A stretch of DNA of 64,000 nucleotides from an uncultured Candidatus Binatia bacterium (GTDB taxonomy: Bacteria > Desulfobacterota > Binatia > UBA9968 > JAJDTQ01): assembly GCA_965215605.1 (NCBI GenBank), contig OZ244070.1, positions 2,968,158 through 3,032,157 on the forward strand. The letters run 5' to 3'. A model generated the notes under the pieces. It did no database searches and was not told where the DNA came from. It saw only the letters and a program-made list of their open reading frames with translations. The translations under genes were made by a program, and so were the position numbers. Positions 1 through 64,000 of the stretch are shown here, in pieces (positions within the stretch are counted from its first letter, which is position 1; each line of letters opens with the position of its first letter).

Positions 1-518
1 TTGGTGGGTTGCAGGGTGTCCATGGTCAGCCCCACGGCGGCATAGCCGATCTCGTCCGCCCTTCGCACCGCGCTCAGCACCTTGTCCCGCCCTTTGCTGA
101 GGTAGGCCATGTACACCAGAGGCGACGAGATTCCCTCCGCCCACTGGTCCACGGTGGACTGGGTGGCGCCGCTGATGAACACCATGGTCCCGAACAGGCT
201 GCCGCCTTCCGCCACCTCGTGCTCGCCGTTCTTGCGCAGCAGCCGGAAGCTGCCCACCGGCCCGATCAACGCCGGCGACGGCAGCCTGCGGCCGAACAGT
301 TCGATGGACGTGTCCGGGTCGGTGACGTCGTGGAAGATCCGTTGCCGGAAGAGCAGCCGGTCCAACGCGGTCCGGTTCCGCTTCCGGGTGGATTCGCTTT
401 CCGCCGCGCCCATCACGTGTTCGATGGCCTCGGGCTTCACCCGGAGGCGGAACAGCGCGTGGATCTCGTCGAGGCTCAGGTTCTCGAGTGGTTTCTGTTC
501 AAGTAGTCGCAGACTCAT
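1..518 (-). CDS. FMN-dependent alpha-hydroxy-acid dehydrogenase/oxidase family protein, N-terminal part (rest lies beyond the window edge)
   Basis: Absent from the ORF track because it runs off the edge. My own minus-strand translation from ATG 518-516 reads MSLRLLEQKPLENLSLDEIHALFRL..STRKRNRTALDRLLFRQRIFHDVTDPDTSIELFGRRLPSPALIGPVG..PLVYMAYLSKGRDKVLSAVRRADEIGYAAVGLTMDT. This follows the glycolate/lactate oxidase N-terminal pattern. Confidence 0.6.
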   Translation of the reverse strand, partial: MSLRLLEQKPLENLSLDEIHALFRLRVKPEAIEHVMGAAESESTRKRNRTALDRLLFRQRIFHDVTDPDTSIELFGRRLPSPALIGPVGSFRLLRKNGEHEVAEGGSLFGTMVFISGATQSTVDQWAEGISSPLVYMAYLSKGRDKVLSAVRRADEIGYAAVGLTMDTLQPT

Positions 519-614
519 GGTTCCCCCCGTGAAAGGATGCAGGAACAGACCCTGGTGTGGTGTCTGGTTCATTCGGACAATAACATGCGGAAGATCCTTG
601 TTGCGGGCAAATCA

Positions 615-1622
615 TCAATCCATCATCCGGAACTGCAGCAACAAGGTCCTCTGGAACGGCACGAAGTTGTTGTCCGACAACAGGTAGAGGAGCGTCCGTC
701 CGGCGCGGTCCCGCCTGAGGGCGAGCCCCTCGAAGTTGTCCATCGGCAGCGGATGCGTCATGTCCGCCACGGCCGCTCCGCGGATGCGGCTCCCGTCACG
801 CCGGCGGGCTTCCCGCAGACGGCCCTTGGGCAGCCGGACGATCCGCGCTCGCCTCCCCGACAGGGTGAAGCGCCGTTCGAGCAGCAGCACATCCCCGTCG
901 GGCATGACGGCAAGGTCCGTGGGTTGGAGGCCTCCGGCCGGCACGTAGGCGATCTCGTGGGCCGCGCCGTCCCCGATGAGCCAGCCCTTGAGGCTGCCGT
1001 CGTCGTTGGCGTGCCGTTCGGTGATGCCCAGCACCGTGCCGTCTGGCAGCGCGGCGATGCCTTCGAGCCCCCCGTTGACGGGCGCGTCGTCGAGGGCGCG
1101 GGGCGTGGCCAGCGGTTTGGGAGGCGCATTGAACGCCGCCGGATATCGCCAGATCCGGTGACGCCCCTCGAACGAGACCAGAAAATCGCCGCCGGCGGTC
1201 CGCGCCAGCCCCTCGGCGTCCCGCTGGCGGCGCTGGGCCGGCTTGCCGGCGGGGGTCAGCATGGGGGCGTCGCGCCACGAGCCGGCGCCGACGAGACGCC
1301 CGGCGTCGTCGTGGACGAGGTCTGCGGTGATCCAGCGGCCGCGGTCCGAGACCGCCCGAAGCCGCCGCCCGTCCGGACTGACGTGCAGGCCGGAAAGCCC
1401 GCCGAACCGCGGGTGCTCCGACACCAGCTCGAAACCGTTCATGAATACGAGCTTGCCGACCGTACCCAGTTCCGGCCTTTCCGGGTCCAGCGCCACCGGC
1501 ACCGTCTTCACCGCCATCGCTCCGGCAGAGACGCCGCCCGTCAGGGCGAGCAGCATCGCCAGCGCGTGCGCCGCCGCGGTTGCGGCCCGAAGCCGCCTCG
1601 TGTCCGATGGTCGACGAATCAC
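615..1622 (-). CDS. Phytase-like esterase family protein (secreted, Tat-type signal)
   Basis: ORF 615..1709. Body motifs FGGLSGL, DAEGLA, GLEGIA and DNFEGLAL plus the C-terminal LLSDNNF are typical of the esterase-like-activity-of-phytase family. I place the start at GTG 1622, which overlaps the folK stop (GTGA). This gives the signal VIRRPSDTRRLRAATAAAHALAMLLALTGGVSAGAMA. Confidence 0.7.
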   Translation of the reverse strand: MIRRPSDTRRLRAATAAAHALAMLLALTGGVSAGAMAVKTVPVALDPERPELGTVGKLVFMNGFELVSEHPRFGGLSGLHVSPDGRRLRAVSDRGRWITADLVHDDAGRLVGAGSWRDAPMLTPAGKPAQRRQRDAEGLARTAGGDFLVSFEGRHRIWRYPAAFNAPPKPLATPRALDDAPVNGGLEGIAALPDGTVLGITERHANDDGSLKGWLIGDGAAHEIAYVPAGGLQPTDLAVMPDGDVLLLERRFTLSGRRARIVRLPKGRLREARRRDGSRIRGAAVADMTHPLPMDNFEGLALRRDRAGRTLLYLLSDNNFVPFQRTLLLQFRMMD

Positions 1623-2002
1623 AGCTTCAAGTCCGGAAGCACCGCCAGCACGGCGTGGCGCAGGTAGTCCCGCGTGTAGAGGTCCGGATCGATGACCGCG
1701 CCGTTCCACACGACGATGTCGAGGTCGATGGTCCGAGGGCCGTGCCGGTTCAATCCGGGTCGGCGTCCGAGCAGGGTCTCGATGGCCTTGAGGTCGGCTT
1801 TCAACCGCTCGCGGTCCGCGCGGGTCTCCAGCAACAGGGCGCCGTTGGTGAAGTCCGGCTGATCGGCATAGCCGACGGGGCTGGTCTCCACCAGCGGCGA
1901 TTCGGCGACGATGAAGTGACGTTCGGCGATCCGTTCCCGCGCCCTGGGCACGTTGATCCGGGGCTCGATATTGGACCCGACGCCGATGACGGCGAGATTC
2001 AT
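1619..2002 (-). CDS. folK: 2-amino-4-hydroxy-6-hydroxymethyldihydropteridine diphosphokinase (compact form)
   Basis: The motifs MNLAVIGVGSNIEP...SPLVETSPVGYADQPDFTNGALLLET...GPRTIDLDIVVW match the HPPK pattern. The ATG at 2002 overlaps the folB stop (ATGA). Confidence 0.75.
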   Translation of the reverse strand: MNLAVIGVGSNIEPRINVPRARERIAERHFIVAESPLVETSPVGYADQPDFTNGALLLETRADRERLKADLKAIETLLGRRPGLNRHGPRTIDLDIVVWNGAVIDPDLYTRDYLRHAVLAVLPDLKL

Positions 2003-2388
2003 GCCGGTCCGGCCTCCGTCGCCTCCCTTTCCGCCGAGCATTCCACGGAAACGGAATCGGTAAAGCGCAGGGCCGCCGGCTTGGCCACCCGGACCCGCGC
2101 GCGCCGGACCCGGCCGTCTTCCATCGCCAGCGCCAGCAGGCGGTCGCAGAGCGTTTCGAGGAGAAAGAACGACGACCGTTCCACCTCGGCGATGAGCCGT
2201 TTGTTCAGCCGTTTGTAGTCCACGGTCTCGTCGATGGCGTCGCGGATGAAGACTGTGCCCGCCGCCAGCTCCAGCTCCACGTTGACGACCACGTCCTGCT
2301 TCGTCTCCCGTTCCCAGTCGTTGATGCCGATGATGGCGCGGAGGCGCAGGTTCTCGATGGTGATCTTGACCGGATTTCGCTGGATCAT
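1999..2388 (-). CDS. folB: Dihydroneopterin aldolase
   Basis: ITIENLRLRAIIGINDWERETKQDVVVNVELEL..DYKRLNKRLIAEVERSSFFLLETLCDRL..VRVAKPAAL is the FolB-fold signature. Confidence 0.8.
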   Translation of the reverse strand: MIQRNPVKITIENLRLRAIIGINDWERETKQDVVVNVELELAAGTVFIRDAIDETVDYKRLNKRLIAEVERSSFFLLETLCDRLLALAMEDGRVRRARVRVAKPAALRFTDSVSVECSAEREATEAGPA

Positions 2389-2405
2389 GGGACTCCGGGA
2401 AGGCG

Positions 2406-3137
2406 TTACAGGTGCTCCCCGCCGTCGACGTAGATGCTCTCGCCAGTGACGAAGGGGTTGTTCAACAGGAACCGCACGGCGGCCACCAAGTTATCCGTGT
2501 CGCCGATGCGTTTCAAGGGCAGGGCCGCGCTCCTCCGCTCGAGTTCGTCCGCCACCCCCCCGGGCGGCGGCAGGATCATGCCCGGTGAGATCCCGTTGAC
2601 CCGGATGGCGGGGCCCAACTCCCGGGCGGCCATCTTCGTCAGCTCGTGGAGCATTTTCTTCGACAGCGTGTAGGCCGCGTGGTGGGGGTCGGAGCGGCTG
2701 ACGCGGGTGTCGAGGACATTGATGACCTGGCCCCCGGCGCAGCTTTCGGCGAACGCCTGGATGAGAAAGAAGGGCGCCTTGAGGTTGATGTTGAAATGGC
2801 GGTCGAACAGGTCGCGCCCGGTTTCCCGGAGGGCGCCGCGTTCGAAGATGGAGGCGTTGTTGACCAGCACGTCGAGGTTGGGGAAGCGCTCCCGCACCGC
2901 GGGGACCAACGCGCTCGTCTCCCCGTGATCGTTGAGGTCGCAGCGGAACAGGCGGCACCGGCGCCCCAGCGCTTCGATCTCTCCGGCGACGCGTTCGGCC
3001 TGTTCCGCGGAGGTGAAGTAGTGAAGCGCGACGTCGTATCCGTCCTGGGCCAACGCCCGCGCGACGGCGGCGCCGATGCGGCGGGCTCCGCCGGTGACGA
3101 GGGCGGCCCCCTTCGGCTTGGACATGCCGGTCATCAT
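2406..3137 (-). CDS. SDR-family oxidoreductase, pteridine reductase/FolM-like by context
   Basis: Rossmann motif ALVTGGARRIG, NNAS, and the catalytic YxxxK (AAYTLSKKM). It sits directly upstream of folB-folK. The start is ambiguous among ATGs at 3137, 3134 and 3125. Confidence 0.75.
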   Translation of the reverse strand: MMTGMSKPKGAALVTGGARRIGAAVARALAQDGYDVALHYFTSAEQAERVAGEIEALGRRCRLFRCDLNDHGETSALVPAVRERFPNLDVLVNNASIFERGALRETGRDLFDRHFNINLKAPFFLIQAFAESCAGGQVINVLDTRVSRSDPHHAAYTLSKKMLHELTKMAARELGPAIRVNGISPGMILPPPGGVADELERRSAALPLKRIGDTDNLVAAVRFLLNNPFVTGESIYVDGGEHL

Positions 3138-3395
3138 ACCCCGTTCGCGACGGACCCACCACCGGCCTGACGCGAGCGGCTGCAACATGCGGCCGGGCAC
3201 GGCAGCCACGGCGAGAGGTCTCGCGACCCCCGGCGGGCGTCGCGGCCGGTTCCCGGCGAGAAGGGCGCCGTTCTTCCCGGCGCTTCGGCGTATTTCGCCT
3301 GTACATGAATCATCCCGAATGATGTATGTTCCTTGCTCGCCGTTTGGGCGCTCTACGAGGTTCGTGTGTCAGGGTAACAAGGGAGCGGAGGGCTT

Positions 3396-4241
3396 ATGGA
3401 GATCAAGACGGTCACGTTGTTGCATCCCGGCAACATGGGCGCCACCATCGGCGCCGCCGTGCAGGGCGCCCGGGTGCTGTGGGTTTCCGCCGGACGGAGC
3501 GAGGGAAGCCGGCAAAGGGCCTCGAAGGCCGGCCTGGCGGATGTGGCGACCCTGGCCGAGGCCGTGGGCGAGAGCGACGCGGTGTTGTCCGTGTGCCCGC
3601 CCCATGCGGCCGAGGATGTGGCGGAGAGCGTGGCCGGAGTGGGCTTTGGCGGGTTGTACGTGGACGCGAACGCCGTTTCGCGCGCCACCGCTCAAAAGGT
3701 GGGTGCGGCCGTCGGCAAGGCCGGGGCGACCTTCGTGGACGGCGCCATCATCGGACCTCCGGTGACCAAGCCGGGAAGGACGCGCCTTTATCTTTCGGGC
3801 GCCGGGGCGGAGGGCGTAGCCAAGCTGTTCTCGGGGAGCATGCTCGATGCCCGTGTCATCGAGGGCGGCCCGGGGGCGGCCTCCGCGCTCAAGATGACCT
3901 ACGCCGCGTGGACCAAGGGCAGCGACGCGCTGATCCTGGCCATCCGCGCGCTGGCGGCCCGGGAAGGGGTGGAGGAGGCGCTGCTCCAGGAATGGGCGGG
4001 GTCCCAGCCCAACCTTCCCGGCAAGAGCGAGCGCGCCGCCGCGGTGGCCGCGCCCAAGGGCTGGCGTTACGTGGGCGAAATGGAGGAGATCGCCGCCAGC
4101 TTCGAGGCCGCCGGCCTCCCCGCAGGCTTCCACAAGGCCGCCGCCGACCTCTACCGCCGGCTGGCCCCGTTCAAGGACCGCGCCGACCCTGGCCCCGAGG
4201 TCAAGGAGGTCCTTGACGCCATCCAGGAGCCATGCTCCTAG
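3396..4241 (+). CDS. NAD(P)-binding oxidoreductase (6-PGDH-like NAD-binding domain plus DUF1932-like C-terminus)
   Basis: N-terminal dinucleotide-binding pattern LLHPGNMGATIGAAV. The C-terminal RYVGEMEEIAASFEAAGLP resembles DUF1932 proteins. An SD (GGAGCGGAGG) lies before the ATG. Confidence 0.6.
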   Translation: MEIKTVTLLHPGNMGATIGAAVQGARVLWVSAGRSEGSRQRASKAGLADVATLAEAVGESDAVLSVCPPHAAEDVAESVAGVGFGGLYVDANAVSRATAQKVGAAVGKAGATFVDGAIIGPPVTKPGRTRLYLSGAGAEGVAKLFSGSMLDARVIEGGPGAASALKMTYAAWTKGSDALILAIRALAAREGVEEALLQEWAGSQPNLPGKSERAAAVAAPKGWRYVGEMEEIAASFEAAGLPAGFHKAAADLYRRLAPFKDRADPGPEVKEVLDAIQEPCS

Positions 4242-5866
4242 TGGTCCTCTTCTTCCACATCGCTGGCCTTGACGCGCCGTGACTTGAGCTTCTCGCCGGT
4301 CTCGAAGTAGCGTCCCTCCACCGCGAGCCTGGCTTCCTCGTCCAACTCGTCGTCCCACTGGCCCAGGGAGTAGCCGTACCATGGCATCTTGGGCTTGAGG
4401 GGCGGCAGCATGAACTCCTCCCACAGCTCCCGGGCGTGCTCCATGTATTCCCGCTTGGGCAGCGACACGGGCGGGAAGGGCTCCTTCTGGATGGCGTTGC
4501 ACAGCATGCCCGATTCGTCTGCCGGCAGGTGGTACGACACCACGTCGGTGCCCTTGTGATCGTCATTGTACAGGAACGGCGGGGCGTGGCCCTTTTCCAT
4601 GCCGCCGATGATCTGCACGTCCTGGTGGGGCTTCATGCGGTAGCACATGGCCCAGAACACCGCCGCCTCGTCCGACGGATCGATGTCCTCGTCCACCGCG
4701 ATGACGATCTTGCCGACGCCGGGATGGAAGGACGACGCGGCGTGGAGCGCGCGCCACACCTCGGCTTCCTTGGGCTTGCGCATCTGCACGATGACGAGCT
4801 TGTAGGTGTTGGTGAGGGGTTCGTGCATCTCCACCCGGATGACGCTGGTGATGCGGCAGTGGTCCCTCAGGTGCACCAGCATGAGCCGGTCGTAGCCGAT
4901 CTTGCGGATCACCGACGATTCGCTCGGGGTGAGCTGGCTGAGCCATGACACGTAGATGGCGTTCTTGCGGTGGGTGATGGCGGTGACGTCCATGAACGGG
5001 TTCAACTGCCGCGGATGCATGTAGCCGTGGGATTCTCCGAACGGCCCCTCGGGTTCCACGAACTCGGTGTTGAGGTGTCCCTCGATGACGATCTCCGATT
5101 CCGCCGGCACCTGCAGGTCCACGGTCTTGCACTGGGCCATGCGGATGGGCTCGCCCACGAAACCGCCGGCGATGGCCATTTCGTCCACGCCGTAGTCCAC
5201 CTTCTGCACCGACACGTAGGAGACCACCGGCGGCGCGCCGATGACCAGCGCCGCCTCCAGCGGCTCGCCGCGCTTCTGGGCGTTCTTCCAGTGCAGGTAG
5301 ATGTCCTGGCCCAGTCCGGACGGGAACACGCCTACCCGGGAGTTCGACTTGATCTGGCCCCGGTAGTTGCCGATGTTCCCGATACCGGTCTCGGGGTCCT
5401 TGGTGATCCAGTGGGAGCATGTGGTGTAGGGGCCGTTGTCGAACCCGGGGGTGGAGATGGGGACCGGGAACTTGTCCAGCCCTTCGTTCTCCACGGCATC
5501 GCCGGTCATCACCACTTCGTGGCACGCCGGGTCGTCCACCACCTTGGGCGTGATGGGATTGGAGAGGGCGTGCTTCCACTTCTTGTCCATCTCCTCGGCG
5601 CTGTTGCAGCCCATGCCCAGGAAGTAGATGGCCTTGCTGCCGGCCAGCGCGCCCACCACCACGGGGAAGTCGAACTTGCGCCCGCGGGAGTCTGTGACGT
5701 TGGAGAAGTACCACGCCTTGCGCTCCTCGTCGGGAATGCCGCCCCGGTACTGCCAGCGCACCAGCGGATGCAGTTCGGTGTCCTTGTTGATGGTCTGGTT
5801 GATGCGGCGCAGGTGCCCCGCCTCTTCGAGCATCCTCAGATGCTCATGTAGATCTGCATAACCCAT
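4238..5866 (-). CDS. UbiD-family (prFMN-dependent) decarboxylase
   Basis: Real start is MGYADLHEHLRMLEEAGHLRRI at ATG 5866, preceded by AGGAGG. UbiD-type body: HPLVRWQY, GPYTTCSHWITKDPETGIGNIGNYRGQ, EGPFGESHGY. The 634-aa track ORF over-extends upstream. Confidence 0.9.
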   Translation of the reverse strand: MGYADLHEHLRMLEEAGHLRRINQTINKDTELHPLVRWQYRGGIPDEERKAWYFSNVTDSRGRKFDFPVVVGALAGSKAIYFLGMGCNSAEEMDKKWKHALSNPITPKVVDDPACHEVVMTGDAVENEGLDKFPVPISTPGFDNGPYTTCSHWITKDPETGIGNIGNYRGQIKSNSRVGVFPSGLGQDIYLHWKNAQKRGEPLEAALVIGAPPVVSYVSVQKVDYGVDEMAIAGGFVGEPIRMAQCKTVDLQVPAESEIVIEGHLNTEFVEPEGPFGESHGYMHPRQLNPFMDVTAITHRKNAIYVSWLSQLTPSESSVIRKIGYDRLMLVHLRDHCRITSVIRVEMHEPLTNTYKLVIVQMRKPKEAEVWRALHAASSFHPGVGKIVIAVDEDIDPSDEAAVFWAMCYRMKPHQDVQIIGGMEKGHAPPFLYNDDHKGTDVVSYHLPADESGMLCNAIQKEPFPPVSLPKREYMEHARELWEEFMLPPLKPKMPWYGYSLGQWDDELDEEARLAVEGRYFETGEKLKSRRVKASDVEEEDH

Positions 5867-6144
5867 GGATTGCCTCCTGTTCAGCTCGATTTCTCGGAAT
5901 GTCGCGGTGAGTTCCCGTAACCCCGTGCGGCGCAGGCCCGGATAGCGGGGCTCCAGGCGATCGGCGGAAAGAAACGGATGGCTCTCGTGCGAAGAAAGAA
6001 AATAGCCGATGGTGTCCTGCCGTGTCAAATTCACCGCGGGGTCGCCTCTCCCGGTTCCCCCAGGCCCGCCGGGACGGGCGATGCTTGACGCGGTTCGCGT
6101 GACTCCTGTAGCCTTGGCCGCAATCCACGGAAGGAGTTGCATGC

Positions 6145-7437
6145 ATGCAAACCGATGAAGCCATCCTGGAGAAGGTCTTCTCGCACATCGACCGGGAGGA
6201 GCTGGCCAGGCTGGCCATGGACGTGGTCAGCATCCCGACGCCCACCGGCAGCGAGGAGGAGGTGGCGCGGTTCATCCACGATTGGCTCCAGAAGCAGGGC
6301 ATCGAGACTTTTCTTCAGCACACCGAACCCGGCCGCGCCAACGTGGTGGGGGTGATTCCGGGCACGGGGGAGGGGCCGACGCTGCTGTTCAACGGACACA
6401 TGGATACGGCGCTGGCGGGGACCCAGGAGGACCTGTGGATCACCGGCAGCACCCGGCCCGAGTGGCAGGCGCTGGCGCGGCGGGAGGACGACGTCATCTA
6501 CGGCAGCGGCATCGTCAACGACAAGGGTCCGCTCACCTGCACCCTGGCCATGGCCAAGGCGCTCAAGGAGAGCGGCGTCAAGCTCAAGGGCGACGTCATC
6601 GTGACCGGTGTGGCGGGGGAGATCGGCCGCTCGCCGGTGGACCACTACCAGGGCCCCGCCTACCGCGGCAAGGGCCACGGCGCGCGCTACCTGGTGACCC
6701 ACGGCGTGGTGGGGGATTACTGCATCGTGGTGGAGCCGTCTCAGTTCCGCATCACCTGGGCCCAGTGCGGCGCGGTGTTCATCAAGATCACCACCTACGG
6801 CGAGCCCATGTACGGGCCGTTCGTGGATCATCCGGTGGACGCCAGGGAGAGCAAGAACGCTGTGGTGCGCATGGCCTCCATCATCCCGGCGCTGGAGGAA
6901 TGGGCGCGCCGCTACGAGCAGGAGCACCGCTACGAGTTCGCCGCCGCCACCATGATCCCCAAGGTCAACATCGGCTCCATCTTCGGCGGCGCTCCCTTCA
7001 AGCCCAACTTCTCGCCCGCCATCTGCAACCTCTACGTCGAGGCGTTCATGACCCCGGACCAGCGCGCCATCGACGTGCTGCGGGAGGTCCGGGAGGTCCT
7101 GGCGGCCACGGACATCGACGCCAAGTCCTCGCTCTTCCTGTCCGTCAACGGCTACGAGTCCAAGGGCGCCGAGCCGCTGGTGTCCACCATGCAGGAAGCC
7201 CACGAGTACGTGCGCGGGCGCAAGGCGGAGCCCATCCGCAACGCCTTCACCAGCACCTACGCGGACCTGACGGTGTTCGCGGAAGTGGGCATCCCGGCCA
7301 TCAAGTGCGGCCCCTCGCCGGAGGCCGCCGACGCCAAGCCCGCCACCGGGGAAATGCAGAAGGTGGAGGATCTCGAGGCCGCCGCCCGGATGTACGCGTT
7401 CGCCGCGTTGGAGATCGCCGACCGGGACCGGGCGTGA
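6145..7437 (+). CDS. M20-family metallopeptidase/deacylase (ArgE/DapE-like)
   Basis: IPTPTGSEEEVARF, LLFNGHMDTA and GVAGEIG motifs. SD GGAAGGAG lies 8 nt upstream. Confidence 0.85.
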   Translation: MQTDEAILEKVFSHIDREELARLAMDVVSIPTPTGSEEEVARFIHDWLQKQGIETFLQHTEPGRANVVGVIPGTGEGPTLLFNGHMDTALAGTQEDLWITGSTRPEWQALARREDDVIYGSGIVNDKGPLTCTLAMAKALKESGVKLKGDVIVTGVAGEIGRSPVDHYQGPAYRGKGHGARYLVTHGVVGDYCIVVEPSQFRITWAQCGAVFIKITTYGEPMYGPFVDHPVDARESKNAVVRMASIIPALEEWARRYEQEHRYEFAAATMIPKVNIGSIFGGAPFKPNFSPAICNLYVEAFMTPDQRAIDVLREVREVLAATDIDAKSSLFLSVNGYESKGAEPLVSTMQEAHEYVRGRKAEPIRNAFTSTYADLTVFAEVGIPAIKCGPSPEAADAKPATGEMQKVEDLEAAARMYAFAALEIADRDRA

Positions 7438-7507
7438 AGCGGTGGCGGCGGCGAATGGCGGTTTGGCACAAGATTTCGTATTCAAGACGCCACGAAAGGA
7501 GCCTTCC

Positions 7508-8602
7508 ATGAGCATTGATACGGGCCTGTACCGCCGGACCTTCAGGGGCACAGGGGGGGTCGCCACCGACGAGATTCTGTTCTCATCCGATTCCCATGTG
7601 ATGGAGCCCGCGGACACGTTGGTGAACCGCGTCCCGCAAGCCATGCGCGATGCCGCGCCGCGCTTTCCCGAACTGAAAACAGGGGAGGGGTTCCAGACCC
7701 ATCCCGGAGGGTCGGACCCCAAGGCCCGGCTCAAGGAGATGGCGGTGGACGGGGTCAGCGCCGAGGTGCTGTATCCCACCTACTCCCTGAGCCTGTTCTC
7801 GCAGGAGGATGTCGCGCTCCACGAGGCGTCGTGCCGGGCCTACAACGACTGGCTCATCGAATACTGCCAGGTGGACCTGGACCGGCTGGTGGGCGTGCCG
7901 ATGATCGCCACCTTCAACATCGACCATGCGGTGGCGGAGTTGGAGCGTTGCAAGAAGGCGGGGCTCCGGGGAGCGCTGATATGGCAGGTGCCGCCGACGG
8001 AGTTGTCCTTCGCAACCGACCATTACGAGCGCTTCTGGGCCGCCGCCCAGGAGATGGAGATGCCTGTCAGCGTCCACATCCTCACGGGCTTCGGCTATGT
8101 CAAGACGCGCTACGACCGCAAGGGCCTGGAACGCTACCGGGGCAGCGTCAACCTCAAGCTGGCGGAAATCATCGACAGCCTGATGGACATCATCTTCTCG
8201 GGCGTGCTGGAACGCTACCCGCGCCTGAAGATGGTGCTGGTGGAGAACGAGATCGGCTGGCTGCCCTACGTGCTGGAGCAGTGGGACTACTACTTCGACC
8301 GCCACCGCCCCACGGACCCGCTGACCATCGACAAGCTGCCCACCGAGTACTTCAACCGGCAGGTCTTCGCCACCTTCTTCAACGACGCCGTGGGCGCCCG
8401 CAACCTGGTCTGGTGGGGGCACGACAACTGCATGTGGTCCAACGACTTCCCCCACGCCAACTCCACCTGGCCGCACTCGCGGGACGTGGTGGCGCGGGAC
8501 CTCGGCCACCTGCCGGACGACGTGCGCGCCAAGCTGCTGCGGGACAACGTCGCCCGGCTGTACAATATGCCGGTGCCCGCGGCCATGACCGTGGGGGTGT
8601 AA
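7508..8602 (+). CDS. Amidohydrolase_2 family protein (ACMSD/LigW-type metal-dependent hydrolase or decarboxylase)
   Basis: Start MSIDTG follows AAGGAG. Motifs: SDSHVMEP (HxH-type), MAVDGVSAEVLYPT, AYNDWL, WSNDFPH. Confidence 0.85.
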   Translation: MSIDTGLYRRTFRGTGGVATDEILFSSDSHVMEPADTLVNRVPQAMRDAAPRFPELKTGEGFQTHPGGSDPKARLKEMAVDGVSAEVLYPTYSLSLFSQEDVALHEASCRAYNDWLIEYCQVDLDRLVGVPMIATFNIDHAVAELERCKKAGLRGALIWQVPPTELSFATDHYERFWAAAQEMEMPVSVHILTGFGYVKTRYDRKGLERYRGSVNLKLAEIIDSLMDIIFSGVLERYPRLKMVLVENEIGWLPYVLEQWDYYFDRHRPTDPLTIDKLPTEYFNRQVFATFFNDAVGARNLVWWGHDNCMWSNDFPHANSTWPHSRDVVARDLGHLPDDVRAKLLRDNVARLYNMPVPAAMTVGV

Positions 8603-8619
8603 TCCCCCGCCGCCCCTGG

Positions 8620-8639
8620 ATTCCCGCTTTCACGGGAAT
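8620..8639. repeat. REP-like palindromic hairpin between convergent genes (ATTCCCG-CTTTCA-CGGGAAT)
   Basis: 7-bp perfect stem with a 6-nt loop. The 11-mer CGGGAATGACG recurs at 8633-8643 and 8653-8663, and the second copy is followed by TTTT. Confidence 0.5.
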
Positions 8640-8691
8640 GACGGAAGGGGGGCGGGAATGACGTTTTGGGGTTCGGCGGCGGCGCGCTGCG

Positions 8692-10167
8692 TCAGAGTGT
8701 ATCCGAAGCGGCGTGAGTCTTGCGCAGGGCCAGCGAGAAGCCCGGCTTGCGGATGTAGACTTGGGTGTACTCTTTCTGCTTCGTGAGTTCGTTGATGAGC
8801 CGCACCAGCGGCTGGCTCGCGCTCAGATACTCACGGGGCCGTCCGGCGTTCTGCAACTCCTCCACCGCCTCATCCCCCGCGAACACGCGTAGTATCAGCT
8901 CTTCATCGGAAATGGAGGAACTGCCGAGTTGCGCCCGCACCTCCGGCAGTGTCGGCTCCGGCTGCTGCCAGCCTTCCCAGTCCTTGGCCCGGGGCCGGCC
9001 GAGGATGCGGTCCTTGACGTCGGGGTCCATGAGCTCGGCGCCTTCCCGGCCCCAGATGCCCAGGGCGTACTGGATGGACTGGTCCGAGACCTGCTTGTAG
9101 CGTTCGCCGAGGATGATGTTGAAGGCCGCCTGGGTGCCGACGAACTGGGACAGCGGCGTCACCATGATGGGATAGCCCCACTCGGCGCGTATCCGCGCGG
9201 CCTCCTCCAGCGCCGCCGGCAGCTTGTCCTCCATACCCACCAGGCGGAGCTGGTGCACGAAGTTGGAGATCATGCCGCCGGGCACCTGGTGGGCGTAGAC
9301 GGACTGGTCGAAGGCCGCGGGCGCGCCCATCGGCAGCCGGTCCCGTTTGGCGACGAAGGTGAAGTGTTCCTTTACGGGCTTCAGCACCTCCTCGTCCACC
9401 GGCACCGTGTAACCCAGGGCCCGGAGGTTCTGCGCCATGTTGAAGACCGAAGGCTGGGCCGAGCCGTTGGCCAGAGGCGGCACGCCGGTGTGGATGGTGG
9501 TCATGCCGAGCTTGATGGCCTCGATGTAGTTGAGCGGCGCCAGTCCGTTGTTGCAGTGGGCGTGGAACTCCACCGGCGTGTCGCCGACGTTCTCCAGCAC
9601 GATGGGCACCAGGGTCCGCGTGCGCTCTGGAGTGAGCAGGCCGCCCACGTCCTTGAAGCAGATGCGGTAGGGATTCATGGCCGCGGCCTCCCGGGCCTTC
9701 CGCGCGTAGTATTCGTCGGTGTGTCTGGGCGACTCCGAGTAGATCAGGTTCACGACCGCGTCCACGCCCAGCCTGCCCAGCTCGTCCACGTCGTCCTTGA
9801 ACACGGTGTAGTCGTTCCAGGGATTCGACGTGCGGGTCAGCCGGATGCCGCTGTCCACCACGTGCTGGACCACGAGCCGCGCCACCGCCGTGGGCTTCTT
9901 CTCCAGCCCGCCCTTCACGCCCCCGTGAAGCCGGAGCGGGGTGTTGCGCGCGCGCCGGGCACCCTCCCGCAGCCAGTGCCAAGGGTCCTCCTTGTGCTCG
10001 CGCACGTACTTCTTGATCATGGTGGCGCTGAAGAACTCCATGGACTCGAAGCCCGCCTCGTCCATGCGCTCGATGGCTTCGAGCATGGCCGCGGTCTTCA
10101 TGTTGAAAGCCCAGAGGCTCTGGTTGCCGTCGCGCAGCGTGGTGTCCACGAATCTAACGTCGCTCAT
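8692..10167 (-). CDS. Carboxyltransferase (transcarboxylase 5S / OadA / PycB-type HMGL-like plus PYC_OADA domains), no biotinyl domain; paralog A
   Basis: MSDVRFVDTTLRDGNQSLW, CFKDVGG, EFHAHCNNGLAP. ATG 10167 is preceded by GAGGAG. The 972-aa track ORF is an off-frame read-through of paralog B. Confidence 0.85.
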   Translation of the reverse strand: MSDVRFVDTTLRDGNQSLWAFNMKTAAMLEAIERMDEAGFESMEFFSATMIKKYVREHKEDPWHWLREGARRARNTPLRLHGGVKGGLEKKPTAVARLVVQHVVDSGIRLTRTSNPWNDYTVFKDDVDELGRLGVDAVVNLIYSESPRHTDEYYARKAREAAAMNPYRICFKDVGGLLTPERTRTLVPIVLENVGDTPVEFHAHCNNGLAPLNYIEAIKLGMTTIHTGVPPLANGSAQPSVFNMAQNLRALGYTVPVDEEVLKPVKEHFTFVAKRDRLPMGAPAAFDQSVYAHQVPGGMISNFVHQLRLVGMEDKLPAALEEAARIRAEWGYPIMVTPLSQFVGTQAAFNIILGERYKQVSDQSIQYALGIWGREGAELMDPDVKDRILGRPRAKDWEGWQQPEPTLPEVRAQLGSSSISDEELILRVFAGDEAVEELQNAGRPREYLSASQPLVRLINELTKQKEYTQVYIRKPGFSLALRKTHAASDTL

Positions 10168-10175
10168 GGATCTCC

Positions 10176-11663
10176 TCAGGCGGCGGCCTCGTCCGCCGCG
10201 TCTCCGTCGGCGTTCCGTCCCAGGGTGAGGGAGAAGCCGGGCTTGCGGATGTAGACCTGGGTGTATTCCTGCTGCCGGGTGAGCTCGTTGACGAGCCGCA
10301 CCAGCGGCTGGCTCGCGCTCAGGTACTCCCGGGGCCGGCCGGCGTTCTGCAGCGCCTCCACCGCCTCGTCCCCCGCGTACACCCGCATGATCAGTTCCTC
10401 GTCGGACATGGACGGGCCACCGAGCTGCGCCCGGACCTCCTCGAGCGACGGGTCGGGCTGCTCCCAGTTCTCCCAGGCCCTGGCCCGCGGCCGCCCCAGG
10501 ATGCGGTCCTTCACGTCCGGGTCCATGTACTCGGCGCCCTGCCGGCCCCAGATGCCCAGGGCGTACTGGATGGACTGGTCGGTGACCTGCTTGTAGCGCT
10601 CGCCCATGATGACGTTGATGGCCGCCTGGGTGCCGACGAACTGGGACAGCGGCGTCACCATGATGGGATAGCCCCACTCGGCACGCACACGCGCGGCCTC
10701 CTCCAGCGCCGCCGGCAGCTTGTCCTCCATGCCCACCATGCGGAGCTGGTGCACGAAGTTGGAGATCATGCCGCCGGGCACCTGGTGGGCATAGACGGAC
10801 TGGTCGAAGGCCGCGGGCGCGCCCATGGGCAGCCCGTCCCTTTTGGCCACGAAGGTGAAATGCTCCCGCACCGGCTTGAGCGCTTCCTCGTCCACCTCTA
10901 CCGTGTGGCCCATGGCGCGCACGTTCCTGAGCATGTTGAAGATCGAGGGCTGGGCCGAACCGTTGGCCAGGGGCGGCACGCTGGTGTGGATGGTGGTCAT
11001 GCCGAGCTTGATGGCTTCCAGGTAGTTGAGCGGCGCCAGCCCGTTGTTGCAGTGGGCGTGGAACTCCACCGGGATGTCGCCGATGTTTTCCAGCACGATG
11101 GGCACCAGCGTGCGGGTGCGTTCCGGAGTCAGCATTCCGCCCACGTCCTTGAAGCAGATGCGGTAGGGCTTCAGGGCGGCGGCTTCCCGGGCCTTCTGGG
11201 CGTAGTACTCGTCGGTGTGCCGCGGCGATACCGAGTAGATGATGTTCGCCACGGCATCCATGCCGAGCTCGCGCAGGTCGTCCACCTCCTGCTTGAACAC
11301 CGAGTAGTCGTTCCACGGGTTGGAGTTGCGCGTCAGACGGATGCCGTTGTCCACCAGGTGACTGACCACCAGCTTGGCCACCGACGTGGGCTTCTTCTCC
11401 AGCCCGCCCCGGATGCTGCCGTGCATCCGCAGCGGGGTGTTGCGGGCGCGCCGTGTGCCTTCCCGGATCCAGCGCCACGGGTTCTCCTTGTGCTCGCGCA
11501 CGTACTTCTTGATCATGGTGGCGCTGAAGAACTCCATGGACTCGAAGCCCGCCCGGTCCATGCCCTCGATGGCCTCCAGCATGGCCCCGGTCCTCATGTT
11601 GTAGGCCCACAGGCTCTGGTTGCCGTCCCGCAGCGTGGTGTCCACGAAAGTGACGTCGCTCAT
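10176..11663 (-). CDS. Carboxyltransferase (5S/OadA-type), paralog B
   Basis: MSDVTFVDTTLRDGNQSLW, CFKDVGG, EFHAHCNNGLAP. Its stop lies 8 nt upstream of the paralog A start. Confidence 0.85.
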   Translation of the reverse strand: MSDVTFVDTTLRDGNQSLWAYNMRTGAMLEAIEGMDRAGFESMEFFSATMIKKYVREHKENPWRWIREGTRRARNTPLRMHGSIRGGLEKKPTSVAKLVVSHLVDNGIRLTRNSNPWNDYSVFKQEVDDLRELGMDAVANIIYSVSPRHTDEYYAQKAREAAALKPYRICFKDVGGMLTPERTRTLVPIVLENIGDIPVEFHAHCNNGLAPLNYLEAIKLGMTTIHTSVPPLANGSAQPSIFNMLRNVRAMGHTVEVDEEALKPVREHFTFVAKRDGLPMGAPAAFDQSVYAHQVPGGMISNFVHQLRMVGMEDKLPAALEEAARVRAEWGYPIMVTPLSQFVGTQAAINVIMGERYKQVTDQSIQYALGIWGRQGAEYMDPDVKDRILGRPRARAWENWEQPDPSLEEVRAQLGGPSMSDEELIMRVYAGDEAVEALQNAGRPREYLSASQPLVRLVNELTRQQEYTQVYIRKPGFSLTLGRNADGDAADEAAA

Positions 11664-11673
11664 GCGTTCGTCC

Positions 11674-13161
11674 TCAGACCGCGGCCCCGCCGGCCGTGTC
11701 TCCGTTGGCGCTCCGTCCCAGGGTGAGGGAGAACCCCGGCTTGCGGATGTACACCTGGGTGTATTCCTTCTGTTTGGTCAGCTCGTTGATGAGCCGCACC
11801 AGCGGCTGCCGCGCGCTCAGGTATTCCCGCGGCCGGCCGGACTCCATCATGGTCTTGACCTCGTCCACGCCGGCGTAGACCCGCAGTACCAGCTCCTCGT
11901 CCGAGATCGAGGGTCCGCCCAACTGGGACCGGAGCTCCGCCAGCGACGGCTCGGGCTGCTCCCATTCGGTCCACGCCTTGGCCCGGGGCCGGCCCAGGAT
12001 CTTGTCCTTGACGTCGGGGTCCATGAGTTCGGCGCCCTCGCGGCCCCAGATGCCCAGGGCGTACTGGATGGACTGGTCCGCCACCTCCTTGTAGCGCTCT
12101 CCGAGGATGACGTTGAAGGCCGCTTGGGTGCCCACGAACTGGGACAGGGGCGTCACCATGATGGGGTAGCCCCACTCGGCGCGCACCCGGGCGGCCTCCT
12201 CCAGGGCCGCCGGCAGCTTGTCCTCCATGCCCACGAGCTTGAGCTGGTGCACGAAGTTGGAGATCATGCCGCCGGGCACCTGGTGCAGGTACTGCCCGTG
12301 GTTGTATTCCACGGGCTTGCCGATGGGGAGCCCGTCGCGCTTGGCCACGTAGGTGAAGTGCTCCTCCACCGGCCGCAGCGCCTCCTCGTTCACCAGTGGC
12401 GTATGGCCCGTGGCGCGGATGTTCCGCACCATGTTGAAGATGGAGGGCTGCGCCGACGCGTTGGCCAGCGGCGGCACGCTGGTGTGGATGGTGGTCATGC
12501 CGAGTTCGATGGCCTCCAGGTAGTTGAGAGGCGCCAGGCCGTTGTTGCAGTGGGCGTGGAACTCCACCGGGGTGTCGCCGATGTTCTCAAGCACCAGCGG
12601 CACCAGGGAGCGGGTGCGCTCGGGGGTGAGCAGCCCGCCCACGTCCTTGAAGCAGATGCGGTAGGGCTTGATGGCCGCGGCTTCCCGCGCCTTCTGGGCA
12701 TAGTACTCGTCGGTGTGACGCGGCGACACCGAGTAGATCAGGTTCGCCACCGTCTCCATCCCCAGCTCGCGCAACCCCTTCACCTCTTCGCCGAAGACCT
12801 CGTAGTCGTTCCAGGAGTTGGAGGTGCGCGTGAGCGTGATGCCGCTGTCCACCACCTTCTGGATGATGAGCTTCAGGATCGACGCCGGCTTCTTCTCAAG
12901 CCCTCCCTTGAGTCCGCCGTGGAGCCGCAGCTCGGTCTTGCGGAGCCGCTTGGTGCCCTCCCGCAGCCACTCCCAGGGGTTCTCCTTGTGCTCCCGGACG
13001 TACTTCTTGAACATGTTGGTAACGAAGAACTCCATGGACTCGAAGCCCGCCTGGTCCATCTGCTCGGCGGTCTCCACCATGGCCGCCGTCTTCATGTTGA
13101 GCGCCCAAAGGCTCTGGTTGCCGTCCCGGAGGGTCGTATCGATGAATCGGATCTCGCTCAT
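11674..13161 (-). CDS. Carboxyltransferase (5S/OadA-type), paralog C
   Basis: MSEIRFIDTTLRDGNQSLW at ATG 13161. It carries the same catalytic motifs. Its stop lies 10 nt upstream of the paralog B start. Confidence 0.85.
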   Translation of the reverse strand: MSEIRFIDTTLRDGNQSLWALNMKTAAMVETAEQMDQAGFESMEFFVTNMFKKYVREHKENPWEWLREGTKRLRKTELRLHGGLKGGLEKKPASILKLIIQKVVDSGITLTRTSNSWNDYEVFGEEVKGLRELGMETVANLIYSVSPRHTDEYYAQKAREAAAIKPYRICFKDVGGLLTPERTRSLVPLVLENIGDTPVEFHAHCNNGLAPLNYLEAIELGMTTIHTSVPPLANASAQPSIFNMVRNIRATGHTPLVNEEALRPVEEHFTYVAKRDGLPIGKPVEYNHGQYLHQVPGGMISNFVHQLKLVGMEDKLPAALEEAARVRAEWGYPIMVTPLSQFVGTQAAFNVILGERYKEVADQSIQYALGIWGREGAELMDPDVKDKILGRPRAKAWTEWEQPEPSLAELRSQLGGPSISDEELVLRVYAGVDEVKTMMESGRPREYLSARQPLVRLINELTKQKEYTQVYIRKPGFSLTLGRSANGDTAGGAAV

Positions 13162-13275
13162 GGGGTCTCCCGAATGAAAACTGGTGCGGTGTTCCATATT
13201 GGCCGGTGTTGTTGCATACCGGCCAGTGTCAACTGCTCATAGTGGCGTGAATGCGGAAACGGGTCAAGGCGGCCC

Positions 13276-14634
13276 TTGAACCCCCCAGGGAAGGAATACG
13301 CGGTGGCAACACAGGAAACTCTTCCGGTGGAGGAACGCCTCGTCGCGCTGCTTCGGCGCCTGGGCATCGGCAAGGCCCACGTAGCGGCCTACCTGCCCGG
13401 TGACTGGAGCGGGTTGCTGGAACGGCACCCGTCGACGGTGGCGTCGCTGACCCTGATATGCCCACGGGGCATGAGGACCGACGTGCTGCGTCCCCATGCC
13501 GGGCGGCTGCTCATCGTGTCGGGCGACGGGGGCAACGTCGTGGCCGACCTGATGCGTGCGGTGGACGGGCTTCCCGGCGCCGCCCTGACCATGTTGCGGG
13601 ACTACTTCAGCCCCATGTGGGCCGACGTCATGGCGGACCGCACCGGCGAGGTCGAGTCGGCCATGCTGGATTTCCTATCGCTGCGGGACAAGGAGGGTCC
13701 GCTTCCACGCGTGCAACTCCCCGAAGGGGAGGGAGAGGAGGCCGGCGTCTCCTACACGGTGCGGGGCTCGGGGCCGCCGCTGCTGCTGTTTCCGCTGGGG
13801 TTGGCAGCTTCGCAGTGGGACCCGGTGCTGCCGGCGCTCGCCGAGCGCTATACCACCATCACCCTGGGCGGCGCGTATCTGGGCATGGTGGCGTTCCTGG
13901 AAACCCGCGGCCCCGGATACCTCCGGGCGGTGCGGGGCGTGGTGGACGAGGTCGGCCTGGAGCCCGGTCAGACCGTCCTGGAGGTGGGCTGCGGTGCCGG
14001 CACGGTGGCGCGCTGGCTGGCCCGCTACACCGGGAAGCGCAATCCCATCGTGGGTGCGGACATCAACCACTATCTGCTTCGCGAGGCCGCGAAGCTGGCG
14101 GCGGGCGAGGGACTCGATGGCGTCATCGAGTGGCAAAGCGCCAACGGCGAGGAGTTGCCGTTTGCCGACGGGCGGTTCGACGCCACGCTGGCCTTCACGG
14201 TCATGGAAGAGGGGGCCGCCGACGCCATGCTGGCGCAGTTCGCGCGGGTCACCCGGCCCGGCGGCAAGGTGGCGGTGATCGTCCGCTCCCTGGACATGCC
14301 CTGGTGGGTCAACCTGCAGCTGCGGCCGGAGCTCAAGCACAAGGCCCAGACTGGCTACGGCGACGTGGTGGAGGGCGGCTGCGCGGACGCGAGCCTCTAC
14401 GAACGCATGGAACGGGCCGGGCTCGTGGACGTGGTCATGCTGCCGCAGTATGCCACCTACGCGTCGGGGGAGCGGCTGCAACAGCAGCAGGAACGCATGG
14501 CCAGCCGGCTGACCCCCGAGGAAGCGGGGGAGTGGCGTGATGCCATCGCCGCCGCCGGCAACCAGTTCTTCATCTCTCAGCCGTTCCACTCGGCGGTGGG
14601 AAGGGTCAAGCCGGCATCTTCGCCGGGTGGTTGA
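13276..14634 (+). CDS. Fusion protein: degenerate alpha/beta-hydrolase-like N-terminal region plus class I SAM-dependent methyltransferase
   Basis: The C-terminal half has SAM motif I, VLEVGCGAGTVARWL, followed by ADIN and PGGKVAVIV. The N-terminal half has ABH-like segments (GSGPPLLLFPLGLAASQWDPVLPALAERY) but no GxSxG. The start codon is uncertain (TTG 13276 or GTG 13303). Confidence 0.7.
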   Translation: MNPPGKEYAVATQETLPVEERLVALLRRLGIGKAHVAAYLPGDWSGLLERHPSTVASLTLICPRGMRTDVLRPHAGRLLIVSGDGGNVVADLMRAVDGLPGAALTMLRDYFSPMWADVMADRTGEVESAMLDFLSLRDKEGPLPRVQLPEGEGEEAGVSYTVRGSGPPLLLFPLGLAASQWDPVLPALAERYTTITLGGAYLGMVAFLETRGPGYLRAVRGVVDEVGLEPGQTVLEVGCGAGTVARWLARYTGKRNPIVGADINHYLLREAAKLAAGEGLDGVIEWQSANGEELPFADGRFDATLAFTVMEEGAADAMLAQFARVTRPGGKVAVIVRSLDMPWWVNLQLRPELKHKAQTGYGDVVEGGCADASLYERMERAGLVDVVMLPQYATYASGERLQQQQERMASRLTPEEAGEWRDAIAAAGNQFFISQPFHSAVGRVKPASSPGG

Positions 14635-14661
14635 CAGGCGCGTCCGGATACACCATATGCT
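14631..14661 (+). promoter_or_regulatory. Possible sigma70-type promoter for the M23 peptidase gene
   Basis: Perfect TTGACA at 14631-14636, followed 17-19 nt later by the AT-rich CATATGCT. Such a site is rare in this GC-rich DNA. No experimental support. Confidence 0.3.
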
Positions 14662-14708
14662 GTGGTCGTGTCGTTATTCACCACAATAGGAAGGACACGG
14701 CGCTGTTC

Positions 14709-15569
14709 GTGAGCGTGTCCGCGTCGCGAAGCCGCCGGGCGGCTACCTGGGCGGCGCTTGGTCTGTCGGCGCTTCTGGTCCTGCTGACGTCCGGCCCCAC
14801 TTGGTCCGCGGAAGCCGCCGTTCATCTGGAGGGCCCGAAGATACAGGGCGGCCTGGTGCGCGGACGCGTGGCGCCGGGTTCCACCGTGAAATTCGAGGGC
14901 GAGCGGGTTCGGGTCTCGAAGGACGGCTGGTTCCTCATCGGGTTCGGGCGCGACGCGCCGCCGAAAGCCGTGCTGTCGGTGACCTTTCCGGACGGCCGCA
15001 GCCAGCACTACGGTCTGGCGGTGAAGCCCCGCAAATACCGCATCCAGCGTATCGATGGTCTGCCGTCGCGCAAGGTGACCCCCAATGAGGAAGACCTCAG
15101 GCGCATCCGCAAGGAGGTCGCCCTGGTGAGGCGGGCGCGCAAGGTGGACGACGCGCGGACGGACTTCCTCGGCGGCTTTCACTGGCCGGTGAAGGGCAGG
15201 ATCAGCGGCGTCTACGGCTCCCAGCGCGTCCTGAACGGCGAGCCGCGCCGGCCCCACTACGGCATCGACATCGCCGCGCCCAAGGGCACCCGGGTGATGG
15301 CACCCGCCGCCGGCGTGGTCACCCTCGTCCACCGCGACATGTACTTCTCCGGCGGCACCATGATCGTCGACCACGGCCACGGCCTCTCGTCCGCGTTCCT
15401 CCACCTGTCGCGCATCCTCGTGAAGAAAGGCCAGCGGGTGAAGCAGGGACAGCCCATCGCCGAGGTCGGCTCCACCGGCCGCTCCACCGGCCCTCATCTC
15501 GACTGGCGCATCAACCTGTTCGGCCGCCGCCTGGACGCGGCGCTACTGGTGGGGCCGATGCCCAAGTGA
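14709..15569 (+). CDS. M23-family (LytM-domain) peptidase with signal peptide
   Basis: HYGIDIAAPKGTRVMAPAAGVV..DHGHGLSSAFLHLS..GSTGRSTGPHLDWR. The signal is AATWAALGLSALLVLLTSGPTWSAEA. The start is tentative at GTG 14709; the track ORF starts at TTG 14631. Confidence 0.85.
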   Translation: MSVSASRSRRAATWAALGLSALLVLLTSGPTWSAEAAVHLEGPKIQGGLVRGRVAPGSTVKFEGERVRVSKDGWFLIGFGRDAPPKAVLSVTFPDGRSQHYGLAVKPRKYRIQRIDGLPSRKVTPNEEDLRRIRKEVALVRRARKVDDARTDFLGGFHWPVKGRISGVYGSQRVLNGEPRRPHYGIDIAAPKGTRVMAPAAGVVTLVHRDMYFSGGTMIVDHGHGLSSAFLHLSRILVKKGQRVKQGQPIAEVGSTGRSTGPHLDWRINLFGRRLDAALLVGPMPK

Positions 15570-15608
15570 AATTTGGAAGGTGACGAGAGGAAGCAGTTGC
15601 GTTACACG

Positions 15609-16076
15609 CTATAAATGGAGCGCTTTGGTCAGCGGGTCTCCACACTTGATCAGCACGGTAACCTTTCGTTGTCCTCGCAGTTGGATTTTTCTGGAGCGAA
15701 GCACCTTGAGGTCGTTTCTGTGGATGGTCTTGCCGTGCGCCAGGACCGGCACGAAGTGGAACGATATTCCCTCCGGGAGCCAGTTGTGAGCCGAGTCCGT
15801 GCCCCCCTCAAGTTGTTCCAACACCTCAGCGGCTTTCAGTCCACCGCTCTTCAACTCGATGGGCGCTATCCAGGTGGCGTCGCCTCTTTCTCCGAGGAAG
15901 AGGTAGTCACACCGTTTCTGTTGGCGCGGGAGTTCCAGCCCGTCGCAGTCCATGTCCACCAAGAGACGTGTCTCCGGTGCGCCCTTCAGGTCCACCCGGC
16001 ATCTGTCCTTGTTGCAGTGAATGGCATGACAGCAACCGGGAACGCGGCCGGCCACCGCCGCCACCGTTCCACTCAT
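15609..16076 (-). CDS. Hypothetical 155-aa protein; Cys/His cluster plus PD-(D/E)xK-like nuclease motif (candidate effector)
   Basis: ATG 16076 overlaps the ATPase stop (ATGA at 16073-16076). It has GCCHAIHCNKDRC near the N-terminus, then CDYLFLGERGDATWIAPIELKSG (D57...E74-x-K76). G+C is low, about 50-52% in counted lines. Confidence 0.7.
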   Translation of the reverse strand: MSGTVAAVAGRVPGCCHAIHCNKDRCRVDLKGAPETRLLVDMDCDGLELPRQQKRCDYLFLGERGDATWIAPIELKSGGLKAAEVLEQLEGGTDSAHNWLPEGISFHFVPVLAHGKTIHRNDLKVLRSRKIQLRGQRKVTVLIKCGDPLTKALHL

Positions 16077-17602
16077 CGGGGGTTACTGTCCTGGATGCGA
16101 TTGAAAATGCTTGCGCTCTCGTTGTACAGCGCCTCACTGACAGCATCGTAGTCGGTTGGATAGAGGCCGGTTTCCTCGTCCAGTTTCACTTCTTCCACCA
16201 CCGATCCCCTCGGGCGCCGCTTCGGCTTGAACATCCATGCCCCCACGTCCTCAGGGCGCAGGGCGACCTTGGCGTCGGCGGCTTTCTTGCCCCCCGCATC
16301 GGACAGTGCAGATCGCCGCACGATATTGGCGAGCTCCTCCAGCACCCATTCGCTGTGCGTCGTAACGATCACGCGGACGCCTGCGCGGACCAGCAGCGCG
16401 AGTTGACGCGTGAACTCGACCTGCATGGCCGGATGCAAGTGAGATTCCGGCTCCTCGATCATCAGCACGCTGTCGGGTCCGACCCTGTGGCGCAAGTACA
16501 GAACCACCGGTGCCAGTTCCGATACCATGGACGAAGTGTTCATGAGGGGCAGGTCGTCTTTCCAACCTTTTGGACGATACGCGAAGTGCGGATAACCGGT
16601 GACTTCAGACCGGTTGACCAGTACATGACCGCCCAGGACTGCGTCTTCGATACTTTTCGCGAGATCTTGTCGAGGCGCGCGGGCCCAGTAAAGTCGCGAC
16701 ACATTCCGTCGCGACGGACGGTCGAGTTCGATCAACTGTTGCAGGAAATCCGCCAAGACACCTGAAAGCATGGGCGTGCGCGCGGCTGGACGCAAGCCTG
16801 TCATGGCTGCGCTTCCGATCGTGGCGCTTACCACCGCACTGTGGGCATGCATGACGCCCGTCCGGTCGGCAGGAAGGTAATAGCCGTCGAGATGCAGCGG
16901 ACCAAGCACGTACGGGAGGATATGGTCGGTGAGATTGATGAGCAACTGAGTCAGTCGCCATTCCCGATCGGGTTCTCCTGGCTCGGCGACACGAGTCGGT
17001 TCGTTGCCAAAGGAGCCGAGATCGAGAGTGATTTCATCCCGTTCGGTTATCGGAATGGCCATGTCTTCGGATAGGGTCGCCGTATATTCCGCGTCTCGCC
17101 CGCCGAGCAACAACCGGTGTTCGGCCATCCCCGAATCATCGGGGAGCCGTTTTCGCAACACGACGTTCGCGAAGTCGTGGCTTCCCTTGCGGATCAGCCC
17201 GCGGAGATCGCGGATGCCGAAGCATCGGACGATCTCAAGGGCCAAGCGGTCACCGTGGGATTTGATTGCGGTACGAACAGCATCCGTGATTCCACCGGGT
17301 AGGACAACGCGTCCTCCGAAACCTGGCTTCGCCATGTCTTCAGCGGTCCGCTTTGCGAATGCGGCCAACGTGTTGACGGTTTTCCGAGGCAGTTCGGGAC
17401 GCTCCTCGAATACTCGCCAATGGCGGAACCCGGCGCTGAAATGCCGGTGCAGCGCATATATCAGGATCGCCAGATAGGATTTGCCGGTGTTGCTCGGTCC
17501 GACGAATACGGTAAGCGGGCGCAGGTCCACTCTGGCTTCGACGATAGGGCCGAAATCCGCTACTCTAACTTCGAGAGTGTCTCGTGGAGGTCGATCCTTC
17601 AT
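16073..17602 (-). CDS. ABC/AAA_15-AAA_21-type ATPase (defence-system-like)
   Basis: Walker A is GPSNTGKS (17477-17500). Walker B/D-loop is VLMIEEPESHLHP (about 16433-16468). The H-loop is VIVTTHSEW. The likely start is ATG 17602; the track ORF begins at TTG 17626. Confidence 0.9.
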   Translation of the reverse strand: MKDRPPRDTLEVRVADFGPIVEARVDLRPLTVFVGPSNTGKSYLAILIYALHRHFSAGFRHWRVFEERPELPRKTVNTLAAFAKRTAEDMAKPGFGGRVVLPGGITDAVRTAIKSHGDRLALEIVRCFGIRDLRGLIRKGSHDFANVVLRKRLPDDSGMAEHRLLLGGRDAEYTATLSEDMAIPITERDEITLDLGSFGNEPTRVAEPGEPDREWRLTQLLINLTDHILPYVLGPLHLDGYYLPADRTGVMHAHSAVVSATIGSAAMTGLRPAARTPMLSGVLADFLQQLIELDRPSRRNVSRLYWARAPRQDLAKSIEDAVLGGHVLVNRSEVTGYPHFAYRPKGWKDDLPLMNTSSMVSELAPVVLYLRHRVGPDSVLMIEEPESHLHPAMQVEFTRQLALLVRAGVRVIVTTHSEWVLEELANIVRRSALSDAGGKKAADAKVALRPEDVGAWMFKPKRRPRGSVVEEVKLDEETGLYPTDYDAVSEALYNESASIFNRIQDSNPR

Positions 17603-17745
17603 GCCTTGGCTACACTCTTCCAGCAATCACACGGGCTCATCGGATGCCTTCCCTGATGGTAGATCACCGGAGCGGGAGCGCAAATCCAGCCCAATCTGCA
17701 GGGGGATGCGCGACCGCACCGGATCACGGGCGGCAGATGACGGAG

Positions 17746-18978
17746 CTAACCGGTAGCCTGCCGCTTCGGGTTTGCCTCCGCGGCAGCGTGGGCCTTCTGG
17801 AAATCTTCCTCGTCGAAGTTGTAGAGCCCGGCGCCGCCCATGAAGATGGCCGCGGCGGTCGCCCGTGACACGTTGTTCAGGAGGTTGTTGGAGACGTTGG
17901 GGAAGTTCGAGTCGAAGTGCGGGTAGTCGGTGGAGATGCACATGCGGTCCGCGCCGATGAGCTCGGCGGTGCCGGCGATCTCGGGCTCGCTCCCTTCCAC
18001 CGCGGCCCAGCAGTTCCGCTGGAAGTACTCCTTGGGGGTCAGCGACAGGTACGGCGCGTGGGAGTCGCGATAGTTGGCGTAGTCCCACTCGATGCGCGTC
18101 AGTATGCCCGGCACCCAGGAGTTCTGGGCTTCCAGGTAGCCCACCCGCAGCTTGGGATGGAACTCGAAGACGCCGCCGATGATCATGGCGATGAGCGCCT
18201 GCTGCATCTCGATCCAGTGGCTGGCGACGTGGCGGTAGAACCGGTTCTCGCCGTACAGATCGTTCATGTGGGAGTTCCACGCGCCGGTGCCCTCATGGAA
18301 GCACCAGGACACGTCCAGCTCCTCGTGCAGGCTGTAGAGAGGGTCCCAGTAGTTGGAGTGCCAGAAGTGGCCGTTGATCATGTTGGGCCGGATGAACGAC
18401 GCCACCGCCCCGAGCTCCTCCACCGCCCGCTTCAACTCGTGGCACGCCAGGTTCACGTCGTGCAGCGGCAGCATGGCGGCGAACTTCATGCGGTCCGGGG
18501 AGTACTGGCAGAAGTCGTGGATCCAGTCGTTGTACGCACGACTCAGGGCGTGCGACATGTGCGGGTCCATGTCGTCCCGCGCCAGCAGCCCCAGCCCGCC
18601 GGTGGGGAAGAGCACGGCGATGTCGATGCCTTCCATCTCCATCCCCATGACCTGGGCTTCCTCGTCGTATCCCCGCTCGATGGCGAAGTCCAGGCGCCCT
18701 GTGTCGGCGATGCGGGAGGCGGACAATACCCCGGTGGCGGCCCCCATGACGGGCCCCGTGGCCTTGGACGACGCGGCCTTCTTGCGGTGTTGCTGCAGCT
18801 CCGAGTCCGCGCCGGTAGGCAGCCCGTCGATGGTCCAGGTGCGCCGGCTGATCTTTCCCTTGCCGTCCACCGCCCAGGTCACGCGGTGCTTGAAATCGGG
18901 GTCCAGGTATTTCTCCAGCAGGTCGCCGGGTTCCTGAATGTGCATGTCGCTGTCAACGAAACGCAGGCCGTCTTTCAT
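17746..18978 (-). CDS. Amidohydrolase_2 family protein
   Basis: Start MKDGLRFVDSDMHIQEP follows AGGAGG at ATG 18978. Motifs: GIDIAVLFPT, AYNDWIHDF, CISTDYPHFD. Confidence 0.85.
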   Translation of the reverse strand: MKDGLRFVDSDMHIQEPGDLLEKYLDPDFKHRVTWAVDGKGKISRRTWTIDGLPTGADSELQQHRKKAASSKATGPVMGAATGVLSASRIADTGRLDFAIERGYDEEAQVMGMEMEGIDIAVLFPTGGLGLLARDDMDPHMSHALSRAYNDWIHDFCQYSPDRMKFAAMLPLHDVNLACHELKRAVEELGAVASFIRPNMINGHFWHSNYWDPLYSLHEELDVSWCFHEGTGAWNSHMNDLYGENRFYRHVASHWIEMQQALIAMIIGGVFEFHPKLRVGYLEAQNSWVPGILTRIEWDYANYRDSHAPYLSLTPKEYFQRNCWAAVEGSEPEIAGTAELIGADRMCISTDYPHFDSNFPNVSNNLLNNVSRATAAAIFMGGAGLYNFDEEDFQKAHAAAEANPKRQATG

Positions 18979-19444
18979 TTCGTTCCTCCTTGTCAGGGCG
19001 GGCCGGGGGCCAAGCGTATCCACGCGCCCTTTGCGCCGCATCGATACGAACGACACTACCGGAAGTGGCGGCTCGCGGTCAACGACAGCCGGGCGCGGCG
19101 GTCTCTCCGTTGGCCACGCGTATGTCACGGTAGCAGACAGTGGCTACGACCGCCCAGCATGCTCTGATCGATCCGTTCACCAAGAGGATCGCCGGTGACA
19201 GCAAGCGAAGGACAGGCGCACGACGGGCCAGACCGCGATCTTGTCGTCGCCGGCAGGCGCGTTGAGTGAGCTTAGCTCGGGCTGGTCAGCTTCCAAGGTT
19301 CGGTTCTCCGGCTCTTTGTCCCTTTAGACTTTCCGCTGGCTCCGTGCAATAAGGAACGGTCAATTTATATATCGAGGGGCGGCGGCCCGGCACGGCGTGG
19401 CCGCCGGTCGTCGTTGCAACTTCACGAGTCTGAGGGACCTCATT

Positions 19445-20374
19445 ATGAAGAACAGGGCTTTGCGAGCCTTTCAACTTCACGTCCATCGCGTCCGCCTGTT
19501 GCCTGTGTTGGTGCTGGGGCTCGCGGCTGCGGGTTGCGCCCTGTCCACGGATACGGCCCGCCTCGACGAGGTCGCCAGGGCGGGCATCGTCTATGCCGAC
19601 AAGCTGCCGCGGTTGCTCGATCGGGCATTCGAGTTGGCGGCGGCGGTGGATTCGGGCGCGTTGGTGGAGGCGCGGCCGGGGCTCTCCGCGGAGCAACGCC
19701 GGGAAGCATTGCGGGAGTTCGACGCGGCCACTGCGGAACGCCTGGAGGGATACGTGGCGGCCAAAGGTCACAACGGCTTGTTGAGATCCTACTTCCTCGT
19801 GTTGCAGACCCTGGCCGAGCCCGAAGGACGGAAGGGCAGCGGCAATGCCGCGAAACGGCTCACCGCGGAGTTGGGCAGGCTGTCGCCAAGGATCAGGAAG
19901 GCCCGCATGGGCGATGTGTCGGTGGCCGGTTTCCTCGAGCCGGCGGTGGAGATCGCGGTGGCGTCATTCCGTTCCGCGGCGCTGCGGCTTGAGCTCGAAG
20001 CGCGCGGAGCGACCATCGAGCGCGAGTTGGCCGTGCAGCAAGCCCTGGTGAGCGCCCTGGCGCGTCAGGTCCGCGCGGACCAGGAGGTCCTGTCGGCCCG
20101 TTTTCGGGATGACGAGGTGGTGGAGCCGTACGTGAGCGCCGCCCGATTGCCCAAGGCCTGGCCGGCAAAGCGGCTAAGGAGCCTGCGGGACAGCGGCGAT
20201 CTTGAAGCGGCGCGGGCGGCGCAACGGGCCATGCGTTCGTTGCGGCAGGCATACGTGGCCGCGCTGGAGGGACGCCTGGATTCCACCCGGGCAGCCGAGC
20301 TGGCCACCACCGTCGAGGGTTTCGTCGAACTGGTGTCGCGACTCGGTGCCGGAGCAAAAGGAGCCGTTCGATGA
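19445..20374 (+). CDS. Hypothetical alpha-helical lipoprotein
   Basis: ATG 19445 follows GAGGGA. The lipobox is LVLGLAAAGC. The rest is Ala/Arg/Leu/Glu-rich and helical, with no motif I recognise. Confidence 0.65.
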   Translation: MKNRALRAFQLHVHRVRLLPVLVLGLAAAGCALSTDTARLDEVARAGIVYADKLPRLLDRAFELAAAVDSGALVEARPGLSAEQRREALREFDAATAERLEGYVAAKGHNGLLRSYFLVLQTLAEPEGRKGSGNAAKRLTAELGRLSPRIRKARMGDVSVAGFLEPAVEIAVASFRSAALRLELEARGATIERELAVQQALVSALARQVRADQEVLSARFRDDEVVEPYVSAARLPKAWPAKRLRSLRDSGDLEAARAAQRAMRSLRQAYVAALEGRLDSTRAAELATTVEGFVELVSRLGAGAKGAVR

Positions 20375-20706
20375 CGTCGGGAGAGATTCGAGGCAAGACG
20401 CTGTCGGAATTGCGCCGGGCGCGAAAAAACATGATGTCGGCGGAATGGCTCGCGGGATTGGAGAGTCTGTCCGCGGCCGAGCGCACGGTGGCGGCAACCA
20501 CGCTGCTGGACGTCTGCATGGCCATCCGGCGACTCGAGAACGTCGGCGTCGCGGCCATCCGGCGCCAACTGGCCGATAACGAAAATGAGCTTGAACGGGG
20601 TATCCGCGGTCTTCAACGGGCTTCGGAGCGACTCCACCGGGTGAAGACGTACCTCAGGGCCGCGGCCGTGCTCGCGGCGACCGTGGGCAAGGTGGTCAAG
20701 CCTTGA
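20371..20706 (+). CDS. Hypothetical 111-aa helical protein, translationally coupled to the lipoprotein gene
   Basis: ATGA overlap at 20371-20374, with SD AAAGGAG 7 nt upstream. No recognisable domain. Confidence 0.55.
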   Translation: MTSGEIRGKTLSELRRARKNMMSAEWLAGLESLSAAERTVAATTLLDVCMAIRRLENVGVAAIRRQLADNENELERGIRGLQRASERLHRVKTYLRAAAVLAATVGKVVKP

Positions 20707-20805
20707 TCCATGTCGTCGGAGGATGGCGCGGTTCTCCAGGTACTCCGCCGTGGTCTGTGGACCAGCGCGTCTTCGGTGCAGGACTGCGAGGCCATAGCCG
20801 TGGGA

Positions 20806-21198
20806 TCAAGCGGCCATGGTGGCTACGTCGTATCGCGGGATATGGTGGTCGCGGGTGACGAGTATCAATCCCTCGGCTTGGGCCTGGGCGATCAGAAAAC
20901 GGTCGAACGGGTCACGGTGGTGCATCGGCAGTTTGCCCGCCTGCTCGGCATGATGGAAGGTCAACGGCAGGTGGGTGAAGCGCTTTTCTTCAACCATCGC
21001 CGACAGGTTGTCCGGCGCGGTCATGGTCCCCTTCGCCCGCTTGACGGTGACCTCCCAACCGGTAATGGCGCTGACGAAGACGTCGTTTCCGGAGTCGGCG
21101 ATCGCCGAACGGGCCGCCTCGGTCAGCCGCGCGACATCGGTGACCCACCATATGAATGCGTGGGTGTCCAGCAACAGCCGCACGACGTCAGTCCTCAT
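20806..21198 (-). CDS. vapC: Type II toxin, PIN-domain ribonuclease VapC
   Basis: LLLDTHAFIWW...FVSAITGWEV...HRDPFDRFLIAQA...LVTRD carries the PIN acidic residues. Confidence 0.85.
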   Translation of the reverse strand: MRTDVVRLLLDTHAFIWWVTDVARLTEAARSAIADSGNDVFVSAITGWEVTVKRAKGTMTAPDNLSAMVEEKRFTHLPLTFHHAEQAGKLPMHHRDPFDRFLIAQAQAEGLILVTRDHHIPRYDVATMAA

Positions 21199-21442
21199 CC
21201 GGGAAGATCTTCGAGTTCTCGATCAGGTCCATGAGTTCCTCGTCGGGCTCGTCAAAGTCGGGGGCCATCCATATATGCCCTTCCAGCCCACCAGGCTTTC
21301 GTTCCTCCGCCGGTCGTTTGTACGGCTTCAGCACAAGATACGGTTCGCCGGCCTTGGCGATCACGATCTCCTCGCCTCCCCAAGCCAACTTGCCCAACCT
21401 GGAAAGTTGGGACTTCGCCTCGTGCATGTTCACCTGTTTCAT
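21188..21442 (-). CDS. Phd/YefM-family antitoxin
   Basis: The N-terminus MKQVNMHEAKSQLSRLGKLAWGGEEIVIAKAGEPYLVLKPY is Phd-like. It overlaps vapC by 11 nt. Confidence 0.8.
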   Translation of the reverse strand: MKQVNMHEAKSQLSRLGKLAWGGEEIVIAKAGEPYLVLKPYKRPAEERKPGGLEGHIWMAPDFDEPDEELMDLIENSKIFPDED

Positions 21443-21456
21443 TTGAGGACCTCATT

Positions 21457-21475
21457 AGCTAAATTGAGCTAAATT
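21457..21475 (-). promoter_or_regulatory. Putative antitoxin operator: 9-bp direct repeat AGCTAAATT x2 (10-bp period) just upstream of the phd start
   Basis: AGCTAAATT occurs at 21457-21465 and 21467-21475, in an AT-rich patch 15-33 nt upstream of ATG 21442. Confidence 0.4.
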
Positions 21476-21498
21476 TTATCAGGAGGTACCCATTCCCG

Positions 21499-21885
21499 TC
21501 AAGATGGAGATCCGACGCGAGACACTTGGTGAGCCAGGCCAAGCCCGTCGGCTGCCGCTCTCAGACGTTTGTCTCGCGTCCACAGTCGCGCTGGGGGAGC
21601 GAGGGCCGTGGCCGCCAGCAAATGCATGTCAATGTAGCCGATGCCCCGTCCCATCAACCCGTTTCGCCCAATGAAATAAAGCACTTCGGAGTCTTCCGCG
21701 GCGGGGATGGCGGGCAGGTCCTGCAACATCGCCAGGATCTCTTGGCGTCGGGCAAGGTTGCCGCAGGCCAACTCGCCGATGACGAAGGGATGGACAAGCG
21801 CTTGATCGGCGTCGAGCATGTGCGCCAATGCGCGGCTTCCGGCGCGCAGATGCTCGATCCATACCGACGTATCGACCAGGATCAT
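21499..21885 (-). CDS. vapC: Type II toxin, PIN-domain ribonuclease VapC
   Basis: MILVDTSVWIEHLR...HPFVIGELACG...GIGYIDMHLLAAT...LWTRDKRL. Confidence 0.85.
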   Translation of the reverse strand: MILVDTSVWIEHLRAGSRALAHMLDADQALVHPFVIGELACGNLARRQEILAMLQDLPAIPAAEDSEVLYFIGRNGLMGRGIGYIDMHLLAATALAPPARLWTRDKRLRAAADGLGLAHQVSRVGSPS

Positions 21886-22094
21886 TGGCGGGACGGACCC
21901 TCGCCGGCGGAGCGGCGCCGTGGGACCGGTTGCAAATCAGCTTGACTGCCGCCGAGCTTGGCGAGCCGTCGTGCGCTTTCCCGCTCCACGAGGGCTCGAA
22001 GGGCTTCACGAATCAGCGCCGGTTTGGCGGTGATGTTGGTTAGCTCACGAGCGCGCGCCAGCAGATCGTCGTCTATGTTCAGGGTGGTTCTCAT
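21882..22094 (-). CDS. vapB: VapB-type antitoxin (70 aa)
   Basis: MRTTLNIDDDLLARARELTNITAKPALIREALRALVERE, starting at ATG 22094. A 4-nt overlap joins it to vapC. The 166-aa track ORF over-extends upstream. Confidence 0.75.
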   Translation of the reverse strand: MRTTLNIDDDLLARARELTNITAKPALIREALRALVERESARRLAKLGGSQADLQPVPRRRSAGEGPSRQ

Positions 22095-22208
22095 AACGCT
22101 GCTTCGAAGCAAGACCGAACCAAAGGCCAATCGTATGAAGGCCGATAGTAGCATCAGTGATGTCAGAATCAATGTCAACGGTCCCGGCGGCAGGGTGTAA
22201 AATCCTGA

Positions 22209-22877
22209 TCCTGCCTGCGCTTCCTCTTCGCCCTCCCGCGCTACTCGGAAGACCTGTACTTCGCCCTTGAAAGCGATACGGACCGCTATGATCTGCGTGC
22301 TTGGCTGAAGGCCATTCGCGCGGAGTTGTCCCGCGAAGGCTACAGCGTCGGTCTCACCGTTCGGGACCACAATCCGGTTCATAGCGCGTTCGTGCGCTTC
22401 CCGGGGGTTTTGTACGACGCGGGCCTCTCACCCCATCGAGAAGAAAGCCTTGCCGTCAGGATCGAGGTCGATACGCGCGCTCCGGCCGGGGCCGTCCTGG
22501 AGACCCACCTCGTGCGGCGCCACGTGACGCTACGGCTGCGTCACCACGACCGCGCGTCGCTGCTCGCCGGCAAGCTGCACGCGATCTTGCAGCGTCCCTA
22601 TGCCAAGGGAAGGGACCTGTACGACCTGATCTGGTACATGAGCGATCCGACCTGGCCCGCGCCCAATCTCAGGCTGCTCAACGCGGCCTTGCGGCAGACT
22701 CATTGGTCGGGCGGAGTGCTGCGGGACAACACCTGGCGGGAGACGATGATCCAGCGTCTCGACGCCTTGGCGTGGGACCGGGCGGCCGCGGATGCGCGCC
22801 CGTTCCTGGAGCGGGAAGAGGATGTGGAGTTGCTGACTCGGGAGAATGCCGTGCGGCTTTTGACCGAGCACCCGTGA
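22209..22877 (+). pseudogene. N-terminally truncated AbiEii/AbiGii-family nucleotidyltransferase toxin remnant
   Basis: The frame opens right after TGA 22206-22208 with no start codon. It reads ..PRYSEDLYFAL.. where the family motif is R-x-SEDLDF, so the second Asp is replaced by Tyr. The C-terminal LLAGKLHAILQRPYAKGRDLYDLIW is typical of the family. The upstream GG(T/S)AL part is missing. Confidence 0.65.
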
Positions 22878-23013
22878 TAGTGGGTAGCGTGCGAGCAGCG
22901 TTGCTACCCAGTGTCAAGGGAAGATGAATTATGTCCACCGCTATTGTATGATGGCCTATCCTGACCGCGGCTGACGCTCCGGCGGGACGATCCAACATGG
23001 AAGCAGGTTCCAC

Positions 23014-23631
23014 ATGAGCGGTGCCGATTCAGACGCTGTCCTCTCACAACACGATCGCGCCACCATCGAGGCGGCGGCCGCGCGCATCGTCCCCTCGGAC
23101 AAGGATCCGGGCGCGCGAGAGGCCGGGGTCATCGACTACATCGAGGGCCTGCTGGCCTCGGATGACGACGTCGACACGGACATCAGCCCACGGGAGAAGA
23201 AGGAGTACGCCAACTTCCTCCTCGGGAGCATGGGGGGCCGCACCGAGGAGCAGCAGGCGACTCTGTTCAAGCTCAACGGCTTGGGCAGCCGCCACCGGCA
23301 GGCCTACCGGGATGGGGTGGCGGAGCTGGACCGGCTGGCCGCGGAGCTGGAGTCGGGCAAGGACTTCCACGGGCTGGACGAGGCCGGGCAGGACCGGGTC
23401 CTGACCATCCTGGACGAGCGGAAAGACCCTTTCTTCACGCTCCTCCTGACCCACACCATGGAAGGCTTCTACGGCCACCCGCGCCACGGCGGCAACAAGG
23501 ACCAGGTCGGGTGGCAGGTATTGGGATACCCCGGCCCGAGCTTTCCCCACGGTAACGAATCCCCCTATGGCTGGTATGACGCCAACGAGCCGGACGAGTT
23601 CCCGCACCCCAAGAAGGACCGCTCGTCCTAG
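23014..23631 (+). CDS. Gluconate 2-dehydrogenase subunit 3-family small subunit
   Basis: AAARIVPSDKDPGAREAGVIDYIEGLL is the family pattern. It lies immediately upstream of the GMC flavoprotein gene. Confidence 0.6.
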   Translation: MSGADSDAVLSQHDRATIEAAAARIVPSDKDPGAREAGVIDYIEGLLASDDDVDTDISPREKKEYANFLLGSMGGRTEEQQATLFKLNGLGSRHRQAYRDGVAELDRLAAELESGKDFHGLDEAGQDRVLTILDERKDPFFTLLLTHTMEGFYGHPRHGGNKDQVGWQVLGYPGPSFPHGNESPYGWYDANEPDEFPHPKKDRSS

Positions 23632-23656
23632 GCCGGCACGGAGGCACGGGAAACAG

Positions 23657-25312
23657 ATGGCAAAGCGCGAAACAGTCGACGTCTGCATCGTAGGAGGCGG
23701 GGCATCGGGTCTGGTGGCGGCCAAGGAGCTCACCGAGACGGGCATGACGGTGTGCGTGCTGGAGCGGGGCCCCTGGTACAAGCGCGAGGACTTCGCCCTG
23801 GGCGATGAGCTGATGTACAAGCGGCGCAACTTCTTCTGGCCCACGGTGGAGTTGGAGCCGCGTACCTGGCGGCCCGACGCGGATACGCCCGCGGAGATCC
23901 TGTCCAACAAGACCCAGACCTTCTCCAACGCCATGTGCGTGGGCGGCGGGACCATCCACTACAGCGGGCTTTCCTGGCGGTTTCATGAGTCGGACTTCCG
24001 CGTGAAGTCCGAGGACGGTCCGGTAGCGGGCGCGACCATCGAGGATTGGCCCATCTCTTACGAGGACATGGAGCCCTTCTACGAAAAGGCGGAGTGGACC
24101 GTCGGCATCTCGGGCAAGGGCTGGTCGAACCCCTTCGATCCGCCGCGCAAGCGTGACTACCCGGTGGGGCCGGCGGCCCGCAACAGCCCCGGGGCCGCCC
24201 TGGAAAAGGGCGCCCGCAAGCTCGGCCTTCACCCGTTTCCCACCCCCCTGGCGATCCTCACCGGCGACTACGACGGCCGTCCGGGCTGCATCGGCAAGGG
24301 CATGTGCTCGGCCTACGGCTGTCCGGTGGGAGCCAAGTCCAGCACCCTGGAGTCGCTGTTGCCCAAGGCTCTGGCCACCGGCCGCCTGGAGATCCGGCCC
24401 CTCTGCCTGGCCCGGGAGATCACCCTGGACCGGGACGGGAAGGCCTCCGGCGTGACCTATTTCAACGGCGAGGGCGAGGAGGAGCACCAGCCGGCGCGCC
24501 TGGTGGTGATGGCGGCGGGCGGCGTGGAGACGGCGCGGCTGCTGCTCATGTCCGAGTCCGCGCGCTTCCCCCAGGGGTTGTCCAACCGCAGCGGCTTGGT
24601 GGGCAAGAACCTCATGTTCCATTCCCCGGGCGTGACCCTGGTGGTGACCTTCCCCGAGCCGCTGGACGGCCACAAGGGAACGTCGAGCACCCGGGTGCTC
24701 CAGGACTTCTACAAGACCGACACCAAACGGGGGTTCATCCGGGGCGGCTTCATGCATCCCCGGGCCCACGGCGGCGACCCCATCGAGCTGGCCCTCCGGC
24801 CCATCCACGGCAAGCGCTGGGGCCAGGAGCACAGGGACTCCATGCGCGAGACCTGGAGCCACTACCTGCACAGCCACTGCACCGGCGAGAGCCTTCCGGT
24901 GGAGAGCAATGCCGTGGACCTCGACCCCGACGTGACCGACTGCTACGGCCTGCCGGTGGCCCGCGTCACCTACACCAGCCACGAGAACGACGTGCGGCTG
25001 GCCACCTACCTGGGCGAGCGCTCCCGGGAAATCTACGAGGCCGCGGGAGCCACCCGGATCATCGTGCCCAAGCCCGAGACCCGCAAGCTCCACAACCACC
25101 AGATGGGCTCCTGCCGCATGGGCGACGATCCCGAGTCGTCGGTGGTGGACAAGTGGTGCCGTTCCCACGACGTGTCCAACCTCTTCATCGTCGACGCCAG
25201 CGTGTTCGTGACCGCCGCCGGCCTCAACCCCACGCTCACCATCGAGGCCAACGCGTTTCGCGTCTGCGACTACATGGTGGCCGAGGCGCGCAAGGGAAGT
25301 CTCATCCACTGA
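23657..25312 (+). CDS. GMC-family FAD-dependent oxidoreductase
   Basis: Starts at ATG 23657. FAD-binding motif VDVCIVGGGASGLVAAKEL, plus the C-terminal HQMGSCRMG and NLFIVDASVF motifs. Confidence 0.9.
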   Translation: MAKRETVDVCIVGGGASGLVAAKELTETGMTVCVLERGPWYKREDFALGDELMYKRRNFFWPTVELEPRTWRPDADTPAEILSNKTQTFSNAMCVGGGTIHYSGLSWRFHESDFRVKSEDGPVAGATIEDWPISYEDMEPFYEKAEWTVGISGKGWSNPFDPPRKRDYPVGPAARNSPGAALEKGARKLGLHPFPTPLAILTGDYDGRPGCIGKGMCSAYGCPVGAKSSTLESLLPKALATGRLEIRPLCLAREITLDRDGKASGVTYFNGEGEEEHQPARLVVMAAGGVETARLLLMSESARFPQGLSNRSGLVGKNLMFHSPGVTLVVTFPEPLDGHKGTSSTRVLQDFYKTDTKRGFIRGGFMHPRAHGGDPIELALRPIHGKRWGQEHRDSMRETWSHYLHSHCTGESLPVESNAVDLDPDVTDCYGLPVARVTYTSHENDVRLATYLGERSREIYEAAGATRIIVPKPETRKLHNHQMGSCRMGDDPESSVVDKWCRSHDVSNLFIVDASVFVTAAGLNPTLTIEANAFRVCDYMVAEARKGSLIH

Positions 25313-25406
25313 AGCGCGTGGTGGCTTTCCTTTTGCGCGCTTGTCCTGGCGGGCCTTCGGCCCGGCGCCGCCACCTCCGGTCGGCGGCGTGGCCAGGAAG
25401 GGACCG

Positions 25407-27236
<1,830 letters not shown>

Positions 27237-27296
27237 TCCCGGGACTCACCGCGGATCCGTCCAGCCCGTTCTGTGCGCACTATCCTTTTTTGGCCC

Positions 27297-28132
27297 TTAG
27301 CGGTTCCGCGTCAGCTTGGGGTCGATGATGTCGCGCAGCCCGTCTCCCAGCAGGTTGATGCCGAGGACGGTGATGAAGATGGCGATGCCGGGGAAGATGG
27401 TAAGCCAGGGGGCGCGGTACATGTAGCTGCGGCCCTCACTCAGCATGGAGCCCCAGGTGGGGATGCTGGGCGGCACGCCGAGCCCCAGGAAGCTCAGGCT
27501 CGCCTCGGTGATGATCACCACGGCCATGGCGAAGGTGGCGATGACCATGACGCTGGGCAGCGTGTTGGGGATCACGTGGCGCAGGATGATGTAGGGGTTG
27601 CTGGCTCCCAGCGCCCGGGCGGCCTGGACGAACTCGCGTTCCTTGAGCGACAGCACTTCTCCCCGGACCACCCTGCAGTACTGCACCCACCGGCTGAGCA
27701 CCAGCGCGATGATGAGATTCACGAGGCCCTGTCCCAGGAAGGCCATGATGGCGATGGCCAGCAGCAGGAACGGGAAGGCGAGAAAGATCTCCGTGGTCTT
27801 GTTGATGGTCTCGTCGAGGAGCTCGCCGAAGTATCCTGCCACGGCGCCGAGAAAGCAGCCCAGGATGCCGGCCAGGAATACGGTGGCGGCTCCCACCATC
27901 AGCGAGATGCGTGAGCCGTAGATGACCCGGCTGAGAAGATCCCGGCCCAGATTGTCGGTGCCCATGACGTGGGGATTCTCGGCCAGGTCCATCGAGGGCG
28001 GGCGGAGCCGCTGCTCCAGGGCCTGCTCCTGGGGATCGAAGGGCGCCAGCCAGGGCGCCCCCAGCCCGCAGATGCACAGCAGCAGCACGATGGCCCCGCC
28101 GCTTGCGACCTTTGCGTAGCGCCGCCAGCCGA

Positions 28133-28136
<4 letters not shown>
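27297..28136 (-). CDS. ABC transporter permease, DppC/OppC-type
   Basis: Typical EAA-loop region ARALGASNPYIILRHVIPN. The ATG at 28136 overlaps the upstream permease stop (ATGA). Confidence 0.9.
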
Positions 28137-29125
<989 letters not shown>

Positions 29126-29129
29126 GAAG

Positions 29130-30431
29130 CTACAGTCCCATCTGCGCCAGCGACCGGTCAAGCCGCTCCAGCGCTTCGTCCACGTGGTCCTTGGTGACCG
29201 TGAGCGCCGGCGTGATGCGGATCACGTTGCCCATGAGCCCGCCCTTGCCGATCAACAGCCCGTTTTGCCGGGTCAGCTCGAAAAGCCTGAGAACCGTTTC
29301 CGGGCTCGGGGTCTTGTCCGGCCCCACCATCTCGATGGCCTGCATGAGCCCCATGCCGCGGATGTCGCCCATGAGGGGGTACTTCTCCCGGAGCGCTTCC
29401 AAACCGTCCCGTAGCTGCCGTCCGCGATCGGCGGCGTTGGCCACGAGCCCTTCGTTCTCGATGACTTCGATGGTGGCCAGAGCCGCCGCGCTGGTCACCG
29501 GGTTGCCGCCGAAGGTCGATAGCGACAGCCCCTTGATGCTGTCGGCGATCTCCGGCCGGGTGATGGTGCCGCCGATGGGGACGCCGTTGGCCATGCCCTT
29601 GGCGAAGGTCATGATGTCCGGTTCCACGTCCCACTGCTCGATGCCGAACATCTTGCCGCCGGTCCGGCCCCATCCCGTCTGCACCTCGTCGCAGATGAAC
29701 AGGCCGCCGTACTTGTGCACGATGTCGGCCACCTCCCGGAAGTACTCCTTGGGCGGGGTAATGAACCCGCCGACCCCCTGGATGGGCTCCGCGATGAACG
29801 CGGCGACCTTGCCGGACGTGGCGGTCTGGATGGCGCCTTCCAGGTCCCTGGCGCATTTGAGGTCGCAGCTCGGATAGGTGAGCCCGAACGGGCAGCGGTA
29901 GCAGTAGGCATTGGGGATGTGATGGATGTTGGGGCTCGCGGTGGGATTGAGCCGCCACGTGTAGTGCCCGGTGAGGCTCATGGCGAGCTGGGAGCGCCCG
30001 CTGTAGCCGTGGCGCAGGGCGATGACGTCCTGGGAGCGGGTGTAGAGCTGGGCCACCAGCACCGCCGTCTCGTTGGCCTCGGTGCCGCTGTTGGTGAAGA
30101 AGGACTGCTTCAGCGCCCCGGGGGTGACGGCGGCGAGCTTCTCGGCCAGGCGGACGTGCGGCTCGTTGGGGTAGAGGGTCGAGGTGTGCTGGACCTTGCG
30201 GATCTGGTCCTGGATGGCGTCTACGACCTTGTCGTTGCAGTGGCCGACGCTGATGGTCACGATGCCGCCGAAGAAGTCCAGGTACTCCCGGCCCTCCACG
30301 TCGTAGACCAGGGAGTCCTTGGCCCGGTCCACCACCAGGGGCTCTTCGTAGTAGTTGGCGACGCAGGAGAAAAGGTACTCCTTGTGCTTGGCCAGTATCT
30401 CCTGCTGTTTGTGGGCTTCCATGCGACTCAT
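29130..30431 (-). CDS. Class III (omega) pyridoxal-phosphate aminotransferase
   Basis: FFTNSGTEANE, LFICDEVQTGWGRTG and TFAKGMANG (PLP lysine). The start is ambiguous among 30443 TTG, 30431 ATG and 30422 ATG. Confidence 0.9.
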   Translation of the reverse strand: MSRMEAHKQQEILAKHKEYLFSCVANYYEEPLVVDRAKDSLVYDVEGREYLDFFGGIVTISVGHCNDKVVDAIQDQIRKVQHTSTLYPNEPHVRLAEKLAAVTPGALKQSFFTNSGTEANETAVLVAQLYTRSQDVIALRHGYSGRSQLAMSLTGHYTWRLNPTASPNIHHIPNAYCYRCPFGLTYPSCDLKCARDLEGAIQTATSGKVAAFIAEPIQGVGGFITPPKEYFREVADIVHKYGGLFICDEVQTGWGRTGGKMFGIEQWDVEPDIMTFAKGMANGVPIGGTITRPEIADSIKGLSLSTFGGNPVTSAAALATIEVIENEGLVANAADRGRQLRDGLEALREKYPLMGDIRGMGLMQAIEMVGPDKTPSPETVLRLFELTRQNGLLIGKGGLMGNVIRITPALTVTKDHVDEALERLDRSLAQMGL

Positions 30432-30520
30432 CGGGAACGCCAACCTAACACAAAGCCGGCGAAACGGTCAAAGTTGGCGCCTCCATTGGCGGCCTGCCGC
30501 GCGGGCATTGCGCGAGATCG

Positions 30521-31198
30521 CTAGCGGGCCTCGCTGTAGAGCCGCTTCAAGGCAGCCGGCGGCACGCCCGCGAGAAAGAGGATCTTCAACGCCCACATGA
30601 GCAGGATGGTCCGCACCGGGCCGTGCTGCTCCCACCGCCGGGCCGAGCTCACCACGCGAGACCGGAGACAGGCGATGCGGCCTTGCTTCTTGAGGGCGCG
30701 CGAGAACGCCACGTCCTCCATCAAGGGAATGTCGGGGAAACCGCCGAGGCGTTGGAAGACGGAGCGCCGGACGAAGATGGCCTGGTCCCCCGTGGCCACC
30801 CGGGTCAGGCGCGAACGCAGGCTGATCAGGCGGCCCACCAGCCGGAGCAGCGGACGCGCGCTGTCCAGGCGGATGTCGAACCGCCCGCCCACGCACTCCG
30901 GCTCGGCCATGCAGCCTTCGACGTCGGTCCTCGCGGTGGCGGGCAGGGCGGTGTCGGCGTGCAGGAACAGCAGCGTGTCGCCGCCGGCGTGCCGTGCGCC
31001 CTCGTTCATCTGCGCGGCGCGCCCCCGGGCGGATGTCACCAGCCGGGCGGCGCGGTCGCGCACGATTTCGGGCGTGCGGTCCGCGCTGCCGCCGTCGACG
31101 ACGATGATCTCGAAAGGATCGATACGGCTCAGGTCTTCGATGGTGCCGCCGATGGTGCGTTCTTCGTTCAGGACGGGAATGATGACGGATAGCCGCAT
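30521..31198 (-). CDS. Family 2 glycosyltransferase of the radical-SAM/selenodomain-associated type
   Basis: MRLSVIIPVLNEE..EIIVVDGGSADRT..GRAAQMNEGA..LLFLHADT, starting at ATG 31198. The 528-aa track ORF is an artefactual fusion with an off-frame read of the next gene. Confidence 0.85.
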   Translation of the reverse strand: MRLSVIIPVLNEERTIGGTIEDLSRIDPFEIIVVDGGSADRTPEIVRDRAARLVTSARGRAAQMNEGARHAGGDTLLFLHADTALPATARTDVEGCMAEPECVGGRFDIRLDSARPLLRLVGRLISLRSRLTRVATGDQAIFVRRSVFQRLGGFPDIPLMEDVAFSRALKKQGRIACLRSRVVSSARRWEQHGPVRTILLMWALKILFLAGVPPAALKRLYSEAR

Positions 31199-31248
31199 GG
31201 ACGGGTTGTCCGCGGGCCGGCGAGACGGGGACTCCGCGCCCCGTCCGG

Positions 31249-32277
31249 TCAGATCAACGCGCCTCCGCAACTGCTGCCGGTGCCGGCGGTGCAGGCGAAG
31301 CAATGATCGGCCGTGAGAATGGGGTGGTCCACGAAGTCCGCCGCCGAGAAGTCCCGGATGTGCGGCCGGCTGCCGTTCACCCGGCCCAGCGGCATGTCGA
31401 GCATCTGGTTGAAATCGCAGTCGTACACCGAGCCGTCCCATGCCACGCTCAGAAGGTCGCGGCACATGACCTTTTCCAACGTCTCCGCGTTGAAGTTGTC
31501 TTCCAGGAGCTGCAGGTAGTCGTCGTACTGACCCCGCTGCTTGAGAAACTTCTTGAAGCGGGTGATGGGCATGTTGGTCAGGCAATAGAGGTGGTTGAAG
31601 ACGATCCCGAAGTCGTCCCCGAGCATGCGCCGGTAGTCCCCCTCGAGCTCTTCCTGCGGCGGCGGCAGGTAGTTGCCCATGGGGTTGTAGACCAGATTGA
31701 GCTCCAGCCCCGAATCCGGCCGGCCGTAGCCGAGCCGGTTCAACTCCTGGAGCCCGCGCACGCTCAACTCGAAGGTGCCGTTGCCGCGCTGGCTGTCGAC
31801 GTTCTCCCTGGTGTAGCAGGGCAGGGAGCAGATCACCTCGACCCGGTGTCGTTGGAAGAACTCGGGCAGGTACTCCTTGCCATCCTCGTAGAAGACCGTC
31901 AGGTTGCAACGGTCCATCACGTGGCGTCCCATGCCCCGGCAGGACTCCACCAAGTGGTCGAAGTGGGGGTTCAGTTCCGGCGCGCCGCCGGTGATGTCGA
32001 CGGTGCGGATGTCGGAGTTCTCGAGAAACCGGAGCACGTCGTCCACCGTGTTCCGGTCCATCATCTCCTTGCGGCCCGGCCCGGCCTCCACGTGGCAGTG
32101 GAAGCACGATTGGTTGCAGTACTTCCCCATGTTGACCTGGAGCACCTGTAGTTTCTGCTTGCTCATGGCCCGGCCGCTTGCAGCGACCTTGTCGTCGAAG
32201 TTTACCGTAACAACCTCCCGAGCACCGGATTGACCCGCGCCCCGCCGCAGTGTTGCAATTGGGCCTGTCTTGGTCAA
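31249..32277 (-). CDS. arsS: Radical SAM / Cys-rich-domain protein (ArsS-type)
   Basis: CxxxCxxC motif CNQSCFHC. The C-terminus is DHCFACTAGTGSSCGGALI. The start is uncertain (TTG 32277 or an internal codon). Confidence 0.85.
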   Translation of the reverse strand: MTKTGPIATLRRGAGQSGAREVVTVNFDDKVAASGRAMSKQKLQVLQVNMGKYCNQSCFHCHVEAGPGRKEMMDRNTVDDVLRFLENSDIRTVDITGGAPELNPHFDHLVESCRGMGRHVMDRCNLTVFYEDGKEYLPEFFQRHRVEVICSLPCYTRENVDSQRGNGTFELSVRGLQELNRLGYGRPDSGLELNLVYNPMGNYLPPPQEELEGDYRRMLGDDFGIVFNHLYCLTNMPITRFKKFLKQRGQYDDYLQLLEDNFNAETLEKVMCRDLLSVAWDGSVYDCDFNQMLDMPLGRVNGSRPHIRDFSAADFVDHPILTADHCFACTAGTGSSCGGALI

Positions 32278-32371
32278 GACTTGCAGCGATTTTTCTTGAT
32301 ATCCGGCACCGGTAACCGCTGCATCACGGAGGCTTCGGGGCCTTCATGACAGCCTGACTAACGGAGGCCTC

Positions 32372-32992
32372 GTGGACCCCCTTTCAAAAGAAATTCTGAC
32401 CTTTTGGTTTTGCACCGTGGACCTGAGCGTCGAGATGGAGAAACGCCAGGTATGGTTTCGGGCGACTCCGGAGTTCGACCGATATCTCGTCGAACATTAC
32501 ACGGAAATCCACGAACGGGCGGCCGCCGGCGAGTTGGACCATTTCAGGCGGACGCGGGAAGATTGCCTGACCCTGATCATGGCGCTGGATCAGTTCCCTC
32601 GGAACATCTACCGTGGTACTCCCCGCGCCTTCGCCACCGATGCCAAGGCCCGGGACATCGCCGCGTACGCTCTGGAGCAGGGTTACGACCAGGGTCTCGC
32701 CCGCTGGCCCCGGACCTTCTTCTACCTGCCCTTCGAGCACAGCGAGCGGCTGGCCGACCAGGAGCGGGCGCTGGTCCTCTACGGCAGCCTCGGCAACGAG
32801 GATTCCATGCGCGCCGCCGTCGGGCACCATGCCGCCATCAAGCGCTTTGGCCGTTTTCCCCATCGAAACGCCGTCCTGGGACGTCCCAACACCCCGGAAG
32901 AGGAAGAGTACCTCAAGGACCCGCCCCTTTGGGGCAAGACGGCGGCCGAGGCGGCGGAACTGGAGGAGCGGAAGGCGGCGGCAAAGGGATAG
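32372..32992 (+). CDS. DUF924-family protein
   Basis: ILTFWF, ALDQFPRNIYRGTPRAFATD, FYLPFEHSE and RFGRFPHRNAVLGR. GTG 32372 follows ACGGAGG. Confidence 0.8.
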   Translation: MDPLSKEILTFWFCTVDLSVEMEKRQVWFRATPEFDRYLVEHYTEIHERAAAGELDHFRRTREDCLTLIMALDQFPRNIYRGTPRAFATDAKARDIAAYALEQGYDQGLARWPRTFFYLPFEHSERLADQERALVLYGSLGNEDSMRAAVGHHAAIKRFGRFPHRNAVLGRPNTPEEEEYLKDPPLWGKTAAEAAELEERKAAAKG

Positions 32993-32998
32993 AAGCCG

Positions 32999-33179
32999 AT
33001 GATTCTGAACGGACAGCGGGGGCGTCAGCGCGGACACGGCTCTGCGTTTGGCGCGGTATTTCGGGACGACGCCGCAACTGTGGATGAACCTGCAAAAGAC
33101 CTGGGAGCTTCGCCGGGCCGAGATCGAGGCAGGCCGCGAGATCGCCGAACGTGTCACTCCAAGACAGTCGGTGGCGTGA
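32999..33179 (+). pseudogene. HigA-family antitoxin relic (5'-truncated and frameshifted)
   Basis: Frame 2 reads M-ILNGQRG. After a run of five G (33018-33022), the homology continues in frame 0 as GVSADTALRLARYFGTTPQLWMNLQKTWELRRAEIEAG..., ending at TGA 33177-33179. The N-terminal HTH half is absent. Confidence 0.6.
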
Positions 33180-33193
33180 CGAGGTGGTGACCG

Positions 33194-34291
33194 ATGCCTA
33201 TCGAGATTCCGGTCACACGAGCCCGGGACCCGAAACTCCAGCCGCGTGACGATCAGCTCGGCTTCGGCCAGGTGTTCACCGATCACATGTTCCTCATGGA
33301 CTGGGCGGTGGATACGGGTTGGGCCTACCCGCGCATTGTGCCCTACGGCCCGCTGGCGCTGGAACCGGCCACCGTCACGCTGCACTACGCCCAGAGCGTT
33401 TTCGAGGGGCTCAAGGCCTACCGCGGGCACGATGACGCCATCCGGCTGTTCCGGCCTGAGCGGAACATCGCCCGGTTCAACCGCTCGGCGGAGCGGCTGT
33501 GCGTGCCGCCCGTCGACCCGGAGCTGTTTCTGGCGGCGCTCAAGCAGCTCGTGGCGCTGGACCGGGACTGGGTGCCGCGGGCGCCGGGGACCTCGTTGTA
33601 CATCCGTCCGGTGGCATTCGCGAGCGATGCCGACCTGCATGTGCGGCCGTCCCGCACCTACGTGTTCTTCATCATCCTCTCGCCGGTGGCGGCCTACTAT
33701 GCCGAAGGCTTCAACCCGCTGCGGATTCGTGTGGAGGACCGCTACGTCCGGTCGGTGCGGGGCGGCACCGGCGCGGCCAAGACCGCCGGCAACTATGCCG
33801 GCAGCCTGCTGGCCGGAGAAGAAGCCCAAAAGGACGGCTTTGCCCAGGTGCTGTGGCTGGACGGCATCAACCAGGAGTACATCGAGGAAGTCGGCTCGAT
33901 GAACATCGCGTTCGTGATCGGCGACGAGTTGGTGACCCCGCCGCTTGCCGGCACCCTGCTGGAAGGGGTGACCCGCGACTCGGTGTTGCAGCTTGCCAGG
34001 GACGAGGGGATGCGGGTTGCCGAACGGCCGGTGAGCATTGCGGAAGTCATGGCCGCCGCGCGGGGCGGCACGTTGCGCGAGGTCTTCGGCACCGGCACCG
34101 CAGCGGTCATCTCGCCGGTGGGCGAGCTGGCTTACAGGGGTGAGCGGATCCGTGTCCATGACGGTGAGGTGGGTCCGGTGGCCCGGCGCCTTTACGACGT
34201 TCTCTCGGACATTCAGCGGGGCCGTCTGCCGGACCGGCACGGTTGGATGGCGGCGGTCGAGGACGGACAAGCAGAAAGGGGAAGCGCGTGA
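33194..34291 (+). CDS. ilvE: Branched-chain-amino-acid aminotransferase
   Basis: [33 protein letters not shown] and [12 protein letters not shown]. Confidence 0.9.
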
Positions 34292-34830
34292 ACTACGATT
34301 GGATGGAAAGCCCGGTGGGGGATCTGCTGATCGCGGCGGACGACGCCGCGCTGCGGATGATCAGCTTCCGCGGGGGCCGCTACCCCGGCAAGGTGCCGGA
34401 GGGCTGGCGCCGCGGCGGCGCGGTGGTGGCGGACGCGACCGCGCAGCTCGGCGAATACTTTGCGGGGCGCCGGCGACGGTTCGACCTGCCGCTGACCCCT
34501 CCGGGGACGCCGTTTCAGTTGCGCGTCTGGCAGGCGCTTCGGGAGATTCCCTACGGCGTCACCCGTTCCTACGGCGAGCAGGCCCGGGCCATGGGACAGC
34601 CCCGGGCGGTCCGCGCGGTGGGAGCGGCCAACGGTCGCAATCCGATTCCCATCGTCGTTCCCTGTCATCGGGTGATCGGCGGCGACGGGAGATTGACCGG
34701 CTACGCCGGCGGTCTCGACATCAAGAAGTTCCTGCTCGATCTGGAGAGTCGGTACACGGGCGCCGTCGGGCGGGCGGTCCCCCCGGCGGTTCCGGACCCG
34801 TTCAGCCGGGAAGACGGAGCACGGCCATGA
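34288..34830 (+). CDS. ogt: Methylated-DNA--protein-cysteine methyltransferase
   Basis: Active site [10 protein letters not shown], with [25 protein letters not shown] upstream of it. GTG 34288 overlaps the ilvE stop; the alternative start is ATG 34303. Confidence 0.9.
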
Positions 34831-35582
34831 GACTCGAGAATCGCGTTGCCCTCGTCACCGGCGCGGCCACGGGACTGGGTCGGGCCTATGCGGTGCGCCT
34901 GGCCGAGGAAGGCGCTCACGTGTGCGCCACGGACGTGAGTTTCGCCGGGGTCGAGGGCACCGCCCGGCTGGTTACGGCGGAGGGCCGCAAGGCCTTGGCT
35001 TTGGAGATGGACGTCACCTCCGAGAAGCAGACTCTCGAAGGCGCCAAAAGGGCCTTCGACCACTTCGGCCGCATCGATATCCTGGTGAACAACGCCGGCA
35101 TCGTGCGCAACACGCCGCGGGTTCCCATCGAAGAGGCCGACGTGGCCGACTGGCACCGGATCATCGCGGTGAATCTCACCGGAACGTTTCTGGCGTCCCG
35201 GGCGGTGGTTCCCTACATGAAGCGGTCGCGCAAGGGCAAGATCATCAACATCAGCTCCAGCGTGGCGCTTCACGGCCGCACTCTGAGCCATCAGTACGCG
35301 GCCTCCAAGATGGGGGTCATCGGGCTCACCCGGGCGCTGGCCGCGGACCTCGGCCCCTTCAACATCAACGTCAACGCCATCGCGCCGGGCGGGGTGGACA
35401 CCTCGCAGGTGCGGGAGGCGCCGGAGACGCCGTCCGAGCACATGCTGCGGCAGCGCTGCATCGAGCGTCACCTCTTGCCGGAAGACCTCGACGGCGTGGT
35501 GGTCTTCCTGGCCTCGGACGACAGCGACATGATCAGCGGTCAACTGATCAACGTGGACGGCGGCCGGGTGTTCATCGCTTGA
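34827..35582 (+). CDS. SDR-family oxidoreductase (FabG-like)
   Basis: [15 protein letters not shown] and YAASK. ATG 34827 overlaps the ogt stop (ATGA). Confidence 0.9.
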
Positions 35583-35616
35583 CCCGCGCCGCCGCCGACC
35601 TTGGTTGAAGGAATTT

Positions 35617-35635
35617 CCGCGAGGACGACTCGCGG
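35617..35635. terminator. Hairpin between convergent genes (CCGCGAG-GACGA-CTCGCGG)
   Basis: 7-bp stem with a 5-nt loop. No U-tract on either strand, so terminator function is uncertain. Confidence 0.3.
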
Positions 35636-35643
35636 GCACGTGG

Positions 35644-37035
35644 CTAACCCGGGTAGGTGGCCTTCGCCTGACGGCCGTGGCCCTTCTTTCCCACCACCTT
35701 GCCGTCGCGGTACACGGTGGTGCCGCGCACGAACGTGCGCACGGGCCAGCCTTTCAGCGTGCGGCCGGCATAGGGCGACCAGCCGATGAGGCTCAGCACG
35801 TCCTCGTCCCGGATCTCCTTCTCGGCGTTGAGATCCACCAGCACCAGGTCGGCGTCGTAGCCCACCTCGATGCGGCCCTTGTTGTGGACCCCGAAGATGC
35901 GGGCGGCCCCGGTGGAGGTGGCTTCCACCACCCGTTCCTGGGAGATCTTGCCCTTTGACGCGGCATCGAAGAGAAGACTCATGTAGTACTGCGCGGACGG
36001 CGTCCCGGTGTGGGCCTTCCAGCCGTCCTCCCAGCCGATCTCCTTTTCCTCGCGCGTGTGCGGCGCGTGGTCGGTGGCGACGATGTCGATGGTGCCGTCG
36101 CGCAGACCCTCCCACAGGGCCGGCGAGTTCTTCTCCGGGATCCAGTAGGAGAGGGCGTAGGAGCCCAGCCGCTCGATCTCGCTCCAGTCCGACCCCAGGA
36201 AGATCGCCCAGGGGTTGATCTCCGCGGTCACCCGCTGGCCGGCGTCCTTGGCCCGGCGGATCATCTCCACGGTGCCCTTGGTCTGGACGTGCAGTATGTG
36301 CAGGTGTACGCCGGTGGCCGCCTGCAGGCGGATGAGGAACTGGATGGCGGTTTCCCAGATGACGCCGTCGTTTTCGGCATAGGCCTTGGCGTAGGCCAGG
36401 CAGTCGCGCTCCCCCCGGTCCCAGTACTTCTTTTCGATGTAGTCCATGAGGGGCTGATCGTGGGGATGCACCATGAGTGGCACGTTGGCCGCGGCGCACG
36501 TCTCCATGATCTCCATGAGCTTGCCGTGGTCGTGAACCCCGATGCCGGGCATGTGCGGGTAGTCCCGCCCCGTGTCCACTACCATGAACACCTTGAATGC
36601 GCCGATGCCCATCTTGGCCAGCTTGGGGATCTCTTCCGGGATGGTCCCGGCCGGGTTGACGTTGAAGTCGATGATGGACTCCCGCTCATAGACTCCGAAC
36701 AACTGCTCGAGGCGCGGCACCGTGTTGGGCGGCGGCGTCACGTTGGGCATGGCCACCGAGGTGGTGACCCCGCCGGCCGCGCACTGCATGGTGGCGGTGT
36801 GGATGTTCTCCTTGTAGTCGTAGCCGCCGGGCTCGCCCCCCTCGCGGTGATGCGAATGCATGTCCACGGCGCCGGGGATCAGCGCCAGATTCGAGGCGTC
36901 CACCACCTCCCCGGCCTCGGGCTCGGCGCCGGGCTGGTAGATGCCCGCGATGACACCGTCCTGGACGCCGACGGAGCCCTTGTGACGGTTGTTGGCGTAG
37001 ATGATCTCGGCATTGGATATCAGCACGTCGAGCAT
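35644..37035 (-). CDS. Cyclic amidohydrolase (dihydropyrimidinase / hydantoinase / dihydroorotase-like)
   Basis: LIPGAVDMHSHH (HxH) with an amidohydrolase-superfamily layout. Substrate not assignable. Confidence 0.85.
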   Translation of the reverse strand: MLDVLISNAEIIYANNRHKGSVGVQDGVIAGIYQPGAEPEAGEVVDASNLALIPGAVDMHSHHREGGEPGGYDYKENIHTATMQCAAGGVTTSVAMPNVTPPPNTVPRLEQLFGVYERESIIDFNVNPAGTIPEEIPKLAKMGIGAFKVFMVVDTGRDYPHMPGIGVHDHGKLMEIMETCAAANVPLMVHPHDQPLMDYIEKKYWDRGERDCLAYAKAYAENDGVIWETAIQFLIRLQAATGVHLHILHVQTKGTVEMIRRAKDAGQRVTAEINPWAIFLGSDWSEIERLGSYALSYWIPEKNSPALWEGLRDGTIDIVATDHAPHTREEKEIGWEDGWKAHTGTPSAQYYMSLLFDAASKGKISQERVVEATSTGAARIFGVHNKGRIEVGYDADLVLVDLNAEKEIRDEDVLSLIGWSPYAGRTLKGWPVRTFVRGTTVYRDGKVVGKKGHGRQAKATYPG

Positions 37036-37050
37036 GGAAGTTCTCCTTGG

Positions 37051-37647
37051 TTATGGTTTCAGCAGCCGCGCCAGCGTTGGGTAGTCCCGCGCCACCGGAA
37101 AGGCGGGGTAGCGTTCGGCGATGGCGTCCGGCGGATTGAACAGCACGCCGCGGTCCGCGGTGCGAAGCATGCTCAGGTCGTTGTAGGAATCCCCCGCCGC
37201 CACCACGCCGAAGCCGATTCCCTTGAACGCCTTGACCGCCTTGCGCTTGCCGTCCTTCTGGCGCAGCACGTAGCCCGAGATGTACCCGGACCGGCTCACC
37301 GTGAGCCAGTTGCAAAGCAGCGTCGGGTTCCCGAGCTTTCGGATCAGCGGCATGGCGAACTCGTAGTAGGTGTCCGACAGCAGCACTACCGCCGGAAAGT
37401 CCCGCCGGAGGTCGTCCAGGAAGGCTTTGGCGCCGGGCAGCGGCTTCATGCCCTCGATGACGCCCTGGATGTCGGCGAGCCGGATCCGGTTCTTCCTGAG
37501 GATCTTCAGCCGGTACTGCATGAGTTGGTCGTAGTCGGAGATGTCCCGGGTGGTCAGCCTGAGGTCGTCGTTGTGGAAGTGGTCGGCAACGGCGATCCAG
37601 ATTTCCGGCAGGAGGACCCCCTCCAGGTCTAGGCAGCAGATTTGCAT
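37051..37647 (-). CDS. thrH: Phosphoserine phosphatase / homoserine phosphotransferase ThrH
   Basis: MQICCLDLEGVLLPEIWIAVA..TTRDISDYDQLMQYRL..LLSDTYYEF..YVLRQKDGKRKAV..AAGDSYND closely parallels Pseudomonas ThrH as I remember it. Starts at ATG 37647. Confidence 0.85.
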   Translation of the reverse strand: MQICCLDLEGVLLPEIWIAVADHFHNDDLRLTTRDISDYDQLMQYRLKILRKNRIRLADIQGVIEGMKPLPGAKAFLDDLRRDFPAVVLLSDTYYEFAMPLIRKLGNPTLLCNWLTVSRSGYISGYVLRQKDGKRKAVKAFKGIGFGVVAAGDSYNDLSMLRTADRGVLFNPPDAIAERYPAFPVARDYPTLARLLKP

Positions 37648-37829
37648 GATATCGATACGTCCGGATTTGGGCCGCGGGCGGGCGATTCCGCGTACCGGAG
37701 TCAAGGCGTTTCTAGCACAGGACCGGACCGGAGCAAAACCTGGAGCGGAGACCGGCCGTCCTTGACAGTTTCGGGAACCCCGTGTCAATGAGAACACTTC
37801 ACCGACCCATACGAAACAGGAGGAAAGCG

Positions 37830-38570
37830 ATGAGCATCAATACCGGAACGGTGGATATCGCCGCCGAAGACGGCAAGTCCATGGGCCTTTACGTGGCCGC
37901 GCCCGAGGGCGGCGGCAAGAAGCCGGTGCTGCTGGTGATCATGGAGATCTTTGGCGTGAACGCCCACATGAAGGAAGTCACCGAGCGTTTCGCGGGTGAG
38001 GGCTACGTGGCCATCTCCCCGGATCTCTACTATCGGCTGGACGAGCGGATCATTCCCAACACCGACCGGGACGGCGCCTTTGCCGCCCGCGGCACCCTCT
38101 ATGACACCAAGGTCATCGAGGACCTGAACCGCGCCATCGCCTACGCCAAGGGACGCGACGACGTGGATCCGGACCGGGTGGGGATCATCGGCTACTGCTT
38201 CGGCGGCCGGGTGTCGTGGATGGCGGCGTGCAACTGCCCGGGCCTGGCGGCCAGCAGCCTGTACTACGGCGGCCAGATCGCCGGCGGCCAGCGGGGCGAG
38301 AAGAGCCCGGTGGAGCCGGTGACCCAGGGGAAGAACATCAAGATACCGATGCAGTGCGTCTGGGGCGGGCAGGACCAGGGCATCCCGCAGGAGGCGCGCG
38401 ACAGCATCGAGGGGACGCTGAAAGCCAACAACGTGGACTACGAGTGGCACCTCTACGAGGAGGCGGGCCACGCCTTCTTCTGCGACGACCGCCCGAGCTA
38501 TCACGAGGCCTCGGCCAAGGATGTCTGGCCCAAGACCCTGGCATTCCTGGGCAGGCACCTGAAAGCGTAA
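37830..38570 (+). CDS. Dienelactone hydrolase family protein
   Basis: PVLLVIMEIFGVNAHMKEVTERFAGEGYVAISPDLYYR and GIIGYCFGG. The ATG follows AGGAGG. Confidence 0.8.
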   Translation: MSINTGTVDIAAEDGKSMGLYVAAPEGGGKKPVLLVIMEIFGVNAHMKEVTERFAGEGYVAISPDLYYRLDERIIPNTDRDGAFAARGTLYDTKVIEDLNRAIAYAKGRDDVDPDRVGIIGYCFGGRVSWMAACNCPGLAASSLYYGGQIAGGQRGEKSPVEPVTQGKNIKIPMQCVWGGQDQGIPQEARDSIEGTLKANNVDYEWHLYEEAGHAFFCDDRPSYHEASAKDVWPKTLAFLGRHLKA

Positions 38571-38598
38571 GAGACCACCGTTTCAAGGAGGCACGTCA

Positions 38599-39435
38599 AT
38601 GGCAACCAAAGAATACCAGACGGTCCTGGTGGAGAAGGAGGACGGCATCACCTGGGTGATCCTGAACCGTCCGGAAAAGCGGAACGCCATGAGCCCGCAG
38701 CTCCACTTCGACATGTACGACGCGGTCACCGAAGCCGAGGGAGATCCCGAGACCCAGGTGATGGTCATCACCGGCGCCGGCAATAGCTGGTGCGCCGGCA
38801 TGGATCTCAAGGAATTCTTCCGCGAGGGCGACAAGAACCCCGAGTTTCAGCGGAAGGTGGGCTGGGCCAGCCAGGAATGGCGCTGGCGCAAGCTCTTCAC
38901 CTTTCCGAAGCCCACCATCGCCATGGTGAACGGCTTCTGCTTCGGCGGCGCCTTCACCCCGATGATCGCCTGCGACTTCGCCATCGCGTCGGAGGACGCG
39001 CTCTTCGGCCTGTCCGAGGTGAACTGGGGCATCCTGCCCGGCGGCCTGGTGAGCCGGGTGGTGACCGACATGATGACGCTCCGCGACGGCCTGTACCATG
39101 CCATGACCGGCGACCCGTTCGACGGCAAGAAGGCGGCGGAGATGAGGCTCGTCACCTACGCGGTGCCGGCGGACCAACTCCGGGACGAGACCGTGAAGCT
39201 TGCGAAGAAGCTCATGGAGAAGAACCCCTGGGCGCTGCGGGCCACCAAGCAGGCCTACAAGCTGGTGCGCGGCATGGACTACTCCCAGGCCGAGGACTAT
39301 CTGGCCGCCAAGGAAGCCCAGATAAAGATGCAGGACCGGGAGAGCGGCTACGACGAGGGCATCAAGCAGTTCATCGACGACAAGACCTACAAGCCGGGTT
39401 TCGGTCCCATGGCCCGGGTCAACAAGGATTCCTAG
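38599..39435 (+). CDS. Crotonase-superfamily hydroxycinnamoyl-CoA (feruloyl-CoA) hydratase-lyase-like enzyme, copy 1
   Basis: ILNRPEKRNAMSP, TGAGNSWCAGMDLKEFFRE, KPTIAMVNGFCFGGAF and GLSEVNWGILPGG parallel HCHL/Ech as I remember it. Confidence 0.8.
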   Translation: MATKEYQTVLVEKEDGITWVILNRPEKRNAMSPQLHFDMYDAVTEAEGDPETQVMVITGAGNSWCAGMDLKEFFREGDKNPEFQRKVGWASQEWRWRKLFTFPKPTIAMVNGFCFGGAFTPMIACDFAIASEDALFGLSEVNWGILPGGLVSRVVTDMMTLRDGLYHAMTGDPFDGKKAAEMRLVTYAVPADQLRDETVKLAKKLMEKNPWALRATKQAYKLVRGMDYSQAEDYLAAKEAQIKMQDRESGYDEGIKQFIDDKTYKPGFGPMARVNKDS

Positions 39436-39533
39436 CCGGATGCGGCGGAACTTGCGCCTTGACTCCGCCGACGCGACTGCATAGAGTTGGCAGAATTTCA
39501 ATCACCTGAAGGTTCCAAGGAGGTATCGTTTTA

Positions 39534-40370
39534 ATGGCGACGAAAGAATACAAGACAGTGCTGGTGGAGAAGGAGGACGGCATCACTTGGGTCATCCTCA
39601 ACCGTCCGGAAAAGCGGAACGCCATGAGTCCGCAGCTCCACTTCGACATGTATGACGCGGTGACGGAATGCGAGGGGGATCCGGAAACGCAGGTCATGGT
39701 CATCACCGGCGCGGGCAATAGCTGGTGCGCCGGCCAGGACCTCCGGGAATACTTCCGCGAAGGCGACAAGAACCCGGCGCTCCGCCGGCAGGCGAGCTGG
39801 TGCAGCCAGGAATGGCGCTGGCGCAAGCTCTTCACCTTTTCCAAGCCCACCATCGCCATGGTGAACGGCTTCTGCTTCGGCGGCGCCTTCACCCCGCTGG
39901 TGGCCTGTGACTTCGCCATCGCCTCCGAGGACGCGATCTTCGGGCTGTCCGAGGTCAACTGGGGCATTCTGCCCGGCGGACTCGTGAGCCGGGTGGTCAC
40001 CGACATGCTGAGCCTGCGGGACGGCCTGTACCATGCCATGACCGGCGATCCGTTCGATGGCAAGAAGGCGGCGGAGATGCGGCTGGTGAACTACGCGGTG
40101 CCGGCGGACCAGCTCCGGGACGAGACCGTGAAGCTGGCGAAGAAGCTCATGGAGAAGAACCCCTGGGCGCTGCGGGCCACCAAGCAAGCCTACAAGCTGG
40201 TGCGCAGCATGGACTATTCCCAGGCCGAGGATTATCTCGCGGCCAAGGGCGCCCAGATCAAGCTGCAGGACCGGGAGAGCGGCTACGACGAGGGGATCAA
40301 GCAGTTCATCGACGACAAGACCTACAAGCCGGGCCTGGGCCCCATGGCCCGGGTCAACAAGGCTTCCTAG
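39534..40370 (+). CDS. Hydroxycinnamoyl-CoA hydratase-lyase-like enzyme, copy 2 (tandem paralog)
   Basis: Same 278-aa length and near-identical sequence to copy 1. It has its own SD, AAGGAGG. Confidence 0.8.
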   Translation: MATKEYKTVLVEKEDGITWVILNRPEKRNAMSPQLHFDMYDAVTECEGDPETQVMVITGAGNSWCAGQDLREYFREGDKNPALRRQASWCSQEWRWRKLFTFSKPTIAMVNGFCFGGAFTPLVACDFAIASEDAIFGLSEVNWGILPGGLVSRVVTDMLSLRDGLYHAMTGDPFDGKKAAEMRLVNYAVPADQLRDETVKLAKKLMEKNPWALRATKQAYKLVRSMDYSQAEDYLAAKGAQIKLQDRESGYDEGIKQFIDDKTYKPGLGPMARVNKAS

Positions 40371-40483
40371 CTCTATAGGGATACCGACGAGTGTCACGTG
40401 GAGGGGCTCCGGTCCGGACGGTCCCGGACCGGAGCCCCCAACGCCGGACGACGGCAATCACTGACCCAAGGAGGGAGCAAGCG

Positions 40484-41575
40484 ATGAAGTCCACATTACA
40501 GAAAGCCGTGCTATCCATTATTGCCGTGCTCGTGTTTGGGCTTTTGCTGGGGACCCAGGCGTCCGCGGCGGACAAGCCCTTCTACCAGGGCAAGACGCTG
40601 AAGCTCATCGTCGACTACTCGGCGGGTGGACCCACCGACATCGAGTGCCGGATCTACGCCCGTCATCTCAAGAAGCACTTGGCGGGCGACCCCACCATCG
40701 TGATCCAGAACCGCGCGGGAGGCGGCGGCAACCTGGCCATGAACTGGCTTTACGAGCGGGCGCGGCGAAACGGCACCATAATGGGTTGCCAGACCGCCAG
40801 CGGCCGGTACCAGGAATGGTACGTGGGCGATCCCAAAAAGGCCGGTCTCCGGGCCAACATGGAGGAGATCATTCCGGTCATGTTCACGCCCGTCGTGAGT
40901 GTCGGCGTGGCCAGGAAGGACCTCGATCCGCCGCTCAACAATTTGGACGATCTCAAGAAAGCCAAGAGCTTCAACGTCGGTGGATTCCGCGCGGACAGCA
41001 GCAAGGACCTCAAGTTCCGCACACTGTTCGACCTCGCGGGCATCAAGTTCAACTATGTCACGGGGTACCAGGGCTCGTCGGACCTGCTGGCGGCGTTCCT
41101 GCGCAAGGAGCTCGACTACGTGGACGGCAGCACGCCGTTCTATATCCCGCGGGTGAAGCCCATCGCCGTGGACAAGGGGACCGCCGTTCCGCTGTGGTAC
41201 GGCAGCGACGCCCAGATCCCGGCCATCGCGCCGGGCGTGCCCGCGCGTGAGTTCGTCAAGCGGCTCTCGGGCAAGGAACCCGCCGGCCCGCTGTGGCAGC
41301 TCTTTCAGATCCTGACGAGCTACCGTCAGATCCTGGCGCCTCCGGAGACCCCGAAGGCAGCGGTGGAAGCGGTGCGTACCGCCTTCATCGCCATGAACAA
41401 GGATCCCGCGTTCCGCGCCGAGTACAAGAAGTCCGTCGGTATCGAGCCGCACATGTTGACCTCGGCCAAGGACCTCGAGAAGTCCATGGTGCCGTGGAAG
41501 ACGGCCGGCGAGGAGATGAAGAAGTTCCGCGCCAACTACGTGGAAGAAGGGCGTAAGCTCGCGGCCAAGAAGTAG
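40484..41575 (+). CDS. tctC: Tripartite tricarboxylate transporter substrate-binding protein (Bug/TctC family)
   Basis: Signal peptide MKSTLQKAVLSIIAVLVFGLLLGTQASA, then FYQGKTLKLIVDYSAGGPTD and QNRAGGGGNLA. Confidence 0.85.
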   Translation: MKSTLQKAVLSIIAVLVFGLLLGTQASAADKPFYQGKTLKLIVDYSAGGPTDIECRIYARHLKKHLAGDPTIVIQNRAGGGGNLAMNWLYERARRNGTIMGCQTASGRYQEWYVGDPKKAGLRANMEEIIPVMFTPVVSVGVARKDLDPPLNNLDDLKKAKSFNVGGFRADSSKDLKFRTLFDLAGIKFNYVTGYQGSSDLLAAFLRKELDYVDGSTPFYIPRVKPIAVDKGTAVPLWYGSDAQIPAIAPGVPAREFVKRLSGKEPAGPLWQLFQILTSYRQILAPPETPKAAVEAVRTAFIAMNKDPAFRAEYKKSVGIEPHMLTSAKDLEKSMVPWKTAGEEMKKFRANYVEEGRKLAAKK

Positions 41576-41653
41576 GCCATCAACCGTGTCCCGTTGCCGG
41601 CCGCCTCGTGGGCCGGCAACGGGTACTCCCAACCAGCTTAACGCCCACGCAGC

Positions 41654-43126
41654 ATGCTAGAAGCAGCCCAACTGGGACTTCAGGGTGTCCTCTCCTGGCC
41701 GGCCTTCGGCTATCTGTTGCTGGGTATCACTCTGGGTGTCTTTTTCGGAATGGTTCCAGGCCTCTCGGGACTCTCCGGGATGGCCATCCTGCTGCCGTTC
41801 ACTTTTGATCTTCAACCCTACGAGGCCATGGCGCTGCTCATGGGCATGTACGCCATTACCTCGACGTCGGACACCATATCGTCGGTTCTGTTGGGCGTCC
41901 CCGGCACCGCCGGCTCCCAAGCCACCATCATGGATGGCTACCCGTTGGCGAAGAAGGGGGAGGCGGCGCGGGCGTTCGGCGCCGCCTACACGGTGTCGGG
42001 CTTCGGCGGCGTGGTGGGCGCCATCCTGCTGGTCTTCTCGATACCGATCCTGAGCCCCTTGGTGCTCTCTTTCGGCGCCCCGGAGTTCTTCCTCCTGGGC
42101 GTGCTGGGCATGGCCATGGTGGGGGCCTTGAGCGGCAACGCTCCGGCCAAGGGCATCCTGGTGGGCCTGTTGGCGTTGCAGCTCTCCATGATCGGCTATT
42201 CGCCCCAGGACGGCATCCCGCGCTTCTGGTTCGGCGCGCCCTATCTCCTGGAAGGGCTTCCCATCGTCCCGTGCGTGCTGGGTCTGTTCTCGCTTCCCGA
42301 GGTGGTGGAGCTGGCGGTACGTCGCGGCACCCTGTCGGAAGTGCCGGAGATGGGGAAGGGGCTCTGGGACGGGGTGCGCGACGCCGCGCGTAACTGGTGG
42401 CTGGCGCTCCGGTGCGCGGTCATCGGCGCCTACATCGGTTTCATCCCCGGTCTCGGGGCCAGCATCGTCGACTGGGTGGCCTACGGCCACGCGGTCCAGT
42501 CCAACAAGGACCCGAAGGCGGAATTCGGCAAGGGCGAGATACGGGGCGTCATCGCGCCGGAGGCCGCCAACAACGCCATGAAGGGCGGCTCGCTGATCCC
42601 CACCATCGCGTTCGGTATCCCCGGAAGCGCCACCATGGCCATCCTGCTGGGCGCCTTCCTGATCCACGGCATCTACCCGGGCCCCGAGCTTCTCAGCACC
42701 CGTCTCGACGTCACGTTCTCGGTGATCTGGGCGCTGGTCATCGCCAACGTCCTGACCGCCATCCTGCTGATGGGGTGCACGAACCAACTCGCCAAGGTCA
42801 CCACCATACGCGGCAGCATTCTCATCCCCATCATCGTGGTTCTCGTGTTCATGGGTTCCTGGATGGCGACGCAGGAGCTTGGAGACTGGCTCGTGTTGAT
42901 CGGCCTGGGAGCCTTGGGTTATCTCATGAAGCGGTGGGGCTGGCCGAGGCCGCCCATTGCCTTGGGCATCGTCCTGGGTCCGATCATGGAACGTTACCTC
43001 GATATCAGCGTCAGCCGTTATGGCTGGGCGTGGCTGTGGACCCGGCCCATCGCCATCATCCTGATCCTGATGACCCTGGCGACGCTCTACTATGCGATGC
43101 GAGCCCAGGCGCGCAAGAAGGCGTGA
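41654..43126 (+). CDS. tctA: Tripartite tricarboxylate transporter large permease
   Basis: Polytopic 490-aa protein with TctA-type segments GMVPGLSGLSGMAILLPFTF and IPGSATMAILLGAFLIHGI. Confidence 0.9.
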   Translation: MLEAAQLGLQGVLSWPAFGYLLLGITLGVFFGMVPGLSGLSGMAILLPFTFDLQPYEAMALLMGMYAITSTSDTISSVLLGVPGTAGSQATIMDGYPLAKKGEAARAFGAAYTVSGFGGVVGAILLVFSIPILSPLVLSFGAPEFFLLGVLGMAMVGALSGNAPAKGILVGLLALQLSMIGYSPQDGIPRFWFGAPYLLEGLPIVPCVLGLFSLPEVVELAVRRGTLSEVPEMGKGLWDGVRDAARNWWLALRCAVIGAYIGFIPGLGASIVDWVAYGHAVQSNKDPKAEFGKGEIRGVIAPEAANNAMKGGSLIPTIAFGIPGSATMAILLGAFLIHGIYPGPELLSTRLDVTFSVIWALVIANVLTAILLMGCTNQLAKVTTIRGSILIPIIVVLVFMGSWMATQELGDWLVLIGLGALGYLMKRWGWPRPPIALGIVLGPIMERYLDISVSRYGWAWLWTRPIAIILILMTLATLYYAMRAQARKKA

Positions 43127-43171
43127 CACACGCCGTATGACAATCGGCGAATCGAGAGCCTGTCGAGGTTT

Positions 43172-43690
43172 GTGATGGTACGACGGATCCGCGAGCACTA
43201 CATTGAAAGCCTGTTCATACTCGCCTTGGCGGTGATGTTCGCCGCCGGCGTGGTCACGGCCAGGGAGTGGCCGGGGAAGACGGCATTGTTTCCCACGCTG
43301 ATCGGAACTGCCGGCTGTGTCATCGCCGTGATCCTTTCGCTGTGGACGGGGATCCGGGGCGGGGAGGAGAAGGCCCCGGACGGGCCCGGGGGAGCCGCGG
43401 ACATTTTCCTCGACGTGAACCTACGCAGCGGCGAGGCACTGAAACGGACCATCTTCATCTGCTTTTGGCTGATGGGGATATTCGCAGGCACTTGGCTCCT
43501 GGGACAGCTCATCGCGTTGCCGTTGTTCGTCTTTCTCTACCTGAAGGTTGGATCGGATGAAGGATGGCTCCTGTCCCTGGGCCTCACGGCGGGCGCCATC
43601 GCCTTCCTGTACGGGGTGTTCGATCAGGTGATCCACGCCTCGTGGTACGAGGGGGAGTTGTTCCGCTTCCTGGGTATCGAGCTGTTCTAG
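43172..43690 (+). CDS. tctB: Tripartite tricarboxylate transporter small membrane subunit (TctB-like)
   Basis: About 170 aa with 4 predicted TM helices, immediately after tctA. The sequence itself is weakly diagnostic. Confidence 0.65.
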   Translation: MMVRRIREHYIESLFILALAVMFAAGVVTAREWPGKTALFPTLIGTAGCVIAVILSLWTGIRGGEEKAPDGPGGAADIFLDVNLRSGEALKRTIFICFWLMGIFAGTWLLGQLIALPLFVFLYLKVGSDEGWLLSLGLTAGAIAFLYGVFDQVIHASWYEGELFRFLGIELF

Positions 43691-43803
43691 AAAAGAAGGT
43701 TCGAGTAAAGAAACCACTCGCCAACACCATCCGGCAATGACAACCAAGACGTGACCGGCGCGGACCTCTGCCCGCCGGCACCTTCATCGAAAGAAGAAGA
43801 GAC

Positions 43804-45879
43804 ATGACCGAAACGACGGAAAGAACCACCATTCTCCCGGCAGCCAACCTGCTCCACGCCAAGAGCGTGGCCATCGTCGGCGCCTCCCCCAAGGGCAACT
43901 GGCCCAACCTGCTCTTTCACAGCCTCAAGGCGGCAGAGTTTCCGGGAAACGTCTTCCTGATCAATCCCAACTACGAGGAGCTCTGGGACGCGCCCTGCTA
44001 CCCGAGCCTGGAGGCGCTTCCGGAGCCGCCCGAGCACCTGTTGATGCTGGTGCCGAGCCGCGCGGTGATCCCGACCCTCAAAACGGCCGCGCCGCTGGGG
44101 GTCAAGGCGGCCACCATCTACAGCGCGGGCTTCGGCGAGGGCACCGATCCCACGAGCCACGAGCGTGGCCGGGAGCTGGCGGAGTTCTGCGAAGAGAGCG
44201 GCATCGTCTGTTGCGGCCCCAACTGCATGGGCGCGGCGTCGGTGAACCAGCGCATGATGACCTATGCCCAGCGCCAGCCGTTGCTCAAGCCCGGCCCCGT
44301 GGCCGCGGTGTTCCAGAGCGGCGGCTCCCTGGGCAACTGGATGAAGGGCGCGGCGGAGCGCGGCGTCGGCTTCAGCTACGCCATTTCCAGCGGCAACGAG
44401 GTGAGCCTGGACGTGGTCGACTACATGTCCTTTCTCATCGACAACGAGGAGACCAAGGTCATCCTGCTGATGGTGGAGGGCATACGGCGCCCGAACACGT
44501 TCCTGGAGACCGCCGCCCGTGCGCTGGAGAAGGACAAGCCCGTCATCGTGGTGAAGCTCGGCCGCTCGGAGATGGGGAAACGCCAGGCCATCTCCCACAC
44601 CGGCTCCCTGGCGGGCGACGACGAGGTCTTCTCGGCGGCGTGTGACCGCTACGGCATGGTGCGCTGTCACAGCCTGGAGGATCTGACGGAGATGACACTG
44701 GCGTTCCTGCCGGGCCGGCGCCCCCGGGGCGGGCGCGCGGCCATCGTGGTGAACTCCGGCGGCATGAAGGGGATCCTGCTGGACCACATCGAGGAGGTGG
44801 GCATCGAGCTGGCCACCTTGAGTGATGCCTCCAACGCGGCCCTGCGGCCGCTCATCCCCGACGACCTGATGGTGGAGAACCCCCTGGAGTGCGGCGTCGC
44901 CGGCTTCGGCAACGAGAACACCTTCGCCGAGATCGTGCGCATCCACGCCGAGGACGACGGCGTGGACCTGCTGGCCATTCACGGCGAGCTGCCGCGGTTC
45001 GGCGAGAAACGCAACCCGGAGTTGCTCAAGAACATCTCCCGGAGCATCGACAAGCCCATCGTGGCCCACGCCCGCTCCACTTACAGCCTCATGGACGAGA
45101 GCCGCGCCTTTCAGGAGGCCTCGGAGATACCCCACCTCCAGGGCATCAGGGCGACGCTGCGGGCACTCAACGGACTGGGGGCCTACGGCCATCGCCGGCG
45201 CGTGGGTATCCCGGAACTCCCGGCGGCCGACGGCAAACCTCAAGACCTGGAGGGTGCTGTCTGGCAGGAGCGGTTGGCCGCCTGCGGCATCACACCGCCC
45301 AGGGAAGCGGTGGTCGATACTCCCGGGGACGCGGCCGCGAGGGCAGGGGAGATGGGCTTCCCCGTGGTGCTGAAGCTCCAGTCCCCGGAGGTGGTGCACA
45401 AGACCGAAGTGGGCGGCGTGGTGCTGGGGCTGGAATCCGCAGCCGCCGTGGAGCGGGCAGGGTCGGAGCTGCTGGCCAAGGGGCCGTCCGGGTCGAAGCT
45501 GCTGGTGCAGGAAATGGTGAGCGGCACCGAGGTCATCCTCGGAGCGCGGGTCGACCCCCAGTACGGCCCGTTCGTCATGGTGGGTCTGGGCGGAATCTTC
45601 GTGGAGGTGCTGAAGGACGTGGCGCTGCGGCTTATCCCGGTCACCACCGAGGACGCGCAAGCGATGTTGCGGGATCTCAAGGGCTACGGGATTCTCGAAG
45701 GGGTCCGCGGACAGAAGCCCCGGGATGTCGGCGCGCTGACACGGGCGATCGTCGGCCTGTCCGGACTGTTTGCGGCGCATCGCGCCCACCTGAGCGATCT
45801 GGAGATCAATCCGCTGATGGTCAAGGAGGCGGGCTCGGGCGTGGCGGCCGTGGACGTGAGGATCGTCAGATACCCATAA
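43804..45879 (+). CDS. ADP-forming acyl-CoA synthetase (CoA-binding plus succinyl-CoA-synthetase-like plus ATP-grasp domains), FerA-like by context
   Basis: SVAIVGASPKG..NPNY, AATIYSAGFGE, CGPNCMG and the C-terminal ATP-grasp segment FPVVLKLQSPEVVHKTEVGGV. Confidence 0.85.
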   Translation: MTETTERTTILPAANLLHAKSVAIVGASPKGNWPNLLFHSLKAAEFPGNVFLINPNYEELWDAPCYPSLEALPEPPEHLLMLVPSRAVIPTLKTAAPLGVKAATIYSAGFGEGTDPTSHERGRELAEFCEESGIVCCGPNCMGAASVNQRMMTYAQRQPLLKPGPVAAVFQSGGSLGNWMKGAAERGVGFSYAISSGNEVSLDVVDYMSFLIDNEETKVILLMVEGIRRPNTFLETAARALEKDKPVIVVKLGRSEMGKRQAISHTGSLAGDDEVFSAACDRYGMVRCHSLEDLTEMTLAFLPGRRPRGGRAAIVVNSGGMKGILLDHIEEVGIELATLSDASNAALRPLIPDDLMVENPLECGVAGFGNENTFAEIVRIHAEDDGVDLLAIHGELPRFGEKRNPELLKNISRSIDKPIVAHARSTYSLMDESRAFQEASEIPHLQGIRATLRALNGLGAYGHRRRVGIPELPAADGKPQDLEGAVWQERLAACGITPPREAVVDTPGDAAARAGEMGFPVVLKLQSPEVVHKTEVGGVVLGLESAAAVERAGSELLAKGPSGSKLLVQEMVSGTEVILGARVDPQYGPFVMVGLGGIFVEVLKDVALRLIPVTTEDAQAMLRDLKGYGILEGVRGQKPRDVGALTRAIVGLSGLFAAHRAHLSDLEINPLMVKEAGSGVAAVDVRIVRYP

Positions 45880-46019
45880 GACCGCGGCGCCGGACCCCGC
45901 TCATCAGGCTCTCCGGGCCAACGGGCGGGTTCCAACAAACCTGAAGCAGTGGTGGATTCGACCCCGGCGCCGCACTACCGGTGCAGCCATGGCGCCGCAC
46001 CGGTTCGACGCACGTCTGC

Positions 46020-46265
46020 ATGACCGTTCTTGAGAAGACCGCCGTGGTGCTGATAGCAGGGTCCTGGGTGGTGACCGCGGGGATCATGCTGCTGCCGTTC
46101 CTGGACATGGAGCATAACCTGCTGGTGGCGGCGGCTGTCGTCTACTTCGTCAGCCAGGTAATCTTCTGGGCCGGTTGCCTGATCGGCGGGCGAGAGTTGG
46201 TCAGACGCTACCGTGAGCGGTTTCCGTGGCTTTCGTGGGTCAACCGTTTGTGGCGAAAGGGGTGA
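46020..46265 (+). CDS. Hypothetical small membrane protein
   Basis: Two hydrophobic helices (VVLIAGSWVVTAGIMLLPFL and LLVAAAVVYFVSQVIFWAGCLIGG). No homology recognised. Weak call. Confidence 0.4.
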   Translation: MTVLEKTAVVLIAGSWVVTAGIMLLPFLDMEHNLLVAAAVVYFVSQVIFWAGCLIGGRELVRRYRERFPWLSWVNRLWRKG

Positions 46266-46275
46266 ATGAGGCCGC

Positions 46276-46587
46276 TCAGGTCTCGAAATCGGGATAGCCT
46301 GCCGCGGCCGCCTTGGCCTTGTAGTCCTTCACCAGCTCTTCCCGGTCGACCTCTCTACGCCAGATGGCCTCGGTGAAGCTCCACAACAGGAACGGGTGCG
46401 CGCCCATGGCGTAGAGACTGCCGTAGTCGCGCCGCTCCAGGGCGCGCCGCTCTTCCGCGGTGAACTTGAGCCGTTCCCCCTTTTCCCATTCGGCCACGAA
46501 GCCCGGCGGGTTCTCCACGTAGGCGTCCTCCGCGGCCTCGTTCATGTTCACCACGTGCATGAATTTGTTGACCAGGTACTTGCTCAC
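46276..46587 (-). CDS. LigA-like small subunit of class III extradiol dioxygenase
   Basis: 103 aa, joined by a 4-nt overlap to the preceding LigB-type gene. RRDYGSLYAMGAHPFLLW resembles the LigA family. Confidence 0.6.
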   Translation of the reverse strand: MSKYLVNKFMHVVNMNEAAEDAYVENPPGFVAEWEKGERLKFTAEERRALERRDYGSLYAMGAHPFLLWSFTEAIWRREVDREELVKDYKAKAAAAGYPDFET

Positions 46588-47444
46588 AGGCCCGCTCCCT
46601 CTTCTTTTTGCTCCCAGGCGAAGAACGGAACCGCCGGGAACCCCGCGTCAAGCCCCTCGGCGTGCGTGGGGGATGCTCCCTTGGCCACCCCCATGGCCAT
46701 CAGGAAGTTCAGGAATCCCATGGTCATGTTGCCCGAGGGGATCATCTGCTCCAGGTTGCAGTCGCGAGCGGCGGCGTCGATGTCGCCGGTGGTGATCCAT
46801 CCCACGGCCCGGGCGTCGAAGTCGGCGTCCATCAGACGCCGCTCGAACTGTCTGGGACCGCCCACCTCCAGGGACAAGTGACCGCTCACCAGGACGCCGA
46901 CGCGCTTGTCGTCCGGCAGGCTGTCGATCACCGAGCGGATCGCCCGTCCCACCTCGTAGAAGCGCCGGGCGGCGGGCAGGGGCGGCGCGATGCAGTTGGT
47001 CAGGATGGGAACGATGGGAATGTCCATCTCCGGTCTGACGAAGAGCATGGGCACCACGATGGAGTGGTCCACGGTGAGTTCGCTGGAGTAGGCGAAGTCC
47101 ACGCCCCGGTCGTACGCGCCTTCCAGAAGGCGATTGCAGAACTCCAGATCCCCGGGCAGGTCGCACTCCGGCAGCCCGAACTCCCGCACCTCGTCGTAAA
47201 AGGTGCCGTGGAAGCGGTCCATCTTGCCGATCATGAAGGCCGGCATGTTGTCCATGAAGAACTGATGCAGATGGTCGTTGCCGATGGTGATCAGCACGTC
47301 CGGCCTGTGCTGCGCCAGCTTGGCGCGCATCATCGCGATGCGTTCCTGGACCTTGGCCGCGCCTGGCGGCTGTTGGGCCATCTTGAACAGCTTGGGCATG
47401 AAGGGATTGTGGGTGATGCCGAGCATGGTGACGAGTTGTGCCAT
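46584..47444 (-). CDS. Class III extradiol ring-cleavage dioxygenase, LigB-type catalytic subunit
   Basis: GITHNPF, LITIGNDHLHQFF, TVDHSIVVP and VLVSGHLS fit the LigB pattern. Confidence 0.85.
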   Translation of the reverse strand: MAQLVTMLGITHNPFMPKLFKMAQQPPGAAKVQERIAMMRAKLAQHRPDVLITIGNDHLHQFFMDNMPAFMIGKMDRFHGTFYDEVREFGLPECDLPGDLEFCNRLLEGAYDRGVDFAYSSELTVDHSIVVPMLFVRPEMDIPIVPILTNCIAPPLPAARRFYEVGRAIRSVIDSLPDDKRVGVLVSGHLSLEVGGPRQFERRLMDADFDARAVGWITTGDIDAAARDCNLEQMIPSGNMTMGFLNFLMAMGVAKGASPTHAEGLDAGFPAVPFFAWEQKEEGAGL

Positions 47445-47509
47445 CGATTCGCCTCCTTGGTCTCCTTGATCTCATCCGGACCCCGTCGCGCCTGCCTCCA
47501 GGGAAAAGC

Positions 47510-48553
47510 CTAGCCCAGCGTGGGGTCGAGGACAATCTTGCCGATGATGCCGCCCCGCTCAAGCAGTTCGTGCGCCTTCTTGACCTCCTCCAGGGGCAGG
47601 GTGCGGTCGATAATGGCTCGGACCGCGCCCTGGCCGGCCAGCGACAGGGCCAGCTCCACATCCTTGCGGGTCGCTCCAGGCTGCCCGGTGATGCGGATGC
47701 GCCTGAGGTAGAGGCGTTTCACGTCCAAGGGCACGGTGCCGCCGCCGTGGGCCCCCGCGGTGACCAGACGGCCGGCGAAAGCGATGCTGTTGAAGGCCCC
47801 CGGCCACAGCGTCGGGTCGGCGATGTTCTCGAACAGCACGTCGACGCCGTGGCCGTCGGTGATGCGGAGCACTTCCCGTTCCAGATCCTGCTCCCGGTAG
47901 TTGACCATGAACTCGGCGCCGTACTCCCGGGCGGCCTCCGCCCGCGAATCGGCGCCGGCGGCGGCGATGACCCGGGCGCCCTGGTGCCGGGCGATCTGCA
48001 CCCCGCAACTGCCCAGGGCTCCTGCCGCCCCCATGATCAGCGCCCATTCGCCCTTTTCGAGCTTCGCGTGGCTGAGCAGCAGGTTGATGGCCGTGGGAAA
48101 GTGCCGCGTGACCACCGAGGCTTCACCAAAGGAGAGGTTGTCCGGGATGGGGAAGACGTTCTCCACCGGCACGGTTACGTACTCCGCGTAGCCGCCCCAG
48201 CGGTCGAGCCCGAGATGCTTGCTCCGAGGGCACGAGTCTTCCCGGCCCATCCGGCAGAAGCGGCAGTCGCCGCAGCGCATCGACGCCACCACGGACACGC
48301 GCTCGCCGCGGCGCGTTGGCGGCACCCCGTCGCCCGTGGCCACGATCACCCCCGCCGGGTCGGTGCCGAGCACCAGCGGGAACCGCAGGTCGGTGCGGTA
48401 CCCGCCTTGCCGTACCGCGATATCCAGCGTCTGATTGACCGAGACGGAATGCACCTCGATCAACACCTCGCCGGCGGCGGGCGACGGGGTGGGAAGCTGC
48501 TCCATCCGCAGCACCTCCGCGTCGCCGAACTCCCTCAAGGTGACGGCTTTCAT
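47510..48553 (-). CDS. Zinc-type alcohol dehydrogenase / quinone oxidoreductase (MDR family)
   Basis: MKAVTL...GTDPAGVIVATG...CGDCRFCRMGREDSC...IMGAAGALGSCGVQIA. The 631-aa track ORF over-extends upstream. Confidence 0.85.
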   Translation of the reverse strand: MKAVTLREFGDAEVLRMEQLPTPSPAAGEVLIEVHSVSVNQTLDIAVRQGGYRTDLRFPLVLGTDPAGVIVATGDGVPPTRRGERVSVVASMRCGDCRFCRMGREDSCPRSKHLGLDRWGGYAEYVTVPVENVFPIPDNLSFGEASVVTRHFPTAINLLLSHAKLEKGEWALIMGAAGALGSCGVQIARHQGARVIAAAGADSRAEAAREYGAEFMVNYREQDLEREVLRITDGHGVDVLFENIADPTLWPGAFNSIAFAGRLVTAGAHGGGTVPLDVKRLYLRRIRITGQPGATRKDVELALSLAGQGAVRAIIDRTLPLEEVKKAHELLERGGIIGKIVLDPTLG

Positions 48554-48673
48554 GGAAGATCGCATCAGCGTGCCCTGGAATCCTGCATGTCGGTTTCTCC
48601 TTGGCGGTAGGGCGCCGCGAAGGAATCTACTACGAAACCGCGGGCGGTTGAACTGCGCCCCCTCGTTGACCCG

Positions 48674-49891
48674 ATGGTCGATGCTGTAGTATCCCGGCAC
48701 CCCATGAACACTCGAAGCGGAACCATTGAAGCGATTCTGGCGGCGTTGGGGTCCACCGAGCTCCTGCTGAAAATGGACTGGGAAGGCTGGCTGGCCATGC
48801 CCGCGCCCTACGGTGAAACCGCGTTCGCCAGCCGCGAGGTGACGGCGCGGTACGAGCGCAACGGTTATGCGTGGGACATTCACGGCACCCTCTACACGCC
48901 GGACCGGGAAGCGGACCCCGGCCGCGCCGTGGTGGTGTTCCACGGCGGCGCCGGCAGCGAGCGCATCATGGACACGACCCCGGACGGCCGCCCGGGACTG
49001 GCGCGGGTGCTGGCCTCGCAGGGATTCATGACCCTGGCCGTAACCTACCCGGGCCACTATCCGCCGGGCGGCGCGTGGACCGAACCCGTGCCGGAGCGTA
49101 TGCCGGTGTACCTGCTGGACCGGGAGCTGCCCGTGAAGGAGATCCTGGACCGCAACCTCAAGTGCACGTTCAACACGATTCTGCAGGGTGCCGGGCTGCT
49201 CGCGGACACGCACCTGCCGGACCGGGAGGTGCTCGCCTTCGGCCATTCCACGGGCGGACCGATGGCGGCGCACCTGCACCGCTTCGTGCGGCGCGCCCGC
49301 GTGACCGGGCTCCCGGGTTTCGGCTCCGGCGGTCCCGACGGCTGGCGCAAGGAATGGCGCGAGCGCACCGGCGCGGAGGAGTACAGCGAGATTCCGGTGG
49401 AGCAAATCTCCCGCCGGTCGCCCGAGAGCTTTCGCGCGGCGCGGTACGAGGACCCGGAGGACCTCACCCCTTGGGGCGGGCCCGAGGAGTACATGGCGTG
49501 GGCCAACCCGAGGCGCTCACAGATGAAGACCAGCCTCTGCGACAACCAGCACAACGGCGCCGTGGGCATCCTGGACCGTTACGTGGAGCTCACCGGCCTC
49601 CCGCGGGAAGAGTACTACGATCACCTCCAGGATCCCGACCCCGAGTGGCTCCGGAACATCGGCGTGCTGCTGGTGGTGGGAGAGAACGACAGGGGCCACT
49701 GGATCCGGGGTGATCGTCTGGAGGACAAGCGCGAGATGTTCATGGGCGCGAAGTACGCCGCCGCCGCCACCGGTGGCGCCCACGTGGTCCTCATTCCCCG
49801 CTACGGCCACGTGGGTTACGCGGAACTGCACAACGAGAAGATCGCCCACCTGTGGCTGTGGGCGGCGAAGGAGGGGTTCTTCGACGGATAA
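48674..49891 (+). CDS. Alpha/beta hydrolase
   Basis: VVVFHGGAG, nucleophile elbow AFGHSTGG, and the C-terminal PRYGHVGY. Confidence 0.7.
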   Translation: MVDAVVSRHPMNTRSGTIEAILAALGSTELLLKMDWEGWLAMPAPYGETAFASREVTARYERNGYAWDIHGTLYTPDREADPGRAVVVFHGGAGSERIMDTTPDGRPGLARVLASQGFMTLAVTYPGHYPPGGAWTEPVPERMPVYLLDRELPVKEILDRNLKCTFNTILQGAGLLADTHLPDREVLAFGHSTGGPMAAHLHRFVRRARVTGLPGFGSGGPDGWRKEWRERTGAEEYSEIPVEQISRRSPESFRAARYEDPEDLTPWGGPEEYMAWANPRRSQMKTSLCDNQHNGAVGILDRYVELTGLPREEYYDHLQDPDPEWLRNIGVLLVVGENDRGHWIRGDRLEDKREMFMGAKYAAAATGGAHVVLIPRYGHVGYAELHNEKIAHLWLWAAKEGFFDG

Positions 49892-49901
49892 CGGCCTCTG
49901 C

Positions 49902-51032
49902 TTACGCGGTGAGCTTCCGGTGCAGCCACTGAGTCAGGACGTTCAGCGCCGGCTCGTTGGACTTGCCCGGGACCCGGCCCATGTGCCCTCCGTCCGGAAA
50001 GATGCAGACCTCCTTGGGACTGCCGTGCTCGAGCAGCAGGTAGAAGTCGTCGATGGGATGCTGGTCGTCGAGCTTGCCGTTGATGAGCAGCAGCGGGGCG
50101 CAGGGCTGGTCGATGAGGCTCTGGGTCACCAGGGAGAGTTGCGGCGCCAGCCTCAGGATCTCGTCGAGGTCACGGGTGCGGAAGATGTAGCCGCGGGCGT
50201 CCAGCAGGCTGGCCGGTCCCATGAGATATTGCTCCGCCCGGGTGGTCAGCGCGGGCCGCAGCCACTCTTCCTGGAACGTGAGATGCACGCCGCCGCCCCA
50301 ATCCACCGCGCCTTTCAGCCGTTTGGCTTCCACGTGGGCCACCTTGGCGGCCCAGTAGCCGCCGAAGCTTCCTCCCATGACACCGAGGCGTGAACCGTCC
50401 ACGTCGGCGCGTGTCTCCAGGTAGTCGAGGGCGGCGGAGAAGGTGCGCTCCGCCGTCGGATCGGACCCCAGGACGGGGCTCTCGCCGACCCCGGGCATGT
50501 CGATGGCCATGGTGGCGAGGCCCAGCCGGTGGAGCGCCTCGCTGGGCCTCCGCCGGTCCTCCTTCCAGCCGTCGACGCCGCCCCAGTGGAGCACCACCGG
50601 CGGCCGGTCCGCTTCGCGGGGGATCTGCAGATAGCAGACGATGGACTTCCCCTCGAAGGGGATTTCCACCCGCTCCACGGGCGGGTCCATGTGCGGCGCC
50701 GCCTTGAGGAAGTTCCGCAGCGATGCCTGGTAGCAGGCTTTCTTCCCGGGCGTCGAGGCCACCGGGTAGCGGCCGATGCGGTAGTAGTCGTAGGCGAGAT
50801 AGTAGGACTCGCCGCACGGCTCCCCGTTCTTCTCCTGCCTTTGCCCCAACGTCTCGTAGCGCTCCCCCATGCGGCCCCAGACCTCCGCCCAGTGGTCGTC
50901 CTCGGTGGATTGGAGCCATCCCACCACTTCCTCCGCGTCATCCGGCCTGACCCATTCAAAGGGGTTGGCGCGACCGGCGCGGCGCAGGATCTCGGGTTTC
51001 AGTTCTTCAAGGGAACGCATTCCTGATTTCAT
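49902..51032 (-). CDS. Alpha/beta hydrolase, FrsA-like esterase
   Basis: PVVLHWGGVDGWKED, nucleophile elbow VMGGSFGGYWA, and the C-terminal FPDGGHM. Confidence 0.7.
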   Translation of the reverse strand: MKSGMRSLEELKPEILRRAGRANPFEWVRPDDAEEVVGWLQSTEDDHWAEVWGRMGERYETLGQRQEKNGEPCGESYYLAYDYYRIGRYPVASTPGKKACYQASLRNFLKAAPHMDPPVERVEIPFEGKSIVCYLQIPREADRPPVVLHWGGVDGWKEDRRRPSEALHRLGLATMAIDMPGVGESPVLGSDPTAERTFSAALDYLETRADVDGSRLGVMGGSFGGYWAAKVAHVEAKRLKGAVDWGGGVHLTFQEEWLRPALTTRAEQYLMGPASLLDARGYIFRTRDLDEILRLAPQLSLVTQSLIDQPCAPLLLINGKLDDQHPIDDFYLLLEHGSPKEVCIFPDGGHMGRVPGKSNEPALNVLTQWLHRKLTA

Positions 51033-51160
51033 CGCGGCCTCCGTGCGTGTTTTCCCTACGTCTAATGCAGGGGTTGACCGCCGTCAATGAGACGGGCTAT
51101 AGCCCAAGCGGCGCGCGACAGGCCGCGTCGCGCGGAACGGCAGGATCCGGGAGGCATACC

Positions 51161-52132
51161 ATGACGGAACGAAGAGTCGGCGTCGAGATTCCCGGGTCCG
51201 ATGTCCATGGGGTGCTCGAAGACATCCGCCAGGCTGAAACCCTGGGCATCCAGGCCGCGTGGCTGACCACCGGCGGCCCCAGGACCGCCGACAACAACAT
51301 CCGCCGAGACACTCCGAGTATCCTGGCCGCGGCGGCCATGTCCACCCGGACCATCCAACTGGGCACCGCCATCGTCCTGACCTGGCCCCGCCACCCCCTT
51401 TCCTTCGTCGAATACTGCGAGGCCATGGCCCAGCTCGCTCCGGGCCGGTTCCGCCTGGGCGTGGGTCCGGGCAACAAGGCGCCCATCGAACGCACCTACG
51501 GGTTCGCGTTCGAGCGTCCGTTGGCCCACCTGACCGAGTACGTGCGGATCGTGCGGGCGGTGCTGCGTGAGGGGGCGGTGGATTTCGAGGGGCGCTACTA
51601 CCGCGCGCAGACGGCGGACAACGAGCCGGTGGACGTGCCGGTCATGATCTCGGCCGTGCGGCCGAAGTCCTTCGAGCTGGCCGGCCGCTTCACGGACGGC
51701 GCCATAAGCTGGTTGTGTCCCGGCAGCTACCTGCGGGACGTGGCCTTGCCGGCCATGGCCGCCGGGGCGGAGAAGGGGGGGCAGCCGCCGCCGCCGCTTA
51801 TTGCGCACGTGGGACTCAGCGTCCACGGGGACTGGGACGAAGTCGAGGCGGTGGCAAGGGAGCGTTTCGACTCGTACATGCGGCGGGATCCCTACGTGGA
51901 GATGTACCGCCTCGCCGGCTTCAGGGAAGCGGAGAAGCGCGCCTGGAGCACTCCGATGTTGAAGGCGCTGGTGATATCCGGCGACGAAGCGGACGCGGAG
52001 AGGCGGTTGCGGGAGCTCTTTTCCTTCGGCGCCGCCGAGATCATGGTCAGCGTGATTCCCGCCGGCAGCGACCCGGACGCCAGCCGGCAACGGACCCTGC
52101 GGTTCCTCGGCGAGTTCGCGCGGACCCCGTGA
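51161..52132 (+). CDS. Luciferase-like monooxygenase (LLM) family oxidoreductase
   Basis: Starts at ATG 51161 after GGGAGG. RFRLGVGPGNKAPIERTYGF and the overall TIM-barrel LLM pattern. Confidence 0.8.
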   Translation: MTERRVGVEIPGSDVHGVLEDIRQAETLGIQAAWLTTGGPRTADNNIRRDTPSILAAAAMSTRTIQLGTAIVLTWPRHPLSFVEYCEAMAQLAPGRFRLGVGPGNKAPIERTYGFAFERPLAHLTEYVRIVRAVLREGAVDFEGRYYRAQTADNEPVDVPVMISAVRPKSFELAGRFTDGAISWLCPGSYLRDVALPAMAAGAEKGGQPPPPLIAHVGLSVHGDWDEVEAVARERFDSYMRRDPYVEMYRLAGFREAEKRAWSTPMLKALVISGDEADAERRLRELFSFGAAEIMVSVIPAGSDPDASRQRTLRFLGEFARTP

Positions 52133-52153
52133 ACCGAACGCGCGAATATCCTC

Positions 52154-52993
52154 TTACACCCCCGGACAAGTGGCGGTGACGCCGCCGTCCACCGGCAGCA
52201 TCACGCCGGTGATGTATTCAGCGTCGTCCGAGGCCAGGAACAGCGCGGCCTTCGCCACGTCCCATGCGGTGCCGCCCCGGCCCAACGGGACGACGGCGTC
52301 GCGGGCCTGGCGGTATTCCTCCGCCGAAGTGAAACCCTTGTGCTCGTAACTGGGTTTCCCCGCCACCAGCCGCCGTGTGAACGGCGTGTCGATGTAGCCG
52401 GGAAGCACGCAATTGGCGCGGATGTGCCTGTCGGCGTATTGCAGCGCCAGATTCTGCGTGAGCAGGTTGACGGCGCCCTTGGCCGCGGAGTAGGAGGCCG
52501 TGGGCACGTTGACGTGGCGCATGCTGGCGATGGACGAGATGTTGACGATGGCGCCGCCGCCCTGCCGGATCATGATGGGGATGACCGCCTTGCACGTAAG
52601 CAGCACGGAAGTCACGTTGCGGGCCAGCACCGCGTCCCAGTCGTCGCGCTCGATGTCCAGGACCCAGCGTCCGGGGCCCTGGCCGCCCACGTTGTTGTGA
52701 AGGATGTCGATGCGTCCGAAGGCGTCCATGCAGGCGTCGACCATGGCCTTGACCTCCGTCTCCGAGGTCACGTCCGCGGCGAACGCGGCGCACACGCCGC
52801 CCTCTTCCTCGATGATGGCCTTGGTTTCCTCCGCCGCTTCCGGACGGTAGTCCACGGCGAACACCTTGGCCCCCTCCCGGGCGTAAAGCACGGCCGCGGC
52901 CTTGCCGTTGCCCCATCCGGACTCGATGGACCCGGCGCCGGCCACCAGCGCCACCTTGCCCTTCACCCGCTCCCCTCTCTCGATTGCTTCCAT
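52154..52993 (-). CDS. SDR-family oxidoreductase
   Basis: ALVAGAGSIESGWGNG, NNVG and YSAAKGAV. Confidence 0.9.
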   Translation of the reverse strand: MEAIERGERVKGKVALVAGAGSIESGWGNGKAAAVLYAREGAKVFAVDYRPEAAEETKAIIEEEGGVCAAFAADVTSETEVKAMVDACMDAFGRIDILHNNVGGQGPGRWVLDIERDDWDAVLARNVTSVLLTCKAVIPIMIRQGGGAIVNISSIASMRHVNVPTASYSAAKGAVNLLTQNLALQYADRHIRANCVLPGYIDTPFTRRLVAGKPSYEHKGFTSAEEYRQARDAVVPLGRGGTAWDVAKAALFLASDDAEYITGVMLPVDGGVTATCPGV

Positions 52994-53075
52994 GGTGTCT
53001 TGCCTCCGGTCGTTTCGATTGGTGGAGCTTCCGGGGGTGCCGAGGCCCTGCCTCGGCGAGTTCCGGAGCCGGAAG

Positions 53076-53510
53076 TCAGATGTAATACATGTGCGGCCGG
53101 TCTTCCGGCTCGCAGATATCGGCGAGGGTGATCCCGTCGATGACCTCTTCCATGGCGGCGTTGGCCTTCCGCCAGGTCTCCAGCACCTTCCGGGCCGCCA
53201 CCGAATCGGCCGTGTACTTGCGCAGGTTTTCCTCCGGTGCGGTCACCGGGCCGCTCAGGACCTCCAGCACGTCCCTCAGCGGGATCTGATCCGGCGCCCG
53301 GGTGAGATAGTATCCACCGCCGGGTCCCCGGTTGGCGCGCACGAGGTCCGCCTGCTTCAGCGAGATCATGATCTGGCCCAGAAACTCCTCGGGAATCGCC
53401 TTCCTCGCCGCGATCTCCTTCACCTGAATCGGCGTCTTCGCGTCCCACAACCGCACCAGTTCCTCCAGCGCCAGAATGCCGTAAGTGCCGCGAGAGCTAA
53501 TCTTCATCAT
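53076..53510 (-). CDS. Rrf2-family transcriptional regulator (no Cys cluster)
   Basis: MMKISSRGTYGILALEEL...IPEEFLGQIMISLKQADLVRANRGPGGGYYL. Confidence 0.85.
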   Translation of the reverse strand: MMKISSRGTYGILALEELVRLWDAKTPIQVKEIAARKAIPEEFLGQIMISLKQADLVRANRGPGGGYYLTRAPDQIPLRDVLEVLSGPVTAPEENLRKYTADSVAARKVLETWRKANAAMEEVIDGITLADICEPEDRPHMYYI

Positions 53511-53528
53511 CGCACCGTTGGGTCATAC

Positions 53529-55454
53529 CTACGCCGGAACCTCGATTTCGTCCAGGGCCTCCGGGTTGGCCAACGCTTCGCGGTTCCGGACCGGCCGGCG
53601 GTTGAGGATGGCCGACACGGCGTTCTCCACCTTTTTCCCGTTGCGTGTAACCGGCACCTGGCTGATCCGCTGCACCATGGCCGGCACGTGGCGGGGTGTG
53701 GCCTGGGCCCGGATGGCCGAACGGATGGCGTCGGCGGTTTCCGCGTCCAGGGCCTGGTTGAGCACCACGAACAGCGCCACCCGGGTCTCGCCCTCCCGCC
53801 GGTAGCTGGCGACAATGCTGTCCTGGACGAACGGCAGCCGGTCGACGATGCGGTAGATCTCGGCGGTGCCGAACCGGATTCCGGCTGGGTTGAGCGTCGT
53901 GTCGCTGCGTCCGTATATCACGAAACCCCGCTCCGGCGTGACCTCGACGTAGTCGCCGTGACGCCAGACGTCCAGATAGGTGTCGAAGTAGGTCTCGCGG
54001 TACCGGGCGTCCCCGGGGTCGTTCCAGAAGCCCAACGGCATGGAGGGGAAGGGTTTCCGGCACACCAGCTCGCCCTGCTCGCCCGCCACCGGCCGCCCCT
54101 GCTCGTCGAAGACGGCGACGTCCACGCCGAGGGCTGGGCCCTGGATCTGGCCGGGGTATACCGGTGACAACGGGTTCCCGAGGACGAAGCACCCGACGAT
54201 GTCCGTGCCGCCCGAAATGGAGCAGAGCTGCACGCCGGGCCGGATAGCCCCGTCGACGTAATGGAACTGGGAGGCCTCCAGCGGCGCGCCGGTGGAGAGC
54301 ACCGTGCGCATGTCGGCGAGCCCGTACTTGCCGGCGGCCCGGAACCCAGCCTTCTCCAGCGTGGCGAGAAGCTTCGGGCTGGTGCCGAACACGGTGATGC
54401 CGTGGTCTTCGGCGAGCCGGAACAGCCTGTCTTCCCGCGGGTAGGCAGGGCTGCCGTCGTACAGGACCACGGTGGCGCCCTGGGCCAGTGCGCTCACCAG
54501 CCAGTGCCACATCATCCAGCCGCAGGTGGTGAAGAAGAAGACGGTGTCGTGCCGGTCGACGTCGGTATGAAGCTTGTGCTCCGCGTGGTGCTTGAGGGCG
54601 GTGCCGCCGGCGCCGTGGACGATGCACTTGGGCAGTCCCGTGGTGCCGGAGGTGTAAAGGATATAGACCGGGTGGTCGAAGGGAAGATCGGCGAACGTGA
54701 GCTCCCCGGCGTCGCCGGCGAGAAACGAGTCCCACGCCACCGCGCCCGCGGGCAGGGTCTGCTGCGTGCCCGGGACGACGACCCACCGCTCCAGGCCCGG
54801 CAGCGAGTCCGCCAGCCGCCGGGATTTCTCCATGCAGTCGTGGCGCCGGCCATTGTAGGAGTAGCCGTCGACGGACAGCAGCACCTTGGGGTCGATCTGT
54901 CTGAACCGATCGAATGCGCCCTGGTAGCCGAAGTCCGGCGAGGTAGCGCTCCACACGCCGCCCAACGAGGTGGTCGCCAGCATCGCCACCACGGCTTCGA
55001 GAGCGTTGGGCAGATACCCCGCGACGCGGTCGCCGGGCTTGATGCCCACGCGCCGAAGGGCGGCCTGGCAGCGGGCCGTGAGCGCACGCAGTTCCCGGAA
55101 GGTCACCGCGCGGCATTGCCCACTCTCGTTCTCTTCGATGATGGCGACGCGGTCGTCGCGGTGCCGGAGAAGCTGCCGGGCGAAGTTGAACCGGGTGCCG
55201 GGGAACCACACTTCGCGGCCCAGCCGCCCGGCCGGGGGCATGGAGCGGTCCGCCAGCACCGCCCCGGCCTGCCGCCGTCCCGTGGCGTCCAGCCACGCCG
55301 CTTCCCAGAAGGCCTCCAGTTGCGACACGCTCCATTGATGCAGCGAGTGGAAGGAGTCGCCGGCGATATCGTGGTCGGCGCGCAACCGTTCACGGAACCG
55401 GTAAAGGTGGGATTCCCGGATCTGTCGTTCCGTGGGCGACCAGAGGGGCGTCAT
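53529..55454 (-). CDS. Acetoacetate--CoA ligase (acetoacetyl-CoA synthetase)
   Basis: The N-terminus is PLWSPTERQIRESHLYRF. AMP-binding motifs ILYTSGTTGLPKCIVH and YGRSDTTLNPAGIRFGTAEIY. Confidence 0.9.
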   Translation of the reverse strand: MTPLWSPTERQIRESHLYRFRERLRADHDIAGDSFHSLHQWSVSQLEAFWEAAWLDATGRRQAGAVLADRSMPPAGRLGREVWFPGTRFNFARQLLRHRDDRVAIIEENESGQCRAVTFRELRALTARCQAALRRVGIKPGDRVAGYLPNALEAVVAMLATTSLGGVWSATSPDFGYQGAFDRFRQIDPKVLLSVDGYSYNGRRHDCMEKSRRLADSLPGLERWVVVPGTQQTLPAGAVAWDSFLAGDAGELTFADLPFDHPVYILYTSGTTGLPKCIVHGAGGTALKHHAEHKLHTDVDRHDTVFFFTTCGWMMWHWLVSALAQGATVVLYDGSPAYPREDRLFRLAEDHGITVFGTSPKLLATLEKAGFRAAGKYGLADMRTVLSTGAPLEASQFHYVDGAIRPGVQLCSISGGTDIVGCFVLGNPLSPVYPGQIQGPALGVDVAVFDEQGRPVAGEQGELVCRKPFPSMPLGFWNDPGDARYRETYFDTYLDVWRHGDYVEVTPERGFVIYGRSDTTLNPAGIRFGTAEIYRIVDRLPFVQDSIVASYRREGETRVALFVVLNQALDAETADAIRSAIRAQATPRHVPAMVQRISQVPVTRNGKKVENAVSAILNRRPVRNREALANPEALDEIEVPA

Positions 55455-55478
55455 GCTGCACCTCCCGTGCGGGGCCGG

Positions 55479-56168
55479 TCAGGACCCCGGGCGAGGCTCC
55501 CGTTTCCCGGCGGCATGGTCGGGCTCGGCGAACGGACAGAGGCGGTTCTTCATGACGACGGCCCGGTTGGACGCGTCGAAGCCGGTCCTGAGCTCGAAAT
55601 CGAGGTGCATCACCGATTCGGGATCGTCGGTGTGGACGGCTCCCAGGAGGTGTCCCATTTCATGAATCAACGCCAGCGCGTCGTGGTTCAGCTCGTCCCC
55701 GTGGGTAAAGGTCTCGCCGACGTGGCTCACGATGTAGTTTCCCAGTCCCTCGGTGCAGTTGCCCAGGCGGTCCGCGCGGGCGCGGCCGCCGCGGTAGAAG
55801 TTGAGCGGCTGCTGGGTCAACCCGATGACGACGTCATGGGGCTGGTTGCCGCCCGCCCTGGGATAGGAGAGCTTGAGGCGTTTCATCAAGGTGACCGAGG
55901 AGGCCGTGGTCCTATCGACGCGCCAGGGTTCCGTGGCCTGTCGCACCAGCCGGATACCGAACCGTTCCTCGTAGTAGTCCGACGCCGCCCGCAGCAGGTC
56001 CTTGGCCGTGTCGCGCCAGAGCGGTTCGTGTCGTCGCAATATCGGACCGGCCACCAGCTTGACCCGGACCACCCGGAGCGGGCGGGTGGTCCCGTCCGGC
56101 GGCCGGGCGGTGCAGCCCGCCAGCACGAGGCCGCTAAAGACGAACCAGATTATCAGGCGGCGCGTCAT
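55479..56168 (-). CDS. Metzincin-type zinc metalloprotease lipoprotein
   Basis: Lipobox FSGLVLAGC. Zinc motif HEMGHLLGAVH (HExxHxxGxxH), with a possible Met-turn at ESVMH. The start is ATG 56168 or 56189. Confidence 0.7.
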   Translation of the reverse strand: MTRRLIIWFVFSGLVLAGCTARPPDGTTRPLRVVRVKLVAGPILRRHEPLWRDTAKDLLRAASDYYEERFGIRLVRQATEPWRVDRTTASSVTLMKRLKLSYPRAGGNQPHDVVIGLTQQPLNFYRGGRARADRLGNCTEGLGNYIVSHVGETFTHGDELNHDALALIHEMGHLLGAVHTDDPESVMHLDFELRTGFDASNRAVVMKNRLCPFAEPDHAAGKREPRPGS

Positions 56169-57090
56169 CGTCGGTAAGAGGCTCGACATCGTCCTGGTCC
56201 AGGGCGCCCGCGTAGTAGCACCTCCGGATCTTGCTGGCCGGGTCGGGGAAGAGGTCCCGGCCGAGGCGGATCGCCCGCCGTTCCATCTCCTTCAGGCTCA
56301 TGCGTTCCCGCGCCTTGCTGGCCAGGACCACGATGTTCTGAATTTCGCCCAGGACGTGGCCGCGGTTGCCGAACGTGGGGAAGGTGTAGACTTGCGGGAA
56401 CAGGCCCGCGAGGGTCTTGATGGCGGCACGGATGAGCTTGCTGTCGGGTCCGCGCAGCGCGCCGATGAGATTGATCACGAGCACGCCCTCCGGCGTCATC
56501 CTGCGGTGGGCGGCGTCAAAGAACTCGCGCGTGGCCAGGTGGAAGGGCATGTTGTCGGCGTAGTAGGCGTCCAGCAGGATCAGGTCGAAACGGTCCTCGG
56601 TACGCGCCAGGTACTCCCGGCCGTCGCCGCTGTGCACCCGCTGGCGCGCATCCTCCCGGAAGTGGAAGAACTCCCGCGCGACCTCCACCACGTCGGGGTC
56701 GATCTCGATGGAGTCGATCTCCATCTCGGGGAACTCCTGGTGGTACTTCTTGGCCATGGATGCGCCGCCGAGCCCGATGATCAACGCCTTGGCGGCGTCC
56801 GGCCTGAGCACCAGCCCCAGGGAGGCGAAGCGGGAGTAGAGCAGTTCCAGGGCGGAAGGGTCGCGCCGGTCCATGGAGCTCTGCAGGGTGCCGTCGAAAT
56901 AGAGGTAGCGGCGTTCCCGGGTTTCTTCCACCCGGATCCGGTGGTGGCCGGTATCCTTCTCGTACAGGGTCTTGGCCCATGCGCGCCCCAGCACGGCGGA
57001 TTTCATGGCTCCCGGCAGCGCCGCCACGGACTGCCGGAGCCTGCCCCCGCCGTCCACGAGCCAGTCCGCGAGGCGTTGCACGGAGTTCAT
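56134..57090 (-). CDS. Spermidine-synthase-like (class I methyltransferase-fold aminopropyltransferase family) protein
   Basis: ALIIGLGGASMAK, IEIDPDVVEVAREFF, DLILLDAY and the C-terminal LTDDDAPPDNL. Confidence 0.75.
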   Translation of the reverse strand: MNSVQRLADWLVDGGGRLRQSVAALPGAMKSAVLGRAWAKTLYEKDTGHHRIRVEETRERRYLYFDGTLQSSMDRRDPSALELLYSRFASLGLVLRPDAAKALIIGLGGASMAKKYHQEFPEMEIDSIEIDPDVVEVAREFFHFREDARQRVHSGDGREYLARTEDRFDLILLDAYYADNMPFHLATREFFDAAHRRMTPEGVLVINLIGALRGPDSKLIRAAIKTLAGLFPQVYTFPTFGNRGHVLGEIQNIVVLASKARERMSLKEMERRAIRLGRDLFPDPASKIRRCYYAGALDQDDVEPLTDDDAPPDNLVRL

Positions 57091-57114
57091 GCGCCCCGCC
57101 TGCCGGCAGCGGCG

Positions 57115-59112
57115 CTACAATTGACTGTAGTACCAGTCTTCATGGACCAGCGACATGGGCTCCAGGAGATCCTCGGAGATCCCGTCGATGAACTGTGAGG
57201 GACGCGAGAACACCATCCCCAGGGAACGGTCGTACACGCGCGCGGGATAGGCGAAGAACAGGTTTTCCTTGGCGCGGGTGGCGGCCACGTAGAGCAGCCG
57301 GCGCTCTTCCTCCAGCTCCTCCAGGCTGTTGGTGTTGTAGTACGACGGGAACCGGCCTTCCAGTGCCCAGATGACGAACACCGAATGCCACTCCAGCCCC
57401 TTGGCGGAGTGGACGGTGGAGAGCACCAGGGGGCCTTCGTCGGGGTCCACCGGCAGGGCCTCGTCGACGCTGGCGGAGGGCGGATCCAGCGCCATGTCGC
57501 TCAACAGGCGCTCGATGCTCTGGTAGCGTTCGGTGATCTCCTGGAAGTGCTCCAGGTCCCGCAGCCGCTTGGGATAGTCGTCGGCGTGTTTCCGCTTGAG
57601 GATCGGAAGATAGTACTGCATCAGGTAATGGGCCATGTCGGCGGGGCGGGTTCGTTCCGCGCACTCGCCCATAACCTGGGCCAGGGTCTTGAGCCCCTGC
57701 TTCGTCCGGCCCCGCGTTTCCATCCGCTTCAAGGCTTGGCCGGGATCCGCCTCGGCCAGCATCTGGTCGATGAGCTTGCGGCTCATCTGGGGGCCGATGC
57801 CCTCCAGCAGCATCAGCACCCGGCTCCAGGACACCGCGTCCCGCGGGTTGCTCACCACCCGCAGATGCGCCAGCAGGTCCTTCACATGGGCCGTTTCCAT
57901 GAACTGGAAGCCGCCGCGCTTCACGAAGGGGATGTCGTGGCGGGCGAGCTCGATCTCGAGGTCGAATGAATGGAAGCTCGAGCGGAACAGCACCGCCATG
58001 TCCCACAGCGGCACTCCCTCTTCCCGCAGTTCCAGCACGCGCTGGCACACGAAGCGCGACTGGGCCTGCTCGCTCTCCGCCTGGACCAGCACCGGGACAT
58101 CGCCTTCGCTCTTGCTGCTGAACAGGGTTTTCTCGTAGCGCTCCGAGGCCCGGGTGATGATCTCGTTGGTGAGCCGCAGGATGGGCTGGGTGCTGCGGTA
58201 GTTTTCCTCCAGCGCGATGATCGTTGTTCCCGGAAACTCGTTCGGGAAGTCCATGATGTTACGGAAGTTGGCGCCGCGGAAGGAGTAGATGCTCTGGGCG
58301 TCGTCGCCCACCGCCATGACGTTGTCGTGGGTGAAGGCCAGCCGGCGGACGATGTCCGATTGAAGGCGGTTGGTGTCCTGATATTCGTCCACCATGATGA
58401 AGCGAAAGCGCTCCGACAACCGGCGCCGCAAGTCCTCGTGCGAGTCCAGGAGGTCCCGGAGGCAGGTGAGCAGATCGTCGTAGTCCAGCAGGGACTTCTC
58501 GCGTTTGTAGACCTGGTAGCGTTCCGCGATGGTCGACAGTTCCTCCAGGAAATCCGCCAGGTGCGGGTAATCGCGCGCCACGATGTCGGGGAGAGGCACC
58601 TGCTTGTTGCGCGCCAGGCTGTGGATCTCGGCGATGGTCTGTTTCCGCGGAAAGCGCTTCTCCCGGCTGTCCAGACCCATCTGCGAGCGCAGGAGCTGGA
58701 TCACGTCCTCGCTGTCGGAGCGGTCCATGATGGTGAAGCTCGGCGCCAGGCCCAGGAGTTGGCCGTATTGCCGCAGCACCATGTTGCCGAAGGAGTGGAA
58801 CGTTCCCCCGGCCACGCGCTCGCAACGGGAGTCGGTCAGAAGGCTCGCCCGCCGCAGCATCTCTTCGGAGGCACGGCGGGTGAAGGTAAGCAGCAGGATC
58901 GATCGCGGGTCGATGCCCCTTTCAATGAGCCGGGCCACCCGGTAGACCAACGTACGGGTCTTTCCGGTGCCGGCGCCGGCGACGACCAGGAGCGGACCCT
59001 CGAGGAAGGTCGCGGCTTGCCGCTGCGCCTCGTTGAGCTCATCCTCATAGGCGATGGGGGATCCGGTGCGCGACGGTGCCGTGTCGCTCCTTAGGACGTA
59101 TTTGCGCGCCAA
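57115..59112 (-). CDS. UvrD/PcrA/Rep-family DNA helicase
   Basis: LNEAQRQAA..VVAGAGTGKTRTLV, IMVDEYQDTN, VGDDAQSIYSFRGA, STVHSAKGLEW and LLYVAATRAK. There is no in-frame ATG near the homology start. I propose TTG 59112, which follows GGAG. Confidence 0.9.
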   Translation of the reverse strand: MARKYVLRSDTAPSRTGSPIAYEDELNEAQRQAATFLEGPLLVVAGAGTGKTRTLVYRVARLIERGIDPRSILLLTFTRRASEEMLRRASLLTDSRCERVAGGTFHSFGNMVLRQYGQLLGLAPSFTIMDRSDSEDVIQLLRSQMGLDSREKRFPRKQTIAEIHSLARNKQVPLPDIVARDYPHLADFLEELSTIAERYQVYKREKSLLDYDDLLTCLRDLLDSHEDLRRRLSERFRFIMVDEYQDTNRLQSDIVRRLAFTHDNVMAVGDDAQSIYSFRGANFRNIMDFPNEFPGTTIIALEENYRSTQPILRLTNEIITRASERYEKTLFSSKSEGDVPVLVQAESEQAQSRFVCQRVLELREEGVPLWDMAVLFRSSFHSFDLEIELARHDIPFVKRGGFQFMETAHVKDLLAHLRVVSNPRDAVSWSRVLMLLEGIGPQMSRKLIDQMLAEADPGQALKRMETRGRTKQGLKTLAQVMGECAERTRPADMAHYLMQYYLPILKRKHADDYPKRLRDLEHFQEITERYQSIERLLSDMALDPPSASVDEALPVDPDEGPLVLSTVHSAKGLEWHSVFVIWALEGRFPSYYNTNSLEELEEERRLLYVAATRAKENLFFAYPARVYDRSLGMVFSRPSQFIDGISEDLLEPMSLVHEDWYYSQL

Positions 59113-59294
59113 GCCTGATCTCCAGTGATCTCCAGACGGTTGCCGGCGCGGGAGGCCGGCCTCGAGGCGTCCCGGAACCGCGGCGCCGGGACAGACCGGA
59201 AGGTTATCACAACGCGCCTTCCGCGGAAAGATTGGTTGTTGTAAACCCAAGGGTGAGGAACGCAATACTAGACAGGGCAGAAACACTCGATTGG

Positions 59295-60968
59295 ATGGAA
59301 TCCATGGTGGCAGTCCGGTTCCGTCGCTTTTTCACGATCTTCGTATTTGCATCCGCACTCCTTTCGGGGGGGGCGCTTGCGCAGACCCGTCTCGACGGTG
59401 TGGTGGTCACGGACCACCACGCGGCGGTGAGGGCGGGAATGGAGATCCTGGAACAGGGCGGCAACGCCGTGGACGCCGCGGTGGCGGCGGCCTTTGCGCT
59501 GGCGGTGGTGGATCCGGCCTCGTCCGGCCTCGGCGGCGGCGGTGTCATGGTGGTCTACCAGTCCAGGGAGAAGAAGGCCCACGCGCTGGACTTCACCACG
59601 GTTTCGCCGGCGGTGGCCCCGGCGCTCTACCGAAGTGGAGCCGACGTCCGCGTGAATCCGCCGGAGAGCGGCGCCCTGGCCGTGGCCGTTCCCGGAACGG
59701 TGGCCGGGCTCGCCGAGGGCTTGAAGAGGTTTGGCCGTCTGCCGTTGGAAACGGTGCTGGCGCCGGCCATTCGCTACGCCACGGAGGGGTCGCGGGTAAC
59801 CCCCAGCCTTCGCCGTGCCATTGAGGACAATCTGCCCGCGCTGCGCCAACGGCCCAATTTCTCGCGCATCTTTCTCGATGCCGCCGGAGCGCCCCACGAG
59901 GTGGGAGGCCTCATCCGCCAACCGGAACTGGCGGAGACCCTCAGGACCATCGCCAGGGAGGGCGCGCCCGCTTTCTACGAGGGCGCCATCGCCCGGTCCA
60001 TCGCGGCCCGGATCAAGAAGGACGGCGGCGCCGTGACGCTGGAGGACCTCAACAGCTACAGACCCGTGTGGCGTTCGCCCGTCATCGGCAAATACCGGGG
60101 CAGGACCGTGATCACGGCGCCGGCCCCGAGCGCGGGCGGGTTGGCGCTGGTGGGACTCCTGAACGCCATGGAGGGCTACGGCCCGGACCAGTTCCGCCAC
60201 AACTCCGGGGCCTACCTGCACTTGGTGGCGGAGACCACCAAGGCGGGCACGGCCGACCTGCTGGAGTTGCTGGGAGACCCGGACTCCAACGAGGTTCCGG
60301 TTCAACGCATCACCTCCAGTGAGCGAGCCGCGGCAGTCCGCAAGCGGGTGTCCCTGGAGCAGGCCGCGCGCGGGCCCGTGGCCTCGCCGATGTACCGGTC
60401 GACAGATGACGACGGCACCAACCACATCGACGTGCTGGACGGCGACGGCAACGCGGTGTCCATGAGCGTTGCCCTCGGCAGCTCCTTCGGCGCCAAGGTG
60501 CTGGTACGGGAGACCGGCACCGTTCTCAACAACCAGATGCGGAACTTTTCGCCCGGAGGCGGGTCTGACGAGGCGGAGAGCGCGCCCAACATGCTCAAGC
60601 CGCGGAAGCGTCCGGTGAACGGGATGACCCCGGCCATCCTGCTCGAGGACGATAGGCCGGTGCTGATCGTCGGCGCTTCCGGCGGCGCGCGGATCACCGG
60701 CGCGGTGCTTCAGACCATCCTCAACGTGCTGGACTTCCGCATGCCAGTGACCACGGCCTTGGCGGCGGCGCGAATTCATGTGCCCGCGGGCGAGCGGCAA
60801 ACGGTGGAGGTGGAGACTGCCGTGAGCGAGGAGGCCGTAAAGGCTTTGGAGGACAAGGGGCACACGGTCCGCAGGACATCCCGGTTGGGAGCGGTTCAAG
60901 CCATCCGGGTCGAGGGGAAACGCATCACCGGGGCCTCCGACCCGCGCCAGACGGACCTGGCACGCTGA
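59295..60968 (+). CDS. ggt: Gamma-glutamyltransferase
   Basis: Signal peptide, then GGNAVDAAVAAAFALAVVDPASSGLGGGG, GTNHIDVLDGDGNAVS and ASDPRQ. Confidence 0.9.
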   Translation: MESMVAVRFRRFFTIFVFASALLSGGALAQTRLDGVVVTDHHAAVRAGMEILEQGGNAVDAAVAAAFALAVVDPASSGLGGGGVMVVYQSREKKAHALDFTTVSPAVAPALYRSGADVRVNPPESGALAVAVPGTVAGLAEGLKRFGRLPLETVLAPAIRYATEGSRVTPSLRRAIEDNLPALRQRPNFSRIFLDAAGAPHEVGGLIRQPELAETLRTIAREGAPAFYEGAIARSIAARIKKDGGAVTLEDLNSYRPVWRSPVIGKYRGRTVITAPAPSAGGLALVGLLNAMEGYGPDQFRHNSGAYLHLVAETTKAGTADLLELLGDPDSNEVPVQRITSSERAAAVRKRVSLEQAARGPVASPMYRSTDDDGTNHIDVLDGDGNAVSMSVALGSSFGAKVLVRETGTVLNNQMRNFSPGGGSDEAESAPNMLKPRKRPVNGMTPAILLEDDRPVLIVGASGGARITGAVLQTILNVLDFRMPVTTALAAARIHVPAGERQTVEVETAVSEEAVKALEDKGHTVRRTSRLGAVQAIRVEGKRITGASDPRQTDLAR

Positions 60969-60984
60969 CGGAGACTCGCGCCGG

Positions 60985-63880
<2,896 letters not shown>

Positions 63881-64000
63881 GTTGCCGTCACTCCTGGTCT
63901 GTTCCGCCACCATGGGCGTCTTGGTCAGGCTCCAATAAAGGGGCGCCTCGTCCACACGCTCTCCCGGTTCTTCCATCAATCGAGGGCCTCCATGAGGATC

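Follow-up and report, generated by a model that had tools for sequence, protein, structure and literature searches.

What are three consecutive genes for the transferase part of biotin-dependent carboxylases doing side by side, when none of them encodes a biotin domain? The question is raised by a 64-kb stretch of the 4.06 Mb genome of an uncultured Binatia bacterium (C1:2968158-3032157, called the window here), in which three paralogous carboxyltransferase (CT) genes, g1, g2 and g3, follow one another on the minus strand (Table 1). The reading that accounts best for the evidence, with a probability of about 0.65, is that they encode CT subunits of biotin-dependent carboxylases whose substrate pockets have diverged and which draw on a shared, remote pair of biotin carboxylase (BC) and biotin carboxyl carrier protein (BCCP).

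Table 1. Coordinates of the triplet and of its immediate surroundings in the window
Feature	Position	Strand	Description
g1, first CT paralogue	11674..13161	-	495 aa; HMGL-like + PYC_OADA + C-terminal helix-hairpin tail; without BCCP domain
g2, second CT paralogue	10176..11663	-	495 aa
g3, third CT paralogue	8692..10167	-	491 aa; 84% identity to g2
g1-g2 spacer	11664..11673	-	GGACGAACGC; 10 nt, after TGA stop; GAGGA Shine-Dalgarno-like motif
g2-g3 spacer	10168..10175	-	GGAGATCC; 8 nt, after TGA stop; GGAG Shine-Dalgarno-like motif
Intergenic region 5' of g1	13162..13275	.	Shared with divergent hydrolase-methyltransferase fusion gene; presumed promoter region
Convergent Amidohydro_2 gene (context only)	7442..8602	+	386 aa; closest solved relatives PtmU3, DitZ

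The original prediction, which was made from the letters of the DNA, described three co-oriented paralogues with intact catalytic hallmarks, tight spacers, a conserved segment in the C-terminal tail and no biotinyl domain, and this description is correct throughout. The proteins are 77-84% identical (g1-g2 78%, g1-g3 77%; for g2-g3 see Table 1), DTTLRDGNQS, CFKDVGG, EFHAHCNNG and EYTQVYIRKPGFSL are found in all three of them, and Pfam gives HMGL-like and PYC_OADA domains and no Biotin_lipoyl domain. The start of g1 was set at MSEIRF, which is common to the orthologues; a longer open reading frame reaches 13197. A GGGAG motif stands 6-7 nt upstream of the g1 ATG, a scan of the region upstream of g1 for the sigma-70 consensus gave no match, and the three genes would be co-expressed on one transcript.

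The genes are real and not an artefact. Assembly duplication is excluded, because g1-g3 share only 80-85% nucleotide identity (15-20% of the positions differ) and because the triplet recurs in at least nine other, independent Binatia genomes, where g1, g2 and g3 fall into separate orthologue clades (that of g1 spans 12 genomes and that of g3 10). Disabled copies, which had been considered as well, are also ruled out, since the catalytic motifs are intact, the active site is complete in each copy and dN/dS among the three is 0.23-0.34. An ancestor of the genus would have acquired the three copies through two duplications, and they would have been kept since.

The fold and the catalytic residues of g1-g3 are those of a PycB/5S-type CT. 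The closest solved relatives by sequence are two-subunit pyruvate carboxylase (5ks8), OadA (2nx9) and transcarboxylase 5S (1rqb), and an AF2 model of g2 (pLDDT 79) had 5ks8, 2nx9 and 1rqh as its top Foldseek matches. TIM barrel and PYC_OADA fold are shared with PycB, OadA and 5S at a TM of about 0.75, and so are the carbamylated Lys, the residues that bind the metal, the Arg residues for the substrate and the Ser/Thr proton shuttle. Across g1-g3 and 60 homologues neither the metal ligands nor these Arg residues vary, nor does a Ser that stands in place of the proton-shuttle Thr, and the full PYC_OADA funnel domain is likewise invariant. The identity to these canonical enzymes, however, is only 26-28% and below every curated family cut-off. 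PycB and OadA have a fused BCCP domain, whereas g1-g3 have none; the pocket motifs GGATFD and LLRGQN-VGY are replaced, the tail is distinct, and no 12S/1.3S or OadB/OadG partner occurs near the triplet. The labels "5S/OadA-type" and "CfiA-type" of the original prediction are consequently too loose: the NCBIfam model NF006761 scores 312-323 against a cut-off of 402, and equivalog models score 270-302 against cut-offs of 718-756. The DRE-TIM lyases (HMG-CoA lyase, isopropylmalate synthase and 4-hydroxy-2-oxovalerate aldolase) are still further off, with 20-55 bits against cut-offs of 229-600, and g1-g3 carry PYC_OADA where those enzymes have a C-terminal LeuA or DmpG domain.

To our knowledge, a PycB-type transferase that works with free-standing BC and BCCP was not proven biochemically until 2022, for lignin-derived aryl ketones. 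The nearest systems are AcvCDE of Sphingobium sp. SYK-6 (in which AcvE is the CT), HpeCBA of Rhodococcus rhodochrous GD02 and Xcc of Aromatoleum aromaticum EbN1, whose substrates are hydroxyphenylethanones (acetovanillone/4-hydroxyacetophenone). Purified HpeCBA is biotinylated and needs ATP and bicarbonate (PMC9618137). Over residues 1-484, g2 is 35-40% identical to the CTs of plasmid clusters of Rhodococcus, Sphingobium, Pseudomonas and Rhizobium, the comparison being made with these plasmid-borne Acv- and Hpe-like clusters and not with the published AcvE/HpeCBA sequences. The clusters carry kinase, BCCP, BC, CT, phosphatase, CoA ligase and amidohydrolase genes and agree in layout with the published marK-acvCDEF and hpe clusters (PMC12624787, PMC9618137, bioRxiv 10.1101/2022.04.28.489975). 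Common to g1-g3 and to the Acv and Hpe systems is a PycB-like CT without fused BCCP; in the latter, BCCP and BC are separate accB-accC-like genes. The Acv- and Hpe-like CTs also share with g1-g3 the helix-hairpin tail, RDGNQS and the H-x-H-x-N-N (xNN) motif. In the tree, the Binatia family forms a distinct long-branch clade (support 100/99) that is sister to the Acv-like CT clade (98/93), that is, it stands outside the characterised Acv/Hpe CTs on a separate branch and is not orthologous to them. Neither an aryl kinase (AcvAB, HpeHI, MarK) nor a phosphatase (AcvF, HpeD; HAD/NagD) was found in the window or among the recurrent neighbours of 73 loci, and the Binatia substrate need not be a phospho-aryl ketone.

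Unlike the Acv and Hpe genes, the triplet and its paralogues in this genome are not next to BCCP and BC genes. The window gave no match for either, as the original prediction had stated, and none lies within 30 kb of any CT paralogue in this genome or within 8 kb of 80 related CT loci; both results count against the best reading. A pair just beyond the window had also been envisaged; the genome has exactly one extra accB-accC pair, AccB2/BC2 (C1:1978135-1980125), and this pair, the nearest one, maps some 1.0 Mb away. When the search was made from the BC/BCCP side, and only then, operons emerged in which a family member follows accB and accC, in at least eight other genomes or plasmids. In two of them (L126, L127) accB, accC and CT are co-oriented and tightly spaced, and in L127, where the gaps are 7, 23 and 30 nt, an Amidohydro_2 gene follows; G040:C165, L131, L134, L135 (a Chloroflexota MAG) and L136 have that order as well, and so has a Sulfitobacter faviae plasmid, the CT of which is 55% identical to g2 and keeps the KDVGG and HCNNG motifs. 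In four of these operons, which are at least eight in number, an amidohydrolase gene of about 285 aa comes directly after the CT; this amidohydrolase of the ancestral-type operons is 44% identical to that of the Acv-like clusters.

The second BC-BCCP pair and the CT family, moreover, tend to occur in the same genomes. Of 41 relatives, 36 have a single copy of AccB2; relatives without the family have one BC (4 genomes) and those with it have two (6 genomes), and a BC2-type enzyme occurs in 8 of 12 more distant carriers of the family. The exceptions are G048, in which seven family members occur with a BC of the housekeeping type alone and without any AccB2-like gene, and G043, which resembles it with three members and no dedicated BC/BCCP pair; both assemblies are perhaps incomplete, and both speak against the best reading. 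The remote AccB2/BC2 pair is probably common to the triplet and the seven further copies in the genome. We know of no biochemical precedent for ten CTs on one BC-BCCP pair, which also weighs against this reading.

If the best reading is right, the triplet belongs to a three-component, ATP- and biotin-dependent carboxylase of CT, separate BCCP and separate BC. BC2 would carboxylate the biotin bound to AccB2 with ATP and bicarbonate, the carboxy-biotin would reach the metal site of the CT (Asp13, carbamylated Lys172, His202 and His204), and CO2 would be passed there to the enolate of a ketone or a 2-oxo compound. The C-terminal helix-hairpin tail (residues ~450-485) may dock the CT onto the BC/BCCP module. 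The same hydrophobic pattern of helix and beta-hairpin is seen in the CT tail and in the N-termini of AccB2 and of the HpeC- and AcvC-like carriers; in BCCP of the E. coli AccB type this N-terminal segment is the part that docks BC. Alignment of the CT tail with the AccB N-terminus by hhalign gave P = 0.033 over 22 columns, and a search with an HMM of the tail retrieved only the ten paralogues and not AccB, so a kinship of the two is a lead only, and the statistical weakness of the resemblance counts against the best reading.

The competitor that survives best, though it is unlikely, holds that the triplet, and perhaps all of derived subfamily II, is biotin-independent and that the proteins work on their own as metal-dependent enzymes (decarboxylases, lyases or aldolases) acting on beta-keto or 2-oxo acids, with the DRE-TIM barrel alone serving in catabolic routes that also involve the amidohydrolase, M20 and UbiD-type genes nearby. 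Slow decarboxylation of oxaloacetate is known for the CT domains of pyruvate carboxylase and 5S in isolation, and such a role would agree with the lack of BC/BCCP genes near all eight paralogue loci, with the two genomes G048 and G043, with the diverse catabolic neighbourhoods of the paralogues and with the substrate motif RDG(H/N/P/Q)(Q/S/L/M)S, which varies among them. The triplet differs from pyruvate carboxylase in residues that hold biotin in position there, to the disadvantage of the best reading: the D of GGATFD is K, the aromatic residue of the Tyr628 loop is Leu and the position of Ala610 is Asn or Thr. The Acv- and Hpe-like CTs have similar changes at these residues, and the motif variants of the triplet occur in CTs of accB-accC operons (Sulfitobacter and the Acv-like clusters). 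Against a biotin-independent enzyme also stand the invariant PYC_OADA funnel and proton-shuttle Ser, the tail, which is common to the complex-forming Acv- and Hpe-like CTs and is kept in all ten paralogues of the genome, and the co-occurrence of BC2/AccB2 with the family. A lyase or decarboxylase role without biotin, one of three possibilities offered by the original prediction, is therefore disfavoured because of the accB-accC-CT operons, the co-occurring second BC-BCCP pair and the sister position to CTs of biotin-dependent carboxylases.

Substrate-range expansion is the best fit among those three possibilities. Between the orthologue clades of g1, g2 and g3 there are 32 clade-fixed differences, of which 23 are specific to g1 and which include positions 21, 48/49 and 83/85, and several of them, mapped by alignment only, align with the substrate and biotin pocket of canonical pyruvate carboxylase and 5S. 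Because the copies differ at positions that line the pocket in the canonical enzymes, it is most likely that g1-g3 handle different substrates; alternatively, they may act as mixed CT dimers. The stricter proposal that the three must combine into a single hetero-oligomeric CT, either a mixed dimer or a mixed hexamer, which acts on one substrate and for which the triplication is structural, is quite improbable. The short spacers with their Shine-Dalgarno motifs do suggest coupled, roughly equimolar translation, the three copies are retained jointly in at least nine genomes, and CT domains of the same fold are dimeric in the solved structures matched by Foldseek. The arrangement, however, is not fixed: the gene order is g1-g2-g3 in some genomes and g1-g3-g2 in others, neighbouring copies are 7 nt to 237 nt apart or are parted by a 1.6 kb insert, L006 and L010 have two copies only, and L014 and L015 have the g1-type copy alone. 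In addition, each of the three has a complete active site, and the fixed differences, as far as an alignment maps them, are pocket-aligned and form no obvious interface patch.

That the triplet is simply a PycB, OadA or transcarboxylase 5S of central metabolism, duplicated in the genome or in the assembly, is very improbable and canonical membership is rejected: the nearest curated models are indeed PycB and OadA and relatives bear the JGI name "oxaloacetate decarboxylase alpha subunit", but the scores are far under the cut-offs (as given above for NF006761, and 288-302 against 734 in another example), the genome holds elsewhere both a separate canonical CT (29-33% identical) and a Na+-decarboxylase cluster with its own BCCP of 71 aa, the family is a long-branch clade of its own, and the DNA identity and the three orthologue groups in other genomes do not agree with a duplicated assembly.

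The family to which g1-g3 belong, divergent proteins with HMGL-like and PYC_OADA domains, has 10 members at 8 loci in this genome and 5-12 CT copies per genome within the genus. A phylum-wide profile, scored for only seven candidates per genome, added no information, with the family confined to the order; the branch has more than 6000 database homologues, most of which come from soil and groundwater, from uncultured Binatia and comparable MAGs. The paralogues lie in diverse catabolic neighbourhoods that include MmgE/PrpD, FAD oxidoreductase, CN_hydrolase, bicupin, M20 and Amidohydro_2 genes. An Amidohydro_2 gene is near 5 of the 8 loci, and its adjacency was dropped as a general functional clue because the genome has about 100 genes of this kind; the convergent gene beside the triplet is likewise weak evidence by itself, and only the type of about 285 aa in the operons was retained. 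Recurrent His_Phos_1, UPF0047, tRNA methyltransferase, MFS and NMT1 neighbours are uninformative, too; they, including the His_Phos_1 genes beside CT loci, are encoded on the other strand, in surroundings that look like housekeeping genes. Exact-sequence look-ups of a window protein and two locus proteins gave no match, and literature searches under generic terms gave nothing relevant. PGAP calls members of the family "biotin carboxyl carrier protein" or "hypothetical", and these names and the JGI name are all misleading.

The locus is thus a member of an uncharacterised sister branch to the CTs of aryl-ketone carboxylases. Within the genus, CT genes lie apart from accB-accC, and the transferase has multiplied to 5-12 copies in each genome, against one ATP-using module. 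A wider proposal, to which we give slightly less than even odds, is a hub-and-spoke arrangement in which one AccB2/BC2 pair serves up to a dozen scattered, interchangeable CTs, each docked by its tail and tuned to its own ketone or 2-oxo substrate; g1, g2 and g3 would then be the newest spokes and possibly also form mixed dimers. If this is true, it extends the principle of the aryl-ketone carboxylases to a general carboxylative catabolic strategy in Binatia. If the shared module holds, these bacteria would spend ATP in an unusually modular way to activate many unreactive carbonyl compounds, and the family would be a source of new carboxylases for biocatalysis and lignin upgrading.

The triplet consists of tandem carboxyltransferase (CT) genes, g1, g2 and g3 (see table), whose products share 78% (g1-g2), 77% (g1-g3) and 84% (g2-g3) identity and keep DTTLRDGNQS, CFKDVGG, EFHAHCNNG and the tail EYTQVYIRKPGFSL; Pfam found HMGL-like and PYC_OADA domains in them and no biotinyl domain. 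The spacers are 10 nt (g1-g2) and 8 nt (g2-g3), each immediately preceded by a TGA stop and containing a GAGGA or GGAG motif. The original prediction had described the paralogy, motifs, missing biotinyl domain, tail and spacers in these terms, and all of them were seen. It had also stated that biotin carboxylase (BC) and biotin carboxyl carrier protein (BCCP) genes are absent from the 64 kb, and the matches to them in the whole genome indeed all fall outside the window.

Positions of the triplet and associated loci (C1, genome coordinates)
Feature	Position	Strand	Description
g1	window 11674-13161	minus	495 aa
g2	window 10176-11663	minus	495 aa
g3	window 8692-10167	minus	491 aa
UbiD-family gene	window 4238-6142		634 aa, ~90-aa N-terminal extension
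Amidohydro_2 gene	window 7442-8602		closest to PtmU3 (6omp, E = 5e-44) and DitZ, not classical decarboxylases
Amidohydro_2 example loci	C1:164559-166807, 1975078-1977298, 3942205-3947645
Canonical PYC_OADA protein	C1:476844-478271		no BCCP domain
Paralogue B	C1:1604360-1607218		motif RDGHLS
Na+-translocating decarboxylase-type cluster	C1:1761082-1764320		separate from triplet
accB2-BC2 neighbourhood	C1:1975075-1980125		two Amidohydro_2 genes and a dienelactone-hydrolase-like gene adjoin the pair
AccB2/BC2 pair	C1:1978135-1980125		~1.0 Mb from triplet
Paralogue resembling BC-adjacent CT	C1:3063725-3065203
Hpe-like CT, Rhodococcus pyridinivorans plasmid pA	L143:6950-8449		ELEDAAG, Glu replacing carbamylated Lys

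The curated models closest to g1-g3 are PycB and OadA, with scores far under the cut-offs (312-323 against 402 and 288-302 against 734), and the best solved relatives, two-subunit pyruvate carboxylase (5ks8), OadA (2nx9) and transcarboxylase 5S (1rqb), are 26-28% identical. In the AlphaFold model (pLDDT 79) the barrel and the funnel domain are as expected, and a C-terminal helix (453-463) and hairpin (469-472 and 479-482) follow at low confidence. The genome, that of an uncultured Binatia bacterium (4.06 Mb, 66% GC), contains 11 PYC_OADA genes, one canonical and ten of a divergent family; the canonical protein is 29-33% identical to the other ten, which are 49-84% identical to one another, all with the same tail and none with a BCCP domain. 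Databases contain over 6000 homologues of this family, mainly from Binatia-type MAGs. The paralogue neighbourhoods are varied catabolic contexts, and those examined indicate no substrate. An MmgE/PrpD-family gene lies 16 nt upstream of the start of paralogue B on the same strand, a possible separate pathway pairing. Homologues of ~490 aa (e.g. L144 and L148) are labelled “biotin carboxyl carrier protein” or “hypothetical protein” by NCBI PGAP, despite having no biotinyl domain, and “oxaloacetate decarboxylase alpha subunit” by JGI.

BC/BCCP genes are found neither within 30 kb of any CT paralogue in this genome nor within 8 kb in 80 related CT loci, and the link emerged on searching from the BC/BCCP side. 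The genome has two accB-accC pairs, a housekeeping-like one at 2.37 Mb and AccB2/BC2; the latter, the candidate partner, is far from lying just outside the window, the arrangement named in the original prediction as a refutation. Genomes of the sister families carry accB2-BC2-CT-Amidohydro_2 in this order, the genes of L127 being 7, 23 and 30 nt apart; accB-accC-CT is also the arrangement on a Sulfitobacter faviae plasmid and in G040, L131, L134, L135 (a Chloroflexota MAG) and L136. One paralogue of this genome (see table) matches the BC-adjacent CT at 73% identity, and 4 kb from this paralogue lies a gene with 75% identity to the amidohydrolase beside that CT; an ancestral operon has therefore been split in this genus. 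The accB2-BC2 neighbourhood is conserved throughout the genus (L111-L125). Furthermore, 36 of 41 relatives have a single AccB2 copy, and CT copies number 5-12 per genome in the genus and 0-10 in sister families; four genomes without the CT family have one BC, six with it have two, and a BC2-type enzyme occurs in 8 of 12 more distant carriers. This phyletic pattern agrees with AccB2/BC2 as the CT partner. Two genomes, both possibly incomplete, are exceptions: G048 has seven CTs but lacks AccB2, and its sole BC is of housekeeping type; G043 is similar.

The fold, catalytic residues, family placement, operon link elsewhere and co-distribution are established by the analysis; in the mechanism that we infer, biotinyl-AccB2 would be charged with CO2 by BC2, and a CT, docked to the BC/BCCP module via its tail, would pass the CO2 at its metal site to an enolisable ketone or 2-oxo compound; one BC-BCCP pair would serve all ten CTs, including g1-g3. 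A biotin-independent decarboxylase or lyase role for g1-g3 is unlikely, though the strongest of the alternatives; the main reasons for it are the missing linkage of CT genes to BC/BCCP and the genome G048.

The nearest described counterparts of this system are aryl-ketone carboxylases. HpeCBA of Rhodococcus rhodochrous GD02, purified as a biotinylated enzyme of three subunits, carboxylates 4-phospho-acetophenones using ATP and bicarbonate (PMC9618137), AcvCDE of Sphingobium SYK-6 comprises BCCP, BC and a PycB-like CT (bioRxiv 10.1101/2022.04.28.489975), and marK-acvCDEF is used by Novosphingobium (PMC12624787). Tblastn of g2 against plasmids gave full-length homologues (35-40% identity) in clusters of Rhodococcus pyridinivorans, Sphingobium yanoikuyae, Pseudomonas putida and Rhizobium leguminosarum, which contain kinase, BCCP, BC, CT, phosphatase, CoA ligase and amidohydrolase genes. 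These Acv/Hpe-like CTs share the helix-hairpin tail with the Binatia family and also carry the motif variants that seemed unusual in the triplet, namely RDGNQS, xNN following the two His residues, and Ser or Thr where pyruvate carboxylase has Ala610. The amidohydrolase of the Binatia-relative operons is 44% identical to that of Acv-like clusters, which genomic context suggests is a beta-ketoacyl-CoA hydrolase of HpeF/CouO type; CouO is an amidohydrolase superfamily member (PMC4737184) and HpeF its homologue. In the tree the Binatia family forms a clade of its own (support 100/99), with Acv-like CTs as sister and the Hpe-like CT next; its basal grade consists of BC-adjacent genes, and the triplet falls in a derived clade that has the BC-linked Sulfitobacter gene in its basal pair. 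In the L143 CT, Glu may take over from carbamyl-lysine as metal ligand. The transferase and biotin carboxylase assignments of HpeA/HpeB and XccA/XccC conflict between PMC9618137 and the other two reports (bioRxiv 10.1101/2022.04.28.489975 and PMC12624787); the reported masses (HpeA 57.4 kDa, HpeB 49.3 kDa) fit HpeA as the ~500-aa transferase.

Among other loci, the 4.06 Mb genome has ~100 Amidohydro_2 genes, so a PtmU3-like group has expanded very strongly. The Na+-translocating decarboxylase-type cluster encodes a 71-aa BCCP with EAMKME, a 380-aa membrane subunit and a 542-aa acyl-CoA-type carboxyltransferase, and probably partners the canonical PYC_OADA protein. The window UbiD-family gene has an orthologue (L001) called at 542 aa, so its start may be over-extended.

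DNA identity among g1-g3 is only 80-85%, the triplet is found in at least nine other Binatia genomes, and each gene forms its own orthologue clade (10-12 genomes apiece) in the maximum-likelihood tree; assembly duplication is thereby ruled out, and two duplications are placed in an ancestor of this genus, with all copies retained since without concerted evolution. Their dN/dS is 0.23-0.34 (dS 0.42-0.56), and every catalytic residue is intact, where disabled sites in one or two copies would have refuted the original prediction. Other arrays run g1-g2-g3 or g1-g3-g2, spaced by 7 nt to 237 nt or by a 1.6 kb insert; L007 and L011 carry ~1.6 kb between two of the genes, and the order g1-g3-g2 in L007-L009 indicates local rearrangement. 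Of 32 clade-fixed differences, 23 are g1-specific, and they include positions 21, 48/49 and 83/85, which align with the pocket for substrate and biotin in pyruvate carboxylase and 5S; as judged from sequence, this favours diverged specificity over a mixed oligomer, and an obligate heteromer of g1-g3 is improbable. That they are an ordinary PycB, OadA or 5S, or an artefact, is very improbable given the scores and orthologue clades. The triplet is a real, conserved triplication of a transferase subunit. It belongs to a class of carboxylases that was described recently, in a branch that is uncharacterised, and its BC-BCCP partner is unlinked and apparently shared between CTs.

Follow-up and report, generated by a model that had tools for sequence, protein, structure and literature searches.

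A two-gene islet of an OLD-like ABC ATPase and a small PD-(D/E)xK-type protein as a probable distant relative of the WonAB and PD-T4-4 defence systems

In a stretch of 64 kb of DNA from an uncultured Candidatus Binatia bacterium (the window), a short islet carries two overlapping genes, one for an ABC ATPase and one for a protein of 155 residues, which are probably a stand-alone anti-phage or anti-mobile-element module from the superfamily of WonAB, PD-T4-4 and the PADLOC candidate PDC-M47. Pairs of an ABC ATPase and a nuclease are among the commonest architectures of bacterial immunity. To our knowledge, the mechanism through which the ATPase senses infection is unknown in most of these pairs. 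As judged from sequence comparison, the islet is a distant relative of WonAB and PD-T4-4, and this relationship indicates a real and probably defensive module of a known kind. That the pair would follow an uncharacterised, new logic was not borne out: both PD-T4-4 and WonAB are validated systems to which the two proteins are homologous, and the combination of an ABC ATPase with a small PD-(D/E)xK nuclease, already an experimentally validated architecture, represents no new principle of defence. What the locus adds to the WonAB/PD-T4-4 superfamily is a large and unannotated clade, and it connects WonB, PD-T4-4_B, PDC-M47B and the modules embedded in Hma (helicase-methylase-ATPase) systems, each of which had so far been described on its own.

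The layout of the locus (Table 1) is the one originally proposed. Both genes lie on the minus strand and overlap through an ATGA at 16073-16076, and the motifs first quoted for the two proteins (GPSNTGKS, LMIEEPESHLHP, TTHS and D57/E74/K76) are all present. An alternative start of the ATPase gene exists at a TTG at 17626 (ORF 16073..17626(-), 517 aa). The G+C content of the gene pair, 59.8%, is lower than that of any other window of this size across the 64 kb (mean 66.1%, sd 2.0), and the GC3 of the two genes is 0.675 and 0.718, versus 0.87-0.93 for the four genes measured in the flanks. The 60-nt lines counted by hand in the first description were exact (51.7, 50.0, 51.7, 58.3 and 56.7% within the islet; 71.7 and 68.3% in the flanks) and the computed profile confirms a real dip, but the lines chosen exaggerate its size. 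A promoter and terminator scan of the islet gave nothing useful, with no match to the sigma-70 consensus, so the leader is only presumed to hold the promoter. This copy of the pair is solo, flanked by a peptidase gene on one side and an amidohydrolase gene on the other, and lies outside any defence island. The neighbours that had suggested a defence region do exist, as two PIN/VapC modules (20806-22382) and an AbiEii fragment (22326-22877), but they are 3-5 kb away from the pair and not adjacent to it.

Table 1. Features of the islet, in positions of the window, with the evidence for each
Feature	Position	Strand	Evidence or remark
Islet, an indel when compared with the empty L031 site	15573..17755 (2,183 bp)	.	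blastn of the window against L031; lowest-GC 2-kb stretch
Leader, presumed promoter region (Amidohydro_2 stop to ATPase ATG)	17603..17745	-	Within the inserted segment
OLD-like ABC ATPase	16073..17602	-	509 aa from ATG; Pfam, PADLOC, AF2, Foldseek
Walker A GPSNTGKS, residues 35-42	17477..17500	-	Sequence; invariant in 45 homologues
Hypervariable Insert 1 cassette of the ABC fold (residues 56-235), a proposed sensor	16898..17437	-	blastn, identity, AF2
R247 in the invariant YLPADRTG	16862..16864	-	Alignment of 45 homologues
ABC-signature-like SSMVSE, residues 357-362	16517..16534	-	Invariant in 45 homologues
Walker B / D-loop LMIEEPESHLHP, residues 380-391	16430..16465	-	Sequence; E383, E384, P385 and E386 invariant
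H-loop TTHS, residues 414-417	16352..16363	-	Sequence; invariant in 45 homologues
C-terminal extension, residues 418-509, with DEETGL; proposed nuclease docking surface	16076..16351	-	BLASTP
Minimal PD-(D/E)xK nuclease (predicted), Cys4 signature, WonB/PDC-M47B superfamily	15609..16076	-	155 aa; AF2, Foldseek, hhalign
N-terminal Cys pair C16, C26	15999..16031	-	Conserved over 128 representatives
Catalytic core (predicted), C56-D57 ... E74-L75-K76	15849..15911	-	Conservation; aligns with CD...ELK of the WonB-model hits
C56	15909-15911	-	Third of the four conserved cysteines
C145	15642-15644	-	Fourth of the four conserved cysteines

The accessory status of the pair is seen by comparison with L031, a close relative (96% identity in the Amidohydro_2 protein) that lacks it. 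In this relative the Amidohydro_2 and M23 peptidase genes are direct neighbours, separated by a spacer of 95 bp that contains a hairpin. In a blastn comparison, the homology between the window and L031 ends at 15572 and restarts at 17756, with these 95 bp in place of 2,183 bp, and the limits of the islet were set from this empty site. At the level of sequence, an indel acquired by horizontal transfer is the supported explanation of the gene pair. The pair is also present at the same position in six syntenic genomes, a conservation that would fit a vertically kept host function too and that counts against the defence reading.

The small protein is modelled by AF2 with a pLDDT of 95.2, showing strands at residues 36-41, 58-64 and 67-76, a helix at 82-99 and a further strand at 111-114. 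D57 lies just ahead of the second strand and E74xK76 at the end of the third, and both this placement and the order of the elements are those of the alpha-beta-beta-beta-alpha-beta core of a minimal PD-(D/E)xK nuclease. The structures found on top by Foldseek are the restriction endonucleases BsmI, Bse634I, FokI and EcoO109I, all of them weak matches (best E 6e-3, TM 0.3-0.4). Over 128 representatives of the family, D57 is conserved in 98%, E74 in 100% and K76 in 95%, and so are four of the seven cysteines of the protein (C16 in 93%, C26 in 98%, C56 in 97% and C145 in 91%), which may bind a metal. Pfam and NCBIfam gave no match for this protein, and the only one in PADLOC was PDC-M47B. The initial view of a small, Cys-rich PD-(D/E)xK-type partner, free of HNH or TOPRIM signatures, is upheld. 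The family is large, with at least 1,337 representative clusters at 50% identity.

Regarding the ATPase, its assignment as an AAA_15/AAA_21-style ABC protein without a fused nuclease domain agrees with Pfam (AAA_15, 3.8e-18; AAA_21, 4.4e-12) and with the structural model (pTM 0.83), which has an ABC fold. PtuA and SMC heads are the best Foldseek matches to this model; PtuA is the nearest solved structure, SMC/Rad50-type heads are also similar, and the TM-scores are only 0.32-0.41. There is no long coiled coil, and a sequence search of solved structures gave no match for either protein. The best PADLOC matches are PD-T4-4_A (9.3e-35) and PDC-M47A (6e-25), and every one of the top HMM matches is to a defence ATPase. 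The set of OLD-type ABC motifs is complete, with K41, R247, SSMVSE, IEEPE and TTHS invariant across 45 homologues. Their equivalence to K34, R182, E300 and H333 of WonA comes from a motif comparison with WonA-model hits, not with the WonA of Vibrio cholerae itself: R247 is matched to the IPA(G/S)RS of these hits, a motif in which WonA R182 is assumed to lie, and SSMVSE would occupy, by its position in the sequence, the same point as their SSGQQ. One of the WonA-model hits, from Maridesulfovibrio, aligns by BLASTP at 29% over 157 aa, including the C-terminal extension (E 2e-11). The last ~50 aa of the ATPase are 100% identical to those of the homologue at locus L004, whereas the whole protein is just 61% identical.

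Insert 1 of the ATPase, which is placed by the AF2 model between helix H1 and strand S2, has a mean pairwise identity of 23%, against 64-70% for the ATPase core. No blastn match of this insert was obtained in the syntenic relatives, although the flanks there are 83-92% identical, and loci L023 and L024 encode small proteins that are 100% identical next to inserts that are 34% identical. Near-identical operons with exchanged inserts occur in two independent cases. A search of the window (blastn, tblastn) detected no DGR-like template or silent-cassette source for Insert 1. Such variability could be the signature of an arms race, and we count it in favour of the defence reading. These natural, near-isogenic operons differ almost solely in Insert 1, which makes the idea that this insert determines specificity directly testable.

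The association of the two genes is constant: in all 23 testable loci the small gene directly follows the ATPase gene, over small-protein identities from 27 to 96%. As had been anticipated, this conserved operon also occurs in defence islands. At L003 the pair adjoins genes for MmeI, UvrD+DUF2290 and CBASS; at L027 and L028 it sits exactly between an SNF2 helicase and a DUF1156 methylase, with a DUF499 ATPase downstream, and at L022-24 it is again embedded between SNF2 helicase and DUF1156 methylase genes. We read these SNF2/DUF1156 surroundings as Hma systems, and location inside Hma is the "guilt-by-embedding" signal on which Payne et al. relied (10.1101/2024.01.29.577857). Searches of plasmids and phages by tblastn found no match for the small protein and distant matches alone for the ATPase; two of the plasmid matches examined turned out to be genuine PD-T4-4, and they were used as comparators. 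Among viral contigs there were no relatives of the pair. The search of genome contigs was done with a single-protein query and returned one locus (L001), a poor sampling of taxonomic spread.

By analogy with related systems, a possible mode of action can be outlined. The ATPase would dimerise head-to-head, as ABC ATPases do, and its hypervariable Insert 1 could provide the surface for recognition of a cue from the infection, and the conserved C-terminal extension would hold the 155-aa nuclease in a complex. Binding or hydrolysis of ATP may then license the nuclease (D57/E74/K76, stapled by the four conserved Cys) to cut nucleic acid. The target would plausibly be an RNA from the translation apparatus and not DNA in bulk, and its cleavage would abort the infection. 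A bolder version, which we regard as possible but rather doubtful, is that the pair defines a distinct, large and unnamed defence family, made up of the 1,337 or more clusters mentioned above, where specificity would change through the wholesale swap of the ~180-residue Insert-1 cassette while the nuclease and the docking surface stay near-identical, and where the effector would be a metal-stapled (Cys4; Zn or Fe-S), minimal PD-(D/E)xK enzyme that cuts RNA and not DNA. If this were true, the allele pairs window/L004 and L023/L024 would be ready-made swaps for mapping trigger recognition by ABC-ATPase immune sensors.

The embedding of homologues in Hma systems allows a different reading of the islet, as an orphaned accessory module of such a system, which would act only in concert with Hma components and would persist here as a non-functional or repurposed remnant. 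The pair lies inside Hma at L027/L028 and within partial or degraded versions of it at L009, L022-24, L003 and L026, and no Hma component is found in the 64-kb window. However, both ORFs are intact, and the small protein and the C-terminal half of the ATPase are 76-95% identical to those of syntenic relatives, a sign that the solo copy is under purifying selection. Solo contexts are also found elsewhere (L020/L021, L025, L008 and L012), WonAB and PD-T4-4 function as two genes alone, and the Hma-embedded systems tested by Payne et al. still defended when cloned without Hma (10.1101/2024.01.29.577857), so that a remnant seems unlikely. A toxin-antitoxin or addiction module, in which the ATPase would restrain a nuclease toxin in order to stabilise the locus and not to sense phages, could be suspected from the small size and translational coupling of the pair and from the nearby AbiEii and two VapBC. 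Overproduction of WonB is in fact toxic, but solely with an active ATPase present (PMC12137116), which rules out simple sequestration for WonAB. Moreover, a hypervariable, sensor-like insert is unexpected in an antitoxin, and homologues embedded in R-M-like systems point to immunity, all of which leaves addiction as a quite improbable explanation.

The same position of the pair in six related genomes, together with the likeness of the ATPase model to SMC and Rad50-type heads, would also suit a housekeeping ATPase-nuclease pair for DNA repair or recombination, comparable to SbcCD or to RecF-type ABC ATPases. This is a very improbable role for genes that differ in presence among close relatives (L031 has no pair), have a foreign GC3 and show a sporadic, island-associated distribution, and for an ATPase that has a hypervariable insert, lacks a long coiled coil and finds its best HMM matches among defence ATPases only.

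A stand-alone defence module, the reading that we prefer, has several known counterparts. Of the models for named systems that were tried, none identified the pair as belonging to its system. Septu PtuAB, PARIS AriAB and HEC-02 likewise consist of an ABC ATPase as sensor and of a nuclease effector encoded apart from it, and HEC-02B, from an ABC ATPase + NERD system, is also a PD-(D/E)xK protein (Payne et al., 10.1101/2024.01.29.577857). The partners in these systems are HNH (PtuB), TOPRIM (AriB) or NERD (HEC-02B) proteins, in contrast with the minimal Cys4 PD-(D/E)xK found here, and their HMM scores for the ATPase are much weaker (1e-10 to 1e-19). The absence of an HNH or TOPRIM partner sets the islet apart from Septu, PARIS and AbiL. 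Membership in Septu, PARIS and OLD was rejected on the basis of a partner of the wrong fold, and a fused TOPRIM as in Gabija-OLD is lacking too.

The sole library family matched by both proteins is PDC-M47 (A 6e-25, B 1.2e-3), and 35 of 40 members of the small-protein family match PDC-M47B, the best at 7.8e-7. The match of the window protein covers residues 52-92 and 41 of the 186 model positions only, and a coverage filter of the PADLOC type would thus probably not call PDC-M47B. The PDC sets are, as we assume, the 145 candidates released by Payne et al., and the frequent embedding of the clade in Hma is what would be seen for candidates found by embedding. The literature searched contained no mention of PDC-M47.

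PD-T4-4 was described by Vassallo et al. 2022 (PMC9519451) as a system that confers protection on E. coli, and in vitro it showed no activity on any of the DNA substrates tried. It gives the best PADLOC match of the ATPase and has the same succession of an ABC ATPase and a small PD-(D/E)xK-type protein. With a bona fide PD-T4-4_A the ATPase shares 32% identity in the region from signature to H-loop, and on the PD-T4-4_A profile it scores 119 bits in two stretches, versus 770-870 bits for genuine plasmid-borne members, a difference that speaks for homology but not for membership at the family level. The PD-T4-4_B models, however, match neither the window protein nor any of 40 family members at E<=1, and hhalign against a genuine PD-T4-4_B gave a probability of 1.9%; membership in PD-T4-4 was rejected for these reasons. 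PD-T4-4_B is also longer (~210 aa), with FDQKS opposite IELKS in a non-significant alignment. Nevertheless, bona fide PD-T4-4_B matches the PDC-M47B models, as does the small-protein family. Placement of both proteins by profiles in a named system succeeds only at the level of the superfamily: for the small protein PD-T4-4_B fails, and PDC-M47B and WonB are matched over about 40-60 residues of the core only.

WonAB was reported in 2025 as a phage-defence pair from the WASA-1 prophage of Vibrio cholerae (PMC12137116), and that paper cites an "OLD-ABC ATPase + novel REase" operon proposed in silico by Krishnan et al. 2020. Neither of the two genes is dispensable for defence by WonAB, nor are the motifs of the ATPase or the Lys of the nuclease: defence is lost in WonA R182A, and WonB K71A loses both defence and toxicity (PMC12137116). 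The outcome is a lysis-independent abortive infection through translation arrest, where DNA is not degraded, and AlphaFold3 models dock the nuclease on the C-terminal extension of WonA (PMC12137116). The clade described here differs in several respects. Homology between the nucleases is limited to about 61 core columns; an N-terminal Cys hairpin and a C-terminal beta-meander with C145 are peculiar to the clade, which also has LAHGK in the place where WonB-model hits show S/T-R-x-P, and a 509-aa ATPase with a distinct, hypervariable Insert 1. Also, WonAB resides on a prophage, and PD-T4-4 on an ICE and plasmids, unlike the clade, for which the searches of phages, plasmids and viral contigs detected no member; its motif strings were absent from the searched part of the supplementary hit tables for WonAB (PMC12137116). 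The relationship is seen in the alignment of the small-protein family with 12 WonB-model hit sequences, to which hhalign assigns 96.1% (E 3.1e-9) over 61 core columns only, and in reciprocal HMM matches of 12-35 bits (20 bits with the WonB HMM). Both systems share the gene order, from ATPase to small nuclease, and the OLD-type ABC motifs (Walker A, an Arg-containing motif, Walker B IEEPE and the H-loop), as well as a homologous ATPase C-terminal extension with a DEETGL-like motif and a nuclease of ~145-170 aa with common VD(x)(D/G)C, K(R/K)CD(Y/F)L, (I/V)ELK(S/G)G and Q motifs.

Two minus-strand reading frames sharing an ATGA stop/start overlap at 16073-16076, read directly in the sequence, make up the pair, as the original prediction held and the ORF coordinates bear out. 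The motifs it had quoted for the ATPase and for the small partner were each found in place, the latter protein carrying D57, E74 and K76 together with seven cysteines. The seven hand-counted 60-nt G+C values behind the proposed low-GC block were all exact on recount, and the dip is real, although smaller in a computed profile than those hand-picked lines imply: at 59.8% G+C, the pair is the minimum among same-length windows of the 64 kb (mean 66.1%, sd 2.0), with a GC3 of 0.675 and 0.718 for the two genes vs 0.87-0.93 in four measured flanking genes.

Coordinates of the gene pair and regional conservation of its products (identities are mean pairwise values over 18 operons)
Feature	Position	Strand	Product	Mean pairwise identity
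ATPase gene	16073..17626	-	TTG start, 517 aa; ATG at 17602 gives 509 aa	
Small-protein gene	15609..16076	-	155 aa	
ATPase N-terminal core				70%
ATPase Insert 1	residues 56-235			23%
ATPase C-terminal part				64%
Nuclease				53%

Proof of islet status, independent of composition, comes from the empty site of a close relative (L031), a locus on a 4.3-Mb contig with the same gene order and an Amidohydro_2 protein 96% identical to that of the window. A 95-bp spacer (L031 7224-7318) without the pair separates there the Amidohydro_2 and M23 peptidase genes, and carries a perfect GC-rich hairpin (GGGGTGAAAGCG...CGCTTTCACCCC). Homology between both sequences in blastn ends at window position 15572 and restarts at 17756, so that 2,183 bp (15573-17755) stand in place of this spacer, bounds that the islet coordinates predicted beforehand match almost exactly. 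No integrase, transposase or other mobility gene, no flanking repeats and no convincing target duplication were seen. The pair occurs at the same position in five other relatives (L001, which is a Thermodesulfobacteriota MAG, L002, L004, L005 and L006), most of whose flanking segments are 83-94% identical to the window at the nucleotide level. Present in these five syntenic relatives and absent from L031, it is therefore a presence/absence polymorphism inside a single lineage. In L002 (7527-9029), the small-nuclease ORF has lost its stop near the C-terminus and continues for 500 aa across the M23 peptidase gene in antisense, a sign of either a pseudogene or a faulty assembly.

The two PIN/VapC modules and the AbiEii fragment that had suggested a defence neighbourhood are present, but 3-5 kb distant from the pair. 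AbiEii is a truncated gene in the window (22212-22889 vs L031 528-2084), which lacks about 880 bp of the L031 sequence; in L031 this segment comprises the 5′ portion of an AbiEii gene of full length (269 aa) along with the greater part of its 212-aa neighbour. Two overlapping plus-strand ORFs of 325 aa (19397-20374) and 111 aa (20371-20706) lie in the stretch from Amidohydro_2 to the VapC modules, neither with a Pfam match and the longer one with a lipoprotein-like N-terminus; the region is kept in L031 at ~88% nucleotide identity, with called genes of 310 aa and 111 aa. Tandem paralogous HMGL-like/PYC_OADA (carboxyltransferase-type) genes, ~80-83% identical to one another in nucleotides and adjoined by a methyltransferase gene, are found in the window (11000-13197), L001 (11079-15710) and L031 (9954-13242).

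The larger protein was described as an ABC ATPase of the AAA_15/AAA_21 style, an assignment confirmed by its Pfam matches (AAA_15 3.8e-18, AAA_21 4.4e-12) and by an AlphaFold2 model (pTM 0.83) with the ABC ATPase fold. The nearest solved structures to this model are PtuA, from Septu and retron systems, and SMC heads, with TM-scores of only 0.32-0.41; no relative was found in the PDB by sequence, and no NCBIfam model reached its cut-off. Among 45 homologues, the Walker A (K41), YLPADRTG (R247), the signature-like SSMVSE, IEEPE (Walker B) and TTHS (H-loop) are all invariant. The small protein, with no match in Pfam or NCBIfam, belongs to a tight unnamed family of 173 close homologues of ~155 aa each, the few named ones being labelled “hypothetical protein”, and a profile search of 1.84 billion representatives recovered at least 1,337 clusters at E<=1e-3 (812 at E<=1e-10). 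Its very confident AlphaFold2 model (pLDDT 95.2) shows strands at 36-41, 58-64 and 67-76, a helix at 82-99 and a strand at 111-114, with D57 immediately ahead of the second strand and E74-x-K76 at the close of the third. Top Foldseek matches in the PDB, all weak, are the restriction endonucleases BsmI, Bse634I, FokI and EcoO109I, together with McrC. Model, motif placement and structural matches thus uphold the proposed Cys-rich PD-(D/E)xK-like partner, a minimal, divergent member of that fold. Across 128 representatives, D43, D57, E74, K76 and Q88 are conserved at 95-100%, and C16, C26, C56 and C145 at 91-98%, the latter suggesting a putative Cys4 metal staple that would join the N-terminal hairpin, the catalytic strand and the C-terminus.

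An unexpected feature of the ATPase is the hypervariability of its residues 56-235, located between helix H1 and strand S2 in the AlphaFold2 model, a position that makes them Insert 1 of the ABC fold. The small proteins of the window and L004 are ~95% identical and the last ~50 ATPase residues 100% identical, whereas the whole ATPases share only 61%, with the divergence concentrated in this segment (window 16898-17437; 29% identity); at the nucleotide level, it shows no blastn similarity to relatives whose flanks match at 83-92%. A second, independent case of replacement is found in the homologous loci L023 and L024, where the nucleases are 100% identical and the ATPase cores 88-94%, but the inserts only 34%. 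Insert 1 is a hypervariable cassette, exchanged as a whole among operons that are nearly identical elsewhere. A search of the 64-kb window for a template repeat or silent cassette found none, so the variation probably stems from rapid diversifying selection or from allelic recombination. Insert 1 has been proposed to set trigger specificity (Payne et al., 10.1101/2024.01.29.577857).

Homologues of the two genes do co-occur: all 23 loci that include sequence upstream of the small gene have an ATPase homologue as its direct upstream neighbour, even at 27% small-protein identity. Some of these pairs sit among defence genes, such as L003 (MmeI, UvrD+DUF2290, Patatin+SMODS of CBASS, and HTH/M78 genes) and L022-24, which adjoin further AAA_21+DUF3226 and AAA_15+DUF4276 pairs, but others are solo copies in metabolic neighbourhoods (L020/L021, L025), as is the window copy. 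In L027 (3841-17505) and L028 (3813-16432), the pair falls exactly between a SNF2/NOV_C helicase and a DUF1156 methylase, and a DUF499/HEPN ATPase follows downstream; L009, L022-24, L003 and L026 show this arrangement in part. We read it as the helicase-methylase-ATPase (Hma) system of Payne et al., who showed that Hma-embedded genes are usually defence systems and released 145 untested candidates via PADLOC (10.1101/2024.01.29.577857), which we take to be its PDC sets. No Hma components are found in the 64-kb window, and searches of plasmids, phages and viral contigs gave no relative of the pair. Several copies adjoin degraded Hma genes or Y1 transposase insertions, and L022 (7445-9004), with its ATPase split into called genes of 75 aa and 252 aa and an intact nuclease gene, represents a copy in decay within a defence island.

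Two defence pairs offer a frame for the proposed mechanism. WonAB of V. cholerae, an OLD-like ABC ATPase with a variant PD-(D/E)xK protein, depends on the presence of both genes as well as on the ATPase motifs and the nuclease Lys; WonB shows toxicity solely alongside active WonA, and activation leads to translation arrest with intact genomic DNA, from which its authors suggested an rRNA or tRNA target (PMC12137116). PD-T4-4 combines a P-loop/AAA_15 NTPase with a PD-(D/E)xK nuclease (Vassallo et al. 2022, PMC9519451) and was inactive in vitro on all DNA substrates tried. Both observations lead us to favour, by analogy, an RNA target for the window nuclease. An ABC-ATPase dimer would detect an infection cue via Insert 1 and, with its C-terminal extensions carrying the nuclease, would license the latter in an ATP-dependent manner, resulting in abortive infection.

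The WonAB authors related their system to an “OLD-ABC ATPase + novel REase” operon of a 2020 in silico survey, present in 0.96% of bacterial genomes (PMC12137116). Twelve WonB-model hit sequences from Supplementary Table 4 of that paper, aligned as A2, share the invariant columns D41, C51-D52, E69-L70-K71-G72 and Q81, mirrored in the window protein by D41, C56-D57, E74-L75-K76, G78 and Q88. The two families match in profile-profile comparison (96.1% probability, E 3.1e-9, 61 columns) and their HMMs find each other reciprocally at 12-35 bits, while the window ATPase aligns with a WonA-model hit (29% over 157 residues, E 2e-11) across the C-terminal extension with DEETGL, the nuclease docking place in AlphaFold3 models of WonA (PMC12137116). 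In PADLOC, WonB-model hits match PDC-M29B, unlike the window small family, which matches PDC-M47B (35 of 40 members, best 7.8e-7) and never PD-T4-4_B (0 of 40). The best models for the ATPase are PD-T4-4_A (9.3e-35) and PDC-M47A (6e-25), followed by NsnB and AriA, and it shares 32% identity with a real PD-T4-4_A in the signature-to-H-loop region; a direct hhalign of the small family with a real PD-T4-4_B was not significant. Genuine PD-T4-4 operons of enterobacterial plasmids score 770-870 bits with PD-T4-4_A and 309-358 bits with PD-T4-4_B, and their B proteins also touch PDC-M47B. The PD-T4-4 effector class is itself disputed, being HNH in one 2026 preprint and PD-(D/E)xK in three other sources.

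The idea of an uncharacterised defence module survives in part: homology and context support well a predicted defence role, but the logic is not new, because the architecture of an ATPase plus a small nuclease, already seen in PD-T4-4 and WonAB, and both folds are those of a validated superfamily known beforehand. The novelty lies in the clade, large, unannotated, with a Cys4 signature and unrecognised at the family level by any named-system model tested here, together with the clean natural evidence of Insert 1 cassette replacement. Judging from profile and pairwise matches, both proteins are homologous to this superfamily, but the pair would be a family-level member of none of its named clades; WonAB/PDC-M29-like systems, PD-T4-4, PDC-M47 and the window clade thus appear as several deep branches of a single superfamily.

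Follow-up and report, generated by a model that had tools for sequence, protein, structure and literature searches.

The window analysed here, a 64,000-nt stretch of contig OZ244070.1 from an uncultured Candidatus Binatia bacterium, carries on its reverse strand a two-gene cassette in which an ABC-type ATPase gene is followed by a gene encoding a small putative nuclease, hereafter the effector (Table 1). The effector ORF (15609..16076) is initiated by ATG, and its translation is identical to the 155-aa sequence quoted in an earlier note on this DNA, whose placement of residues 57–76 at 15849–15908 and of residues 15–26 (CCHAIHCNKDRC) at 15999–16034 was likewise right. The effector start codon shares 4 nt with the TGA stop codon of the upstream 517-aa ORF (16073..17626), and an identical overlap of the ATPase and effector genes was found at 53 of 76 related loci. 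Translation of the ATPase likely starts at M9 (ATG 17602), because its homologues begin there. The GC3 of the cassette is 0.67–0.72, compared with 0.87–0.90 in the flanking genes, and toxin-antitoxin modules are located near it. In the nearest relative, L002, the cassette occupies a syntenic position, and it is therefore not a recent insertion.

Table 1. Features of the ATPase-effector cassette, in window positions; residue numbers refer to the 517-aa and 155-aa translations, and the relatives WonA, WonB and PDC-M47B are introduced in the text.
Feature	Position	Strand	Basis or remark
ABC-type (OLD/PtuA-like) ATPase gene	16073..17626	-	517-aa ORF; likely true start ATG 17602 (M9), giving 509 aa
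ATPase Walker A, G43-PSNTGK-S50	17477..17500	-	Invariant in 51 homologues; aligns with WonA GPQAAGKS
ATPase hypervariable inserts (~residues 76-125, 151-250, 301-325), candidate sensor surface	16652..17401	-	Family conservation; comparison with L002
ATPase Walker B/D-loop, L388-MIEEPESHLHP399	16430..16465	-	51 homologues; aligns with WonA FIEEPEAHIFP
ATPase H-loop, T422-THS425	16352..16363	-	Invariant; aligns with WonA TTHS
ATPase C-terminal extension (~residues 440-517, conserved 'DEETGL'), candidate nuclease docking site	16076..16309	-	Alignable through the C-terminus of a WonA homologue; docking proposed by analogy
ATGA overlap of ATPase stop and effector start codons	16073..16076	-	Sequence; suggests translational coupling
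Effector gene, small PD-(D/E)xK-type, WonB/PDC-M47B-like family	15609..16076	-	155 aa; ORF and sequence, family, AF2, hhalign
N-terminal Cys segment C16-x4-C21-x4-C26, small beta-hairpin 21-29	15999..16031	-	Conservation; secondary structure of the model
D43, extra conserved acidic residue past strand 1 (VDMDC)	15948..15950	-	119/124; aligns with invariant WonB D44 and PDC-M47B D59
C56, immediately N-terminal to catalytic D57	15909..15911	-	121/124; C-D pair also invariant in nine WonB sequences
Catalytic core D57...E74-L-K76 (strand 2, hairpin, strand 3)	15849..15908	-	Conservation; alignment with WonB and PDC-M47B
Q88, on the helix after the ExK strand	15813..15815	-	121/124; aligns with invariant WonB Q82 and PDC-M47B Q110
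C145, conserved C-terminal cysteine	15642..15644	-	115/124; family-specific, in a region unaligned with WonB and PDC-M47B

Profile searches with the effector recovered 1,336 cluster representatives (50% identity) at E ≤ 1e-3, of which 805 passed E ≤ 1e-10; almost all have a length of about 155 aa. Residue conservation was scored in 124 diverse members that are 28–50% identical to the query. The residues D57, E74 and K76, singled out in the earlier note as a catalytic core, proved to be conserved family-wide (122, 124 and 118 of the 124 members, respectively, E74 being invariant), and the complete D/D/E/K/Q catalytic set, which adds D43 and Q88, is retained in 96. Given the large family and the near-invariance of these five residues, the effector ORF is more than a chance reading frame. 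Single-sequence searches against Pfam, NCBIfam and PHROGs found no family match for the effector, a look-up of the family's clusters returned no informative names, and an exact-sequence look-up of the effector among contigs retrieved no record. Against PDB sequences, the single-sequence search gave nothing useful and the profile search gave only noise.

The AF2 model of the effector is confident (pLDDT 95.1, pTM 0.91). It contains strands at residues 36–41, 58–64 (with D57 just ahead) and 67–76 (with E74 and K76 near the end), a helix at 82–99, a further strand at 111–114, and a C-terminal three-stranded element at 130–144. The strand order is that of the PD-(D/E)xK core, with a cysteine-rich hairpin in place of the canonical first helix. 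The fold search proposed in the earlier note gave a mixed outcome, in that the matches were consistently restriction endonucleases but none was significant. The best PDB match in Foldseek was Bse634I (E 0.044, TM 0.32), followed by FokI, BspD6I, EcoO109I, MspJI and Cdn1. Matches named 'Restriction endonuclease' in BFVD reached probabilities of 0.96–0.97 at E ~0.02, the best BFVD E-value being 0.0057. The top lists consisted mostly of restriction endonucleases and other PD-(D/E)xK proteins, with AddB low in the list, and neither PDB nor BFVD held a structural match at E ≤ 1e-3 (TM 0.3–0.4). Because the fold matches are sub-significant, the fold assignment leans on sequence profiles and motif geometry over superposition.

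The N-terminal cluster C-C-H-x2-H-C-x4-C, described in the earlier note as a possible zinc knuckle, is conserved only in part. C16 (116/124), C21 (96/124) and C26 (123/124) are kept across the family, whereas C15, H17 and H20 are variable, with L/I and R/K the most frequent residues at positions 17 and 20. The constant cysteine core of the family is formed by C16, C26, C56 and C145, and it is this core, together with C21 and C44 (Cys in 66 of the 124 members and His in 15), that is the conserved unit instead of the knuckle as written. The residues immediately N-terminal to D57 are R-C. A CCHC-type zinc knuckle (C-x2-C-x4-H-x4-C) was rejected on account of the variable H17, H20 and C15 and the C16-x4-C21-x4-C26 spacing. 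A Cas4/AddB-type iron-staple was also rejected, since the arrangement of cysteines 16, 26, 56 and 145 is unlike C...CxxCx5C and the Tyr of the QhxxY motif is absent, Q88 being followed by L-E-G-G.

The partner is an ABC ATPase with a Walker A motif, a Q-loop region, a signature-like motif, a Walker B/D-loop, an H-loop and an ABC/SMC-head fold. Across 51 homologues, the motifs GPxNTGKS, YLPxxR, SSMVSE, EPExHLHP and TTHS are invariant, including residues K49, R255, E392 and H424. Within the Walker B/D-loop, P393, E394, H396, L397, H398 and P399 are invariant as well and E391 and S395 nearly so, and profile searches matched this stretch to PDB chains of OLD, UvrA, PtuA and GajA. Pfam matches were to AAA_15 and AAA_21. 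In PADLOC, the best match was PD-T4-4_A (9.3e-35), with PDC-M47A, AriA (1.5e-19), Old and GajA also matched. The AF2 model (pLDDT 79) has PtuA of Septu/retron I-A as its top Foldseek match (E 4e-11, probability 1.0), and the matches to PtuA, SMC and Rad50 heads range from E 1e-9 to 4e-11. The conserved core is interrupted by inserts in which family conservation falls to 0.24–0.41 per bin, compared with 0.7–0.86 in the core. Even against the syntenic L002 the inserts are only 16–36% identical, with no nucleotide match across ~16911–17435.

The pairing of the two genes is strict. Among the related loci (n = 77), which were gathered with alignment A1 because the variability of the diverse alignment, A2, was too high for this search, a homologous ATPase gene lies directly upstream of the effector gene in 76, and these loci come from many phyla, all of them represented by uncultured MAGs. 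The phylum mix of the effector-bearing MAGs resembles that of sponge microbiomes. No third conserved gene and no conserved methyltransferase or other self-protection gene was found beside the pair among the related loci, and no Mre11, helicase, CRISPR, retron or reverse transcriptase neighbour of the pair was found. In tblastn searches, the effector had no match in phages and three weak matches in plasmids, of which the Annamia one is a true PDC-M47. A search of viral contigs for wonB with a published qPCR primer gave no match.

The earlier note recognised no named family for this combination at this size, a statement that is out of date in view of WonAB (2025), PD-T4-4 (2022) and PADLOC PDC-M47. 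WonAB is a system of the Vibrio cholerae WASA-1 prophage (PMC12137116), a source that also treats the operons described by Krishnan et al. (2020), which pair an OLD-ABC ATPase with a 'novel REase'. Compared by hhalign with nine sequences from Table S4 of PMC12137116, the effector family matches WonB/'Novel REase' at 95.4% (E 1.9e-8, 92 columns, 24% identity), with D43, C56, D57, E74, L75, K76, G78 and Q88 corresponding to WonB D44, C54, D55, E70, L71, K72, G73 and Q82. The family's signature peptides PIELKSG and VDMDC are absent from the stretch of Tables S4 and S5 of that source that the analysis covered. PDC-M47, an untested PADLOC 'phage defence candidate' obtained by guilt-by-embedding (bioRxiv 10.1101/2024.01.29.577857) and not mentioned by name in the literature searched, is a further relative. 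The hhalign match to the verified PDC-M47B family reaches 97.1% (E 5e-11) over residues ~24–97 only, with the D/D/E/K/Q set aligned and D57, E74 and K76 opposite D79, E96 and K98. The minimal PD-(D/E)xK core proposed in the earlier note is supported by residues that are conserved, well placed in a confident model and aligned with the catalytic residues of both WonB and PDC-M47B.

Reciprocal HMM searches connect the effector family with 9 of 9 WonB and 38 of 38 PDC-M47B sequences, at between-family scores of 10–28 bits. This intermediate position between WonB and PDC-M47B in profile space supports uniting the three as one superfamily. The PADLOC PDC-M47B profile, the closest database entry to the small protein, is matched by 74 of the 124 family members (best 4.7e-10), while the query itself matches it at E 0.0012 over 41 residues (profile positions 72–112 of 186). 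Because the match covers only part of the profile, the effector is a relative of PDC-M47B and not a member. The ATPase matches PDC-M47A at E 6e-25 in two partial stretches (best 330–436), compared with a full-length match at 1.5e-231 for a bona fide example. Its match to PD-T4-4_A also covers only part of the profile, residues 319–508 aligning to positions 266–455 of 460. Membership of the effector in PD-T4-4_B was rejected, as the query has no match at E ≤ 1 and only 3–4 of its 124 relatives match at E ~1e-3. In a BLASTP comparison with a WonA homologue, Walker A and residues 361–513, up to the C-terminus and including DEETGL, were aligned.

The effector is very probably a small Mg2+-dependent PD-(D/E)xK nuclease that serves an anti-phage module of the WonAB/PDC-M47/PD-T4-4 type, which comprises two genes and is horizontally mobile. 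Its family very probably represents an unannotated, cysteine-rich and divergent variant of a system type that is already known. The suggestion of the earlier note that the effector may be the output, toxic or nucleolytic, through which the ATPase acts gains support from the pairing in 76 of 77 loci and from the homology to WonB, in which mutation K71A, at the counterpart of K76, abolishes both defence and toxicity (PMC12137116). Defence by V. cholerae WonAB depends on the presence of both genes (PMC12137116).

From these relationships we infer the defence function, complex formation, activation route, substrate and metal binding of the module as follows. The OLD/PtuA-like ABC ATPase, presumably co-translated with the effector via the ATGA overlap, would probably form a head-to-head dimer and hold the nuclease on its C-terminal extension, as the nuclease of WonAB is predicted to sit on the dimerised WonA C-terminal extensions (PMC12137116). 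The hypervariable inserts are likely to sense infection, and ATP binding or hydrolysis may license the nuclease; in WonA, mutants of Walker A, Walker B and the H-loop abolish defence (PMC12137116). Nucleic acid would then be cut by D43, D57, E74 and K76, with Q88 on the next helix, and the host cell would be arrested on infection (abortive infection). If the effector acts as WonB does, it may attack an RNA of the translation apparatus and not chromosomal DNA. The almost invariant cysteines C16, C26, C56 and C145 are probably ligands of a structural Zn or Fe-S centre, which would anchor the N-terminal and C-terminal elements to the catalytic strand.

The complex might instead be restriction-like, cutting invading or damaged DNA as OLD, Gabija and Septu do, with no RNA-directed or abortive route. 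This reading is unlikely but carries appreciable weight: the fold of the effector and its best structural neighbours are those of DNA restriction endonucleases, the ATPase fold is nearest to the DNA-associated ABC ATPases PtuA, SMC and Rad50, and PD-T4-4, which forms higher-order complexes, has been grouped with nuclease-NTPase systems that cleave DNA (bioRxiv 10.1101/2025.07.10.664194). However, WonB, the closest tested relative, blocks translation and leaves genomic DNA undamaged (PMC12137116), and a methyltransferase or other self-protection gene is not conserved beside the pair. The tight coupling of the two genes, the toxin-antitoxin modules close by and the match of the ATPase to AAA_21 ('putative AbiEii toxin, Type IV TA system') would also suit a classical toxin-antitoxin pair, in which a free nuclease toxin is merely neutralised by the ATPase in the style of AbiE/type IV TA, with no sensing of infection. 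WonB is indeed toxic on over-production, but its toxicity depends on WonA and on the ATPase activity of WonA, for which reason the authors of WonAB ruled out simple sequestration (PMC12137116). As the invariant catalytic motifs and hypervariable inserts of the ATPase also fit a protein that senses actively better than one that serves as a passive antidote, we regard such a pair as quite improbable.

It is very unlikely that the two genes serve housekeeping DNA end processing or repair as a Cas4/RecB/AddB-like iron-sulfur nuclease with an SMC/Rad50-like ATPase, and not defence. Four near-invariant cysteines flank the PD-(D/E)xK core, a conserved Gln follows the ExK motif, weak Cas4c matches occur in 2 of the 124 members, and the Foldseek lists include AddB, low down, for the effector and Rad50 and SMC heads for the ATPase. 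Yet the cysteine spacing and the missing Tyr depart from the iron-sulfur nucleases, there is no coiled coil and no Mre11, helicase or CRISPR neighbour, the patchy distribution over phyla and the atypical composition are as in mobile defence genes, and the profile links to defence families are stronger. Hardly more plausible in itself is an inactive REase-fold adaptor or nucleic-acid-binding subunit that leaves the real output to the ATPase. Conflict systems do include inactive REase domains, one family member weakly matches Pfam NA-iREase3, and the structural matches are weak; but E74 is present in all 124 members and the full catalytic set in most, the Lys equivalent to K76 is essential in WonB (PMC12137116), and the ATPase is without another effector domain. 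Within the preferred reading of a WonAB-type anti-phage module, a doubtful further possibility is that C16, C26, C145 and chiefly C56 form a redox- or metal-sensitive Fe-S or Zn cluster gating an RNA-targeting, translation-arresting nuclease that has spread laterally among distant members of marine-invertebrate (sponge-type) microbiomes. If so, the effector would integrate a second signal besides the ATPase, namely cluster integrity under oxidative or metal stress during infection.

The effector family, with more than 1,300 clusters (50% identity), is overlooked by Pfam, NCBIfam and PHROGs and effectively also by PADLOC, and can now be assigned to the WonAB/PD-T4-4/PDC-M47 group. This group thereby reaches uncultured Binatia, Latescibacterota, Acidobacteriota, Gemmatimonadota, Dehalococcoidia and others. 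Two features are undiscussed in published work: the Cys beside the catalytic Asp, together with the family-specific four-Cys core, and ATPase inserts that are hypervariable between alleles although the surrounding genome is otherwise nearly identical, a property that offers a handle for mapping sensor recognition.

Among known systems, PARIS (AriA-AriB) and OLD/Gabija also combine an OLD-type ABC ATPase sensor with a nuclease. The PARIS effector attacks tRNA (PMC11464382), in parallel with the block of translation by WonB. However, the effector in these systems is a TOPRIM protein, fused or separate, of ~35 kDa, and not a small REase-fold protein. The closest solved ATPase structures are those of Septu PtuAB and of PtuA-PtuB in retron I-A (Ec78, Eco7), in which an ABC ATPase oligomer holds and controls a small nuclease, but that nuclease is of the HNH type (PtuB), not PD-(D/E)xK, and similarity in ATPase sequence is limited to the Walker B/D-loop. 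PD-T4-4, an experimentally selected anti-T4 defence system of E. coli (Vassallo et al., 2022; PMC9519451), shares the combination of an ABC ATPase and a small PD-(D/E)xK nuclease. PDC-M47 shares the overlapping gene pair, as in the Annamia plasmid example. However, PDC-M47B is ~185 aa long, the residue ahead of its catalytic Asp is Ala and not Cys, and its invariant cysteines are different ones, and PDC-M47A, of ~460 aa and with a profile nearly identical to that of PD-T4-4_A, is matched only partly by the window ATPase.

WonAB resembles the cassette in having two genes, with the ATPase first and a nuclease of ~140–170 aa second. The invariant D, C-D, E-L-K-G and Q of WonB keep the order that they have in the effector, at comparable distances, and many WonB sequences have N-terminal cysteines. 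Homology to WonB, as to PDC-M47B, is confined to the core, leaving the N-terminal Cys segment and residues ~130–155 of the effector unaligned. Relative to WonB, the effector family has C26, C145 and the C-terminal three-stranded element (130–144) in addition, and it has no conserved 'DGC'. The ATPases of the effector family are ~80–120 aa longer than WonA and have different inserts, and the effector family has so far been seen only in uncultured MAG lineages. WonA and the partner ATPase nevertheless have the Walker A, Walker B and H-loop motifs and the DEETGL C-terminal extension in common.

The gene of the probable 155-aa small nuclease begins with an ATG codon that shares the sequence ATGA with the stop codon of the upstream ORF (517 aa, 16073..17626), which encodes an ATPase. 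No match to the nuclease was found in Pfam, NCBIfam, or PHROGs, and neither a single-sequence query nor a profile query retrieved any sequence relative among solved structures. A word-indexed search detected 173 relatives, all of approximately 155 aa and none with Pfam domains, and an exhaustive profile search yielded 1,336 cluster representatives with E ≤ 1e-3, of which 805 had E ≤ 1e-10. Residue conservation was counted in an alignment of 124 diverse members sharing 28–50% identity with the query. The earlier note had proposed a PD-(D/E)xK core formed by D57...E74-x-K76, and these residues are conserved across the family (122, 124, and 118 of the 124 members, respectively), to which D43 (119/124) and Q88 (121/124) add. 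The genomic spans that it assigned to residues 57–76 (15849–15908) and 15–26 (15999–16034) are also correct.

Coordinates of the features in the window and in the nuclease model
Feature	Position	Strand	Remarks
Nuclease ORF, 155 aa	15609..16076	minus	ATG start; translation identical to the sequence quoted in the earlier note
Two PIN-toxin/antitoxin pairs	20806-21442, 21499-22382	minus	VapBC-type; Phd/YefM-like and VapB-like antitoxins
AbiEii fragment	22326-22877	plus	
Short helix	residues 4-9		AlphaFold2 model
Small hairpin	residues 21-23, 26-29		AlphaFold2 model; with C21 and C26
Strand	residues 36-41		AlphaFold2 model
Strand	residues 58-64		AlphaFold2 model; D57 at its start
Strand	residues 67-76		AlphaFold2 model; terminates in E74-L-K76
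Helix	residues 82-99		AlphaFold2 model; with Q88
Strand	residues 111-114		AlphaFold2 model
Helix	residues 120-128		AlphaFold2 model
Three-stranded C-terminal element	residues 130-144		AlphaFold2 model; followed by C145

With 40 homologs as input, AlphaFold2 modeled the nuclease with very high confidence (mean pLDDT 95.1, pTM 0.91). The modeled order of elements is that expected of a minimal PD-(D/E)xK core, with a Cys-rich hairpin in place of the usual first helix. Foldseek searches of PDB and BFVD with the model gave no match at E ≤ 1e-3. The best PDB matches were Bse634I (E 0.044), FokI, BspD6I, EcoO109I, MspJI, and Cdn1, and the top of the BFVD list comprised "Restriction endonuclease" entries (probability 0.96–0.97), UL24, VRR-NUC, and RecU. 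Restriction-endonuclease-fold proteins predominate atop both lists, which is consistent with such a fold for the modeled nuclease but not decisive.

The N-terminal Cys/His cluster described in the earlier note stood only in part: C16 (116/124), C21 (96/124), and C26 (123/124) are conserved, but C15, H17, and H20 are variable. A CCHC zinc knuckle was rejected because the histidines vary across the family. Further conserved cysteines are C56 (121/124), immediately N-terminal to D57, and C145 (115/124), and the four constant cysteines C16/C26/C56/C145 most likely bind a structural metal. C44 is present in 66 of the 124 members and replaced by His in 15. C21 (16014–16016) and C44 (15945–15947) co-vary, with both present in 178 sequences, neither in 23, and one alone in 35 and 9 (Fisher p = 5e-10, uncorrected for phylogeny), which suggests that they are partners, in a disulfide or as two ligands of one site, apart from the four-Cys core. 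DSSP marks two residues of the model, 17 and 148, as isolated bridges; they adjoin C16 and C145, the sole hint that these cysteines may cluster in space.

The upstream ATPase belongs to Pfam AAA_15/AAA_21. In PADLOC it matches PD-T4-4_A (9e-35) and PDC-M47A (6e-25) best, with NsnB, AriA, Old, GajA, and PtuA next. The ORF was called from a TTG at 17626, which is probably wrong; the ATG at 17602 is the probable start, because the homologs begin at the ninth residue, M9, a near-invariant first residue. Walker A GPxNTGKS (K49), YLPxxR (R255), SSMVSE, the Walker B/D-loop EPExHLHP, and the H-loop TTHS (H424) are invariant in 51 homologs. At the motif level, they correspond to K34, R182, E300, and H333 of WonA, the ATPase of the WonAB system, mutation of which abolished defence (PMC12137116). 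For the AlphaFold2 model of the ATPase (pLDDT 79, pTM 0.83), the nearest structures are PtuA from the Septu and retron I-A complexes (E about 4e-11), with SMC and Rad50 heads next; sequence-profile matches to OLD, UvrA, PtuA, and GajA chains are confined to the Walker B region. Three inserts (residues about 76–125, 151–250, and 301–325) are poorly conserved family-wide. Between the window (16652–17401, minus strand) and L002 (3624–4187), the syntenic locus of the nearest relative, the insert regions share 16–36% identity, whereas the nuclease is 92% identical and the syntenic flanking genes are 87–96% identical; no nucleotide match was found over about 16911–17435 of the ATPase gene. The pattern points to a sensor surface that has diversified allelically or recombined.

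Of 77 loci surveyed, 76 from species-representative genomes and one metagenomic, 76 have a homologous ATPase gene immediately upstream in the same orientation, and the overlap is exactly 4 nt in 53 of the 76 pairs. No third gene is conserved in these loci, the remaining frequent "clusters" being antisense shadow ORFs. All 76 genome loci (L002–L077) are from uncultured MAGs of at least 10 phyla (31–92% identity), including Binatia, Latescibacterota, Acidobacteriota, Gemmatimonadota, Rhodothermales, Alpha- and Gammaproteobacteria, Dehalococcoidia, Spirochaetia, Entotheonella, and others. They resemble marine sponge microbiomes, by phylum mix only, for which an enrichment in defence and TA genes is reported (PMC8163846). 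This distribution implies lateral spread of the cassette, putatively within sponge-type communities. At L077 (5001–5390), a degenerate nuclease-gene fragment without the ATPase lies beside an IS-type transposase as a second copy in a MAG with an intact pair at L039, and at L003 (4645–5004) the ATPase is detectable only as its last ~120 residues; both are probably decayed copies.

In the window, the cassette is flanked by M23 peptidase and amidohydrolase genes. Its GC (0.59–0.61) and GC3 (0.67–0.72; 15400–17800) differ from those of these neighbors (0.65–0.69 and 0.87–0.90), which is consistent with horizontal acquisition, yet the cassette lies at the corresponding locus in L002 too. A small cluster of TA/abortive-infection elements lies 3–6 kb from the cassette (20806–22877), in which the AbiEii nucleotidyltransferase toxin is apparently N-terminally truncated. 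At about 8692–13197 (minus strand), there are three tandem paralogues of HMGL-like/PYC_OADA carboxylase subunits (about 480–507 aa), each starting MS(D/E)(V/I)xF(V/I)DTTLRDGNQSLWA; the first was fused by the ORF finder into a 972-aa GTG artefact.

PDC-M47 is a PADLOC "phage defence candidate" that originated from a guilt-by-embedding study (bioRxiv 10.1101/2024.01.29.577857). PDC-M47B is matched by 74 of the 124 nuclease members (best 4.7e-10), and a few match PD-T4-4_B, Cas4c, or REase_II weakly. A weak plasmid match, on Annamia dubia AP025633.1 (L079, 2490–4429), led to a bona fide full-length PDC-M47 pair (PDC-M47A 1.5e-231, PDC-M47B 2.8e-61) whose two products are annotated merely as hypothetical. 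The A protein of this pair has a further match to PD-T4-4_A (1e-160); in profile, the ATPases of PDC-M47 and PD-T4-4 are thus near-identical, while their B proteins differ. Comparison of the nuclease family with 38 relatives of the Annamia B protein by hhalign gave 97.1% probability (E 5e-11), with D43, D57, E74, K76, and Q88 aligned to the invariant D, D, E, K, and Q of PDC-M47B; however, the alignment spans only residues 24–96, and the cysteines are not the same.

WonAB, an operon on a V. cholerae prophage, encodes an OLD-like ABC ATPase together with a 16-kDa PD-(D/E)xK variant; the study describing it links it to PD-T4-4 and to "OLD-ABC ATPase + novel REase" operons from an earlier survey (PMC12137116). 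Nine aligned WonB sequences (Supplementary Table 4 of PMC12137116) have invariant D44, C54-D55, E70-L-K72-G, and Q82, and the nuclease family aligns with WonB by hhalign at 95.4% (E 1.9e-8, 92 columns). The family sits between WonB and PDC-M47B in profile comparisons, since these two align with each other at only 71.9%; plain HMM searches connect the families in both directions, at only 10–48 bits. Alignment of the ATPase with a WonA homolog covers Walker A and a second stretch that runs from the signature region, by way of Walker B and the H-loop, as far as the C-terminus; both have a DEETGL motif in the C-terminal extension. Signature peptides of the nuclease family were absent from the part of the published WonAB hit tables that was searched.

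By homology with WonAB and structural analogy with PtuAB, we infer that the C-terminal extensions of an ATPase dimer would carry the small nuclease and that the dimer would sense infection through its variable inserts and license the nuclease by means of ATP. The nuclease would then cut nucleic acid via D43/D57/E74/K76 and a divalent metal, resulting in cell arrest. In WonAB, it is reported that defence needs both genes and ATPase activity, that WonB(K71A) is inactive, and that excess WonB is toxic only alongside active WonA, with genomic DNA intact and translation halted; an rRNA or tRNA target was suggested (PMC12137116). The present family may share that substrate, with DNA cutting in a restriction-like mode as a serious alternative. 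A simple toxin–antitoxin pair is less likely in view of the WonAB genetics and of the invariant motifs of the ATPase. The conserved full catalytic set argues against an inactive adaptor. An Fe-S repair nuclease of the Cas4/AddB type is also less likely: the cysteines follow another pattern, the QhxxY motif is absent, and the loci have no repair or CRISPR neighbors.

The ORF described in the earlier note is confirmed, and the small PD-(D/E)xK nuclease that it proposed is supported, in a family that is abundant in uncultured lineages and overlooked by current annotation. This kind of system and its logic are already described, and the cassette is a divergent, Cys-rich variant of the ABC-ATPase-controlled small REase-fold nucleases WonAB, PD-T4-4, and PDC-M47. 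The cysteines are not discussed in the WonAB paper (PMC12137116). Three features are new and testable: how large the family is, that it bridges WonB and PDC-M47B, and that it combines a conserved Cys-Asp pair with a four-Cys core and a hypervariable putative sensor.
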